A stretch of 64,000 bases of DNA from Chiloscyllium plagiosum (taxonomy: Eukaryota): assembly GCF_004010195.1 (NCBI RefSeq), contig NC_057719.1, positions 14,196,364 to 14,260,363 on the forward strand. The letters run 5' to 3'. Within the stretch, counting starts at the first letter, position 1, and the number at the start of each line of letters is the position of its first letter. A program made the position numbers and the translations under genes. The notes beneath the pieces are model-generated. The model was not told the origin of the DNA. It saw only the letters and a list, made by a program, of their open reading frames with translations, and ran no database searches. Positions 1-64,000 of the stretch are shown piece by piece.

Positions 1-69
1 TCGTTAAATCCTAACGATAGTGGGATGAGGCATTTCAGTGACCATTAATTTGCAATGTAAGAGCCTCAT

Positions 70-402
70 CATAGAGTTTTTACTGTGTGAAAGCAGGCCC
101 ATTTGGCGAATTGAGTCCACACAGAAGAGCATCCCGCACAGATCAACCTCCTGCCCTGTAACCCTACATTTTCCATGGCTAACCCACCTAGCCTGCACAT
201 GATGGACAATTTATGACAGCCAATCCACCTGAACTGCATGTCTTTGGATTGTGGGAAGATACTGGAGCACTCAAACAAAACCCACAAAGACACAGGGAAA
301 AATGTGCAAACTCCACACTGACAGTCACCGTAGGCTGGAATTGAACCCATATCCCTGGAGCTGTGACGCAGCAGTGCTAACCACTGAGCCACCATGCCAC
401 CC
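70..402 (-). mobile_element. tRNA-derived SINE (HE1/V-SINE-like)
   Basis: A box TGGCTCAGTGG, B box GGTTCAATTCC; body shared with 11 other copies. Confidence 0.85.
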
Positions 403-634
403 TAACTGACTCAAAGGCGGGTGAGTTTCTTAACACAACCACTGGTACTGGTAAAATTGCAGCAGGGTAGGGGACAATCTGAATAAGCAGCTGCCATGGA
501 CCACCCCCAGGGCATTTTACCAACAGAAGTCTTAAACCCCAGGCCAATATCCAACATTCGGACCAATGTATTGCACTTCACAGTAAAGAACAGTTGCTGA
601 CAAATCAAACCACGTTTTCTATTGTAAGACTCAC

Positions 635-721
635 CTCCATAGCTTTGTGATCCAAAGCTAAAAGAACCGATCTGAAATGGAATAAAGCCTTTTCCATCTG
701 GACAAATTTCATTGTATTCAT
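635..721 (-). CDS. LTBP2: LTBP2-like exon G, end of TB3 (DEYNEICPDGKGFIPFQIGSFSFGSQSYG)
   Basis: Acceptor aattcag|AT, donor G|gtgagt; 87 nt, phase 1-1; supplies Cys8 and the CPxGKG motif. Not in the ORF track in this frame. Confidence 0.9.
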
Positions 722-834
722 CTGAATTGAGGCAAAGAGAACAAATGGTTCAGATGCAGTTCTGATTTTTTTTAATTCCAGCCTTTGACAACACACACAT
801 CACATGGATAATGGTTCAATCAAACACCACAATT

Positions 835-930
835 GTTTCTGAGGAAGGGCCACTTGACCTGAAAATTTTGATTTCTCGTCACAGATGCTGCCAGATTTGC
901 TGAGCTTTTCCAGCAATTTCTGTTTTTGTC
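835..930 (+). mobile_element. Penelope-derived short element with degenerate hammerhead core
   Basis: ctgaggaagggccacttgacctgaaa followed by the family tail cagatgctgccaga...ttttccagcaatttctg. Confidence 0.6.
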
Positions 931-1194
931 CTACAATTGCTTCACTGTCCTGTTGACACCTTGAAATGGAATGTTGGGAATTCTGTTTGCTTGCTCTGAA
1001 TATCCCCTCACAGTAATTCTGTGTGTTGTAACAGTGAGCCTAGACTCTTATGGGACATCTGAACATACCTATTGATGGAGTCACTTTCCCTAACGCAGTC
1101 GTAGTGTGATTCTTTTGTACCTGATGACCTTAAGAAAACTGATCATTACAAATGTAATGGGTCTTTATTCTTTTACTTAGCAATGCTCCATGAC

Positions 1195-1411
1195 CTCTCC
1201 CTCTCTCTCCCACACGTACGCATGCGCGCACACACACAACCTTTCTCTCTCCCTCTCTCTCTCTCTCACACACATAAATCAATGGGGTAAAATTGCATTT
1301 GCAGATTTGAATTTGTAGGTACATTCTATTTTGTTCAAAAAGCACACAATCAGTCATAGAATCTCTCCCTCTCTCTCCCACACGTGCGCATGCGCGCACA
1401 CACACAACCTT

Positions 1412-1446
<35 letters not shown>

Positions 1447-1534
1447 TAAATCAATGGGGTAAAATTGCATTTGCAGATTTGAATTTGTAGGTATATTCTA
1501 TTTTGTTCAAAAAGCACACAATCAGTCATAGAAT
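1195..1534. repeat. Tandem duplication of a ~170 bp unit containing (CT)n/(CA)n tracts
   Basis: 1195-1362 and 1363-1534 are near-identical. Confidence 0.9.
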
Positions 1535-1836
1535 CCCTGCAGCGTGGAAACAGGCCCTTCAAGTCCACACTGACCCTCCAAAGAGTATTCCACTCAAACA
1601 CATCCCTCTACATTTACCCCTAACCTACACATCTCTGAACACTATGGGCAATTTAGCACGGCCAATTCATCTAATCTACACATTTTTGGATTATGGGAGG
1701 AAACCAGAGCACCCGGAGGAAACCCACACAGACACAGGCAGAATGTGTAAACTCCATACAGACAATCACCCAAGGCTAGAATCGAACCCGGGTCCCTGGT
1801 GCTGTGAGGCCACAGTGCTAACCACTCAGCCACCAT
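1527..1836 (-). mobile_element. HE1/V-SINE-like SINE
   Basis: Shared SINE body with A/B boxes. Confidence 0.85.
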
Positions 1837-2369
1837 ACGTAGCTTTTTATAAATTCCTACTTCTGGCTCCAGGGCGAGATACAAACACACTAGAAACTTG
1901 GCTTCACATCTAAAAAGCATTGTCTGACCTTTATTCTGATAAAACCTGAATTTATCTTGGGGCAGGGATTTACATATTGATCAATTGAAAATTGCATCTC
2001 CATTCTAACTGATTAAGGACTGAATAGCCATCTAGATTTGTTCAATACATTCGCATAAGTTGTATGACCCTTTGATCATTTACTTATAAATTCTGCGTCC
2101 CATATATTTTCTCTCACTAGCTGCCCAAGGAATGAACAGCGATCCAAAAGCTTGCAGTTTCAAAATAAACTCTGTTGGACTATAACCCAATATCGTGTGA
2201 TTTTTGACTTTGTCTACCCCAATCTAACTCTGGCACCTCCACATCATAATGTCATGTATGTTTACAAAAATCAGGGGTTCCTGTAGTAGAGTTGGAACAA
2301 AGTGAACAGCTGGAACAACATCTCACCAGGTTCAATCTTCTCCACTGCTGTCAGCTATGTATGGATACA

Positions 2370-2724
2370 TAGCTGAAGAAGGGCTAATGCCCGAAACGTC
2401 GATTCTCCTCTTCCCTAGATGCTGCCTGACCTGCTGCGCTTTTCCAGCAACACATTTCCATCTCTGATCTCCAGCATCTGCAGACCTCACTTTCTCCTCA
2501 AAGATTTCAACCTACTGCGAATCCTCTTACAAGGATGCCTTCCTTGAAGAAGCTCCCTTTCTCCCTCTACAAAGGTTTCAGTGAGTCCCTCTCTCACTGC
2601 ACCCCCCCAGGTCATCTCCTCTGCACAGAAGATTCCTGAAGAAGGGCTAATGCCCGAAACGTCGATTCTCCTCTTCCCTAGATGCTGCCTGACCTGCTGC
2701 GCTTTTCCAGCAACACATTTCCAT
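2370..2724 (+). mobile_element. Penelope-derived insertion with two tandem pseudo-LTR copies, each carrying a hammerhead ribozyme core
   Basis: Identical ~90 bp direct repeats beginning CTGAAGA at 2373 and 2636; 15 bp TSD ctatgtatggataca at 2355-2369 and 2725-2739. Confidence 0.8.
2631..2668 (+). ncRNA. Minimal type I hammerhead ribozyme motif
   Basis: CUGAAGA, extra A, stem II GGGC/UAAU/GCCC, GAAA, palindromic ACGU stem III, GUC site at 2663; stem I is very short. Confidence 0.6.
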
Positions 2725-3229
2725 CTATGTATGGATACAATCAAGCCAAGCTTTTAGGGGTCATGAATACAGGGGGTGGTGAGTGATCATAAATAGATCT
2801 CACCTTTCTTTTTCTATTATCATTTAGTCCATTTTTCTAATCAACCTGTTCAGAGATGCTATTGCTCACCTCTGGAGCATGTGGGACTTGAACTCAGGAT
2901 AGGGACACTACCACTACACCACAAGAAGGACCTTAATAGGTCTCATCTTAATTACTGCCTCAAATAATTTCCAATAATATCCTCAGTGTGCCAAACATTG
3001 TGAGGGAATTTAGAATTTACATATGCAGATATGAAGCAGTACATTTCACTAGCCAGAAAAGTTAATTGTCCCAAAATCCTTGGAGCTGGATAGTAAGGTA
3101 TATTTTATACCTGAGACCTGGACAATGCACCTGCAGCTTTACTGGGATTTTGCCTTAGCTGGAGTAGAAATTCTTCCCTTGAGCCCGCTTTGAGCCTTTT
3201 TAAAGACTTCAATTGAACTCACCTCAGTT

Positions 3230-4360
3230 GCAGACTCCCACAGCTATCTGGATTACACCTCCTTCCACCCTGCCTCCTGCAAAAATGCTATCCCGTATTT
3301 CCAATTCCTCCACTTCTGCTGCATTTGCTCCCAGGAGGACAAGTTCCACCACAGAATATGCCAGAGGGCCTCCTTCTTCAAAGACAGCAATTTCTCCTCC
3401 CACATGTTGACGATGCCCTCAGCTTATCTCATCTACTTCCCGCACTCCACCTTCAAGCCCCACCCCTCCAATCGCAGCAAGGACAGAGCCTCCCCCTGGT
3501 CCACACCTTCCACCCCACCAACCTCCATATACATTGCATCATACTCTGCCATTTCCACCGCCTACACACAGGCCCCACCACCACAGATATATTTCCCTCC
3601 CCACCCCATCCGCTTTCCATAAAGACCATTTCCTCCATGAATACCTCATCAGGTCCACACCTCCCACCAACCCACCCTCCCCTCCCGGCACCTTCCCCTG
3701 CCACTCTAGGAATTGCAAAACCTGTGCCCAGACTTCCCCTCTCACCTCCATCCAAGGCCCCAAAGGAGCCTTCCATCAGTTTCACCTGCACATCCACAAA
3801 TGTTATTTATTGTTATCCGTTGCTCTCGATGTGGTGTCCTCTCCATTGGGGAGACAGGGCCCCTACTCACAAAGCACTTTCAGAGAATACCTCCGGAACA
3901 CCCGCACCAACAAAGCCCATCGCCCCGTGGCCGAACACTTCAACTCCCCTTCCCACTCTGCCAAGGACATGCAGGTCCTGGGCCTCCTCCATCGCCACTC
4001 TCTAACCACTCACGCCTGGAGGAAGAATGCCTCATCTTCTGCCTTAGGACCCTCCAACCCCATGGCATTAATGTAGATTTCACCAGTTTCCTCATTTCCC
4101 CTCTCCCCATTTTATCCCAGTTCTAACCTTCCAGCTCAGCACTGCCCTCATGACCTGCCCCACCTGTCAATCTTCCTTCCCACCTATCGACTCCACCCTC
4201 CCCCAACCTATCACCTTTACCCCCACCTCCATCCACCTATAGCACTCTTAGCTACCTTCCCCCAAACCCCTCCCATTTATCTCTCCACTCCCGAGGCTCC
4301 CAGCATCATTCCTGGTGAAAGGCATTTGCCCGAAATGTTGATTTCCCTGCTCCTTGGATC
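3230..4360 (+). mobile_element. Penelope-like element 3' fragment (RT end, GIY-YIG endonuclease, pseudo-LTR), frameshifted
   Basis: Split frames give PGTFPCxxxNCKTC, FTCTSTNVIYC, IRCSRCGxxxIGET, VAEHFNSPSH, TLQPHGINVDF; degenerate hammerhead near 4311-4340. Confidence 0.85.
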
Positions 4361-4598
4361 CCGACTCACCTCAATTGCAACCTAGTGTTGAGCCCACTTG
4401 AAGACTCCAAACTTCCACTAGGATTGTAGAACCCCACAGTCTCCAGGTCAAATATCTTCAGTGGGAGCCAGAAATTAAAACAGCTTCAGCCCATGGAGCA
4501 CTCTGCTTTTTCTGAAGTCTTACTCTCCAGGTGGCATTTGCTGCTATAGAATGTCGGGGCCTGCAGTGTTACTGACTGTTCCACAGGAAGGTCAGCTT

Positions 4599-4729
4599 GT
4601 ACAATAGCTGGAACCCCATTAGTGCCCGACCAGATAGTTGCCCCTTGAGGCTTCCAATCTACACTTTACATGGAGCCTCAGGGAGGCAACTATCTGGTTG
4701 GGCACTAATGGGTTTCCAGCCTATTGTAC
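4599..4729. repeat. Near-perfect hairpin, ~58 bp arms with 14 nt loop
   Basis: 4599-4656 is the reverse complement of 4671-4729 with few mismatches or indels. Confidence 0.9.
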
Positions 4730-6049
4730 TATATAGTTCAGGAGAAAAATCTTTTACTAACCATTAATAGGGCATGAGTGTTGCTGGCAAGACTAGCAAC
4801 TACTTCCCGTCCCCAGTGGCCCTTGAGAAGGGATGGGTGGTTAAACATCCTTTTGACTATAACTGAATGGCTATTTGAGCATTTCTGAGGATCATTAAGA
4901 GTCTACCACATTGTTGAGTGCCTGGAGTCACATGTAGATCAGACTTTTTTAATTCTTTCATGGAATGTTAGTGTTGTTGGCAAAGCCAGCATTTCTTGCT
5001 CATCCATAACTGCCCTTGAAAAGGTAAGGCAGCTTGATTCCATCATAAAAGGACATTAATGAAATTATGGGGTTTACAATTAAGGCATAATATTTTATAA
5101 TATGCCTTTAATGCAATAGAACATTTCAACGCATGCAACAGATGTTATGAAACAAGATACAACACTCTTTGTCATGAGGAGATTTTAGAGTAGGTGACTA
5201 AACATTTCCCAAGTGTAGTGTCTAGAGTTTTGTCAGGAAGGAAAGTGAAGCAGTGAGCTAATTTAGGAAGTGATTTCAAGAGGTTAGAGCTCAGGGATTT
5301 GAATACATTGTGGAAAGACTAAAATTAGAGAAGCCTGAAACTCATTATATTTTCAAAATTGGCAATGTGTAGGCTTTTATTTCTAATCTAGTAATTGATT
5401 CCTGAAATTCTTTGGTCAATGGTTCACAAATCTTTTCACTTTGGTCTTTGGGGTACAACAATTCATCACTATGGATTTATTGGTCTTAACACTTTCTACC
5501 AGTAATCTTACTTAAAACAAAAAAATAAGTTGGGTTGTTGCCGTTTCTTGGTGAATGTTTGGAGGAAGTAAACAGATGATGTTAAATGTCTTTACTCATC
5601 TTTGGTTTCGGTACAGTTTTCACCTTTTTCGGTTCTTGTTTCTCATTTGACAGTCATCATTTGTTGGACTTGAAACTGTGTTTTTCTGCCTGCTTCATCT
5701 TTGCTTCTCTACCACTTCCAACCTGTCCTTGGATGTCCAGGCTCATGCAGCTTTTTTTTATCTTCCTCCTTGTAGGGTTTGTCAGGCTCATGCTTCCTCC
5801 TCATTTTACTTCTCTCTGGTTCAGTCTACACTTTCCAACAACTGTGTAATCATCATTTTACATTCTCAGCAGTATGCCTTTATAAACACTTCATTTGCTC
5901 TTCACTGAAATATCATTGAAAACACCCATGCACTTGATCACTCTGTAACTGCTATCCTCAAAAGAATGGCCCATTTTCCCATTCCTGTGTGTTATCTTCT
6001 GTAAGTTACCAGTATCAAGTTGGGATATGCACTCACCCTTGTAGCTCCA

Positions 6050-6265
6050 CCAAGGACATGCAGGTCCTTGGACTCCTCCATTGCCAGACCATAGCAACAC
6101 GACGGCTGGCGCATTTCCAACCCCCCTCCCCCAAGTCCCTTTTATCTTAGCCTGCTGGACACACTTTCCTCATTCCTGAAGAAGGGCTCATGTCTGAAAC
6201 TTCGATTCTCCTGCTCTTTGGATGCTGCCTGACCTGCTGTGCTTTTCCAGCAACACATTTTCAAC
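6050..6265 (+). mobile_element. Penelope-like fragment with hammerhead-like core (cctgaagaagggctcatgtctgaaac)
   Basis: Similar to 3960-4020 and to the pseudo-LTR at 2373. Confidence 0.7.
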
Positions 6266-6782
6266 CCTTGTAACTACCCTGGTTATGGATGAGGAATAGT
6301 CACATGTTATGTTTGTTAACTTCGACTGAACCACTTGACAATTCCAATTTATATTTGGTTGACTTAGAAACAACTTTGCTATTTTCACATGTCTTTCTTA
6401 TCTTTGACTCTCGAATGCACATCTTGTGACTTTTACCTTTTTTTATCATAGTATAGGTATCCCACCAGACGTTCTCATTTTGTGTCTTTTCATTTACTAC
6501 GTGGTCATCTTTTCTGACATTGCTAAACTAACTCTCTTCCTGTGCCCCATGTACATTGCATATCTGTGGGTTAAGTCCACATTTCTGATATTTCACAAAA
6601 GTGGTTATTTTATTTGATTAGTGATCCAAAGGTCTGACCTAATGATCCATGGCTTCAAATCTCACCAAGGCAGTTGGAGAATCAAACTTAATGAATTAAA
6701 TTACTCAGGAATAGAAATCTAGCATTCATAATAACAACAAGAAGGAACCGAATTTCTATAGTGCTTGCAATCCATTTTTTGT

Positions 6783-7125
6783 TATTCATTCATGGGATGA
6801 GGATGTTGCTGGCCTGGTCAACATTTAATGTCCATCCTTAATCGTCCAGAGGACAATTAAGAGTCAACCACATTGCTGTGGGTCTGGAGTCACATGTAGG
6901 CCAGACCAGGTAAGGATGACAGATTTGCTTCCCTAAAAGGCATTAGTGAACCAGGTGGATTTTTCCCACAATCGATTCACGGTCATCATTAGACTCTTCT
7001 TCTCAGATTTGTTTTTGCCAAATTCTGGCATCTGCCATGGCAGGATTCAACCCCAGATCTGCAGAACTTTACTCAGGTCTCTGGATTAACAGTCCAGTGA
7101 TAACACTGCGAAGCCATTGCTTCCC
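6783..7125 (-). mobile_element. Second tRNA-derived SINE family (possibly DeuSINE/SacSINE1-like)
   Basis: tRNA-like head; core ccacattgctgtgggtctggagtcacatgtagg recurs near 4900, 9296, 11090, 15935 and 17150. Confidence 0.6.
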
Positions 7126-7934
7126 CTTTATGTCACACGCAATCTCAGCCACCTATCATCTTGCTGTCTGATGACCTACACTGGGTAACAATTTCTCAAT
7201 TTAAAAATTCTCATCCCATTTTCAAACACCCTCTCCTTGATCTCACTGCGCTCTCCCTTTATAATTGTTTCCAGAATGATGAGTCTCTAAAATATCTGCA
7301 TTAATCTCCAATTCTGGCCTTATCCCAGAATCCATTAGCACTGAGGCACCATGGCATTGTACCTCTGTTAATTTTTTGAATGAACCAAGGCATGAATCGC
7401 ATGACCACACATTTTTCCTGCTATTTTATTTTTTCTTCAAGTGTTTATGAATGGTCTTTTAAAGGTTTCTACTGAATCTGCTTCTGCTATTCAGTCAGTG
7501 GGTATATTCCTGATCACCTTAATTTGCTGTGTTAAAAAAATCTCAATTTCCTTTCTGGGCCTTTTTTGCCAATGATTATAAATCTAAGACCTCTGGTTAC
7601 CAATTTTCCTGTCAGGGTTAAGTTTCTTCTTACTTACTCTCTCAAAGCTTATTATTTTAAAGAGCGTTCATATGTTTGAACGCTGGAGCTGTTTAACTTT
7701 GGTGCCGATATACACATTTTTCAGCAAGTGTCACATGTAGCAGGATTTCAGGACAAAACACACCAAGGGTAACTAGATCTCAGTCACAGACAGATATCGA
7801 GGTCCAAAACAGGGAGAGAATCTCAAGGAGGTGCACGCATACGAAAGCATTAGGAAGAAAATGCTTTAACTGTATTCTGCTTGATGGTAGGGAACTATTG
7901 TGAAATATCAGAAACATGACTTCATCCACAGATA

Positions 7935-8070
7935 GGAGAAAGTGAGGACTGCAGATTCTGGAGATCAGAGCTGAATTATTCAGGAAGGGCTCATGCCCGA
8001 AACGTTGATTCTCCTGTTCCTTGGATGCTGCCTGACCTGCTGCACTTTTCCAGCAACACATTTTCAGCTC
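7935..8070 (+). mobile_element. Penelope-derived short element
   Basis: Pseudo-LTR sequence with gggctcatgcccgaaacg; flanked by duplicated ttcatccacagata. Confidence 0.7.
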
Positions 8071-8399
8071 TTCATCCACAGATATGCAATGTACATGGGG
8101 CACAGGAAGAGAGTTAGTTTAGAAACATGAAAAAAGATGACCACATGGTAAATGAAAAGACACAAAATGAGAATGTCTGGTTGGATACCTATACTATGAC
8201 AAAAAAAAATGGTAAAAGTCACGAGATGTGCAGAAGAAAGTTAAAGACAAGAAAGACATGTGAAAATAGCAAAGATGTTTTTAAGTCAACCAAATATAAA
8301 TTGGAACAGTCAAGTGGTTCACAGACGAATTTGACAAATATAATACATGACAATTTCCTCATTTATAACAGGCGTGCTACATGGAGCAGTGCAGCAGAC

Positions 8400-9240
8400 A
8401 GCAAAGAAGGTTACCCTGGATCAGATGGGCCAATGGGCTGAGGAGTGGCAGATGGAGTTTAATTTAAATAAACATGAGGTACTGCATTTTGGAAAGGCAA
8501 ATCAGGGGGAGGACTTATATAATTAATTGTAAGGTCCTGGGGAGTGTTGCTGAACAAAGAGACCTTGGAGTACATGTTACTTGCAGGTAGACAAGATAGG
8601 GAAGAAGTTGTTTGATGTGCTTTCATTTATTGGTCAGAGCATCAAGTCTAATAATTGGGAGGTCATGTTACGGCTATTCAGGACATTGGTTAGGCCACTT
8701 CTAGAATATCGTGTGCAATTCCGGTCTCCCTCCTATGGGAAGGATGTTGTGAAACTTGAAAGGGTACAGAAAAAGATGTTGCCAGGGTTGGACGGTTTGA
8801 TCTATAGGGAGAGACTGAATAGGCTGGGGCTGTGTTCTCTGGATTGTCGGAGGCTGAGGAGTGACCTTACAGAAGCTTATAAAATCATAAGAGGCATGGA
8901 TAAGGTGAATAGACTAGGTCGTTTCCCTGGGGTGGGGAGTCAAGAAGAAGATGTCATAGGTTCAGGGTGAGAGGGGAAAGATGTAAAAGGGACCAAAGGG
9001 GTTACATTTTCACGCAGAGAATGGTGAATGTATGGAATGAGCTGCCAGAGGAACTAGTAGAGGCTGGTACAATTACAAAATCTAAGAGGCATCTGGATAT
9101 GTATATGATTAGGAAGGGTTAAGAGGGACATGGGTCAAATGCTGGCAAATGAGACTAGATTAGATTAGGATATCTGGACGGCATGAACGAGTTGGACTGG
9201 AGGGTCTGTTTCTGTGCTGTACATATCTACAAATCTATGA
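8400..9240 (+). mobile_element. CR1-group LINE 3' fragment
   Basis: LVRPLLEYRVQF, VKLERVQ and RERLNRLGL RT C-terminal motifs plus 3' UTR. Confidence 0.85.
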
Positions 9241-11284
9241 CCCCAATTTGATACTGGTAACTTACACCAGATAACACACAAAAATGGGAGTATTACCACA
9301 TTGCTGTGGGTCTGGAGGCACATATAGGTCAGGCGAGGTATGAGTGGCAGTTTTATTCCCTCAGGGTCAATAGTGAACCAGACGGGACTTTTTTCCTGGC
9401 AATCATCATTCGTCAGATGACAGGGAATCCTCTGAGCACTCGGTCGCTGGAATTCACTGGGGTCTTCATGTTGAAGCTTTTATTGTGCAAGATTTTCAAG
9501 GCAGGTGAGGCAATGTGGATTGGCAGGATTGCACTTTGACATGCTAATAAACATACAAGTGTTGGGTTTGGTACATTTTAAGAGGTATTTTGTTGAAGTG
9601 GCCAGGGAAATGATGTGCTTACGAGATTTGACTGAAGCTCCTCCAGATATTTTTTGATCAACCTGTCCAGAGGTGTCACAACACACCACTGGAGAAGGTG
9701 GAACTGGAGCCCGGGCCTTCTGATCGAGAGGTAGGATCACTACCATAATGCCACAAACTGACAGACAAATTAATTAATTGTAACAGGTAATTCACATTAG
9801 ACAGACACAACTGCAATCTGTCAGAGGACTTCCAATGAGATGGAACTCAACCAAGAATCATTCATGCTAAACAGTGAATGTTAGATAAATTTTAAAAGAA
9901 ATCTCTATTAACTTACTTTATAACACTGACATTGTAGAGAAAGCATATAAAGAGCATCTATTTTTAGTTAATTGTACTGAATATGCAATGCGATTTTTCA
10001 AGAGTGAAAGCAAGAATTTCCTAATCTTGCTTTCTGTCACAACATTTTATTAGCTGTCATCATCCTTCTGCTGTAATATATCTTTCATCTGCTATAAAAT
10101 TAATCATTATTTCCAATATTCCAGCATTCAGCAATCATGTTTTTTTATAACATCTGTTAACTGATTATTGATGTAAAAATCCTGGGGACAGTTTTTCATT
10201 AATATTCTTGAATATAAAGCTTTATTATAGATTTTGCACAGTTATAGTTAGTTGCTGAACGAAGAAAGTGAAATAAATCTCAGTTCAAAAAATATCGATT
10301 AGCTATTTTGGGCTGGAATGTATGAAATTGAATACAATGTTGTTTACAATGCTGACTTTGATCTTAGAGATGTACAGTTTTATGATGAGCAAAAGAATAA
10401 TAAAGCGGTATCGTACTGGGCAAAGCAATGATCAATGAATGACTCTTACTTCTATGGTGGAGAGTGGGGAGGGAATGCTCTGGCATCACGGTGCACTGGT
10501 CATGTGACAACTAACCAGCCGGATTCAGGAAAGGTCAGTCTATTTAGAGAACTGAATGGTACTCCTCGTACATAAGTAATCGCTTTGCTGGATATTTAAC
10601 TGAAACTATTTACATGGCGGAGTAGATTTCTGCCATGCTTCCAGCAGTGCTGGAAGGGCAGCAGTTCTCAGCAAGTACTCCTCTGGCAGGGAGGAGGGAA
10701 GAATTCCTACTGTCAGGCCCAACACTTGCATGTTAATGTTGAGAGTGTGGTGCTGGAAATGCACAGCAAGTCAGGCAGCATTCGAGGAGCAGGAAAATCG
10801 ACTTTTGGAGGGCTTTTGTCCTTCAAACTCTGATCTCCAGCATCTGCAGTCCTTACTTTCGCCTACTTGTATGCTAATTACCACAGCAAACTGCAATCCT
10901 ACCAATCCATATTGCCTCACCCGCCCCGGAAATCTTGTCCTGCAAAACCTTCAAACACGAAGACCCCAGAGAATTCCAGCGACTGAGTGCTCAGAGGATT
11001 CCCTGTCATCTGACCCACGTCGATTGTCAGGAAAAACCCCACCTGGTTCATTAATGTCCTTTAGGGAAGGAAACTGCTATTCTTACCTGGTCACAGCAAT
11101 GTGATTGACTCTTAACTGGCCCCTCTCCGTAATTAGGGATGGGAAATAAATGCTGACCTAGCCAGTGATGCCCTCATCTCATGAATGAATTTTTAAAAAG
11201 TCACCTCTTGCAAAGCTTTCAAATTCATTTCTTCAGTCTGACAAATCTGTCACGTGCTGGCACAAGACTGCATTGACAACAAAA

Positions 11285-11470
11285 ACGGAAAGAACTGCGG
11301 ATGCTGTAAATTAGAAACAGGAACACAAAACACTGGAAAAGCTCAGCAGGTCTGACAGCATCTGTGGAGAGAAATCGGAATTAACATTTCAGGCCTCATT
11401 CTGACAAAGAGTCACTCAATCTGAAACGTTCACTCTGGTTTCTCTCCACAGATGTTGCCAGACCTGTTCC
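11285..11470. mobile_element. Fold-back Penelope-derived element
   Basis: Inverted arms (caggtctgacagcatctgtggagagaaa / tttctctccacagatgttgccagacctg). Confidence 0.7.
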
Positions 11471-11561
11471 AGTAATGGCTGTATTAGCAGATATTCATTT
11501 GACATTTTACATATGTCTCATGATGTTACAGCACAAGCACACATCTTGAGAATGGTTTTAC

Positions 11562-11753
11562 CTGTGTTGATCATGGGACAAGGGTGAACTTCACAGTTAT
11601 CACCCCAACCGAGTCCAACAGTACAGCAGCATTCTTCCTTTGTGATGTTTCGGGACAGCAAATTATCGCAGAAGTTCTCATCATTCAGATTGTAGTAGCA
11701 TGCCTTCAAATCCCCCTTTGCAGGAGCTGGCATCATGGACACTGGTGTCTGTT
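11562..11753 (-). CDS. LTBP2: LTBP2-like exon F, linker plus TB3 (8-Cys) domain Cys1-7 (EQTPVSMMPAPAKGDLKACYYNLNDENFCDNLLSRNITKEECCCTVGLGWGDNCEVHPCPMINT)
   Basis: Donor G|gtaaaa; CCC triplet and GWG motif of TB domains. Acceptor acaacag|AA chosen among several in-frame AGs, so the 5' edge is less certain. Confidence 0.85.
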
Positions 11754-11949
11754 CTGTTGTAGTGGACATGAATAGATGTGAAATACAATTTATCAGGATT
11801 ACAGCAAATACTAAATACATTGCTCAAGTTACTTTGTTCTCATTGGCAGAACCCATTTTTGTAGGTCAACTACGAAAGCCATGTCAACTGGCTATGATTC
11901 AGATGGTTCATTGTTTATATCCAAATGTTCACCAAAACAAATCCTATTG

Positions 11950-12510
11950 TGGCTGTACAGGACATTGGTTAGGCCGCTTTTGGAATACTGCGTTCACCTC
12001 TGGTCTCCCTGCTGTAGGAAGGATGTTGTGAAACTTGAAAAGGTTCGAGAAAGATTTACAAGGATGTTGCCAGGGTTGACAGGTTTGAGCTGCAGGGAGA
12101 GGCTGAACAGGCTGGGGCTGTTTCCTCTGGAGCATTGGAGACTGAGTAGGGTGACCTTCTAGAGGTTTATAAAATCATGAGGGGCATGGATAGGGTGAAT
12201 AGCCAAGGTCTTTTCCTCAGGGTTGGTGAGTCCAAAACTAGAGGGCATAGATTTAAGGTGAGGGGGAAAGATTTAAAAGGGACCTAAGGTGTAGATTTTT
12301 CATGCAGAAGGTGGTGTGTGTATGGAATGAGCTGCCAGAGGAAGTGTGGAGGTTGGTACAATTGCAGCATTTAAAAGGCAGCTGGATGGATATATGAATA
12401 GGAACGACTTGGAGGGATATGGGCCGGGTGCTAGATTAATTTTGGATAACTGGTGGGCATGGTTGAATGGGGCCAAAGGATAAGTTTCCATGCTGTACAT
12501 TTCTATGACT
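11950..12510 (+). mobile_element. CR1-group LINE 3' fragment
   Basis: LYRTLVRPLLEYCVHLWSP...RLNRLGLF and 3' tail ctatgactc. Confidence 0.85.
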
Positions 12511-13574
12511 CCATATTGTTAACGGCGATGTGCCAAGTAAATGACCTACCTCAGTTCCAACTAAGTTTCTGACTAATTCAGATGGCAGCCTTAGCTCACT
12601 GGTCACATTGTTATCTGAGTCATAAAGTATTAAGTTCAAGCCTCACTTCAGAAACATGTGCTCTGCTCCAGATGAACCAGTCGGATGATGGCTGGAGACT
12701 GGATGAATCCTGGGTGATGTGCTACAAAACTCCTTCATAAGTCCCAAAGCACTGATGGGGATAGCTTGAGAAGTTTGAACATCCAAAGGGCCATTTCCCC
12801 TAATCCCGATCCCTGGGATTTTCCAAAACATTCTCCAACTCAGAGGTAGAATTGGAGACTTTGTATAATTCCAACATAGTCCCTGGATAATTACCCAGGA
12901 AATTTTGGCAAGGAAAAAAAAACATCCCAATCAAACTCTCAGGCAACTACAAACTGACCTCAAATCACTCAAAAGACCTGAAACCAACCTCCTGCTGATC
13001 CCCTGATAGTCCTCAACAACTAAACCCCATTCCCCCCAACCACCCCAATCCTCAGGCTCATCTGCTCCCCTGACCTGATCCAATCTCTGAGCTTACCTTA
13101 CTCCCTCACATCCTGACTACAACCCCACCACAACCAACTGACGAAAAGCTATCCAGCTCAGTCAGAACAGACTGGTGATGAAGGCCGAGAGGAACGTTAA
13201 GTCCCCACAGCTTGCCAAGAGCAGCAGCTCCATTGTTCCCTGTGCTAGGACGGAGGGGGCTGGGGGGTGTTGGGGGGAGGTAGTGGGGTAGGCGTGTGCT
13301 TGTGCCAAGCAAGAATGGGAAAGGGCAGTGAGGCATCGGCTGTAAGGTGGGTTTGGAACAATTGCTGGTACAAACAGGCACCTGACAGCCTGATGACAAA
13401 AGGCTTCCTGCCCTTTTCCCAGTAAAGACCTCGGCAGCAGTATCTCATGCTCCATTCTTCAATGTTCATGGAGGGGAGAGGGAATACGTCAGAAGGTGAG
13501 GGGAGGGTAGGGATCTGGAGCAACATGGCTGATCAGGCAGTAGAATTAATAATGAGCAACAGGTCTTTTGTTAG

Positions 13575-13900
13575 TGTCATAAAGTCATAAGCATGGCCCA
13601 AACTTACCATGCCGAACATAATCCCAAACTAAACTAGTCCCACTGCCTGCCCCTGGCCCATATCCCTCCTAACCTTTCCTGTTCATGTACTTATCTCAGA
13701 GTCTTTTAAACGTTGTAACTGTGCCCACATCTACCACTTCCTCAGGAAGTCCATTCCACATGCGAACCACCCTCTGTGTAAAACGTTTACCTCTCATGTC
13801 TTTTTTAAATCTCTCTCCTCCCACCTTAAAAATATGCCCCCTAGTTTTGAAATCTGCCACCCTGGGGAATAGACATCTACCACTAAGCCTTTGATATTTT
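13575..13900 (-). mobile_element. CR1-group LINE 3' end
   Basis: Reverse complement of the LINE 3' UTR seen at 12200-12510. Confidence 0.75.
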
Positions 13901-14660
13901 TAAATTTGTTTTAATTAATGTAGGAATTTAACAATGTGAAGCATTTCAAAATACAGGTTAGAATGTATCTTTTCTGATAAGTAGGCACGACAAAATCTTA
14001 TTTCAGATTAAGCATTGATTTCATTTTTTACTTAAAGTTCTGATTTTTAGCAGTGACCTTGACTTTAAGTGGAACTTATTCAAAATATAATTTCCTGGAC
14101 TCCATTGCTAACCTCATTGTTTAGGCACAATATTCAATCACTATCGCTGCCCGTGAAACCCCTCCTACACCTGAAGGAGGGTCACTGGACTCGTTTTTCA
14201 CTTCACAGTTGCTGCCAGACCTTCTGAGTTTCTCCAGCACTTTCTGGTTTTGTTTGCTTCTGCTGCTACAGTAAGATGTCTTCGTGCGCCAGGACTGTAA
14301 GCAGTTATTTATGAGCTATCGTTAGACAGAGTAGATTTGACCTTTGCTTTTTTGGAAGAACCATTCCTGAATCAGCATTAACATTGTTTGTATGGGTCAC
14401 TTTGCTTGCACTCGATTGGATTTTTTAATTAAACAATATCATTCCAAGTCAGTAGGGGGCAGGATTACCCTTGGCGAGAAAATAGAAACTTTTATTCAAT
14501 AAACATAACTTCAGTAGTAACATCTGAAAAGGTACACTTCAGCTCAGTTCAAGTATCTGAGTTCACAAAGTTCAGTACATAACACGGCATTTAAGCCTGC
14601 CTCCATCTATTCATAATTATAAACACACACGACATCCGTAAACCTCTTTCAATTTCTGAT

Positions 14661-14852
14661 ATGATGTGGAGGTGCCGGTGTTGGACTGGGGTGGACAAGG
14701 CCAGAGGTCACACGCCACCAGGTTATAGACCAACAGGTTTATTTGAAATCACGAGTTTTTGGAGCGCTGTCCTCACTTCACCTGATGCAGGGGCAGCATT
14801 GTGATTTCAAGTAAACCTGTTTGACAATATCCTGGTGTCAGGTGACTTCTGA
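14661..14852. mobile_element. Fold-back Penelope-type element (tgatgtggaggtgccggtgttggact... family)
   Basis: Inverted arms around a degenerate cacctgatg core; related ends near 2245 and 53745. Confidence 0.6.
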
Positions 14853-15000
14853 TTGATGTCTGATAGAAAGAGCCACTGCCCTTATGCTCCTGCTAGTGCA
14901 TGCGATACTCATCTCAGTTTATATCAACCAAGCCAATTTGCTTCTCTGCTAATTAGATTCAGATAAGAACATTTGGAAGCTCCTTTACTTAAACCAAGTT

Positions 15001-15352
15001 GGCAACACAGTGGCTCAGTGGTTAGTACTGCTACCTTACAGCACTAGGGACGTGGGTTCGATTCCAGCCTCATGTGACCGTCTATGTGGAGTTTGCACAT
15101 TCTCCTCATGTCTGCGTGGTTTCCCTCCAGGTGCTCCGGTTTCCTCCCACAGTCCAAAGATGTGCAATTCAGGTGGATTGGCCATTCTAAATTGCCCATT
15201 TCGTGCAGGCTAGGTGGATTAGCTATGGGTAAATATGGAGTTACAGGGATAGGAAGTGGTTAATGTTGGTCTGGGTGGGATGCTCTTTGGAGGGCTGGTG
15301 GGAACTCAATAGGCCAAATGGCCTGCTTCCACACTATAGGGATTCCATGATT
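15001..15352 (+). mobile_element. HE1/V-SINE-like SINE, the only plus-strand copy seen
   Basis: TGGCTCAGTGG A box, GGTTCGATTCC B box, shared body and tail. Confidence 0.85.
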
Positions 15353-15874
15353 GTATAAAGCATGAATTGCAGTTAGATTGTTTGTAAATGTAGAGATATT
15401 TTCCTTTCATTTTAGGGGCAGTTTCATCACTGAGGAAACCTGTAAAAGTAGTAGATTCAGAGCTAGACCAGAGGGGGGCAGCAGGATCAAGGAGGAAGAC
15501 AGCTGTTCATCGAGCACATGCGGCTTTCCACTTTAAAATTCATAGCGTTTAGGTATATGGACCTCAGAAGTCATTCAGAGTCATTGGATGTTTGGAATTT
15601 AATAGATTGGGATTATATCATGTGGTTGAGATTTTTGTATCATGGTGGCAAGGAAGAGAATGCTCTGACAACATTTGGGCCAGATTTTCCAATTGAATTG
15701 GGAACTAAGCACCTGGGAGGAATTTTGTCCTAAATTATTGTGGTCTTTAAATGCAAATAGTATGATTGGCTAGCAAGTGGCCTTAGCACCAGAACTCCTT
15801 CACTCAAAAGACATTAATTAACCCGATCGGTTTTTTGATAGTTGGGCGAACTTTTTAAAATCAGTTTTATTTCA

Positions 15875-16190
15875 TTCGCTCTTGGCCAGAATTTATTACC
15901 CATCCCTAATTGCCCAAAGGGCAGTTAAAAGTCAACCACACATCTGTGGGTCTGGAGTCGTATGTAGTCCAGACCAGGTAAGGATGGCAGTTTCCTTCCC
16001 TGAAGGACACTAGTGAACCAGATGGGATTTTCCAACAATCATTTCATGATCATCATTAGACACTTATTTCCAGGCTCTTATTATTAATTCAAATTTCACC
16101 ATCTGCCATGGCAGGATTCAAACCCAGGTCTCCTGGATGAGTTTCTGGATGAATAAATTAGCGATAATACCACAAGGCCATTGCCTCCCA
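15875..16190 (-). mobile_element. Second SINE family copy
   Basis: Similar to 6783-7125. Confidence 0.65.
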
Positions 16191-16459
16191 GTGTGTATAA
16201 CCCTGGAGTTTGAAATGCTACTGGATGACATTACCATGACTGCACTGCCTCTCCTTTCCTGTCTATTTAAAGAGACTCCCCTGGGAGCAGTAATTCTAAT
16301 GACAGAGGATATATGAAGCACACAGATCTTTGATATTGGACACTAGACAATAGTTAAAGTCAATATAGCTATTTTCACCCACTTCGTGTTTAACATCTGG
16401 GGTGTTAAAGGCTTCTCCAGCTGTCTATCCGCACAGCCCTGAGTGCACCTCATTGAGAG

Positions 16460-16570
16460 TGAGTGTGTAAGCGTGTGTGCATGCACGCCTGTGAGTGTGT
16501 GTGTGTATGTATATGTGTGTAAATGTGTATCTGTGTGTGTGTATGTGTATAGATTTGTGTTTGTGTGGTG
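16460..16570. repeat. Imperfect (GT)n microsatellite
   Basis: Directly visible. Confidence 0.85.
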
Positions 16571-16862
16571 GGGTGGGGTTGGGGCTTAAGAAGCCATGCA
16601 ATGTTTTGGCCTTGCCTGTTATTTGTACTCCAGATAGAGTGAAATAGTGTATGTTGGCAACATGAATGAAATACCACACAGATCCATGATGAAAACAGCT
16701 AACCTGTCTTTTCTATTCAACCTGTTCAGAGATGTAATTACACATCTCTGGAACAGGTAGGACTGAACCCGGATCTCTCAATCCAGGGGTAAGGGCACGA
16801 CCACTGCACCACAGGAGGGCACTTAACTAATTGTTGTTTCTCTACGTTCCAATTGAACTTAC

Positions 16863-17006
16863 CCATTGTTACCCGAGGGTGGCACTGTCCTCTTGCTGGG
16901 TCAAAGTCTTCATTCTCATCCATGCACACACAGAAGAAGGATCCTTCATAATTTTCACAGAGGGCTGTTCCACAGACTCCATTCATCATCTCACATTCAT
17001 TGACAT
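16863..17006 (-). CDS. LTBP2: LTBP2-like exon E, cbEGF preceding TB3 (DVNECEMMNGVCGTALCENYEGSFFCVCMDENEDFDPARGQCHPRVTM)
   Basis: Acceptor tttatag|AT, donor G|gtaagt; 144 nt, phase 1-1. Confidence 0.92.
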
Positions 17007-19095
17007 CTATAAATTGAGAACAAGTGATTTTCTTTAATTAAAATATCTACATACTCCAACTGCCTAATAGCAATAGATGAGATTCCTGACAAGACAATGG
17101 CACCTTTAAGAGGAGAAAATTTGCCGACTATTCCTGGTCTAGTCTACAAGTGACTCCAGAACCACAGCAATGCATCTGACTCATAAGTGCTCTCTGAAAA
17201 GACCAAAGAAACCATTCAGCTTTTTTTTCAAACCACTCTAAATAATAAATACCACATGGACTGTAGCAAGGAAGCAGCTCATCATCACCTTCTCAAGGGT
17301 ATTTAGGGATGGGCAACATATACTGGCCTTGCCAGTAGTGCCAACACCCCATGGATGTACAAAATAAGTTATACCATGTTCAGATTTACCCCTTCTGCAA
17401 GAGATATTTTAAGTACATTATTTTACTTGACTCTGCGGCTTAATTATTCATCGAAATAAATATGTACTCATACTCGCAAGGATCATGTTCCACTAGCCAC
17501 CTGTTCCTGGTTTTGTTGAGGAAGTCAGCAAACGAACTTTGTGCTGCTTCCTCATTTGTCCAAGTTTAGTTGAACAGACCCGATCTTTTTTTCTGTGTTT
17601 TTTTAAAACTGTGTTACGAAAAGAAAAAATAATTGTCTTAAAACCGGGGATTTACAAGGATGGTGGCATATTTTGAACATGCAATACCTGTTCTGAACCC
17701 TTTCTGTGTAGCTGTGCAGATGAACCAGAGAAAAGGGCTTGTTTCCAAGTGAAACTGATTGTTTTTGTGGACCGGGACCAGTTATCAGTGATAGAAGTGC
17801 TCTACCCTCCCACATCGATTTGATTGGTTGTCAGGTAGCTCAACAGTTTGTGCCATGAGCAGGACACAGAGAAGCTTTGTCAGACCAGGACAGAAACCAG
17901 AAGGCTGGCAACAGCAGAAAACTATTGCAGTTTCTCTGGTGTAAGCCACTTTAAATCTGGAGAAAAGCAGCTTCTCTTTCTTTCAGAAGATGCTGTTAGG
18001 TTGTGACTTTGAATTGGCTAAGTCATGGACATTTCAGAAGGGATCCAGCCACCCTGTGCCTTTTGCAAACCAGTGGAAGCATTTGGAAAAAGGAATGTCG
18101 AGGACAAATCTTCAGATCAGTAAGAACCCAACACAGAGATCTTGTGAACAAAATCTATGGAACTGTTTTACAAATGTATTTTTTCACCAATTTATATTTG
18201 TTTGTGTGTGTATAAGGAGGAGTTTTAGAGTTTCAATTTGTAAAATTTAGTTTAATTCTTTACCTGTAGCTAGAATCTAATGATCTGTAATAAAGAGTGA
18301 TTACTTATTAAATACAGAAGCCTGGATCTGAAAATCAAGCACAACAAACAGACATTGCTGGAGAAACTCAGCAAGTCTGGCAGCATCAGGTAGTTTGGGG
18401 ATTTTTAAGTTCAAAAAAGCTGGACTTTTGTGACAACCCGAAGAAATCAGGGTGGGACAGTGAAAAGTTGAACATGGTCTATTCTGTTGGCTGGCTACAT
18501 TCTCAACAATGTGCCTAACAGCTTGTGAGGTGAACATGTGTTTCAGCTCATGTTCAGCTCTTGAATGCAATGTGTTGCTCTTAAAATCAATGAACCATAG
18601 GGAGGTATTGCTGATTGCCAGGACTGCAAATATCTGATGTTGTAAACAAAACAAATGGAACATCAAAGCAGAGAGAGGTCTCCTACGTTCACGTGGCATT
18701 AGACACCTTGGAGTCATACAGTCATACACACATAAAATCATGCATACATAGAGTCATACATACTGAGTTTTGAAGGTCAACAGGAGGAGAGAGGCCAATT
18801 TTCTGCAGGGGAAATACAATTTCTGACTGTTATTCTAATCTTTTCACCTTTATTTGCTTTGAGCTATTACCTACACTACCTTTTGACTCAAGTCTTCCAC
18901 TGCATTTAATTCTTTAAAGCACTTATGTCTATGCTGTGTAGCCTTTCCACAACAGCTCTGGCCCAGTGTGGTTTTGAGGCAGGTACTTTAATGATATGAT
19001 TCCTTCTTTTCCCATTATGGTGCCAGGTTCCCGTGAAATGGAATTCTTTCTTTTCCAAACCACTCTTGTAGCCAGGTGTTTGTTACGCAATGGGG

Positions 19096-19331
19096 AGAAA
19101 TAGCTCTGTAGAGGCCAGTATTCTGTCACCAAGTTACTCTTTGTTTACATGTACACGGTACCTGACACAGATCCAGCTCCCTCAGAGCCAGCTCTCAGAG
19201 TGAACAGAACCTCTGACACCCCTGTTTATATCTGTCAGCCAGGGCTCCCTGATTGGACCAGGTAAGAGCCCCAAGTCAGAGAATTCATTTTCTATGAGAT
19301 CCACCAAGCTGAACTTGTTACAGCCACTACA
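19096..19331 (-). mobile_element. Solo LTR, copy 1
   Basis: TGTAGTG start on the minus strand; 5 bp TSD-like tgggg/tggag; homologous to 20238 and 49273. Confidence 0.6.
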
Positions 19332-19704
19332 TGGAGGTGCCAGTATATCAAGTGCACATTGGTGCAATAGTTACTTTGCAAATTCTGCCTATCTCCCCAA
19401 TAATATGTGGGGCCTATGATTTCCACTGGCTGCTCAATGGGAAATCTAACTAAGCTAACAAGGCATGACTCCATTCTCTCTGCTTAGAGAGCACACAATG
19501 AAGCAGCCTCTCTTCCTAGATAGAGTCCTTCACCTCCTGGCTGACTGAACAGTGTCACTGGGAAATGTTCTCCCTTTCACCCACTTCTTCTTGGAATGAT
19601 GGTGTGGATGTTGAGTGCAACACGTTTTGTCGCATATATAAGCACATTTCTGTGTCCATTTTCTTGGTGAATCTGAGAAACCCCAGGCTGCTGAGTAAGG
19701 TGAA

Positions 19705-20110
19705 GACAGGAGGAGAAACAAACATAAATTGCTGGAGAAACTCAGCAGATTCTGGCTGCACCTGTGGAGAGAAAGCACTGTTAGCATTTCTTCAGAACTG
19801 ACTGTAGACAGGAAAAGGTTGGTATATATGCTAAGGACAGGAGGTGGGGTGGTAAATGAGTAAACAATGGATAAAGATAGACTCCAGAGAGAACTGCAAT
19901 GGAGCAGACGAAGGAATGGATAATGGTAAGCTGCGGAAAAAGGAAAGCTGATACCAAGGACCATTAGTGGATGAAATTGGGTTGACTGTGATAAGAGCAG
20001 CCCATGTGATGACAGGGTGAGGTGTGTGGGGGTGGATAGAAGACATAGAGGAAAGTGGTCAGGTCCTAAAATTATTGAACTCAATATTGAATCCTGAAGG
20101 CTGCAGGGTT
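19705..20110 (-). mobile_element. Decayed Penelope-like 3' end
   Basis: Reverse complement resembles the LQPxGxNxEF end of the GIY-YIG ORF plus pseudo-LTR; similar remnant at 52050-52440. Confidence 0.55.
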
Positions 20111-20237
20111 CCCTGGCCAACATCTTTAGTTCAGGCCTGCTGCAGTACTCCAGTGGAGCTCAGTGCAAGCTGGAAGATCAATATCTTATTTCCTGCTTGC
20201 CAACTTAGCCAATTTTCCAGCCACATCAGTAATTTTC

Positions 20238-20852
20238 TGAAGTAACTCCAAAGTATCCTGTCACCAAGTCACCCTTTATTTACATGTGGATTGTTCTTGT
20301 CATTGATCCAATTCCCTCAGAGCCAGCTGTCAGAGTGAACAGGATGTCTGACTCTCCTGTTTATTTATTTATTTTTTTTAAGAACATTCGAAAGCTGATT
20401 GGAGGCTGATATTTAGATTAGATTAGATTCCCTACAGTGTAGAAACAGGCCCTTCGGCCCAACAAGTCCACACCGACCCGCCGAAGCGTAACCCACCCAG
20501 ACCTATTCCCCTGCATTTACCCCTTCACCTAACACTACAGGCAATTGAGCATGGCCAATTTGCCTAACCTGCACATTTTTTGGATTGTGGGAGGAAACCG
20601 GAGCACCCGGAGGAAACCCACGCAGACACGGGGAGAATGTGCAAGGTCCACACAGTCAGTCGCCTGAGGCGGAATTGAACCCGGGTCTCTAGCGCTGTGA
20701 GGCAACAGTGCTAACCACTGTGCCACCGTGCCGCCCACTCTTCTGTTTATATCCATCAGCCAGGAGTCCCTGATTGGTCAAGATTAACTGCCTCAATCAG
20801 AGAACTCATATTCTATAAGGTCTATCTGGCTGACCTCACTACAATCACTACA
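20238..20852 (-). mobile_element. Solo LTR, copy 2, interrupted by a SINE
   Basis: TG...CA ends, TSD-like ttttc/ctttc, AATAAA on the minus strand. Confidence 0.65.
20413..20736 (-). mobile_element. Young HE1/V-SINE-like SINE
   Basis: Intact head GGGCGGCACGGTGGCACAGTGG and (TCTAA)n tail. Confidence 0.9.
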
Positions 20853-22425
20853 CTTTCCTTAAATTCCATGGGCTTATGCTTAAATCTCTTTATCAAAAGC
20901 CTTCTGGACATCCTTAAAAGCTGCTTTGTGGCCCTGTGCTGGTCTTTGTATCTTTCCCAGTTAACAAGATCCATGCTATTCTTTGTATTTTTATCAGCCC
21001 TTTCATTGAGTTTTATGCTGTTCCTTATCTATTTGGGTTGTCTATGGCTCTTTTTTTCTGTGAAGTGGAGCTTTTCCCTCTCAGGGGTATAAACTGGCTT
21101 GGTATTACCTACCAAGGTATGAGCAATGATTGGGCCTAACAATGGAGCCATGCCCCGCTATGTCTTCGAAAATGAAGCATCGGAATCCCTTGTTAAAGAG
21201 ACTTTAATGAGAGTTGGTGACACACAGTATCATTAACTGCATCGTCCATGTAAAATGCAGTCTGCTCAACCTCAATTTATCTGTTAATTCATTGTAAGGC
21301 ATGTTAATCCTGACTGTTAAAGGTTAAATTGTATATAAAGTAATGTAAAGTCACTATTGTCTTACAGAACATAGAGCTGCTCTCTCATTCAATAGAAACA
21401 ACTGGTGGTGATTTAATCTGAGGGTCACCACGTCTCAGGCAAGGGGAGAGATTGAGAAGGAGAGTCCTTCATGGTAACCTCAGCCGATGCAGTAATTGAA
21501 CCCACACTGTCAGTAAATATATTTTAGAATATATTTTGCATGCTTTGGCTATGTCTGAGTTGAATTGAGCATTTTGGAGTGATTTGTTGTTGTGAAGTTT
21601 GGCGAGCTCTCTCACAGTATCTTAAGGAAACTCATCTCATTAGTTATTTACCCCACAACTTCTGCTTCTCTCACCACCGACTTCTGCCCCATCTTACCAT
21701 TTCCTTGCAGCGCACCCTAGACATGACTGACCGGACCAATGGTAAATGATTCCCCTTGGGATGGCCTGGCAGGATGGCCTGCTGCTCAATTCCTGGGTTA
21801 AAACGGGAAAGAGCCCTTGACCGTGAGCCTCCCAGATGGATGACTGACTGTGTCAAAGCCCCTTGACTGTGGCCGTGACTGATGATGCTTGGACCCCCTG
21901 ACCGACAATGGATTCCTTGGATAGATTGAACATTATTCCCCATCATTTATTGACATGGCCAATGAATGTGCAGTCTGCTTGGAACTGGGGCAGCTGGTAC
22001 ATGCTGACAGCGTTCGATTAACATCTTGCTGTATCATTCACGAAGGTGCCCTCCCTACACTGAGACAGGCATACTGTCTTTGTGTCTGTGCTAAAGAGCC
22101 CATCCGAATAGCAGTAATAAAAGCCTCTGGCTATGGTAGAAGTACCAGTGCACTAACAGGCAAGGTATGGATGCTGTGGGTAGATGCAAAGTGAGTGCTA
22201 AGAGACAGAGTAAGCAGCTTTGAGAAGCAGCTTGACTCAATCCATGAGTTGGTGCTTGCGTGCCAAGTGTCCATGCTGCAGTGTTTCAATTCCAGTTTCT
22301 GGTATGGCCTTCAAGACAAGACTGTGCTTTCTGAGCATTTTGGTAGTGAATGGCCATGATGGGCTGGCAGATGCCAATGTCTGTGGAGGAAGGGTACAAC
22401 TGGTGCCTATGGATTGTGCCCTGAG

Positions 22426-24630
22426 ATAGAGTCATAGAGATGTACAGCATGGAAACAGACCCTTCAGTCCAACGATCCATGCCGACCAGATATCCCAACC
22501 CAATCTAGTCCCACCTGCCAGCACCCAGACCATATCCCTCCAAACCCTTCCTATTCATAAAACCATCCAAATGCCTCATAAATGTTGCAATTGTACCAGC
22601 CTCCACCACATCCTCTGGCAGCTCATTCCATACACGTACCACTCTCTGTGTGAAAAAGTTGCCCTGTAGGTCTCTTTTATATCTTTCCCCTCTCACCCTA
22701 AACCTATGCCCTCTAGTTCTGGACTCCCCGACCCCAGGGAAAAGACTTTGCCTATTTACCCTATTCATGCCCCTCATAATTTTGTAAACCTCTATAAGGT
22801 TACCCCCTCAGCCTCCGCGCTCCAGGGAAAACAGCCCCAGCCTGTTCAGCCTCTCCCTGTAGCTCAGATGCTCCAACCCTGGCAACATCCTTGTAAATCT
22901 TTTCTGAACCCTTTCAAGTTTCACAACATCTTTCCGATAGGAAGGAGACCAGAACTGCATGCAATATTCCAAAAGTGGCCTAACCAATGTCCTGTACAGT
23001 TGCAACATGACCTCCCAACTCCTGTACTCAATACTCTGACTGATAAAGGAAAGCATACCAAATGCCTTCTTCACTATCCTATCTACCTGTGACTCCACTT
23101 TCAAGGAGCTATGAACCTGCACTCCAAGGTCTCTTTGTTCAGCAACACTTCCTAGGACCTTACCATTAAGTGTATAAGTCCTGCTAAGATTTGCTTTCCC
23201 TAAGCGCAGCACCTTGCATTTATCTGAATTAAACTCATAATTTGAGGAGTTTAATTCTCAGCCCACTACACTCAGCCACTTCTCAGCCCACTGGCCCATC
23301 TGGTCAAGATCCTGTTGTAATCTGAGGTAAGCCTCTTCGCTGTCCACTGCACCTCCAATTTTGGTGTCATCTGCAAACTTACTAATTGTACCTCTTATGC
23401 TCGCATCCAAATCATTTATGTAAATGACAAAAAATAGAGGACCCAGCACCGACCCTTGTGGCACTCCACTCGTCACAGGCCTCCTGTCTGAAAAACAACC
23501 CTCCACCACCACCCTCTGTCTTCTACCTTTGAGCCAGTTCTGTATCCAAATGGCTAGTTCTCCCTTTATTCCGTGAGATCTAACCTTGTTAACCAGTCTC
23601 CCATGGACAACCTTGTCAAACGCCTTACTGAAGTCCATATAGATCACATCTACCCCTCTGACCTCATCAATCCTCTTTGTTACTTCCTCAAAAAACTCAA
23701 TCAAGTTTGTGAGACATGATTTCCCATGCACAAAGCCATGTTGACTATCCCTAATCAGTCCTTGCCTTTCCAAATACATGTACATCCTGTCCCTCAGGAT
23801 TCCCTCCAACAACAGGCTCACTGGTCTATAGTTACCTGGCTTGTCCTTACTACCCTTCTTAAACAGTGGCACTATGTTAGCCAACCTCCAGTCTTCTAGC
23901 ACCTCACTTGTGACTATCGATGATACAAATATCTCAGCAAGAGGCCCAGCAATCACTTCTCTTGCTTCCCATAGAGTTCTAGGGTACACCTGATCAGTTC
24001 CTGGGGCCTTATCCATTTTTATGCGTTTCAAGACATCCAGCACTTCCTCCTCTGTAATATGGACATTTTGCAAGATGTCACCACCTATTTCCCTACAGTC
24101 TATATCAAACATATCCTTTTCCACAGTAAATACTGATGCAAAATACTCATTTGAAATCTCCTCCATTTTCTGTGGCTCCACACAAAGGCCGCCTTGTTGA
24201 TCTTTGACAGGCCCTATTCTCTCCCTAGTTACCCTTTTGTCCTTAATGTATTTGCAAAAACTCTTTGGATTCTCCTTAATTTTATTTGCCAAAACTATCT
24301 CATGTCCCCTTTTTGCCCTCCTGATTTCCCTCTTAAGTATACTCCTACTTCCTTTACACTCTTCTAAGAATTCACTCGATCTATCCTGTCTATACCTGAC
24401 ATGTGCTTCCTTCTTTTTCTTTACGAAACCCTCAATTCCTTTAGTCATCCAGCATTCCCTATACCTACCAGCCTTTCCTTTCACCCTAACAGGAATATAC
24501 ATTCTCTGGATTCTCGTTATCTCATTTCTGAAAACTTCCCATTGTCCAGCCGTCCGTTTACCTGCGAACATCTACCCCCAATCACCTTTCGAAAGATCTT
24601 GCCTAATACCGTCAAAATTGGCCTTTCTCC
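22426..24630 (-). mobile_element. 5'-truncated CR1-group LINE with a 437 aa ORF2 RT remnant (23258-24571)
   Basis: [34 protein letters not shown] and KFADDTK motifs; disrupted near 23210-23270; complete 3' UTR. Confidence 0.95.
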
Positions 24631-24799
24631 AGATGTTGTTATCCAGTGTCCAGCATGGAGGTCATTCAGAGCTTGGGCTCAACTGAACCCGCCAGATATA
24701 CAAGTGTGGTTTCCTTGTTGAATTTTGCTGACCTCTAGCTTTGTCGAGTTCAATGAGGTGGGAGGCTGAATACTTTGTCAAGGAGAATACAAGCACTGA

Positions 24800-26406
24800 A
24801 TGTTACTTAAATGGAAATAAAAGACTGCAGAAAGCTTCAGCAGAGAGAGATTTGGAGGCCCTTGTGCATAAATCACAATGAGGTAGCATCCAAATTAATA
24901 GGGAAGGCAAATGGGATGTTGGTCAGTAATTCCAAGGGAATGGAGTATAAAAATAGGGAAGTCTTTCTAAAATAATACAAACCACCTTTTAGACTACACA
25001 TCGAATAATGTTCATAGTTGTGGTTGCCTTATCTAAGGAAAGATAAACTGTCATTGGAGGCTGTCCAAAGAAGGTTGTTCCTGAATAGGGAGGAATCGTC
25101 TTACAAAGAGAGATTGTGTAGTCTGGGTCTGTACTCAGTTGAGTTTTGAAGAAAGAAAAGATTTACAAGAATGCTGCCAGGATTGGGAGGTTTTGATCTC
25201 TAGGGATAGGCTGAATAGGCTGGGGCTGTTTTCCCTGGAGCATTGGGGATGAGGGGTGACCTTATCGAGGTTTATAAAATCATGACGGACACAGATAGGA
25301 AGAATAGGCAAGGCCTTTTCCACAGGGTAGGGGAATCCAAAATTAGAGGGCATAGGTTTTAAGGTGAGAGGGGAAAGATTTAAATGGACCTAAGGTGCAA
25401 CATTTTCATGTAAACAGTGGTGTGTGTATCGAATGAGCTGCCAGAGGAAATGGTGGAGGCTGGTACAATTACAACACTTATACAATTATAACAGTCATAG
25501 AGTCATAGAGATGTACAACACGGAAGCAGACCCATAGGTCCAACTTGCCCATGCCGAACAGATTTCCTAACTTAAACTAGTCCATTTGCCAGCATTTGCC
25601 CCGTGTCCCTCTTAAACCCTTCCTATTCATGTACTCATCCAGATGCCTTTTAAAAGATCTTTTCCCCAGGGTAGATGAGTCCAGAATTAGAGGGCAGAGG
25701 TTTAGGGTTAGAGGGGAAAGATTTAAAAGGGGCAAGTCTTTCACGTAAAGGGTGGTGCGTATATGGAATGAGCTGCCAGAGGATGTGTTGGAGGCTGGTA
25801 CAATTACAACATTTAAAAGGCATCTGGATGAGTATATAAATGAGAAGGGTTTAGAGGGATATGGGCCAAGTGCTGGCAAATGGAACAAGATTAAGTTAGG
25901 ATACTTGGTCGGCATGGACGAGTTGGACCAAGGGGTCTGTTTCCATGCTGTACATCTCTATGACTCTTATAAACCTCTATAATGTCACCCCTCATCCCCA
26001 ATACTCCAGGGAAAACAGCCCCAGCCTATTCAGCCTATCCCTAGAGATCAAAACCTCCCAATCTGGCAGCATTCTTGTAAATCTTTTCTTTCTTCAAAAC
26101 TCAACTGAGTACAGACCCAGACTATACAATCTCTCTTTGTAAGACAATTCCTCCCTATTCAGGAACAACCTTCTTTGGACAGCCTCCAATGACAGTTTAT
26201 CTTTCCTTAGATAAGGGGACCACAACCATGAACATTATTCAATGTGTAGTCTAAAAGGTGGTTTGTATTATTTTAGAAAGACTTCCCTAATTTTATACTC
26301 CATTCCCTTGGAATTACTGACCAACATCCCATTTGCCTTCTCTGTTAATTTGGATGCTACCTCATTGTGATTTATGCATAAGGACCTCCCAATCTCTCTG
26401 TGCTGA
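24800..26406. repeat. Composite of LINE 3' fragments with a ~440 bp inverted duplication
   Basis: 24837-25277 is the reverse complement of 25967-26406. Confidence 0.9.
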
Positions 26407-28075
26407 GGGTACTGAAGGATAAAATCCATTTATATTTGGAAAAGAATGGGCTTATCAGTGATACGCAACATGGTTTTGTGCAGGGTAGATCATGCCTTAC
26501 CAACGTAATAGAGTTCTTTGAGGAAGTGACTAAGTTGATAGATGAAGGAAGGGCTGTAGATGTCATATACATGGACTTTAGTAAGGCATTTGATAAGGTT
26601 CCCCATGGTAGACTAATGGAGAAAGTGAAGTTACATGGTGTTCAGGATGTTCTAGCTAGGTGGATAAAGAACTGGTTGAGCAACAGGAGACAGAGAGTAC
26701 TAGATGACAGGATTAGATTAGATTAGATTACTTACAGTGTGGAAACAGGCCCTTCGGCCCAACAAGTCCACACCAACCCGCCGAAGTGCACCTACCCAGA
26801 CCCATTCCCCTACATTTACCCCTGCACCTAACACTACAGGCAATTTAGCATGGCCAATTCGCCTAACCTGCACATTTTGTTTTTGGACTGTGGGAGGAAA
26901 CTGGAGCACCCGGAGGAAACCCACGCAGACACGGGCAGAATGTGCAAACTCCACACAGTCAGTCGCCTAAGGCGGGAATTGAACCCGGGTCTCTGGCGCT
27001 GTGAGGCAGCAGTGCTAACCACTGTGCCGCCCAAGGAGTTTCTCGAAATGGAGAAAAGTGACCAGTGGTGTTCCACAGGGATCAGTGTTGGGGCCACTGC
27101 TGTTTGTGATACACATAAATGATCTGGAAGAGGGCACTGTTGGTCTGATTAGTAAGTTTGCAGATGATACGAAGATTGGTGGAGTAGCAGAAAGCAAAGG
27201 GGCCTGTCAAAGAATACAGGAGAATATAGATAGACAAGAGGGTTTGGCGGAGATATGGCAGATGGACTTCAATCCAGGCAAATGTGAGTTGATGCATTTT
27301 GGGAAGACTAATTCTAGAGTGAACTATACTGTAAACGGAAGAGCCTTGGGAAAGGTTGATGAGCAGAGAGATCTGGGAGTTCAGGTCCATTGAACCCTGA
27401 AGTTGGCTGCACAGGTGGATAGAGTGGTCAAGAAGGCATATGGTATGTTTGCCTTCATCAGATGGGGCATTGAGTATAAGAGCTGGCAGGTCATGTTAAA
27501 ATTGTACAAGACTTTAGTTCAGCCACATTTAGAATACTGTGTACAGTTCTGGCCGCCACATTACCAAAAGAATGCGGACTCTTTGGAGAGGGTGCAGAGA
27601 AAGTTTATGAGGATGCTGCCTGGTATGGAAGGTGCTAGCTATTAAGAGAGGTTGAGTAGGTTAGGATTATTTTCATTTGTGAAAAGGAGATTGAGGGGTA
27701 CCTAATTGAGGTCTACAAAATCATGAACGGTATAGACAGGGTAGGTAGAGATAAGCTTTTTCCCAGGGTGAGGAATTCAACAATGAGAGGTCATACGTTT
27801 AAGGTGAAAGGTGAAAAGTTTAAGGGTGATATACATGGCAAGTACTTTACACAGAGGGTGGTAGGTGCCTGGAACACATTGCCATTAGAGGTAGTAGAGG
27901 CAGGCACGGTAGATTCATTTAAGGTGCGTCTGGACAGATGCATGAGTAGGTGGGGAGCAGAGGGATACAGATGCTTAGGAATTGGGCGATAGGTTTAAAC
28001 AGTGGATTTGGACCGGCTCAGTGTTGGAGGGCCAAAGAGCCTGTTCCAGGGCTGTAAATTTTCTTTGTTCTTTGT
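26400..28075 (+). mobile_element. CR1-group LINE RT/3' fragment interrupted by a SINE
   Basis: ORFs 26400-26726, 27058-27393 and 27403-27645 carry consecutive RT motifs. Confidence 0.9.
26711..27031 (-). mobile_element. Young HE1/V-SINE-like SINE nested in a LINE
   Basis: Near-identical to 20413-20736; (TCTAA)n tail. Confidence 0.9.
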
Positions 28076-28077
28076 AC

Positions 28078-29120
28078 TAGGAGATTTACCAGGATGCTGC
28101 ATGAATGGGAGGGCTTGTCTTGTGAAGAAAGGTTGAATGAGCAAGGGCTTTTCGCACTGGACAGAAGAAGGAAGAGAGGTGACTTAATAGAGGTGTACAC
28201 GGTAATGAGAGGCATAGAGCCAAAGACATTTCCCAAGGGCAGAAATGGCTGTCATGAGGGGTCACAATGTTAATTGATTGGAGGAAGGTATATGGGAAAT
28301 GTCTGAGGTAGGTTCTCTATGCAGAGAGTGGTGGGTGCATGGAATGCACTGCCAGCGGTGGTAGTAGTCAGATACATTAGGGATGTTTTAGAGATTGCTG
28401 AACAGGTACATGGACAGCAGTAAATTGAGGGGTGTGTTGGTTAGGTTGGTCTTAGATTAAAATAAAAGCTTGGCACAACATCGTGGGCTGAAGGGTCTAT
28501 ACTGTACTGCAATGTTTCATGTTCTATATCTGTGAATAAAAGAATAACCGTTTACGACAGAGATGAGGAGGACTTCCTTCTCTCAGAGAGTGGTGAATCC
28601 GTGCAATCTTTACTGCAGAAGGATTAGATTAGATTCTCTACAGTGTGGAAACAGGCCCTTCAGCCCAACAAGTCCACACCAACCCTCCGAAGAATAACCC
28701 ACCCAGACCCATTTCCCTCTGACTAATGCACCTAACACTGTGGGCCATTAAGCTTGGCCAATTCACCTGACCCGCACATCTCTGGACTATGAGAGGAAAC
28801 TGGAGCATCTAGAGGAAACCCACACGGACCATGGGGAGAATGTGCAAACTCCATACAGTCGCCCAAGGTTGGAATTGAACTGGGACCCCAGTACTGTGAG
28901 GCAGCAGTGATAACCACTGAGCCATTGTGCCGCCCACATTGATGTTGAAGGTGGCTCATTAAGTACAGTCAAGGCTGAGATAAGTAGATTTTTAATCATA
29001 AGGGAATTAAGGTTTATTGAGCAAAGTAAAGTCAAGGATTATCAGGTCAACCATGATCTCATTGAATGATGGAGCAGACTCGATTGACTGAATGGCCTAT
29101 TTCTCCTCCTCTGTCTTATG
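28078..29120 (+). mobile_element. Two further CR1-group LINE 3' ends, the second split by the SINE at 28622-28936
   Basis: RFTRML...ERL and 3' UTR motifs. Confidence 0.7.
28622..28936 (-). mobile_element. HE1/V-SINE-like SINE
   Basis: Shared body and tail. Confidence 0.85.
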
Positions 29121-29409
29121 TCTTATCCAGCCAGATTATAACAGAGATCAGCTTGGCCAGTTGTTTCAGAACTAAGATCATAACACTTGATATCAACTGT
29201 GTTGGTAATAAGTGCACAAGAATTGATTTTATTATTTGTGCATTTTGGAATGAGATAATAAAGAGCTGGGAATGTTGATTGTCAAATCAATTAGAAATCA
29301 AACATTGTGTGGACGAAACTCAGTGCACATTTCAGTTTTCATCATTGTGAAATGATTTTGAACATGCCTTCACATTAACGGTGCTACATCAATATAAGTC
29401 ATTAAAGGC

Positions 29410-29585
29410 TGCAAGGAAAAACCGAGAGAACTGCAGATGCTGAAAATCAGAAATTGTTGGAAAAGCTCAGCAGGTCTGGCAGCATCTTCAGGCAGGGTCA
29501 TTGGACCTGAAATGTTGACTCTGATTTCTCTCCACAGATGCTGCCAGACCTGTTGAGCTTTCCCAGCAACTTCAGTTTTTGTTAT
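29410..29585. mobile_element. Fold-back Penelope-derived element
   Basis: Inverted arms (aaagctcagcaggtctggcagcatct / agatgctgccagacctgttgagcttt). Confidence 0.7.
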
Positions 29586-30744
29586 TAAAAGCTACAGTCT
29601 AGTTTCTGGTTTGTGATGACAGACATGGAATGTGAAACAAAGTGGTTATTATTCTCAATTGGATTACTGTCTCATAATCAGTAAATCCCCTTTTCAACTA
29701 TTTCTAAAATTCCATTTTGACAAAACAAAAAATCTTGACATTGCTAAACCTCTCATGTTTGTCTTGGCGTGTTTAAAATTTGTGGGCTGTAACAAAAGTA
29801 TATTTGCTACCAAATTGATTTTCTTTAAAAATGAAACTGATGTAATGAAATACCTGTTAGCAGTGTATTATGGTGCTTTTCGGCTTAAGTCTACAAATAA
29901 CTTTTTCTGAAAACTATACTGGAGAAATGGCACAATTGTTTAATCAGGACCTTGGGCAAAGCCAACCTCCCAGCCACCCAGTTCAGGTTTTATGTTGGAT
30001 TTTACTTGATGTGTACAGCAATTCCTCCAGTTCAATCCACATAAGACCGTAAGAAAGTTGAAGGCTTAAAAATATTCCTTACTGGAGACAAAATGACTTG
30101 TTACAATACCTGTGCATGTATCAGCCAGTAGTTTATATAGACAAGGTCACAGTGTATTCTATTGCATCAATTGTATCTGGGTCAGTGATAGACTACTCAA
30201 AGCATTGAATTTCAGATCATTTTGATGTTAGGTAAACAACAGGATAATGATATTTAAAAGTTACCCTGTCGAATAACATTAATCATTGCTGCCTCGGGGA
30301 GCTAATAAGATTTTGCTTATTGAGAAAGCAAACATACTTGCATTCCCACTGTGCAGTGAAAAATCAGGCAAAATTACACAATAATCACTTCTTTTGGCTG
30401 AGGGATAAAATTACAATTTTCGGTTAGATTACAGATGTATGAAGTGAGAAATGGATTCAAAGTGTAATCGTTGTTCATTGGGAAAGTAATGGTTACATGG
30501 AAGCCATTGGTGGTAAAAAAATATGCCACCCAGCCGAATGATCACAGTTTGAGGAGCCAGATGGTGGTCACTCAAGCTTGCAAACTCAAGCTGGCAGGCA
30601 GAAAACCTGGATCTTTCAAATACCCACTGGGTGCATGGAAATACTTGTAAGTTCCAACGTAAGAAATAAGTGAGGTGTGTTCATATTTTGTTAAAGGGTC
30701 CCACGAACAGAAACATTTACTAAAGAAGCTAGAATTGAGTCATA

Positions 30745-31250
30745 TCTACTGCCAAGAAAAAGGTCCTTCGGCCCATTGGGTCCTTGCCAGTTGAAAACAA
30801 CCATCTAACTATTTTAATCTCATTCTCCAGCACACAAACAGAAGCTGGAATTAACGTTACGGATCCAGTGACTCATAATCCAGCACTTAGCCCATAGCCT
30901 TGTGTGCCTTGGCAATGCAAGTGTTCATCTGAATTCTACTTAAGTGTTATGAGCGTTCCAGCCTCTACATCCTTACCAGGTGGTGAGTTTCACATTCCCA
31001 CCTTCATCTGGGTGAGAATGCTTTTCCTTACAACTTCTCTAAACCTTCTTCCCCTTACCTTGAACCTATATCCTCTGGTCCTTGATCTCTCCACCGAGGG
31101 TATGTGTTTCTTCCTGTTTATTTTATCTATGTCCCTCATATTTTATAAATCTTAATAAAGTCTTCTGTCAATTTTCTCTGCTCTAATGAAAACAACACTA
31201 ATCTCTCTTCCCAAGTGAAACTCTCTAGCCCAGCACCATCCTGGTAATGC
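30745..31250 (-). mobile_element. CR1-group LINE 3' end
   Basis: Homologous to 44715-45075 and 56885-57400. Confidence 0.7.
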
Positions 31251-31709
31251 AGACGTTTACTAGAAAGGAACCAAGTAGAGCCATACCAAGTGACCAATGC
31301 ACTTTCAAGTGGAGAAAGAGTGACCCTTCATGTGGTTTGAGTATCTATAAGGTTGTTGTTAAGGGAAAAAGGGTTGAATTGTTTTTGCTGTTCTTTGTAC
31401 TAGGATCATTTCTAATAATTTTTATACCGTGTCTTTTCCCTTTGTGTGTAATAAACATTGATGATTTTTTGTTAAACATACATCGATAGAGTCTTGTGAA
31501 TATGTTATGACTGATCTCTATGGTAACCAAATGACAATGATAAAGTTATGATCTATCAAGCCAACTTTCATTTTGGGATCTGATTTATCCAATACTGCCA
31601 TCAGCTAAGTCAATAACAATAAGCTTCCAGGGGTAGGCTGTTCAGAGAGCCTGCTTTGATGCACAGACTCTGTGTGAGAGGTAAATAAAAAGAGAATAAA
31701 ACCAAAGAT

Positions 31710-32136
31710 TTAGATTAGATTCCCTACAGTGTGGAAACAGGCCCTTCATCCCAACAAGTCCACACCGACCCTCCTGAAGAAGGGCTAATGCCCGAAACGT
31801 CGATTCTCCAGTTCCCTAGATGCTGCCTGACCTGCTGCGCTTCTCCAGCAACACATTTCCATCTCTGATCTCCAGCATCTGCAGACCTCATTTTCTCTCC
31901 GAAGACCCATTTTCCTCTGACTAATGCACCTAACACTATGGGCAATTTAGCACGGCCAATTCACCTGAACTGCACATCTTTGGACTGTAGGAGGGAACCA
32001 GAGCACCCGGAGGAAACCCACGCAGACACGGGGAGAATGTGCAAACTCCACACAGACAGTCACCAAAAGCTGGAATTGAACCTGGGACCATGGTGCTGTG
32101 AGGCAGCAGTGCTAACCACTGAGCCACTGTGTTGCC
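31710..32136 (-). mobile_element. HE1/V-SINE-like SINE with a nested Penelope pseudo-LTR (31773-31895, plus strand)
   Basis: SINE tail split by ctgaagaagggctaatgcccgaaacgtc... Confidence 0.85.
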
Positions 32137-32804
32137 CTACTGAGCCCCTGTGCTGCCCACATCACACCCATTACAGCTCTTCACCTCTCATACACCCCCA
32201 ATGCCTCATTTATACCAACTCATGTCATCTTATTGCCCTACCCACACCCCCATGGCTCCTCATATCCTTAATCCTGGCTATGTCCCCCTGGGTCCATTAC
32301 CTCCTATACCCACCAAGACACCTTATGGTCTTCTTCCCCACTACATGGTCCCTCATACACTTCATGTAAACCTATTCCCCACTCATCCCATGTTTCTGCC
32401 CCCATTGGTCAACCTTTAACCTTCTCTCTCCATGCCAATTGACATGGAGCCCACCATGTGCAGCGCTCAGGAGCCCTGCTGATGTAAATTAAACCTGTAT
32501 CTATTGATAATGTCACTATTAAAGGGAGACACTCTTGTTGACAGAAGACTATTCAATACACTGGGATTCTTTCGATGCTAATGAGAACAAATATTTCTAT
32601 TCCAAAAGCACTTGGTGCTGGCAATCAATCTGCTTACTTATCAGCCATTCTATGTGAAAATCTTAAGCTGGACAATCAGTTATGCAGCTCAAATATCAAC
32701 AGGCACAATGCAACTGATATTATTTCAAAATATAGGCACATTGCTTTTAGATTTTGAGTCCAAAGGAGTAAAATCCCAGACCAGTTTGATAGTCATCTCT
32801 TAGC

Positions 32805-34160
32805 TTGAGAAAGGAGGTACTGGCACTCAAGGGGGTGCAGAGGACGTGCATGAGGATGATTCTGAAGTTGAGGGGATTGACTTATGAGGAGAGATTGAGT
32901 AGAGTGGGACTATACTCATTGGAATTGAGAAGAATGAGGGAGGACCTTATTGAAACATGCAAAATTGTGAAGGGAATAGATAACATAGAAGCAGGGAGGT
33001 TGTTTCCACTGGTGGGTGAAACTAGAACTAGGGGGCATAGCCTCAAAATAAGGGGGAGCAGATTTAAGACTGAGTTGAGGAGGAACTTCTTCACCCAAAG
33101 GATTGTGTTACATTCTGTTATTAAAGGATGTAATACCAGAACATTTAGAAATATGTAATGTAATCAAGCAGAGTGAGCACAGATTTTAAAAGTGAAATTA
33201 TGTCAGGCAAATTTATTAGAATTCATTGAGGGGGTAACAAGCAGGATAGATAAAGGAGAACCCGTTGAAGTAATAGATTTGGATTTATAATGGGTGTTCA
33301 ATAAAAAACCGCACACAAGGCTATTTAATAAGGTAAGAGCCCAGGGTATATATTAGTATGGATAAAGGATTAGCTAACTAATAGAAGACAGAGAGTCGGG
33401 ATGGGGGGCTGTTGTTCTGAGTGATAACATGAAACTGTAATGAATGATTTGGATGATGGAAATGAATGTACTATTGTTACATTTGTGGATGACACAGTAT
33501 CAGGTGGGAAGTCAGGTACTGAGGAAGACACAAAAAGTCTCCAGGTAAAGTGAGAGGGCAAAAACTTGGTAGATGGAATATAAAGTGGGAAAATGTGAGT
33601 TTATACCCTGTGGCAGGAAGAGTAGACGAGCTGGATATAATTTAAATGGAGAAAGATTGTGGAAAGTTGCAGCATCGAAGGATTTGAGAGCCCTCATTCA
33701 TGAATCACAAAAATCTAATGTGCAAGTTCAGCAAGAAGGCCTTTATTTCAAAGGGAATGAAAAACAAAAATAGGGAAGCCTTAATAAAACTATGCAAGGG
33801 TCTAATAAGGCCACAGTTGAAATACCGTGAACACGTTTGGTCCCCTTATCTCAGAAGAGATAGACTGAAATTGGATGCAATCCAAAGAAAGAGGGAAAAA
33901 CAATGACTGCGGATGCTGGAAACCAGATTCTGGATTAGTAGTGCTGGAAGAGCACAGCAGTTCAGGCAGCATCCGAAGCTCCTTGGATGCTACCTGAACT
34001 GCTGTGCTCTTCCAGCGCCACTAATGCATTCCAAAGAAAGTCCATTGGGTTAATCTTGAACATGCAGGGATTTTCTTATGAAGACAGGGTGAGTAGGTTG
34101 GGACGATACCAGTTGGAGTTTGGAAGAATGAGAGGCAACCTTATTAAAACGGACAAGATT
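32805..34160 (+). mobile_element. Decayed CR1-group LINE fragments
   Basis: YEERLSRVGLYSLE, IRPQLKYREHVWSP motifs. Confidence 0.75.
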
Positions 34161-34954
34161 CTCTGATTTCTCTCCACAGAGGCTGACAGACCTTTTCCAG
34201 CAATTTCTGTTTAAGAATGTATAGGGACTTGACAGCGTATGATATCTACAACAAATACAAAGTTTTGAATAGGACTTTGGGCTGTTAAATCAGTTCAGAT
34301 TGTCAGACTGGGGATGCCAATCACAGTAAATCATGTCATTCACAGAAATCTAACCACTACAACTGAAAGAACATTTGGTTTTGTATTTCAAAGACTACCA
34401 TGGAAAGATTTTCAGGAGATGCATTCTAGCTCTGACTTGAGACCCTCTAGGGTTCTTGCTTCTTTTGGAACATAGTCAACTATTTCTGCATCCTGACAGG
34501 GTCCAACTCTGCTGGAAATCTTGGGGACACTCGCAAGTTCTGGAGCAGGGCATAGATCAAGACCCAGTGGCAGACCCAGGGCTTTTGGAGTCCACTGAGT
34601 TTTGACTTGGAGGCAAGGCCATTATATGGACGACTGTGGAAAACTGTGTGCATTGCAGCTACTGGCTGCTGCCATTTCTAAGGGGTTGCTTAGTATCTGA
34701 TATTTCCTATGAGTGATGATTGGAACCATCACCAATGGATCCAGGCATCCAGATGTTGTCATCTCCATGGCTAAGGCATGATGAACGACCACAGGCACCA
34801 ATGAGGGACACATCTATCCAGAACCCTAAGACTTGAAACAACTTCCAGCAGATGTTAATCAGCCTCCGAATGTAGAGTTTGCCGCAAAAGGTGCTGTCCT
34901 GATGTGAAGAAAGTGCAGGAGGGCCACAGTTTCTCATTTTCAATGGCAGATAAA

Positions 34955-35335
34955 GTCACAGGGTCATAGAGATGTACAGCATAGAAACAGACCCTTCGGT
35001 CCAACTCGTCCATGAGACCAGATATCCTAAATTAATTGAGTCCCATTTGCCAGCATTTGGCCCATATCTCTCTAAACCCATCCAGATGCCTTTTAAATGT
35101 TGTAATCATACCAGCCTCCACCACTTCCTCTGGCAACTCATTCCATACATGCACCACCCTCTGCGTGAAAAAGTTGCCCCTTAGGTCACTTCTAAATTTT
35201 CCCCTTTCATCTTAAACCTATGCCCTCTAGTTTTGGACTCCCCCACCCCAGGGAAAAGACCTTGGCTGTTCACCCTATCCATGCTCCTCATGACTTTATA
35301 AGCTGCTATAAAGTCATCCCTCAACCTCCGATGCT
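34955..35335 (-). mobile_element. CR1-group LINE 3' end
   Basis: Homologous to 22426-22810. Confidence 0.8.
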
Positions 35336-35924
35336 GAAAGGAAGCCTTCAAAAACTGAGATGAATGAGAGTCGAGATCCTGCGGATGAATGTGACAGATT
35401 GCTTCTGCTGAATCGGGATGTCCCGGGATACAGTGAGAAATTGATATGTGCTGACGAATTTGAGGTTCACTGCGCTGGAGACATGAAATGGTGAGAGTAG
35501 CAATTACAACGTGACCAACGTCACTAATAGGAAAGGATTCCATTTTGTCAATGGTTTTCAGCTTATCTATGAACATCATGACCACATCTTAGAAGTCTGG
35601 CCCCTGGTACTCTGGAAGAGTTGATCTATCGTTGATCTCTCTCAGGTTCCTGCTTCATTCCAAGATCCTTCCAAGGACGCAAGAGCAGGGCAGCACTTCA
35701 CAATTAATCTTGCTTGGTTGCCAAGACATGGAAGTCTGAGTATCCGTCGCAGTTATCTCTCGTTAGTGCAAGGACTCCCACCCTCCTAAGAAAGGGTGAG
35801 TAGGCCATCTGCTGTGGAATTCTTCACACACACAAACTATGAAAGACAAAGCCTAGCTTGCAATGTTTGAAGTGGTGCACAGCTGGGTTTGGGACATAGC
35901 ACGGACAGTACAAACACTGGAAGA

Positions 35925-36310
35925 TCCATAAGACCATAAGACATAGAAGCAGAAGTCGGTCATTCAGCCCATCAAGTCTGCTCCACCAATCAATGAGATG
36001 TGGCTAATCTGATCATCCTCAACTCCACTTTCCTGCCATTTCCTCAGAACCCTTGATTCACTTATTAATTAAAAGTCTGTTTACCTCAAATAAACTTAAT
36101 AATCCACTACAGCCTTCTGTGGTACAGAATTCCTACGCTCTGATTGAACAAACCCCTCCTCATCTCAGTCTTAAATGTACGACCTCTCACTCTGAGATCA
36201 TACGCTATGGCCATAGACTCTCCCAAAGGATGAACAACTGTTCCAAATCTATCCTGTCATGTTCCTAAGAAGCTTAAATGTTTCAATAAAGTTAGTTATT
36301 ATTCTTTTAA
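35925..36310 (-). mobile_element. CR1-group LINE 3' end
   Basis: Homologous to 45260-45660. Confidence 0.65.
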
Positions 36311-37812
36311 TTCTCATTCATGTAGCAACAGGTACTGCTGCTGCTGAGAGCAAGAGGAACATCATGGTGGCCTGGCAAATACTTAATGAGGTGAGCACTG
36401 TAAAACTGGACAAGAAGATCTGATGGAGCTCAGAGGGAGAAACCCACGAAGAAAAAATTGACACTTGCAGAATTTTGCAAAAATGTAGTCCTCGATGTCT
36501 TTTCTGTGCATGATACTCAACAGAGGCAACTATTGTATTCACAGTTTTTTGAATGATATTTGAGCCAATTACAGGCAAGAAATACAAAGCCTGTGCCATG
36601 GAAATGTTAGGGTGTTATACCATGTAAACTACTTTACATCTGTTATTGATTCAACAAAATCCTGAAAAGTAAAACAATGCAATGCCCAACTGTCATCGTT
36701 AAAGCAGCTTTTCACCAAATTAAAAAAAAAGACACTTCCAGAGGCAAAGAGAAAATTAAGGAACTCTTTCAAGGAAAGCAGATTTCAACATCCACTCATT
36801 CATCATTTACTTTTTTACAAATTCAACAAATAAAAAGTACAGCTGGTTACCCAGACTGTTTACTGACCCTGACTCCGAGATGAAAGAAACTCAACGTAAC
36901 ACGTCAGTTTGTATATAGTTTTGACAACAATTTTCAGTCAATGTTTGATTAAGTACTGAAAACCTGGGTCAATTTGAAGTAACAATGCACTGTTTGAGAA
37001 TGACTGTACTTTCCCTGATCTTGAGAACTGCTGTTAGTGGTGTAGAATGCTATCAGCCAATGTGAGTAGAGATTGAAATTTTTAGCGTAATTAACTCTGG
37101 TATTAAAATTGATGCAAGCTTTTAGATGGTTAAAGAAAAAACCAACTATTATTAAATCTATAAAACAATACAGGATTTTGAACAAGTGTCTACAATTTCA
37201 CAACCACCATGTGCAAGATAACATCAAGGTTATGCCATTGAACGAATAATTACAGAGGCATGGATTTAAGATTGTAGGTTACATGTCACTACTAAGCAGT
37301 GGGAACATGAGTGTTGTTTGCCACTAACACAACGTTACTGTTAGCTAAAAAGATGTTCTGTCTATTAACAAATGAATAATGCGGCATATGACTTTCAGTA
37401 CCAGTGCGATGCTAGTTATGTAGGCTGCGTGTCCTAGAGATTGGTGGATTGCACCAAACAGCATATTTCTTTAAATATTTGTAACAAGCAATATATTGAT
37501 CATATTCAACTAGCTCACAACGCAATGTCTAGCTTTAAATGTGATCCTGCAGTTGGACAACATTTGCTGGATAATCCTAAATGTGCAAAGAATTACACTG
37601 ACAACCAGTAGGGGAATAGCAGTCAAACTTGCAGAGTGCGCAGAGGTCCATGCAGCAGGAAAAAAAAAAGGTCAGAGGGAACATAGTACACATAACCCTT
37701 TTCTTTACAGACACGCACAGTGCCTGTTTCAACACAACAAAATAGATAATAATAAACAATAATAGAAAATGCCTGGTTAACATTTTAAGAAAAATGTGGC
37801 TATTAACAATCG

Positions 37813-38645
37813 ATTCAAAACCATTAAACTATTCCAAGTATTCTGGATTTCCCAATGAACCACAAGTGGGAAAGGACAAAGAGAGATTAGTATTTCTTCT
37901 GTTAGCTGCCCAGTTTTCTGGTGCTGCACACAATGATTAAGCTGATGATTAACTGTTGGTGATGTCCATTTTGTTGAAATTGAACATAATGTCAAAAAAC
38001 ATGGCTATTAACAATCAATCTGTATGAATGTGTGTTTTTCCATGGCAATGTCTCTACCAATTAGAATCCAATAACAAATCAATCAGCAGTCTCCATTCAG
38101 GCGTTTTAAATATTGCTTTTCCTCTTGAATTGGTATTCTTGTGAAATGTTCTGATATGCATTAGCTTCAACGAACTGTTCTGTTTGTGATCCATAAAACA
38201 ATTTTTTGGGTCAAAGAATAAATACAACTATGTTAAATAATCCATTTCTCAGTCAACTCTCATTGACTCATTTTAAGTGTACTTCTAAAGAATTTGGTGT
38301 AGTGATAAATGAAATCCTAGTTGACAGTTTTCCATTTCTTCACACAATATATTAACTTCCAACAACTTCAAATGCTAAGAAACACACATTTTTGTATTAT
38401 GTAATATTTGGCCAAAGAAATTTGCTATTAGTATTTCTATAAAACATTGGCCAATAGAGAGGTGGACATTATGTTCATTTTCAACAAAATGGACATCACC
38501 AACAGTTAATCATCAGCTTAATCACTGTGTGCAGCACCAGAAAACTGGGCAGCTAACAGAAAAAATACTAATCTCTCTTTGTACTTTCCCACTTGTGGTT
38601 CATTGGGAAATCCAGAACACTTGGAATAGTTTAATGGTTTTGAAT
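37813..38645. repeat. 181 bp inverted duplication adjacent to exon D
   Basis: 37813-37993 is the reverse complement of 38465-38645, about 5 mismatches by eye. Confidence 0.92.
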
Positions 38646-38679
38646 AAGGCTTGAACATTCATGACCAACTTACACTTAC

Positions 38680-38805
38680 CTACACATCCTTGGCCCCCTG
38701 GTGGAATCTCAAAACCTTGGTCACAATGGCAACGAAAGGATCCATCTGTATTTTCGCAATATCCATGAGTACCACAGATCGTTCCATTCATACACTCATC
38801 AATAT
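38680..38805 (-). CDS. LTBP2: LTBP2-like exon D, cbEGF ([42 protein letters not shown])
   Basis: Acceptor ttgcgcag|AT, donor G|gtaagt; 126 nt; [16 protein letters not shown] matches LTBP2 as recalled. Confidence 0.92.
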
Positions 38806-38949
38806 CTGCGCAAACCAAACAAATTGGAACTAATTACTGATGTTCATTATTGTTCAGTAATACTGAAAACCTAACTAAAGGAACACACAATAGTGATTAC
38901 TGGATTCAGGGGTTCATTCTTCCAGTGCCTTATGATGATCCTACTCATA

Positions 38950-39271
38950 GATGCAGGTTTGCTCGCTGAGTTGGAAGGTTCATTTCCAGACGTTTCATCA
39001 CTCTTCCAGGTAACACCTTCAGTGGGTCTCCAGGTGAAGTACTGCTGCCGATCCCTGCTTGACATCACCACAGGAAATGACATCACCAACCCAAAGAAGC
39101 CCAAATATATAAATAGAAAGCAGGAATCAGCAGCAATACTTTGCCAGGAGGCCCACTGAATATGTTAGCTAGTAGGGTGACGAAACATCTGGAAATGAAC
39201 CTACCAGCTCAGCAAGAAAACCTACATCCAGAACCTCAACCTGAGCTACAAATCGTCCCAAAACTTACTAA
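38950..39271. mobile_element. Fold-back Penelope-type insertion with hammerhead-like cores on both strands
   Basis: Inverted arms ~38950-39027 and ~39152-39229; 13 bp TSD gatcctactcata. Confidence 0.75.
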
Positions 39272-40424
39272 GATCCTACTCATAAATTGACTGGGTTAAT
39301 GATACTCCACAGATAAATTTATGTTCTTACTGTTTATAATAGCAAGAAAACCAATGAGGAGGTCCAATGGATTTCCGATCTATTGATCACTACTTGATCA
39401 TTTAGGAAGATTAAAGTTACCACTGTCATGGCAATGACACTGACTTTGGCCTCTTCCCACATGACAGTAATCCTGGGGCAAATGTCTATACTCCTTTTTC
39501 TTATTTTTCTCTCCCAAAACATATGAACCTCAAACCTATTCAAGATGAGTCTTTGTTTGATCAGATGGTTTACAAAAAGGACCAAAGTCAAAATGAGTTA
39601 AATCATGAGGCAATTGCCAAGGTCCTATAACCCTAATTATTTTATCAATTATACTTTTCAACCATTTATGCACATCTGCTCGGTATTTCTAGGGAGCACT
39701 ATCTACCTGTGTCCTGTTTGACAACAGTAATTTCTTTATAAGTGAAATGCATACGCTTTCTCAGCAACTGCTTAAGAACATTTAAAAAGATTGGATAGAA
39801 CTTAATTCTTGCTGAAAAGAGATCATTTTTCTCAATGTATTGTTGAAATATAAGGCTGATGGCTTAATAGCACCTGCAGCACAGAACCTCCAGCTGCGGA
39901 TTATCATTTGGCAGGTAAATCCTCAAAAGCAAAGTTCGACAATACCAAATACTAATGCTTAATAGGAATTCTCAAAAGACATGGCAGAGAAGCATTTTGA
40001 CAATCATTAAAGTTCAAGACAGTTCATATAAACTATTAAAAGGGCCACTGTTAGGTATTTTACTACATTCTGTAACCATAATAAATTGTAACAGCTGCAC
40101 ATAGTTGGAACAAAGCTTTTGGTTTCATTGCTAATATCAACATAATGTCAGCACTGTAACATTCATCAAGGATGTGGCTAAGGTAGTGCTAAACTCCAAG
40201 AGTCCAATTTTAACTCTGGATAAATGAATGAATTGTGAGTAAGTTAACATCTTGTACTTAGAACAGGCTATATTATATTTTGGTTGTTTCCAATCTATTC
40301 CTTACACACAGTACATTCATGCATCACACTAATCAATGGAAATGTCCGCTTGGCTAACAGCACTTCAAACCACAGTGACATTGTACAGTGAGTGAATTAA
40401 AAGTATACTGCAACCAATTCAAAG

Positions 40425-41045
40425 GGCCTTTATTGGTCAGCACATTGAGTATAGGAGTTGGGAGGTCATGTTGTGGCTGTACGGGACATTGGTTTGGCCA
40501 CTTTTGGAATACTGCATTCAATTCTGATCTCCTTGCTATAAGAAGGATGCTGTGAAACATGAAAGAGTGCATAAAAGATTTACAAGGATGTTCCAGGGTT
40601 GGAGGATTTGAGCTATAGGGAGAGGCTGAATCGGCTGGGACTAGTTTCCCTACAGCTTGGAGGCTGAGGATGGCCTCACAGAAGTTTATAAAATCTGAGG
40701 GGCATGGATAGGGTGAACGGCCATGGTTTTTTTCCCAGGTTAGGGGAGTCCAAAACTAGAGGACATAGGTTTAAGGTGAAAGGGGAATGATTTAAAAGGG
40801 ACCTAAGGTCCAACTTTTTCATGCAGAAGGTGGACTGTGTATGGAATGAGCTGCCAGAGGAAGTGCTGGAGGCTGGTATAATTACAGCATTTAAAGGCAT
40901 CTGGTTGGGCATATGAATAGGAAGGGTTCAGAGGGATATGGGCCAGGTGCTGGCAAATGAGACTAGATTAAGTTAGGATATCTAGTTAGCATAGACAAGT
41001 TGGACCGAGGGGTCTGTTTCTGTGCTGTGCAACTCTATGACTATA
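40425..41045 (+). mobile_element. CR1-group LINE 3' fragment
   Basis: Homologous to 8620-9240. Confidence 0.85.
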
Positions 41046-41364
41046 AGTCAAATATAATTCAATATCATACAACCAAACATTTTATATTCCTGGGAGAGTT
41101 TTGGAATGAATATATCTTCAAGGATGGTTGGAACATTATTTATTACAGATGACAATTTCATGGCAGATTGCTTTTCCTGTCACACTTGTGTGAAATGATA
41201 GTAGTATCCTATAGGATACCACCAAGGCAACACATTATTACAAAAAAAGTTGGAGTCTTGTTCAGATTGATGTAACATATATTAATTATTTCTTGTTAAA
41301 GTGTAAGCACGTTGTTGGAAACAACTTGTAACCTAGCTAGCACTAGAGTGTGGTGAATTCACAG

Positions 41365-42625
41365 AAACATAGCAACCTGGAGGAGGAGCAGGCTATTCAG
41401 CCCTTTCAGACGGCTCTGCCATTCAATATGATCTAACTCAACAAGCGGTTCCTATTTCTCCTCCATAAGCTTTGATCTCCTTCACCTCCTGTTCTATATA
41501 TAAATCATCCTGAAAACTTACAATATTTTAGTGTTGACTCCTGTCTGTAGTAGCAAATCCACCAACTCACCACTCTCTGGTGAAAGGTTTTTCCTCATCC
41601 CAGTCCTAAATGATTTACCCTGTTATCCTGAGACCGTGACCCCTGGTTCTGGGCAACCCAGCCCTCAGGAACAGCTTTATTGTATCTACCCTTTCTAGTC
41701 CTGTGGAATTTTACAGGTTTCTATGAGATCTTGCTTCTGAACTCCAGTGAATATAATCCCGACCGATTTAACCTCTCCTTATACGTTGGTTCTTAAGAAT
41801 CAATCTGGTAAACCTTTGCTGCATTCCCTCTATATCAAGAACATCCTTCCCTAGATAAGGAGACCGGAACTGCATACAATATTCCCAGTGTGGTCTCACC
41901 AAGGCCCTGTACAATACCCCTATTCATTAATTTGTTATCCATTAATGACCTTGAAAGCCATTAATTATCTTGTCATAAAGGCAATTAAGAATAGATAACA
42001 AAGACTGGCCTTGCCAGTGACACTGAACCTGAACAAGAAAGAGAAAAGAACTTAATTAAACTAATCTTAATCAAATTCACTAGTTGGGAAAGTGAAGGGA
42101 TTTTGTATAGCTCTGCGTTTACACCTATTCCATAATAGTTTTTATTGGATTTAAGATTGTGTCAGTATGCCAAAAGATACATTCGGTTAAAATTGAACCC
42201 TTTGATGCAGTTAAGTTAGTGTCATACAGCACAGAAATGGACCCTTCGGTCCAACTAGTCCATGCTAACCATGTTCCCAAACTAAAGTAGTCCCACCTGC
42301 CTATGCTTAGTTCATTTTCCTGTACCCATGTACCCATCCAAATATCTTTTAAACATTGTAACTATGCCCAATCCACCACTTCCTCTGGCAGTTCATTCCA
42401 CACATAAAACACTACTTGAGTAAGAAAATTGGCCCACATGTCCTTTTTAAGTCTTTCTCCTGTCATCTTAAAAATATGAGCCCTAGTTTTGAACTTCCTC
42501 ACTTTTGGGAAAAACCCTTGTCATTCACTTATCTATGCCCCTCATGATTTTATAAACTACGATAAAGTCACCCCCTAACCTCCAACACTCCAGTGAAAAA
42601 TGTCCCAGTCTTCCCAGCCTATTTT
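41365..42625 (-). mobile_element. Two CR1-group LINE 3' fragments (41365-41915, 42220-42625)
   Basis: Reverse-complement LINE 3' motifs. Confidence 0.7.
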
Positions 42626-44552
42626 TCCCTCTTGCCAACATAGGATTGTCAAGAGGATTATGTTGGTGCCCTCTATTTTAATGTGGGAATGTTTGTAACA
42701 TTCTCCCTGAAGAGTTCACAAGTAAGTCCATGGTACGTTTGTCTAAGACTTCAAACCCAATATTCTTCTTCTCTCCAAGAAGATCCATTTGAAATCCATC
42801 CTCTCTGGAGACTGAACAAGTTCATTTTCTTCACTGTATAACTAATGCTTGTGTTAACCTGACTGAACACTTGTGAGTCATGTCTTTGGTATTTTGAATT
42901 GGATAAAACATTGACAAGTTTAATATAATGGAACACTTCTGTAAACTGCAAAGGACTTTCAGGTCTCAAACGATCTCTCCTTATTATTCCATGTTTGCAC
43001 AGGATGTATATGTCTGTCTGTAAAATAAGCAATAAACTCATGCAACAGCATGTTGCATATATGCTCACATTATACATAGGTAAAAGACTGAGAGCAGAAC
43101 ATGATCTCATTCTGTCTGCCATCTGTATTTGCCCATTAATATCTTTAGTTTCAATACTTTCTTTTATTAGCAACGAATGACACGTGCAAAAACAGTATGG
43201 AATAGTGGGTACTCACATTCACCATTACACAGGCTGAGCTTTATGGATTCAATAAAGCATCACATTGAAATAACAAAGTGGTCAAAGCACAGGAATGGAA
43301 GCAGTCTGTGAACAGTTAATGGTTTACCCCCTTGATTAATAAATATAAGGCAGCTTGGGAGCAGCTTAAATATGTAAAAGAAAGGAAATTAGAAAACAGG
43401 GGAAAAGTACAAAAGTACCCAAATTTATACTGAAAAGAAAATCACAGATTTCCTCCTAACTTTATCCTTCCTCTGAGCTAGCAGGACAGTTTTAGACCTG
43501 CCAATCTAAACATTCTTCAGAGTTGATTGTTGTCAATGCTGTTACTTGACAGTAAAGTTAGCCGTTGTGGATCGGAGGTGACTTGGCAACTTTTCTTCGC
43601 ACGTCTAAACCATCCATATTCCTATTCATTACCCTCCAAACTGAACACACTTAATAAATCGAGTGAGGAATAATTGTAAGAATAATAGAAATTGGAGCAG
43701 GAATAAAGTATACAGATACTCAAGCCTGCCCTATCTTTCAATAACCTTCATGGCTATCCTCTGCCTCCACTGCATGATAATCAGTGATTCAAATCTCTCA
43801 TCATCTGAATTGAAAGTGTTAAAGTGTTGATACGTTTAAAGCAGGAGGACTACAAATACTGGCTTGATTGAAACGTGAATGCTTGGACTTGGTCAATCTA
43901 ATGAATATCATATGCACAGAGCACTAACCCAGTCACAAAAGTCAACAGGCATTATACAATTCCCGAAAGGAGCATTAGACAGGTTTCCTTTAGGAACTGG
44001 AATATTTTTTCTTCCAAATTTCAAAGCTGTCAGTAATTTATATTCTACACGAATATAAAATACAGCTTTGGTACTGTTCATTAATTTTAGATCTTTTAGA
44101 AGTTGGATATTTACTTAATGCTGGCAGCACTGTGGGGCTATGTTGAGGTCACAGTAAATTCTAGAACCAAGAGAATTTGTAATGCGCATTTGTTGAGTGA
44201 GAGGTATTTCAGAAACTTCAGTCACTGTTGCTTCAACAACAAGAGTTAACTTCAGTTAATTTAACCCTAAAAAGTTTCTCCGGGTATATAGTAGATTTGT
44301 ACTAAGTATGAAGTCCAACTGCACTGATAAATATCAGACAATTTAATTAAAGCTGAAATTGTGCTGCTTTGCTGCCATTTTTGATTTAGTACGAGGCGGC
44401 TTTAGGCAAATATCAGCATTAAAATGGCAGCATATTTTGAGTCGCTTCCTAATCTGTTCCCAAATTGCTCTAAGTTCTAGCAATGTGGGACTCTCTCCTT
44501 GAGAGATGACCAAAGCTGCCTAAGTTTTAAGAAGTTCACTACACCTCCAGTC

Positions 44553-45075
44553 TAGATTAGATTCCCTACAGTGTGGAAACAGGCCCTTCAGCCCAACCAG
44601 TCCACACCGACCCTCCGAAGAGTAACCCACCCAGACCCATTTTCCTCTGACTAATGCATTTAACACTTTAGCATGGCCAAAGCTCCTGACCTGCAAATCT
44701 TTGGTCTAATATGAGGTTAAAGTGAGGGGCATGGATAGGATAGACATAAATAAACCCTTCCCCTTGATGGAGGGATAAATGACCAGGGCATAGATTTAAA
44801 GTAAGGGGCAAAAAGTTTAGAGGGGATGTGAGGAAAAGATTTTTCACACAGAGGATCATGGGAATTTAGAACTTACTGCCTGTGAGGGTGGTAGAGGCAA
44901 TAACCCTCATAACATTTAAGAAATATTTAGATGTGCATTTGCAATGCCAAGGCATACAAGGATATGGACCAAGTGTTAGAAAATGAGATTAGAATAGTTA
45001 GGTGGCTGTTTTTGACTGGTGCAGATACAAATGGGCCAAAGGTCCTTTTTATATGCTGTAGACCTCCATGATTCT
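44553..45075. mobile_element. SINE 3' part (minus, 44553-44705) abutting a LINE 3' end (plus, 44715-45075)
   Basis: Shared tails. Confidence 0.75.
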
Positions 45076-45259
45076 AAATACTACTTTAACTTCATGGAAT
45101 GTGTCAGTTCCATTTGGTTATAAAGTTTCTCTAATGCGTTTAATCTCGAGGGTCGAAAGATGCTCTAACTTAAAATTGAACTTTGTTGGGGAGCATAGCT
45201 TTGAGTATGAATCAGACGTGCATGTAGTTCAGTAGTTATGACTATGAGGCTGCTAACCG

Positions 45260-48200
45260 ATAGACCATAAAACCATAACTTATCGAAGCAGAATTAGGTC
45301 ATTTGGCCCATCAAGCCTGCTCTGCCAATCAATCATGGCTGATGTGTTTCGCAATCCTATTCTTCTGCCATCTCCCCATAACTCTTGATCCCCTTATTAA
45401 TTAAGAACTTATTTCTCTCTGCCCTAAGTACAATTCAATGACATAGCCTCCACAGTCTTCTGTGACAAAGAGTTCTACAGATTAACCACCCTCTGGCTGA
45501 AGAAATTACCCCTCATTTCAGTTTGAAAGGGTCGCCCCTTCAATTTGAGGTTGTACTCTCTGGTCCCAGTCTCTCGGACTAATGGAAACATCTTTTCCAT
45601 GGCCATGCTATCCAGGTTTCTCAGTGTTGAGTAAGTTTCAATCAGATCCCACCTCATCCTCCTCAAATCCATAAACCCAGAGTCCTCAACCACTCCTCAT
45701 ATGACGTGACCTTCGTCTCCGGGATCATTTTTATAAATCTCCACTCAACCCCTCTAATGCCAGCATATCCTTCCTTAGATATAGGGCCCAAAACTGCACA
45801 CAACATTCCAAATGCGGTCTGACCAGAGTCTAATACAGGTTCAGCAGTACATCCCTGCTGTTATATTTTAGCCCTTTGAAATGAATGCTGACATTCCATT
45901 TGCCTTTCTAACTGACAAATGAACCTGCATGTTAAACTTACGAGAGCATTGAACTGAGACTCTCAAGACCCTGTGCTTCAGATTTCTGAAGCTTTCCCCA
46001 CTTCGAAAAAAGCCTATGCCTCTACTCTTCCTACCAAAGCACATAACCTCACACTTGCCCACATTGTATTCCATCTGCCACTTATTTGCCCACTCTCCCA
46101 GCCTGTCCAAGTACATCTGCAGCTTCCTCACTTCCTCAACACTTTCTGCTCCTTCATCTATCTTTGTGTCATGTGCAAACTTAGCAATAATGCCTCTAGT
46201 TCCTTCATCTAGATCATCAATGTATAACTTGAATAGTTGTCGTTCCAACAGGGACCCTTACTAAACTCCACTAGTCACCAGGTGACATCCTCAAAAAGAC
46301 CCCTTTATTCTTATTCTCTACCTTCTGCCAATCCTCTATTCATGCCAGTATCTGCCTCTGGCATCATAGCCTCTTCCCTTATTAAGCTACCTTCTGTGTG
46401 GAACCTTGTCAAAGGCCTCCTGGAAATCCAATTAGATCACCCTCACTGGCTCACCTTTGTCTTACTTTCTTTGAACGTCCTCAAAGAAGTCTCATGGATT
46501 TGTCAGGCATGATTACTTTACACAGAGGGTGGGAGGTACCTGGAACGCGTTGCCAGCAGAGGTAGTAGAGGCACGCACAGTAGATTCTTTTAAGGTGCAT
46601 CTGGATAAATGCATGATTAGGCAGGGAGCAGAGGGTTACAGATCCTTGGAAATTGGGCGATAGGTTTAGACAGTGGATTTCAAGCGGTTCAGGCTGAAGG
46701 GCCTATTCCTGGGCTGTAAATTTCCTTTGTTCTTTATGATCTTCCCTTGATAAAGCCAAACTGACTCAGCCCTTTTTTTACCATGCACATCCAAGTTCTT
46801 CACAATCTCACCCTTCATGATGGCCTCTAAAATCTTACCAGTGACTAAGGTTAGGCCAATCAGCCCATCTTTTGCCTCCCTCCCTTCTTAGCCTCCCTCC
46901 TTTCTTAAACAGGGGTGCTACACTAACCATTTTCCAGCCCTCTGACACTCTCCTTGACTCCAGTGATTCCTGAAAGATCACCACCAATGCTTCCACAATC
47001 TCTTCAGCTACCTCCTTTAAAATTCAGGGGTGCAGTCCATTTGGTTTGGGTGATTTATCCACCTTCAGACCTTTCAGCTTCCCCAGCACCTTCTCCTTAG
47101 TGATGGTCATTACACTCACTCCTGACCCCCCATCCCCCGATTCCATTAAAGTTCCAGTAAGTTGCTGGTAACTGCTGTTGTGAAAATTGATGCAAAGTAC
47201 CTGTTCAGTTCCTCTGCCATTTTTTAATTCCCCATTACTACTAATCCAGCCTCATTTTTCAGCGATCCAATGTCCACTCTTGCCTCTCTCTTACCTTTTA
47301 GACATTTATTTAAAAACTCTTGCAATACTCTTTGATATTACTCGCTAGCTTACTCTTACATTTATCTTCTCCCCTCAATTGTTTTTTTTTATATATCTTC
47401 TGTTAGTTTTAAAGGCTTCCCAATCCTCTGGCTTCTTACTGATCTTCACCACATTGTGCGCTTTTTAAAAATTTTATGCTGTCCCTGACTTCCCTTGTCA
47501 GGCATGTTTGCCTCATCCTGCCCTGAGCATGGTTCTTCTCTCTTGGGATCTGCTGTGATCCTGAATTACCCCCAGAAACTCTTGCCATTGCTCCCCTTCC
47601 AAAAAACTCTGACTAGCTCTTCCCTCATGTTTTTATAATTTCCTTTACTCAATTATAACACCATTACATCTGATTTCAGCTTCTCCCTCTCAGACTGCGG
47701 GGCAAATTCGATCATATCATAGTCATTGCCCCCTAGAGGTTCCTTCACCTTAAGCTCCCTGATCAAGTCTGCCTCATTACACATCACCAAATCCAGAATT
47801 GCTTGTCCCTTATTGGGCTTTAGATTAGATTCCTACAGTGTGGAAGCAGGCCCTTCGGCTCAGCAAGTCCACACCGACCCTCTGAAGAGGTAACCACCCA
47901 GACTCATTTTCCTCTGACTAATGCCCCTAACAATATGGACAATTCACCTGACCTGCACATCTTTGGATTGTGGGAGGAAACCGGAGCACCCAGAGGAAAC
48001 CCATGCAGACACAGGGAGAAATGTGCAAATACCACACAGACAGTCACCCGAAGCGGGAATCGAACCCGGGTCCCAGTGCTAACCACTGAGCCACCTTGCC
48101 ATCCCACAAGCTGCTTCAAAAATCATCTTGTAGACATCCCAAGAACTCCTTATCTTGAAATTACTGCCAACATGATTTTCACACCTGCATATTGAGGTCA

Positions 48201-48490
48201 TAGAGTCATAGAGTCATAGTTCTTCCATGATTATTGTAACAGTGCCTTTCTTAATTGCCATTTCTGTCTCCTGGTTTATTTTCTTCCCCACATTCTGACT
48301 ACTGCGAGAATGCATGCACTTATCTCCAATCAGGGTCTTTGCTCCTTGATCATTCCTCACCTCTACCCACACAGATTCAATGCTTTCCAGCTCCACATTA
48401 CTTCTTGCTATCAATTTAATTTAATTTCTTACTATCAAGGCAACCCTGCCTCCTCTGCCCAAATGTTTGTCCTTTTGACAGAACGTGTAT
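45260..48490 (-). mobile_element. Old, long CR1-group LINE (endonuclease to 3' UTR) with a nested LINE tail (46513-46735, plus) and SINE (47820-48105, minus)
   Basis: ESVWVEVRN (APE-like), IAKFAHDTK and WQMEYNVGKCEVM remnants. Confidence 0.8.
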
Positions 48491-49272
48491 CCCCCAAGGT
48501 AGTAATCTCAGGATTACTACCTGAGCCATGCATCAAACTTGGATAGAATAAATCAAGACAAGGAGTTAAATTCAAGGCTTAAAGATGGGTGTGGGAAGAA
48601 TGGGTTTCGGTTCACTGAGGCACTGGTCCCAGTACTGGGATAGATGATGGGAATTGTGGATGGGTAGCCTCACTTGAAGTGTGCTGGGACCAGAAATATC
48701 AAAAAGATAGGGTTGTAGAGAGGGCTTTAAACCAATTAGACGTGTGTGTGTGTGGAGGGGGGGGGGGGGGGGGGGGGAAGGTTTATAAGGGGAAATGTGC
48801 AAACATGACATCCTTACTACTGGGGGAAGGATGGAGACCAAGGGGATATGGCTGCACTGCAGAGCAAGTATTTTTATAATTATACCAGAGTGGGACAGGA
48901 AATGTTAGAGTGTGCAAGCATAAAAATAAAAAAAACTGTAAATATTGCTTAAGGTGGAAAAAAGTCATTACAAGGTTAAGATAATAGTGAATTTTTTAAA
49001 TACTTCTGATATTCAAAACTAAATAACTAAACTGCACAAATAGAGGTTAATGGGTATAATCCTGTAGCCATTCCAGAGATATAGTTACAAAATCAGGGGG
49101 TTCAAGCAGGGGCTCAGGTATTTCAAAAAAAGTAATGCATGTCCCAGTTTACAGCCAAGTGTGATTGCGATTTCTTCATTGCTTCTGTTAGTGTATAATG
49201 ACAAGGAAGTGCCAATATCTGCCATGGTAGGGGAAATGGTCTGGCAAGGGGTGCTTCAGGTGGAATGTATAG

Positions 49273-49481
49273 TGAAATAACTCCACAGTTACTCCCGGTT
49301 GTCAAGTCACCCTTTATTTACACACGAACAGTCCTTGATTGTAATACTGTGTCATACAGAGTCAGTTTCCTTGACCCTCAACCCCTTTTTTCGCCAGCCG
49401 GGGCTCCCCGATTGGACCAGGTCGACAGCCCCTATCTGGGAATTCATATTCCAGCAGGCTGACCTTGTTACCACCGCTACA
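49273..49481 (-). mobile_element. Solo LTR, copy 3
   Basis: TG...CA ends, TSD-like tatag/gatag, AATAAA on the minus strand. Confidence 0.6.
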
Positions 49482-49814
49482 GATAGTGATATGCAGAGGG
49501 TGTCGTGTTGTGGATGGATGAAGGGTGATGTGCTACGTAGGGCCTAATTGCACAGCACAAAAGGGGGCATGTCCGAGAACTCGGCAGCACCTGTGGCTCC
49601 CTGCAATCTCTTTGCCAGCCTGATGCAGCTCATATCAGCCCTCAGTGATGAGGAACCCCGTGGTTGACTGCACTTTCTCTTCAGGCAGGCATTATCGAAG
49701 CCAAGAGTTGTCCTGACTCCACCACTATGTGGTTTGGTGCTGTAAATCAGGCCCTAATGGTATTTGATGGAAAAAAATACCTATGCTCTGATTACATACC
49801 TTTTCGGTCAATAG

Positions 49815-51280
49815 ACAATCGGTGCGGGAGTATGCCATTCTGCCCATCAATCCTGCACCACCATTCATTATGATCATGGCTGATCATCCTCAATCAGTAT
49901 CCTGTTCCTGCCTTACCTCCATAACCCTTCATTCCACTATCCTTGAGAGCTCTATCCAACTCTTTCTTAAACGAATCCAGAGACTGGGCCTCCACTGCCC
50001 TCTGGGGCTGAGCATTCCACACAGCCACCACTCTCTGGGTGAAGAAGTTTCTCCTCATCTCTGTCCTAAATGGCCTACCCCTTATTTTTAAGCTATGTCC
50101 TCTGGTTCGGGACTCACCCATCAGCGGAAACATGTTTCCTGCCTCCAGAGTGTCCAATCCTTTAATAATCTTATACNNNNNNNNNNNNNNNNNNNNNNNN
50201 NNNNNNNNNNNNNNNNNNNNNNNNNNNNNNNNNNNNNNNNNNNNNNNNNNNNNNNNNNNNNNNNNNNNNNNNNNNNNNNNNNNNNNNNNNNNNNNNNNNN
50301 NNNNNNNNNNNNNNNNNNNNATTTAGGTAGTAATCTGCCTTCCTGTTCTTGCCACCAAAGTGGATAACCATACATTAAACTGCATCTGCCATGCATCTGT
50401 CCACTCACCTAACCTGTCTAGGTCACCTTGTAATCTCCTAACATCCTCCTCACATTTCACCCTGCCACCCAGCTTAGTATCATCAGCAAATTTGCTAATA
50501 TTACTATTAATACCATCTTCTATATCATTAACATATATTGTAAAAAGCTGCGGTCCCAGCACGGATCCCTGCGGTACCCCACTGGTCAACGCCTGCCATT
50601 CCGAAAGGGAGCCGTTTATCACTACTCTTTTTGTTTCCTGTCAGCCAACCAATTTTCAATCCAAATCTGTACTTTGCACCCAATACCATGCGCCCTAATT
50701 TTGCCCACTAACCTCCTGTGTGGGACTTTATCAAAGGCTTTTGGAAAGTCCAGGTACACTACATCTACTGGATCTCCCTTGTCCATCTTCAGAATTACAT
50801 CCTCAAAAAATTCCAGAAGATTAGTCAAGCCCCTTCATAAATCCATGCTGACTCCGACTTATCCTGTTACTGCTATCCAGATGTGTCGTAATTTCATCCT
50901 TTATAATTGACTCCAGCATCTTTCCCACCACTGAGGTCAGACTAACTGGTCTACAATTTCCTGCTTTCTCTCTCGCTCCTTTCTTAAAAAGTGGTACAAC
51001 ATTAGCCACCCTCCAATCCGCAGGAACTGATCCTGAGTCTATTGAACTCTGGAAAATAATCACCAACGCATCCACGATTTCTGGAGCCACCTCCTTCAGT
51101 ACCCTGAGATGTAGACCATCAGGCCCTGGGGACTTAACAGCCTTCAGACCTAACAGTCTCTCCAACACCAATTCCTGGCAAATATAAATTCCCTTCAGTT
51201 CAGGTTCTTCAGCCACTGTTACCTCTGGGAGATTGCTTGTGTCTTCCCCAGTGAACACAGATCTGAAGTACCAATTCAGG
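49815..51280 (-). mobile_element. Relatively young CR1-group LINE fragment spanning an assembly gap
   Basis: [37 protein letters not shown] and KFADDTK motifs. Confidence 0.9.
50177..50320. other. Assembly gap (144 N)
   Basis: Run of N. Confidence 1.
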
Positions 51281-51349
51281 CAAGACAAGGGTTGCTAAAT
51301 TGAAGAAATAGCCGCCAACTTCAGCAAAGGCTCAATTTAGTATATTTCA

Positions 51350-51935
51350 TAATGTCTAAGACTAAGAGGGATTGAGTTTCAGAACCATGAGATTATGCTG
51401 CAGCTCTGGTGTGGCCACATTTGGAGTATTATATACAGTTCTGGTTACTGCATATAGGAAGGATGTGAAAGGGTTCAGAGGAGATTTTCTAGGATGTTGA
51501 TTGGTATGGAGGGAAGGTCTTACGAGGAAAGGCTGAGGGACTTAAGGATGTTTTCGTCAGAGAGAAGAAAGTTGAGAGGTGACTTAATTGAGATATATAA
51601 GATAATCAGAGGGTTAGATAGGGTGGACAGTGAGAGCCTTTTTCCTCGGATGGTGATGGCTAGCACGAGGGGACATAGCTTTAAATTGAGGGGTGACAGG
51701 TAGGACAGATGTCAGAGGTAGTGTCTTTACTCAGAGAGTAGTAGGGGCGTGGAACACACTGCCTACAACAGTGGTAGACTCGCCAACTTTAAGAGCATTT
51801 AAATGGGCATTGGATAGGCATATGGATGGCAATGGAATAGTGTAGATTAGATGGGCTTCAGATTGGTTTCACAGGTTGGCGCAGCATCAAGAGCTGATGG
51901 GCCTGTACTGCACAGTAATGTTCTATGTTCTATGC
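51350..51935 (+). mobile_element. CR1-group LINE 3' fragment
   Basis: SYEERLRDL...LRGDLIEIYKII. Confidence 0.85.
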
Positions 51936-53094
51936 TTTATTTGTCAGCAACAAATCAAGTGGTTGAATTCTTCAGAAAAACAATGAAGAGCTAGTGAGTA
52001 TTTAACTGGATACTAATCCAAACCAACCAGACTGATACAAAGATAGAAAATAACAGAGACTCAGCAGGATCTGGCAGCATCTATAGTGAGAGGGAGACAG
52101 AGTTAATGTTTTGAGTCTGATATGACTCTTCTTGAGACTTGCAGAGGAGGAGAAAATGATGTTTTACATTCTATCGACAGAGTGTGAGGAGGAGTGAGTG
52201 GAACAGATGGAGAGGGTGTAGGGCAAAATAGAAAGTGAGTGCAAATGGTGATAAAGGAGAGATTGGGATGTAAAATAGGTGTAAGCGATTGGTGTGGAAA
52301 GGAGTATATGGGTCCTTTCCGCTGAGGGGAAAGGCAAAAGGATACACGTAAGACATAGGACTGGGAGTTGTAACCAAATGGAAGACTGAGGTTACATTCT
52401 GAAATTGTTGAACTCAATGCTGAGTGCTAAAGGCTGCAAAAAAACTGACTGATGTAGTGCCAACAAGTCTTATAACACAATGTACTGGGGTTTTGTAGCT
52501 TTTCATTATGCAGAACAACTTGGAGGGGATACTGAAAACAACAGGAATCTAGGATAAGTTCTGATGCCGTTTCCAGGTTTCTTACTGCAGAATTTTCCAA
52601 TGCAAAGATGGAACAAAAAAAATTGCTGTTGCCATGACGAATGAATAAACAGATATTGGTTGACTGTTCCAGTGATGGGATCGTTTCAATTTCAGGGTGG
52701 GAAAGAAAACTGTTGATTGAACAACTCTGGTTATTGTTCAGTCACAGATGTCAGATGGCGATACAAAGAAAAAGCAGCTTGCTTTTCACTTGTGAATTCA
52801 TGCTTTGCATCATTTGAAAGAGGTTCGAATTTCACTGACAAATTACTCCTAGACATGTATAGACTCATTTTGCACAGAATTGTGCATAAAGATGCTACTT
52901 TTACCTTTGACTGAGGTGTAATTTCGGTGCAATGATCAGGTAGTTTTGGTCCATGTGCGAAGATTGTTGAAATGCAGAGGTGCAGTGAGCGGAGAGTGAA
53001 TGCGCTTGACTTCAAGGAACCATTTTCCTCTTTGAAGAACCCTCATATAATTCAAGTTAATTGTACTCATGGGTGGGGGGGATTTGCCACTAAA

Positions 53095-53345
53095 ATGAAG
53101 CAAAGAACTGCGGATGCTGGGCACCTGAGGCAAAAACTGAAATCACATGAGAAACTCAGCAGGTCTGGCAGCATTGTCAGAGAGAAAGCAGAGTTAACAT
53201 TTCGGGTCCAGAATGTGGAATGAGGAAGGGCTTATGCCCGAAACATCGATTCTCCTGCTTCTCGGATGCTGCCTGACCAGCTGTGCTTTTCCAGCATCAC
53301 AATCTCGACTGATCTCCAGCATCTGCAGTCCTCACTTTCTCCTAC
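53095..53345. mobile_element. Penelope-derived pseudo-LTR pieces with a mutated hammerhead core
   Basis: tgaggaagggcttatgcccgaaacatcg at 53221. Confidence 0.7.
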
Positions 53346-53450
53346 AATTAAATGGATTGTCTAAGAACTCTAAGACTAACAAAGCATGAATTACTTTGTG
53401 GAAATAGTCTAATTCCATCACATCATTCTTAATTCTTAAAGAATGCTCAC

Positions 53451-53582
53451 CAATGCATTCTCCGATCGCTGTACGTTGGAAACCAGGTTGGCATCTTACG
53501 ATGCACTGGTAGGACCCAACCGTATTCTCACATTTCCAGACTCCACAGACTGAGCTGCCATATAAACTGCATTCATCGATAT
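53451..53582 (-). CDS. LTBP2: LTBP2-like exon C, cbEGF (DIDECSLYGSSVCGVWKCENTVGSYQCIVRCQPGFQRTAIGECI)
   Basis: Acceptor tatttag|AT, donor G|gtgagc; 132 nt. VCGxWKCEN and the C-xxx-CQPGF spacing resemble the distinctive human LTBP2 EGF as recalled (VCGTWKCEN...CVLGCQPGF). Confidence 0.92.
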
Positions 53583-54310
53583 CTAAATACACAAAAATAC
53601 AAGCAAAGGGGTTGATCATCATTAGAAAGCATTAATACATTGCTTCATAAATGTGCATATTCTTAAAAGGATTTACACTTGTTTAAAGATTAATATTAGA
53701 AGAGTATGTTTTGATTCGTGAGCACTGGCACCAGTGCTGGGTATGATGTGGAGGTGCCAATGTTAGACTGAAGTCACCTGACGAAGGCATGTGACTTCTG
53801 ACCAGTATTGGGGTAAGTGGGTTTACCATGAGATGTTCTAGATCTGAAGTACGCTGGAAACATAGTGTTCTTGCAAATTGTATAACTAGGGAAGTACAGA
53901 GGATTTTAAAAGTAACTAGCGGGGGTAAGGTATCAAATATGGAGAGGCACAGTATATCAAAGAAATAAGGCACGTAAAGAAAATGGTTATTTGAGAAATG
54001 AGAGTTAGAGGTGGGGGGAAAAGTCAGAGAAAAGAACATAGCAGCACATCAAAACTAGATGTTATCAAGATAACCAAAAGAAAATCGAAGGACTTTTGCA
54101 TGGACAAGAAATATTGGGTGCTTGTGATGAAGGGACAGGAATGATCATGGGTGATTTTACATATAAACTGGAAAAATAAGATTGGCAGTAGCAATTTGGA
54201 TGAGAAGTTCACAGAATGATTTAGACATAGGTTCTTAGAACAGCATATTCTGGAACTGACTGGGCAGCAGGTTAGTTTAGATTTGGCGAGCTGAGTCACA
54301 TGTGTTTTTA

Positions 54311-54597
54311 TTAGATTCCCTACAGTGTGGAAACAGGCACTTTAGCCCAACAAGTCCACACCGACCCTCTGAAGAGTAACCCACCCAGACTCATTTCCCT
54401 ACATTTACCCCTGAATAATACACCTAATGCTATGGGCAATTTAGCATGGCCAATTCACCTCACCTGCACATTTTTGGACTGTGGGAGGAAACCCACATAA
54501 ACACAGGGAGAAGGTGCAAACTCCACACAGACAGTCGCCCGCTGGAACCGGGGTCCCTGGCACTGTGAGGCAGCAGTACTAACCACTGTGCTGCCCC
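54311..54597 (-). mobile_element. HE1/V-SINE-like SINE
   Basis: Shared body and tail. Confidence 0.85.
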
Positions 54598-55719
54598 AAA
54601 GGGATTGGACAGTTTTGGATTAGGTATCAGTTTCACTGCTTTTCACAGGTTTGTTTCTCTCCACCAGGCCTCGGGAGATCTCTTGCCGTGTCTTACCAAA
54701 CCCACCTCATTAACTACCTACCTGCCCCAATGGCACCCCTTCGCTCAATTCTAGACTCATTTTATTACCCTGGGGGAACTTGCCACACACACAGGCTATC
54801 TGCCAAAAGATTGGCATCCCTGTCACCGATGCCATTTTTAAAAGGTCACTGTGCCTAGACAATCACTGGCATTCCATAACTGCCCTGCTTTTGAAGGGCA
54901 GACATTCCCCAGATGACACCATGATACCTCAACAGGGATCTGAAGATCCCGGAGAACAGGGTGGGGCAGATGAGGGCTATCTCCTTCCCAGAGGACTGGC
55001 AGAGGAGGTTACGCCAGGAGACCCTGGCAGCCTGGTCCAAGGTTGACACTGGGTCAGTGCTGCATCTATAATCCGGAGGAATAAAAGGTAAAATTGCCAT
55101 GGTCCCCAAGGACCATTGCACTGGCTCTCTCTCTCTCCCCAGTGAGAGATAGAGAGAGTGATCAGTGGTGGTGGTTTAATGGAGGATCACTTTAGCGTCA
55201 GCCTGTGCAGGAATTCGACCTACACTGTTGACATCACTTTGCATTGCAAATTGGCCATCCAGCCAACTGACCTAGTGGAACTCCAATCATCCCCACCCCC
55301 ACCCTTCCAACCACAGTGAGGACACAGTGTCACACAAAGAACAATGCTTTTCACTGCTCTGCCAGAGTCAATACCACATTCCTCCCTCCCACACTCATTC
55401 TATCTCTGCTATCGCATCCAATGTTCATGAGCTGTCACCCTCACTGTTGCCTGAAGATAGACTCTGATGAGACAACAAACTGTTGGAGACAATTGAAACA
55501 AGTGAAAGGTAACAGAGATATGTTTTGTCATTTCAGACACCCTTTTGTAATTTTCTGCAACGGATTTTTAAGTTTTGGAAATGGCTGTCCACATGTTTCC
55601 ATCTACAACATAACTAATGTCAAATAATCATTACTGTACAATTTCATAGACAACATAGGTTGTTAATAAAACACTAAAGTCTAAAATAAAGCAGTTAATA
55701 TTTGTAAATTGTTTCTTAC

Positions 55720-55842
55720 CTATACATTGTTCTGCTTCAGGTAAATGTGTGAAACCTGCATCACATCTACACATATATGATCCATCGGTATTTATGCATT
55801 GTCCCCCTGAACATTTAGTTTCGTCACTGCATTCATCCACAT
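55720..55842 (-). CDS. LTBP2: LTBP2-like exon B, cbEGF (DVDECSDETKCSGGQCINTDGSYMCRCDAGFTHLPEAEQCI)
   Basis: Acceptor cctgcag|AT, donor G|gtaaga; 123 nt, phase 1-1; cbEGF consensus. Confidence 0.9.
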
Positions 55843-55984
55843 CTGCAGGATGACCAATATAGATGAAGCAATGAACTTAGACAAAATATCTAAATGGACA
55901 GTTTAACATGAAATATCGTGCTGACAGGAAAAATGTACAATACATAGTAGATAGAAATAATGGATTATCATATATTTTCAATTG

Positions 55985-56243
55985 ATTAGATTCCCTACAG
56001 TGTGGAAACAGGCCATTTGGCCCAACAAGTGCACACTGACCCTCTGACTGATGCACCCAACACTATGGGCAATTTAGCATGGCCAATTCACCTCACCTGC
56101 ACATCTTTGGATTGTGGGAGGAAACCGGAGCAGACACGGGGTCTGTCTGTGTGGAGTTTGCACAGTCATCCAAGGCTGGAATCAAACCCGGGTTCCAGGT
56201 GCTGTAAGGCTGCAGTGCTAACCACTGAGCCACCGTGCTGCCC
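55985..56243 (-). mobile_element. HE1/V-SINE-like SINE with a small internal inversion (56139-56165)
   Basis: Shared body; the segment gtctgtctgtgtggagtttgcaca is flipped relative to other copies. Confidence 0.8.
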
Positions 56244-56884
56244 TATATTCCATATATATTGTTTAAAAAACCAAGTCTAATGTTGAATTGAGTTAGTTGG
56301 CTTATAGGCTCAATATTCATCATTTCTATTTGATGCAGAATAGCCAGAAATGAAGCCAGCACAATGCTGCTGCTTTGTCTGCAGTTGCTTTGTCTGCAGT
56401 TGCCCTTATATTTAACAAGTGAAATACACCACATGGCCCTAAGTAAAAAACTGCACATGAAAATCTAATTGCAGGACATTGTTGTGATGCTCATCAAGGT
56501 TAAATGGATCTGAGCCTGAAAGAACTGCTCCCTAACTAGTAAAGTTTAGCATTTTGTATTTGCTGCCTGTAGACTCAAGGGGCGTTAGAAAAGCCAATTG
56601 TGTGCAACCTCAAGCATTTAGTTCCATGTTTTAAATTAGTCAGTCTTTTGTCTTGTAATGCCTTAAAAACAGTAATTCTCTTTTAAATTATATAACAAGC
56701 ATAAGTATCGCTTTGGCTCTGTAAGTTTAAGAATTAAGTTCTTATAACTATGAGGTTCTGTTTTTTACTGTCTTCTTTGAACGTATCCTGCTGTATTTTG
56801 TAGGCGTACCTTGCTACTAGCATTAACATACTGATTTTACAAATGGTTTGTGCAGGCATAAGTATGGAGTGATTTTGGTTTTAA

Positions 56885-57760
56885 GAGTCATAGAAACCTA
56901 CATCACAGAAAAGCCTCTTCAGCCCATCATGTTTGCACAGTCAAAAATGGCCACTTACCTATTCTAATCCCATTTTTCAGCATTTGACTCATAATCGTGT
57001 ATGCCTTAGCTCCACAAGTGCATATCTAAATATTTCTGAAATGTGATGAGGATTTCTGCCTGTACCATCCTTACAGGCAGTGAGTTCCAGATTCCTACTA
57101 CCCTCTGGGTGAAAACATTTTTCCCCACAACTTAACTTTCTGCCCCTTCCCTTCTATTTATGTCCCTGGATCATTGATCCCTCCATCAAGGGGAAAGGTT
57201 CTTCCTGGCCAACCTATCGATGCCCCCTCCAATTTGATACATCTCAATAGTGTCCCCTCTCAATCTCCACTGATCTAAGGAAAACAACTCCAGTCTATCC
57301 AATCTCTCTTCGTAACTGAAACTCTCCAGGCCAGGCAATATCCTGGTAAATCTCCTCTGCATCCTCTTCAATGCTATCATATCCCTCCCATAATGTGGAT
57401 TCCAGAACTGCACACAATACTCTAGCTATGGCCTAGCCAACATTTTGTACAGTTCCAGCATAACATCCCTGATCTTAAATCTATGCCTCAATTAATAAAG
57501 GCAAGTATCTTGTTTGCCTTTTGAGCCACTTTATCTACCTGTCCTGATACCTTAAGGGACTGGTGGATATGCACACCAAGGTCCCCCTGATTTTCGGTGC
57601 TTCTCAGGGTCCCACCATTCATCATATATTCCTTTGGTTATTTGACCTGCCCACTTCATATTTATCCAGATTGAATTTCAGTTACCATTGATCAGCCCAT
57701 CTGACCAGCCTATCTATATCCTCCTGTACTCTAAGGTTATCCTTCTTGCTATTTAGGGCT
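56885..57760 (-). mobile_element. CR1-group LINE 3' fragment
   Basis: QFWNPHY...RRFTRILPGLESFSYEERLDRL. Confidence 0.85.
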
Positions 57761-60700
57761 GTTTGCAAAACTATGTACCATTTTGCACTCTTTTGCTATT
57801 TTTTTCACTAACTTGTGCAAAGTCACTGTAAAAATTTACACCCCACTGAAGACGTGCTTTTCACCATAATACACTGATAACTCCAATAAAATCAAAATGC
57901 TGCAAATTCTAGAAATCTGAAAGAAACACAAAGAAACTCAGTATTAATGTTTTGAGTCTGATATGACTCTTTTTCAGACTCAAAATGTTAACTCTGTTTT
58001 TCTCTCTCCACAGATTCTGCTCAGCCTGCCGAGTTTCTCTAGTGTTCCCTGTGTTTGATGTGCACTTATAACTGGCTGGCTTCATGAGAATTCTTCAGGA
58101 CGTGCAATATTGACACCTGGACATCAAGTAGGCATTTGAGACAATGAGCCCAGAAGTTCATCATCTCAAATAACTGGACAAAGAAACTGTCGCAAGGCAC
58201 CCATTATCTTATTAGAAGGCCATTAAACTTAATGAAAGGACAGGAGAACCCTAATGAGAATGACTGTCCCACATATATCTGATAGCATAGGGTACCAGCC
58301 AGGAGTTCACAGAAAGTGACATCTGTAGATGACTGTCATCCTTCAGAACCCAATTACTGACTGAACACACACTACCTAAACCAATCAGAAAGAAATCCTG
58401 TACTTTCTGTATCAATCAAAGTCTAGAAAACCACAGATTATAAATTGGGAAAGTTTTATGAGCAGACAGAAGAGCATTTAGCTGGTGTCAGTTCGAAGGA
58501 TTGCGGATTGATTTAGTTTTTTGCTTGGCGAAAATTCCCCTCATTTGGAAATATCTTGGATTTGGTTCGTAGGTGTCCTAGTTGAAGTTGGATATATGAT
58601 GCATTTCTCCTGGAGAAAGCTGTTAATTTAGAAAATAGATAACCTCAGTATAAGGGTTTAGTTTAAAAGTTCCACACCCTAAGTGTTTGGTTGATACCCT
58701 GAAGGGGTTAGTCAAAGCTGAGACAGTCTAAGCTCAGTGCGTGAATGCTCAAGGATCACAGAGGGTGGTTCACATGTGAAATGAAATGCCAGAGGAAGTG
58801 GTAGATGCAAGTACAGTTACAACATGTAAAAGACATTTGGACAGGTACATTAAAAGAAAAGGTTTAGAAAAATATGAGTCAGATGCAAGCAAGTGGGAAT
58901 GGTTTAATTTGGGAAACTTAGTCAGCATAGATGAGTTGGACTGAAGGGTATGTTTCTGTGCTGTATGACCCGATGACTCTAAGAGGATATCTGACTCTCA
59001 CGATCAGGAGTCGAAAGTAACATTTAAGTCAAACTATAGATATGATAGAGAAGGAAATTCTCTCTGCTGGTTAAGTACGTGAAATAATAATTCATATTCT
59101 GTATTTTGACTGTGTGTCTTTAAATCTTCCAAATTGTATTATACGTACATTTTTGATTTAATGTATTCAATCTTCTTTTCCTTCATGTGAATTAACTGCT
59201 GTTTTATTGTTAAAACCAGATCTGCAGCATTGTGTGCTTATAGTTCAGTGAAAGACCATCTCTTCAAATTAAAAAAAAACTTAAATATGATTCATCAAGC
59301 CAGATTTCAGCCTTGGACTCTGACTTATTCAGGAATAACATCAGCTGGGATTAAACAGATTCATACTGACTTCTAATACTACACTTTGTCCAAGTCAAAC
59401 CAAATATGAGGGTACAATGAGCTGCTAGCTAAGGATTTAAAACAAATAACATTTGGCAACTGAAATAAAGGATCAATCTATTAAATTAATTAATAATAAT
59501 TGTTACAATGACATAGATGCTGCAAGTATACCCTTGGATTCAGTGGCCAGTTGATTCTGTAATTGATCTGAACATGGTGTTGACTAACACTGCTTTATAA
59601 GTGCTTGTTACCAGTCCTGGGAGAGTAACAAAACAATCCACTTAAAATGGGGAGGAAGATCCATGACTTGAATACATATTGTTTCAGTTTTTCTAATGCC
59701 AGATAAAGTGAATACTTCATGAGGTGACATGGTTTGAGACATATATTGCTTTAATTCACAATATTATGCTGTGTACTGGGTACTAGTTAATGTTAGAATT
59801 TCATAATTTAACCGATCAGACATATATTCATGGAAATTATACAAAATAAATGAAATGCAACACTATCCTACTATTTAACGGATTGTCTTGTATAACGTAA
59901 ATGGAATACATCTTCTGCCTCCTCCCTTACAGTTACAGTGCACTTTGATGCCTGATTAATCTTGCTGTCCTGATTCCAAAGTCCAGTGTAGTTTTTAAAG
60001 GTGTTAAGATTGTGCTTTATTCCTTTTCTTTATACCTGTCTTTTAAATACATTCTGCACTAACGTGTTGTATTGCGAAGAGCAGGGAAACCCTGCTTTCT
60101 AATTTCCCTCACTTCAATTTTGCTTTCTGTCAAATTGTTGAAAGAATCCAAACTATTTATCAATCATGGATTGGAATTTCCCTGTCTCCTGGAGTCCAAG
60201 TGTTTTGTGACGACAGATCAGTGGTGCTTGATCTGCCCTACCTCAAAGTGACTTTACTCATCCGATCTTCCACTCTCCGGATGCTGAGTTCCAAAGGGAA
60301 ATGTAGCAGGGCGGAAGTGATGTCTGAGACCAGACATTTTCACATGGTAAGGCTGGTTATTTGCTGACGTTAAATTGCACAGATGAAAGAGAATGGTGGG
60401 TTGTGGCCAGGGAACATGCATTGAACAGAGAGCACATGAAAAGGCCCTTCAGCCAACAATGCCTGTGCTGATCATGATGCAATCCTAAACTAATCCCACT
60501 GCTTGCTCGTGGTCTGCATCTCTCTGTCTTCCCTTCATATGTCTATCTAAATGCCTCTTCAACTTTGCTATCATAATGCAAGTATGTTTTTGTGAAGAAC
60601 TAGTGGCAAAATGACCAGGACAAGCACTTGGTGAGCAGCAGCCATGTAGTATCATCGGAACAGGAGTAGACCGTTCAGCCCCTCGAGCCTATTCTGTCAT

Positions 60701-62504
60701 TTAATGAGATCATGGTTAATCTGTGCCCAACCCAGTGTGACATTTGTCTGATACCCCTTAGTACCTTCATTTAACAAAAACAAATCCATGTCAGATTTAA
60801 AATTAACAATTCATCTAGAAGCAACTGCCATTTGTGGAAGAGAGCTCCAAATCTCTCCCATCTTTTATGTGTTGAAGTGCTTCCTAATATCTCTCCCAAA
60901 TGGTCTAGCTCTAGGTTTTGGGCTATGGCCCTCTCGGACTGACATGTTGCGAATTGTTTCTCAGTGAAAGAGAAATGAACCTGAGAGGTTTGAATGGATG
61001 GAACAAGGTAGTCACCATTCATTGGTGAAATTCCAACCACCATTTATGGCATCAGGAAAACTTTTCTTGGTCAAGAATCTGATTTCTTTTATTCATATCA
61101 TTTTTCCCCTTCCTTTCTTGCTATTGCTCATAGAATACAGGGAGAGGAAAATTCTACCCATGGAGACAAGTGATCAAATTACTTATGGTTAGGTCTCTGA
61201 GGTCTCCAATTAGCTTAATAAATACTTTTCTTCTGAATTTCGATTCACGACCCAGCATGCGGTTTTCCTGAGAAACTAAGTTTTTCAGAGGAAGCTATAG
61301 CTCAAAGCAAATTTTGGCATAATTGAAGCTAAGTTCCATGGACAAAAACAACGAAAATGTCCTGAAATGTAACATAGCTCTAGGTGGTAACATCTCTTGT
61401 TGCAATAGCAAATCTAAAATATCACGTTTTGGCTATTTGACAGTACACAGAGTGCACATAAGTTTGGCCAGAGAAACATCCAGCAATGTTTTTTTCAAAG
61501 CGTCTCTGGCAATCTGCTCACATCTACAATTACATAACACCAAATGAATTACCTCATGAAAGTTGCAGAGTGGGTTAAGACTAAACTGCTCAGAGGCAAA
61601 TGTTCTGAAATGGCTAAGCACGTGTGTCTGCTGTTCCCATTTATATGTTGAAGTTGTGGTTTGAAGAAAGTGTTTTTTTTATTATCAAAGTGCGTTCCCA
61701 GAAGCTTTCACAAATTGAAACTTTAATGAGTATTTCCTTCTGAGGTTTACAAGGTGTTCACCATTTCATTCCTCTGACTGCTGGTATTTGCATTCACCCT
61801 CCAACACTCCTCAAATCTATGGGACAACTGTATGACTGCATGGCATGTTAAATCTGGAATCACAAACAGTTGGACGTAAACGTAGGCAAGTGTGAGATTA
61901 TGCATCAAAGTGAAGAAGACAATCAGGGATTAAAGAAGATGGCATCAATCCTAAAACAGAGGAAGGAACAAAAGCAGAAGCAGGAAAAAGATTTGTCAAG
62001 CAGAAACATGAAACGAGGAAGTGTTTATTTATTTGTTCGTGGGACATGAGTGTTGCAGCTGGACCAGCATATATTATCCATCCCTAATTATCCTGGAGAA
62101 AGTAATGGTGAGCAGCTTTCTTGAACTGCGGCTGTCAATGGTTACAGGGACAACAACAATGCTGTCAGGAAAAGGGTCTCAGGATTTTTGCTCAGCGACA
62201 ATGTTGGAACAGGGATATATGTGCCAATCCAGGAAGATGAGAACAAGCATAGTGGTCCCATACATCCGCTATACTTCATCTTTAAGGTGGTTGAGTTTGT
62301 GGGTTTTTAGAACGTGCTTTCAAAAGTATCTTGGTCAGTTAGTCCAGTGCATCTTGCAAATGGTCAACACTATTCCCGTCATGTAGCGGTAGTGAAGGGA
62401 ATTGGCTTTGAAGGTTGTGGAGGAATACAGATCAAGTGGGCTGCTCTGTCCTGGACAGTGTCAAACTCTTTGAGTGTTATTAGAGTGAACCCCATCCAAG
62501 GAAA

Positions 62505-62715
62505 ATGTGAGGACTGCAGATCCTGGAAAGCAGAATTGAGAGTGTGGTGCTGGAAAAGCACAGCCGGTCTGGCAGCATCCGAGGAACAGGAGATTTGACA
62601 TTTCAGGCATAAGCTCATCATCAGGATGAAGGGTTCATGCTCAAAACGTCAATTCTCCTACTCCTCGGATGCTGCCAGACCTGTTGCGCTTTTCCAGAAT
62701 CACACTCGCAACTCT
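62505..62715. mobile_element. Fold-back Penelope-derived element nested in an older LINE/SINE remnant (62020-62930)
   Basis: Inverted arms; degenerate hammerhead cores on both strands; duplicated tgaaccccatcca flanks. Confidence 0.7.
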
Positions 62716-63255
62716 GAACCCCATCCAGGTATCTGAATGGTATTTCATCACATACCTCTGTAGATGGTGGACAGGTATTGAGGTGATGAGATGTGAGTTA
62801 TTTGCCACAGAAACCCTAGTCTCTGACACTCTTTTGTAACCATATTGTCAAAGTTCAGCTTCTGGTCAATGGTAACCTCTAGGATGTTGGTGATGGTGTG
62901 TTCAGTGATGATAACGTGATTGAACATCAAAGGAAATTAACAGAGATAAATTACTTTAAGGGTATAAAAAGAATGGAATTGATTTTTTGCACTAACCTGA
63001 CACAGTGACCAATAACATACAGCACTGACTTCAGAGTTCCATTTCAACCCATCATCTAAACTCCTAATCAGGTGAGATACTGGGATTGAAATTGGCTTTC
63101 AGCTATGGAATAAAATGGGTGGCCTTAAATTGGCAGCCTAGATTACATTACCATGGCTGAATTTTATTTCTTACTGAAGTGATAAGCATACTATTATTGA
63201 TTCTGTCCTCCTGCCAAAGAGCAGAGCCATCTTCACCACTAGCCCAATGGACTAA

Positions 63256-63585
63256 AGAATTAGAATTAGAATCCCAACAGTGTGGAAACAGGCCCTTTGG
63301 CCCAACAAGTCCACACCGAACCTCCAAAGAGTAACCCACCCAGACCCATTCCCCTACATTTACACCAGACTCATGCACCTAACCTACACATCCCTGAACA
63401 CTACGGGCAATTTAGCATGGCCAATTCACCTAACCTGCACATCTTTGGATTGTGGGAGGAAACCCACACAGACGCGGGGAGAATGTGCAAACTCCACACA
63501 GGCAGGCACCCAAGAGTGGGAATTAAACCCGGATCCCTGGTGCTGTGAGGCAGTAGTGCTAGCCACTGAGGCACTACGCCACTCC
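63256..63585 (-). mobile_element. HE1/V-SINE-like SINE
   Basis: Shared body and tail. Confidence 0.85.
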
Positions 63586-63716
63586 TAAAGAAATTGGAAA
63601 TAAGAAAAAAAGAGTTTCAAATCATAGCAAACTGCAATGTGCAAATCATAGGAGATGTAACATAAACCATACAAACAGTTAGGCTGCAAAGGCTTGAATA
63701 TAATTAATGATCTTAC

Positions 63717-63845
63717 CTTCACAGCCTGTTCCATCAGTAGTAGTGGTGTAGCCCTGAGCACAGAGACAGTGATAAGATCCTCCTTCATTGTTTATGCATT
63801 CTCCATTTGGACCACAGATGTCTCTGGCCAAGCATTCATTAATAT
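63717..63845 (-). CDS. LTBP2: LTBP2-like exon A, cbEGF domain (DINECLARDICGPNGECINNEGGSYHCLCAQGYTTTTDGTGCE)
   Basis: Acceptor ...ctccatag|AT and donor G|gtaaga; 129 nt, phase 1-1; six Cys with D-I-N-E-C calcium-binding motif. Confidence 0.9.
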
Positions 63846-64000
63846 CTATGGAGCAGAGAACATACTGCAGGAAGTATGACACTAACAGTGGGCGCCCAGA
63901 AACAAAAGCAAGAAACATTGACCCTAAAACCAAATTAACTAGAATTGGGACTTTTAACCATCCCCATTAATTATCCTCTGTTCTGAAGAAGAACTCTGTC

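Follow-up and report, generated by a model that had tools for sequence, protein, structure and literature searches.

The window analysed here, a stretch of 64,000 nt of Chiloscyllium plagiosum DNA, carries at 2355-2739 a short insertion, the cassette, in which two hammerhead ribozyme cores stand on one strand between the copies of a target-site duplication (TSD). The parts between these copies can be matched to one Penelope-like element (PLE) family, and the features are given below with the evidence on which each was placed.

2351 to 2376, strand not assigned: putative fold-back 5' junction with 12-nt arms (complementarity, DNA fold versus shuffles, reverse-complement check).
2355 to 2369, plus strand: left TSD, 15 bp, an exact repeat of 2725-2739.
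2373 to 2463, plus strand: PLE terminal module, copy 1, with the core at 2373-2400 followed by the 3' module to the tail-less family end; its upstream stem I strand is absent (identity to copy 2, family alignment, stem tables).
2464 to 2498, plus strand: PLE "tail" of 35 nt, which stops at the second family 3' terminus (read loose ends, window copies).
2499 to 2534, plus strand: PLE 5' leader, which comes after the tail in longer family copies (other-locus contigs bridge 2469-2552).
2535 to 2631, plus strand: probable start of the PLE ORF, roughly its initial 32 codons, from ATG 2535 (MPSLKKL...) (family contigs tile 2502-2631).
2631 to 2632, plus strand: inner junction, from the ORF side to the ATTC just upstream of the hammerhead (in all four runs the usual pre-2632 sequence differs from the spacer).
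2632 to 2726, plus strand: PLE terminal module, copy 2, a complete minimal hammerhead that runs on as far as the tail-less 3' end; the core is at 2636-2663, and in stem I 2630-2635 pairs to 2664-2669 around a single U-U mismatch (family alignment, stem tables, loose ends behind 2717-2720).
2725 to 2739, plus strand: right TSD (exact repeat; contigs of runs X1 and X4 start exactly at 2725).

A preliminary description of this DNA had reported identical direct repeats at 2373 and 2636, and sequence comparison bears this out: 2373-2463 and 2636-2726 agree at 91 of 91 nt, an identity that reaches far past the core quoted there. Both cores read CTGAAGA-A-GGGC(TAAT)GCCC-GAAA-CGTC, and the predicted GUC cuts are present in the sequence as had been claimed, after C2400 and C2663, at a spacing of 263 nt. 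The two copies of the perfect TSD, CTATGTATGGATACA, at 2355-2369 and 2725-2739, agree at every base, and the match goes no further on either side. Because its first 2 nt are also matched by the element end, its true length may be 13-15 bp. The unit count in the cassette is 354/263, or 1.35, and TRF found no array there. Elsewhere in the window, a two-copy tandem duplication with a 172-nt unit, TC/CA microsatellites and 95% matches lies at 1195-1535.

To read the spacer between the two modules, we relied on the family at large. Four of the 24 listed runs were used: three DNA runs (as contigs) and one poly(A) RNA run (as raw reads) were aligned to 2464-3100 at 90% likeness. The RNA sample represents about 2 in 100 of that run's reads, and the best-matching DNA run may be the window's own source. 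In all four runs, loose ends with mixed flanks cluster behind 2496-2499 and 2717-2720, and the flanks behind 2498 are heterogeneous throughout (agreement 0.34-0.49). Because the loose ends there carry mixed flanks, we take these positions to be two family 3' termini bounding the 35-nt tail. For an Anolis PLE, two internal start sites bound the tail in vitro (PMC11167929). Contigs from other loci, with 2-8 differences each, tile 2469-2631, and summed family depth over 2508-2617 is about 1e5-8e5, compared with 12-21 in the single-copy flank. Since other-locus contigs tile it at such depth, the spacer is what the family natively carries downstream of its tail.

The frame that opens at ATG 2535 (2535-2631) is probably the start of the PLE ORF, as judged from sequence. 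The ORFs of Anolis and rotifer PLEs are described as starting in or just after the terminal repeat (PMC11167929; PMC3846280). The cassette's C-run at 2602-2608 has one base more than many family contigs have; one base is absent from this run in 28, 20 and 31 contigs. A protein search with the spacer frame gave no match among 15 candidates, and when 120 PLE proteins were compared with the spacer by tblastn, the matches were all short and out of place. The read-through peptide ranked 69 of 1001 by a profile of 25 full-length PLE N-termini. The earlier label of "non-coding" was not confirmed for a spacer that consists of PLE leader and probable ORF start.

The terminal module was matched at 13 other loci in the window (E up to 0.01), several of them short or inverted stubs. 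Of eight other loci tested, three have TSDs of 11-15 bp and five have repeats of at most 7 bp; two end no more than 3 nt from the cassette's 3' end. Copies at 53221, 62624 and 31774 stop at the tail terminus, 2498, and stubs such as those at 31774, 7984 and 53221 begin at the hammerhead front edge, where the inner junction also falls. Two related hammerheads, at 4308 (72% identity) and 6172 (88%), have remains of PLE reverse transcriptase (RT) and GIY-YIG domains immediately upstream. It is because related hammerheads adjoin PLE ORF remains that we identify the module as a PLE terminal repeat; as read from these neighbours, RT plus GIY-YIG membership holds for the family rather than for the cassette's exact subfamily. 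A degraded frame at 3411-4073 has 56% identity to a Chiloscyllium punctatum protein, which itself has weak RVT_1 and GIY-YIG matches below the curated cut-offs, and Pfam found nothing in two degraded frames at 3217-4073. The CX2-5CxxC linker before GIY-YIG, a mark of Neptune and Nematis PLEs (PMC8557442), is seen in the ORF remnant 3411-4073 and in the C. punctatum protein. The cassette family is probably of Neptune type, with the linker read in a neighbouring remnant.

Several of these neighbours have structures of their own. A worn PLE 3' half (RT thumb, zinc-finger linker and GIY-YIG) occupies 3104-4371, on the same strand as the cassette and 370 bp downstream, and runs into its own worn hammerhead at 4308-4371. 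At 7920-8084, an inverted tail and a direct hammerhead stub have a 15-bp TSD and an end at most 2 nt from the cassette's 3' end; by eye, some 170 nt on the right-hand side of the insertion at 7984 (8070-8250) seem to recur, inverted, near 6400-6570 (minus strand, 6560-6400). Head-to-head hammerhead modules, one with a tail, lie within a 13-bp TSD at 62486-62727. The cassette's closest relative (88 of 91 identical) is a hammerhead-plus-tail stub at 31774-31899 that starts at the core and lies within a tRNA-SINE-like repeat, which we take to be HE1-like. More inverted or palindromic related stubs are found at 10746-10864, 29414-29570, 33907-34016 (with an 11-bp flanking repeat) and 53100-53343. 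The window also contains LINE-type reverse transcriptase remnants at 23258-24571 (minus strand; RVT_1, E 1.7e-23) and 50434-51294, and a 144-base assembly gap, the N run at 50177-50320.

The cassette had further been described as antisense to a host gene. This was not confirmed, since no host gene was identified and there is only a candidate exon on the minus strand. This exon, the best splice-scored candidate near the cassette, spans 635-721 with a 29-aa open frame and had no match in Pfam, solved structures or Atlas. Pfam gave no credible match for 12 candidate frames.

Both copies of the hammerhead have the core, the extra base, a 4-bp stem II and the ACGU palindrome, which supports the earlier assignment to PLE-type minimal hammerheads; an Rfam scan of the window gave no match at the gathering score. 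In the folding model, stem II forms with pair probabilities of 0.98-1.0 in both copies, and copy 2 pairs weakly in stem I (about 0.15). In copy 1 stem I is missing altogether, as had been observed before, with G2372 facing G. In a double hammerhead, each cut requires the partner copy's upstream stem I strand, and the modelled dimer helix probabilities are at most 0.003. An intramolecular cut would be possible only at 2400, because copy 1 lacks stem I and only copy 2 forms the core. According to this model, 2400 could be at most the one cleavable site in one RNA molecule. Minimal PLE hammerheads, for which a dimer model has been proposed, are described as weak in vitro (PMC4209133) or protein-assisted (PMC11167929), and eight of nine Xenopus dimers are reported to have shown no cleavage when tested (bioRxiv 10.64898/2026.07.22.740005). 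The predicted 263-nt circle is 47% paired versus 48% in shuffles. Its folding energy is modestly better than that of shuffles (z -2.1, 6/200), and in it the 3' strand of stem I is sequestered elsewhere.

The preliminary description overlooked a fold-back hairpin at the 5' junction. TAG (2370-2372) together with CTGA matches, as its reverse complement, the target DNA left of the TSD, and the hairpin at 2351-2376 has 12 bp with arms that are 100% complementary; as DNA, this piece folds with a z of -5.66, and 0 of 200 shuffles were as good. CTGA is common to the fold-back and the start of the hammerhead, a 4-nt microhomology. By this analysis the junction reads as fold-back synthesis followed by microhomology joining, and this target-derived fold-back at the left junction leaves copy 1 without stem I. 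The 3' end of the cassette is the family's tail-less terminus, with 2 nt common to the target. An X1 contig (136 nt, wholly aligned) and an X4 contig start exactly at the TSD start, 2725, and X7 has a hole there. Filled and empty alleles that exist side by side should give a contig fork at 2725; to judge by these contig starts, the insertion is probably polymorphic. The TSD and the PLE module support the earlier suggestion of a young insertion made by Penelope-type machinery.

In each of the four runs, the sequence that normally stands before 2632, at the inner junction, ends ...ACTTTCCTC. Because what is normally found upstream of ATTC differs from the spacer, 2631/2632 is a genuine junction, linking about codon 32 to the ATTC at which family stubs begin. 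It is present once in the 64 kb window. One family contig departs from the alignment exactly at 2631, which suggests that there is no microhomology at this point. Two origins were rejected: splicing or back-splicing, as the native sequence before ATTC ends CCTC and not AG, and hammerhead cleavage, as the junction sits 32 nt upstream of the cut. Tail-to-head joints from 2498 to 2631-2634 occur in at least 33, at least 10 and at least 6 contigs (X1, X4 and X7, respectively) and in at least 2 RNA reads, in each case as defined by its two end points. Dimers joined at the hammerhead front edge are therefore found repeatedly, with other upstream ends.

Two alleles bear on the template. C2410/C2673 is common to both modules and makes up 2-3% of family depth and 31 of 670 RNA reads; because an allele this rare is common to both, we infer that the modules came from one template. 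C2556 is near-private, with residual depths of 34, 35 and 149 against 43,000-199,000, in contigs that drop rare variants and so limit estimates of depth both for this allele and for the junction. Next to the junction the RNA depth comes to 0.59, no more than one read, versus about 680 on the hammerhead, in a poly(A)-selected library from which circles would be missing; in a huge family, even 1 in 680 could mean many junction-bearing loci. No sharp starts or ends were seen in the RNA run, and no contig bridging the inner junction or the whole stretch was found among the 24 listed of about 126,000. Contig depth summed at 2632 (80,589 in X1) was not accepted as a copy number, because chance extension and palindromic junctions of the very deep hammerhead module could account for it. 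Of the 5 nt in front of the junction, four pair with the hammerhead's 3' strand, and the junction raises stem I from 3/4 pairs (native, copy 6176) to 5/6, or 7/9 further out. Only 2 of 164 possible ends (3 with G-U) would lengthen stem I likewise, a pattern that was noticed post hoc. This complementarity could reflect an RNA splint circularising the ends, microhomology in cDNA fold-back, or selection for a better ribozyme.

We consider it probable, with considerable room for doubt, that the cassette is one young insertion of an endonuclease-bearing PLE, made by TPRT with a one-off template jump. Reverse transcription would have started at the tail-less site and run to the hammerhead front edge (ATTC), where the RNA is assumed to start. 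The reverse transcriptase would then have jumped, on that RNA or an identical one, to about codon 32, a site 168 nt downstream of where it had first started, and a second pass would have taken in leader, tail and hammerhead and come back to this boundary. Both passes end there, at 2632 and 2373. The folded-back target end may then have added TAG(CTGA), annealed to the CTGA of the hammerhead and closed the 5' junction. What results is a partial tandem with neither promoter nor ORF that carries its hammerheads as passengers, and the cassette is most likely an ordinary copying accident and not a dedicated circular-RNA element. For PLEs, earlier work describes partial tandems, truncation at the 5' end and a tail of 30-40 bp (PMC8557442, PMC3846280), and snap-back and template jumping were shown for R2 (PMC11371274). 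In the literature searched, we did not find template jumping shown for a PLE enzyme.

Identical modules with a rare allele in common would also be left if a PLE reverse transcriptase had copied a pre-existing 263-nt RNA for 1.35 laps, with the template being a proto-retrozyme: either a circle joining the 5' AUUC to an internal 3' end with CUCCU as the splint, or the transcript of a non-autonomous master of low copy number that has an internal deletion. We hold this to be possible, though clearly less likely than the template jump. The longer stem I (5/6 pairs, which 2 of 164 ends would give) and the modestly favourable energy of the circle (z -2.1, 6/200) fit such a template. The length of 263 nt also falls within the 150-450-nt range given for animal retrozymes (PMC7229834), and retrozymes have been reported in one chondrichthyan genome (bioRxiv 10.64898/2026.07.22.740005). 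However, a circle does not require a second stop at the hammerhead front edge, and only 1.35 units are present, in no array that TRF detects. The circle is also just 47% paired with its stem I 3' strand sequestered, C2556 is near-private, and the junction has at most one RNA read. A cDNA end folding back onto its own stem I complement would, we infer, leave the same complementarity. That the insertion is the genomic copy of a circular or end-joined 263-nt PLE RNA, or a member of a small unrecognised junction family, is in our view rather doubtful. We judge it equally doubtful that the hammerhead's 3' strand splinted the RNA ends and lengthened stem I, which in the circular or end-joined reading would make the cassette, still segregating, a record of a retrozyme unit arising from an autonomous Penelope element.

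The order of the parts is that of a full element minus its middle, and deletions are described in PLE copies (PMC3846280). We weighed the loss of the ORF and most of the pLTR from a longer hammerhead-ORF-pLTR-hammerhead insertion after integration, and find it improbable: the right breakpoint is the very boundary at which independent stubs begin, the contig leaving the alignment at 2631 suggests no microhomology, and with identical repeats and a perfect TSD the insertion looks too young. The lack of a bridging contig among the 24 listed of about 126,000 could point to an assembly artefact fusing two family fragments. This is very improbable, given that the outer ends carry an exact TSD and a target-derived fold-back, that rare alleles are common to both modules, and that in two runs contigs diverge precisely where the TSD begins.

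The cassette belongs to a known class, namely truncated, partial-tandem PLE insertions with minimal hammerheads. Like the partial-tandem PLEs described (PMC8557442; PMC3846280; PMC11167929), it has a minimal hammerhead in a terminal repeat, a long TSD, 5' truncation, two 3' termini 35 nt apart, a head-to-tail duplication and an ORF start (probable here) just downstream of hammerhead and tail. Unlike those described there, its units are tiny and both start at the hammerhead, its upstream unit stops in the ORF start and not in the tail, and its 5' junction is a fold-back of target DNA. With metazoan PLE hammerheads (PMC4209133) it shares CUGAnGA, the extra base before stem II, GAAA, the palindromic ACGU without loop 3 and a short stem I. 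Cervera and De la Pena 2014 describe most motifs as truncated PLEs with low in vitro activity (PMC4209133); close pairs there (about 100-700 bp) are on opposite strands, whereas the cassette pair is on the same strand and has a stem II of 4 bp. Fold-back synthesis before 5' joining is also reported for R2 insertions, as is template jumping from finished cDNA to another RNA (PMC11371274). In this case, however, the enzyme class is another one, and the cassette's fold-back copies target DNA beside a 15-bp TSD.

The preliminary description had presented the locus as a retrozyme-like cassette. Its two cores, their 263-nt spacing, the TSD and the PLE origin stand, and the likeness to animal non-LTR retrozymes (PMC7229834; bioRxiv 10.64898/2026.07.22.740005) extends to two type I cores on one strand 263 nt apart, a long TSD (15 bp; criterion >4 bp) and derivation from PLE termini. 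The idea of a device that releases a 263-nt RNA found no support, with 1.35 units, a native PLE 5' spacer, a copy 1 that forms no core and a circle 47% paired. The cassette falls outside the retrozymes on four tests: two full units, a complete ribozyme per unit, canonical form and a highly paired circle. In contrast to retrozymes as described, it has 1.35 units, one incomplete ribozyme and a weakly paired circle; its hammerhead is minimal and not canonical with helix III and a loop-loop contact, and its spacer is PLE leader and probable ORF start. This comparison is by described features, and chondrichthyan retrozyme consensus sequences may bear on the unit. No description of the shark unit was found in the literature searched, which leaves most subscription papers outside its coverage.

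As partial tandems are already known from PLEs, the value of a one-off PLE stub is small. Nonetheless, PLE mechanics are recorded in a 385-bp piece: both passes end at the hammerhead front edge and not at the cut site, the tail-less start was used, and the 5' end was sealed by a fold-back of target DNA. The link from PLEs to retrozymes has so far been argued from co-occurrence and phylogeny. If the inner junction were recurrent, or were found in circular RNA, it would provide a route, open to testing, by which animal retrozymes could arise from autonomous PLEs.

Follow-up and report, generated by a model that had tools for sequence, protein, structure and literature searches.

Can a genuine LTBP2 carry a TB3 domain of the kind that binds latent TGF-beta? 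The question is raised by a 64,000-nucleotide stretch of Chiloscyllium plagiosum DNA (hereafter, the window), in which an earlier note had recognized an LTBP2-like gene with an LTBP1-like TB3. According to the relevant passages of PMC3306419 and PMC9713452, a two-residue insertion between Cys6 and Cys7 defines the latent-TGF-beta-binding TB domain; the first of these sources, which cites Robertson et al. on the insertion, presents it as critical for the covalent link. LTBP2 is described as not binding TGF-beta, with no restriction to mammals, in the statements devoted to it in PMC13443091 and PMC6943813, and as having no known TGF-beta partner in the corresponding statement of PMC9713452. The window carries seven exons of the shark LTBP2 ortholog:

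635 to 721, minus strand: exon following the TB3 exon, with the end of TB3 (including Cys8) and the following linker (from the sequence and a contig join)
11562 to 11753, minus strand: exon for the linker and Cys1 to Cys7 of TB3 of LTBP2 (from splice sites, the P0002 match and Pfam TB)
16863 to 17006, minus strand: calcium-binding EGF exon directly before TB3
38680 to 38805, minus strand: calcium-binding EGF exon (tblastn; ends read off the sequence)
53451 to 53582, minus strand: EGF exon with a C-G-x-W-x-C pattern
55720 to 55842, minus strand: calcium-binding EGF exon (tblastn; ends read off the sequence)
63717 to 63845, minus strand: calcium-binding EGF exon (tblastn; ends read off the sequence)

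The TB3 exon (192 nt, read from 11753 to 11562 on the minus strand) is preceded by AG and followed by GT; its translation, in frame from 11751, contains KACYYNLNDENFCDNLLSRNITKEECCCTVGLGWGDNCEVHPCPMINT and matches the Pfam TB family with an E-value of 4e-12. A Chiloscyllium punctatum protein named LTBP2-like (P0002) is 100% identical across this exon (P0002 residues 1388-1450) and matches six of the seven window exons by tblastn at 95-100%, the short seventh being exact. In all four public runs considered, which come from four studies and whose RNA nature is guessed or unrecorded (none is on record as RNA), one contig runs from 11562-11754 straight into the exon ending at 721. The join spans 10.8 kb and falls precisely at the splice sites, which shows that these contigs represent a spliced form. 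A sequencing or annotation artefact was rejected as the source of the TB3 observation. The C-G-x-W-x-C pattern of the 53451-53582 exon is shared by hagfish LTBP and all 10 of the LTBP2 entries examined, and is absent from the two carp LTBP1 and three LTBP4 entries checked.

The closest solved structures to the TB3 exon are the LTBP1 chains 9R3S_C (E=4.1e-24) and 1KSQ (E=6.4e-23), fibrillin TB structures matching at 8e-7 or weaker. A single-domain AlphaFold2 model of TB3 was weak (pLDDT 66); submitted to Foldseek, it gave a fibrillin TB module, 1APJ, as best row (E=0.024) and nothing at E<=0.001. The residues of interest map as follows:

11581 to 11592, minus strand: EVHP, the four-residue Cys6-Cys7 loop, equivalent to EIFP 1385-1388 of human LTBP1 (numbering of the structural description in PMC13443091)
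11593 to 11595, minus strand: Cys6, equivalent to LTBP1 Cys1384
11605 to 11607, minus strand: Trp, equivalent to LTBP1 Trp1380
11668 to 11670, minus strand: Cys2, equivalent to LTBP1 Cys1359 by alignment to 9R3S_C and 1KSQ
11701 to 11703, minus strand: Ala at the site of LTBP1 Glu1348, the only one of five acidic sites not kept in C. plagiosum

The two-residue insertion is thus present (EVHP). Acidic residues lie next to Cys2 (Asp at 11682 and at 11667) and Cys6 (Asp at 11601, Glu at 11592), and the four public runs show no alternative letter in the Ala codon at 11701-11703. The reading of TB3 given in the earlier note, EVHP between Cys6 and Cys7 with acidic residues beside Cys2 and Cys6, is therefore accurate, and so is its description of the domain as LTBP1-like, the best structural matches being LTBP1 chains.

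Those same PDB matches, together with the fact that databases call some close relatives LTBP1 (e.g., Callorhinchus P0010), would also fit a gene that is a mis-assigned LTBP1 duplicate, whose binding-type TB3 would then be unremarkable. Maximum-likelihood trees were built from TB2, five EGF domains and TB4, with TB3 excluded (IQ-TREE, LG+G4, no mixture model). In a 50-row version containing a sea-urchin and an acorn-worm row, both long branches were misplaced, the sea-urchin row (28% filled) falling inside LTBP2; the final tree omits these two rows and three gappy ones. In this seven-domain tree the window gene lies inside an LTBP2 clade (support 99/96) comprising ray-finned fish, coelacanth, salamander, sauropsid, marsupial and placental members, within which the species tree is recovered; LTBP4 is the sister group (100/99). 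Constraining the chondrichthyan sequences to group with LTBP1 makes the tree 53.9 log units worse (AU p=1.15e-6). A FastTree analysis of 132 rows puts all 121 LTBP2 entries from the matches listed on one side of a single branch (support 97).

Three other TB3 exons in the genome likewise code for a four-residue loop: EVFP on C9, EIYP on C45 and RIYQ on C100918. The tree places their genes with LTBP1, LTBP3 and LTBP4, respectively; the C9 LTBP1 pairs with basking-shark LTBP1 at 100/99. A match on C31 from the genome TB3 search was discarded as a fibrillin. The last exon of the shark gene begins at C10:14,172,153, and about 45 kb beyond it lies the sole NPC2-family match in the genome (C10:14,126,538). 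In pig, the gene order is NPC2-ISCA2-LTBP2-AREL1, as given in the part of PMC13517530 that bears on this locus. An ISCA2-family search across the shark genome gave no matches. An Fcf1-family exon about 1.1 Mb 5' of the window, which we take to be FCF1, was given little weight.

Tree and synteny refute mis-assignment: with the AU result, a separate LTBP1 on C9 and NPC2 adjoining, an LTBP1 duplicate is extremely improbable. The shark gene is a true LTBP2 ortholog, neither an LTBP1 nor a chimera. The domain phylogeny and synteny against LTBP1-4 that the earlier note had proposed both identify it as LTBP2 and neither places it as LTBP1; the LTBP2 identity asserted there is upheld by the TB3-free tree, the AU test and the adjoining NPC2.

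At source, many LTBP2 entries from non-mammals bear the name LTBP1 or LTBP4-like (among them P0010, P0141, P0146, P0151, P0167, P0197, P0200 and P0221), and all group with LTBP2. Perhaps the LTBP1-looking TB3 lies behind this misnaming. The nearest relative of shark LTBP4, the Scyliorhinus protein P0267, bears the source name LTBP1-like, yet groups with LTBP4 at 100/99.

An LTBP1-like TB3 in a true LTBP2 could also have been acquired, the shark lineage having taken over the exon from LTBP1 through gene conversion or exon shuffling. Shark LTBP2 TB3 is indeed nearer to the genome's own LTBP1 TB3 (33 of 44 residues) than to that of LTBP3 (28) or LTBP4 (26), and a tree made from TB3 only is poorly resolved. 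However, the codon is the same at only 18 of the 32 residues shared with LTBP1, as compared to 12 of 27 for LTBP3 and 10 of 25 for LTBP4, and shark LTBP2 and the C9 LTBP1 stay apart in the TB3-only tree, for all its weakness. Moreover, the four-residue loop is found in nearly all sampled non-mammalian LTBP2 as well as in hagfish, sea-urchin and acorn-worm proteins, so that no transfer is needed. Codon usage, the TB3-only tree and the distribution of the loop largely refute a transfer, which we regard as very improbable; the likeness of this TB3 to that of LTBP1 is best read, from the sequences compared, as shared conservation.

The distribution of the loop was surveyed as follows. Since most matches to the EGF-rich region (1150-1640) were fibrillins, TB2 was used as bait; the best 120 of 433 proteins plus two further searches yielded 121 LTBP2 entries, in a sample without monotremes, frogs, caecilian LTBP2 or lungfish, and loop lengths were counted from the alignment. 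Among the matches listed, 84 of 86 non-mammalian LTBP2 entries have the four-residue loop: 12/12 chondrichthyan, 36/37 ray-finned fish, 1/1 coelacanth, 2/2 salamander, 11/11 lepidosaur, 8/8 turtle, 1/1 crocodilian and 13/14 bird. The remaining two (P0232 and P0182) are unreadable, being models that lack a cysteine at this place. All 32 therian entries among the matches listed (5/5 marsupial, 27/27 placental; 20 genera) have a two-residue loop, DL, EL or DP, which agrees with the two-residue mammalian form given in the earlier note; the four-residue loop occurs in none of these 32 marsupial or placental entries. Three further LTBP2 entries split 2:1 by loop length, the last one falling with the therians.

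On the tree of the sampled LTBP2 sequences, loop length amounts to one change: the loop was lost once, on the therian stem (monotremes being outside the sample), and was kept by the sampled ray-finned fish, coelacanth, salamanders, lizards, snakes, tuatara, turtles, alligator and birds. The four-residue loop is also present in hagfish LTBP and in LTBP-like proteins of sea urchin and acorn worm, which makes the four-residue state the ancestral one for all four vertebrate LTBPs. The survey and the tree thus sustain the idea of an LTBP1-like TB3 retained from an ancestor and later lost. Shark LTBP2 does keep the ancestral loop, as first proposed, but this is no peculiarity of sharks, given the 84 of 86 non-mammalian matches listed.

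Branch lengths estimated per domain on a fixed tree, from about 45-50 columns per domain, single out TB3. Its therian-stem branch is the longest (0.77, versus 0.07-0.43 in seven other domains), and its eutherian-stem branch measures 0.55, versus 0.00-0.20 in the others. The EGF domain after TB3 is likewise fast on the therian stem (0.43). A long therian-stem branch in TB3 is as expected once constraint is lost.

What the domain might do in the shark can be gauged from human LTBP1. In the cryo-EM structure of human LTBP1 with latent TGF-beta1, as described in PMC13443091, Cys1359 and Cys1384 are bonded to the two propeptide Cys33 residues, and LTBP1 residues 1386-1391 and growth-factor residues 328-333 come together in a sheet. 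The mutational data in the same description show that W1380A abolishes the complex, whereas F1387A lowers it to 43.85% of wild type; Phe1387 is said there to be unconserved in other LTBPs. Five acidic residues known from earlier work are also listed (E1348, D1355, D1360, D1382 and E1385), of which D1382 and E1385 matter most. Between Cys1 and Cys7, TB3 of human LTBP1 (called TB2 in some papers; 1KSQ, 9R3S) and of shark LTBP2 are identical at 29 of 41 positions and share the four-residue loop. In LTBP1 numbering, shark LTBP2 keeps K1347, D1355, C1359, D1360, W1380, D1382, C1384, E1385 and P1388. It differs in having EVHP for EIFP (Val at 1386, His at 1387), Met at 1391, Ala at Glu1348 and Phe at Leu1358. 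The equivalents of Cys1359, Cys1384 and Trp1380 are found in non-binding TB domains as well, and are therefore necessary rather than distinctive. Of the five acidic sites, C. plagiosum LTBP2 keeps four, D1382 and E1385 included, and 10 of 12 chondrichthyans among the matches listed keep all five, while therians keep only two or three.

All three TGF-beta genes of the shark genome retain the LSTC cysteine of the propeptide, and two of the three retain the mature-domain Tyr-x-Trp of the interface. Carp LTBP1 entries also carry EVHP, the shark LTBP2 version of the loop. Together with the docking residues shared with LTBP1 and the chondrichthyan acidic sites, these features suggest that shark LTBP2 probably forms a covalent large latent complex with pro-TGF-beta; covalent binding has been demonstrated for human LTBP1, which is another paralog. 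By analogy with human LTBP1, an exposed disulphide between Cys2 and Cys6 would exchange with the two equivalents of propeptide Cys33, the VHPCPM strand, together with the conserved Trp, would pack onto the mature growth factor, and the resulting complex would be anchored on fibrillin microfibrils.

Not all features of the domain speak for efficient binding. The loop might be kept while binding is weak, isoform-restricted or absent, as in LTBP4; outside mammals, LTBP2 would then serve chiefly as a microfibril protein, and the deletion in therians would have ended a function that was already minor. His occupies the site of Phe1387, the aromatic residue that stacks on the growth factor in LTBP1, and Ala that of Glu1348. 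Furthermore, sauropsid and salamander LTBP2 have Thr at Ile1386 and an altered Cys1-Cys2 loop, suggestive of stepwise weakening. The position of LTBP2 as sister to LTBP4 points the same way. LTBP4, whose main role is elastic fibre formation (as stated in the remarks on it in PMC13443091), has kept a four-residue loop, so that the loop by itself may not mean efficient binding. The loops of LTBP4 are variable (RIYQ, QLQR, QATP, QFSP), and the three named LTBP4 entries scored keep only one to three of the five acidic sites and lack the equivalents of Asp1382 and Glu1385, both of which shark LTBP2 has. Against weak binding, the shark core matches LTBP1-type TB3 to the extent given above, and ray-finned fish and coelacanth cores reach 30-35 of 41 positions. 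The acidic sites and K1347 are held in all non-mammalian groups sampled and collapse only in therians. F1387A of LTBP1, moreover, still forms the complex in the experiments described in PMC13443091. On balance, weak or absent binding seems unlikely, and covalent carriage of TGF-beta by shark LTBP2 remains our preferred reading.

Mammalian LTBP2 resembles the shark protein as its ortholog on the tree, and in the NPC2 neighbourhood, domain order and C-G-x-W-x-C EGF; it differs in the therian TB3, with its two-residue loop, degenerate Cys1-Cys2 loop and two or three of five acidic sites. In the sampled tree, the Cys1-Cys2 loop and the acidic residues eroded along with the loss of the Cys6-Cys7 loop on the therian stem, and it was probably not before the common ancestor of marsupials and placentals that LTBP2 ceased to carry TGF-beta. 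A bolder scenario, which we put forward tentatively and consider somewhat doubtful, is that TGF-beta-independent LTBP2 is a therian invention: all other jawed vertebrates, fish and birds among them, would have four TGF-beta-carrying LTBPs, and a single two-codon deletion on the mammalian stem, where the docking surface also decayed quickly, would have made a purely structural microfibril protein out of a growth-factor carrier, an event neither dated nor tested before.

Parts of this picture have precedents. The earlier note had guessed that comparative literature might already touch on the matter, and rightly so: the passage of PMC3306419 on the work of Robertson et al. indicates that the ancestral state of the insertion in LTBP-like proteins is already in print. 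The portions available of PMC3906135, PMC5548924 and PMC9322447 hold nothing on the insertion in non-mammalian LTBP2. A literature search, which did not take in the likeliest reviews, listed no paper whose title or opening abstract lines concern the motif in non-mammalian LTBP2 or a mammal-only loss. The Robertson and Rifkin reviews of LTBPs may already remark on the insertion in non-mammalian LTBP2, and the chances are better than even that they do. The finding is that of a conserved ancestral motif in an annotated gene, common to jawed vertebrates other than mammals and lost a single time, which the present tree dates to the therian stem. This amounts to a modest evolutionary correction within a well-studied family and brings no new mechanism. 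If non-mammalian LTBP2 does bind, the statement that LTBP2 does not bind TGF-beta would hold for therian mammals only, and results obtained with fish, chick or amphibian LTBP2 would mix growth-factor-carrier and structural roles, a point that matters when such models are applied to human LTBP2 disease of the eye and skeleton. In addition, the orthologs sampled constitute a natural series (EVHP, EIHP, ETHP, ETYP, then DP/DL/EL) for the determinants of disulphide exchange in TB domains.

Some additional observations were made along the way. In the LTBP2 TB3 of rays and skates (P0006, P0007, P0009 and P0026), GCCC or GGCCC stands where sharks have ECCC or EECCC; batoid LTBP2 thus lacks the Glu directly before the triple cysteine, a residue that hardly varies across the family. 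A two-copy tandem repeat (window 1195-1535; 172 bp, 95% alike) lies in the intron immediately upstream of the 721-635 exon. The intron upstream of the TB3 exon harbors a retroelement remnant on the plus strand (window approximately 11880-12400), a high-depth repeat in public runs that presumably represents the end of a CR1-type reverse transcriptase. Elsewhere in shark LTBP2, a single long exon (C10:14180298-14184349) makes up the linker after TB4; it abounds in Pro, Tyr, Gly and Gln and shows repeat-like units. The 3' exons of shark LTBP4 lie on a 41.6-kb contig (C100918:2426-18442). Finally, shark LTBP1 has two similar consecutive EGF exons after the post-TB3 EGF (C9:19287838 and 19285552), possibly a tandem exon duplication or a pair of alternative exons.
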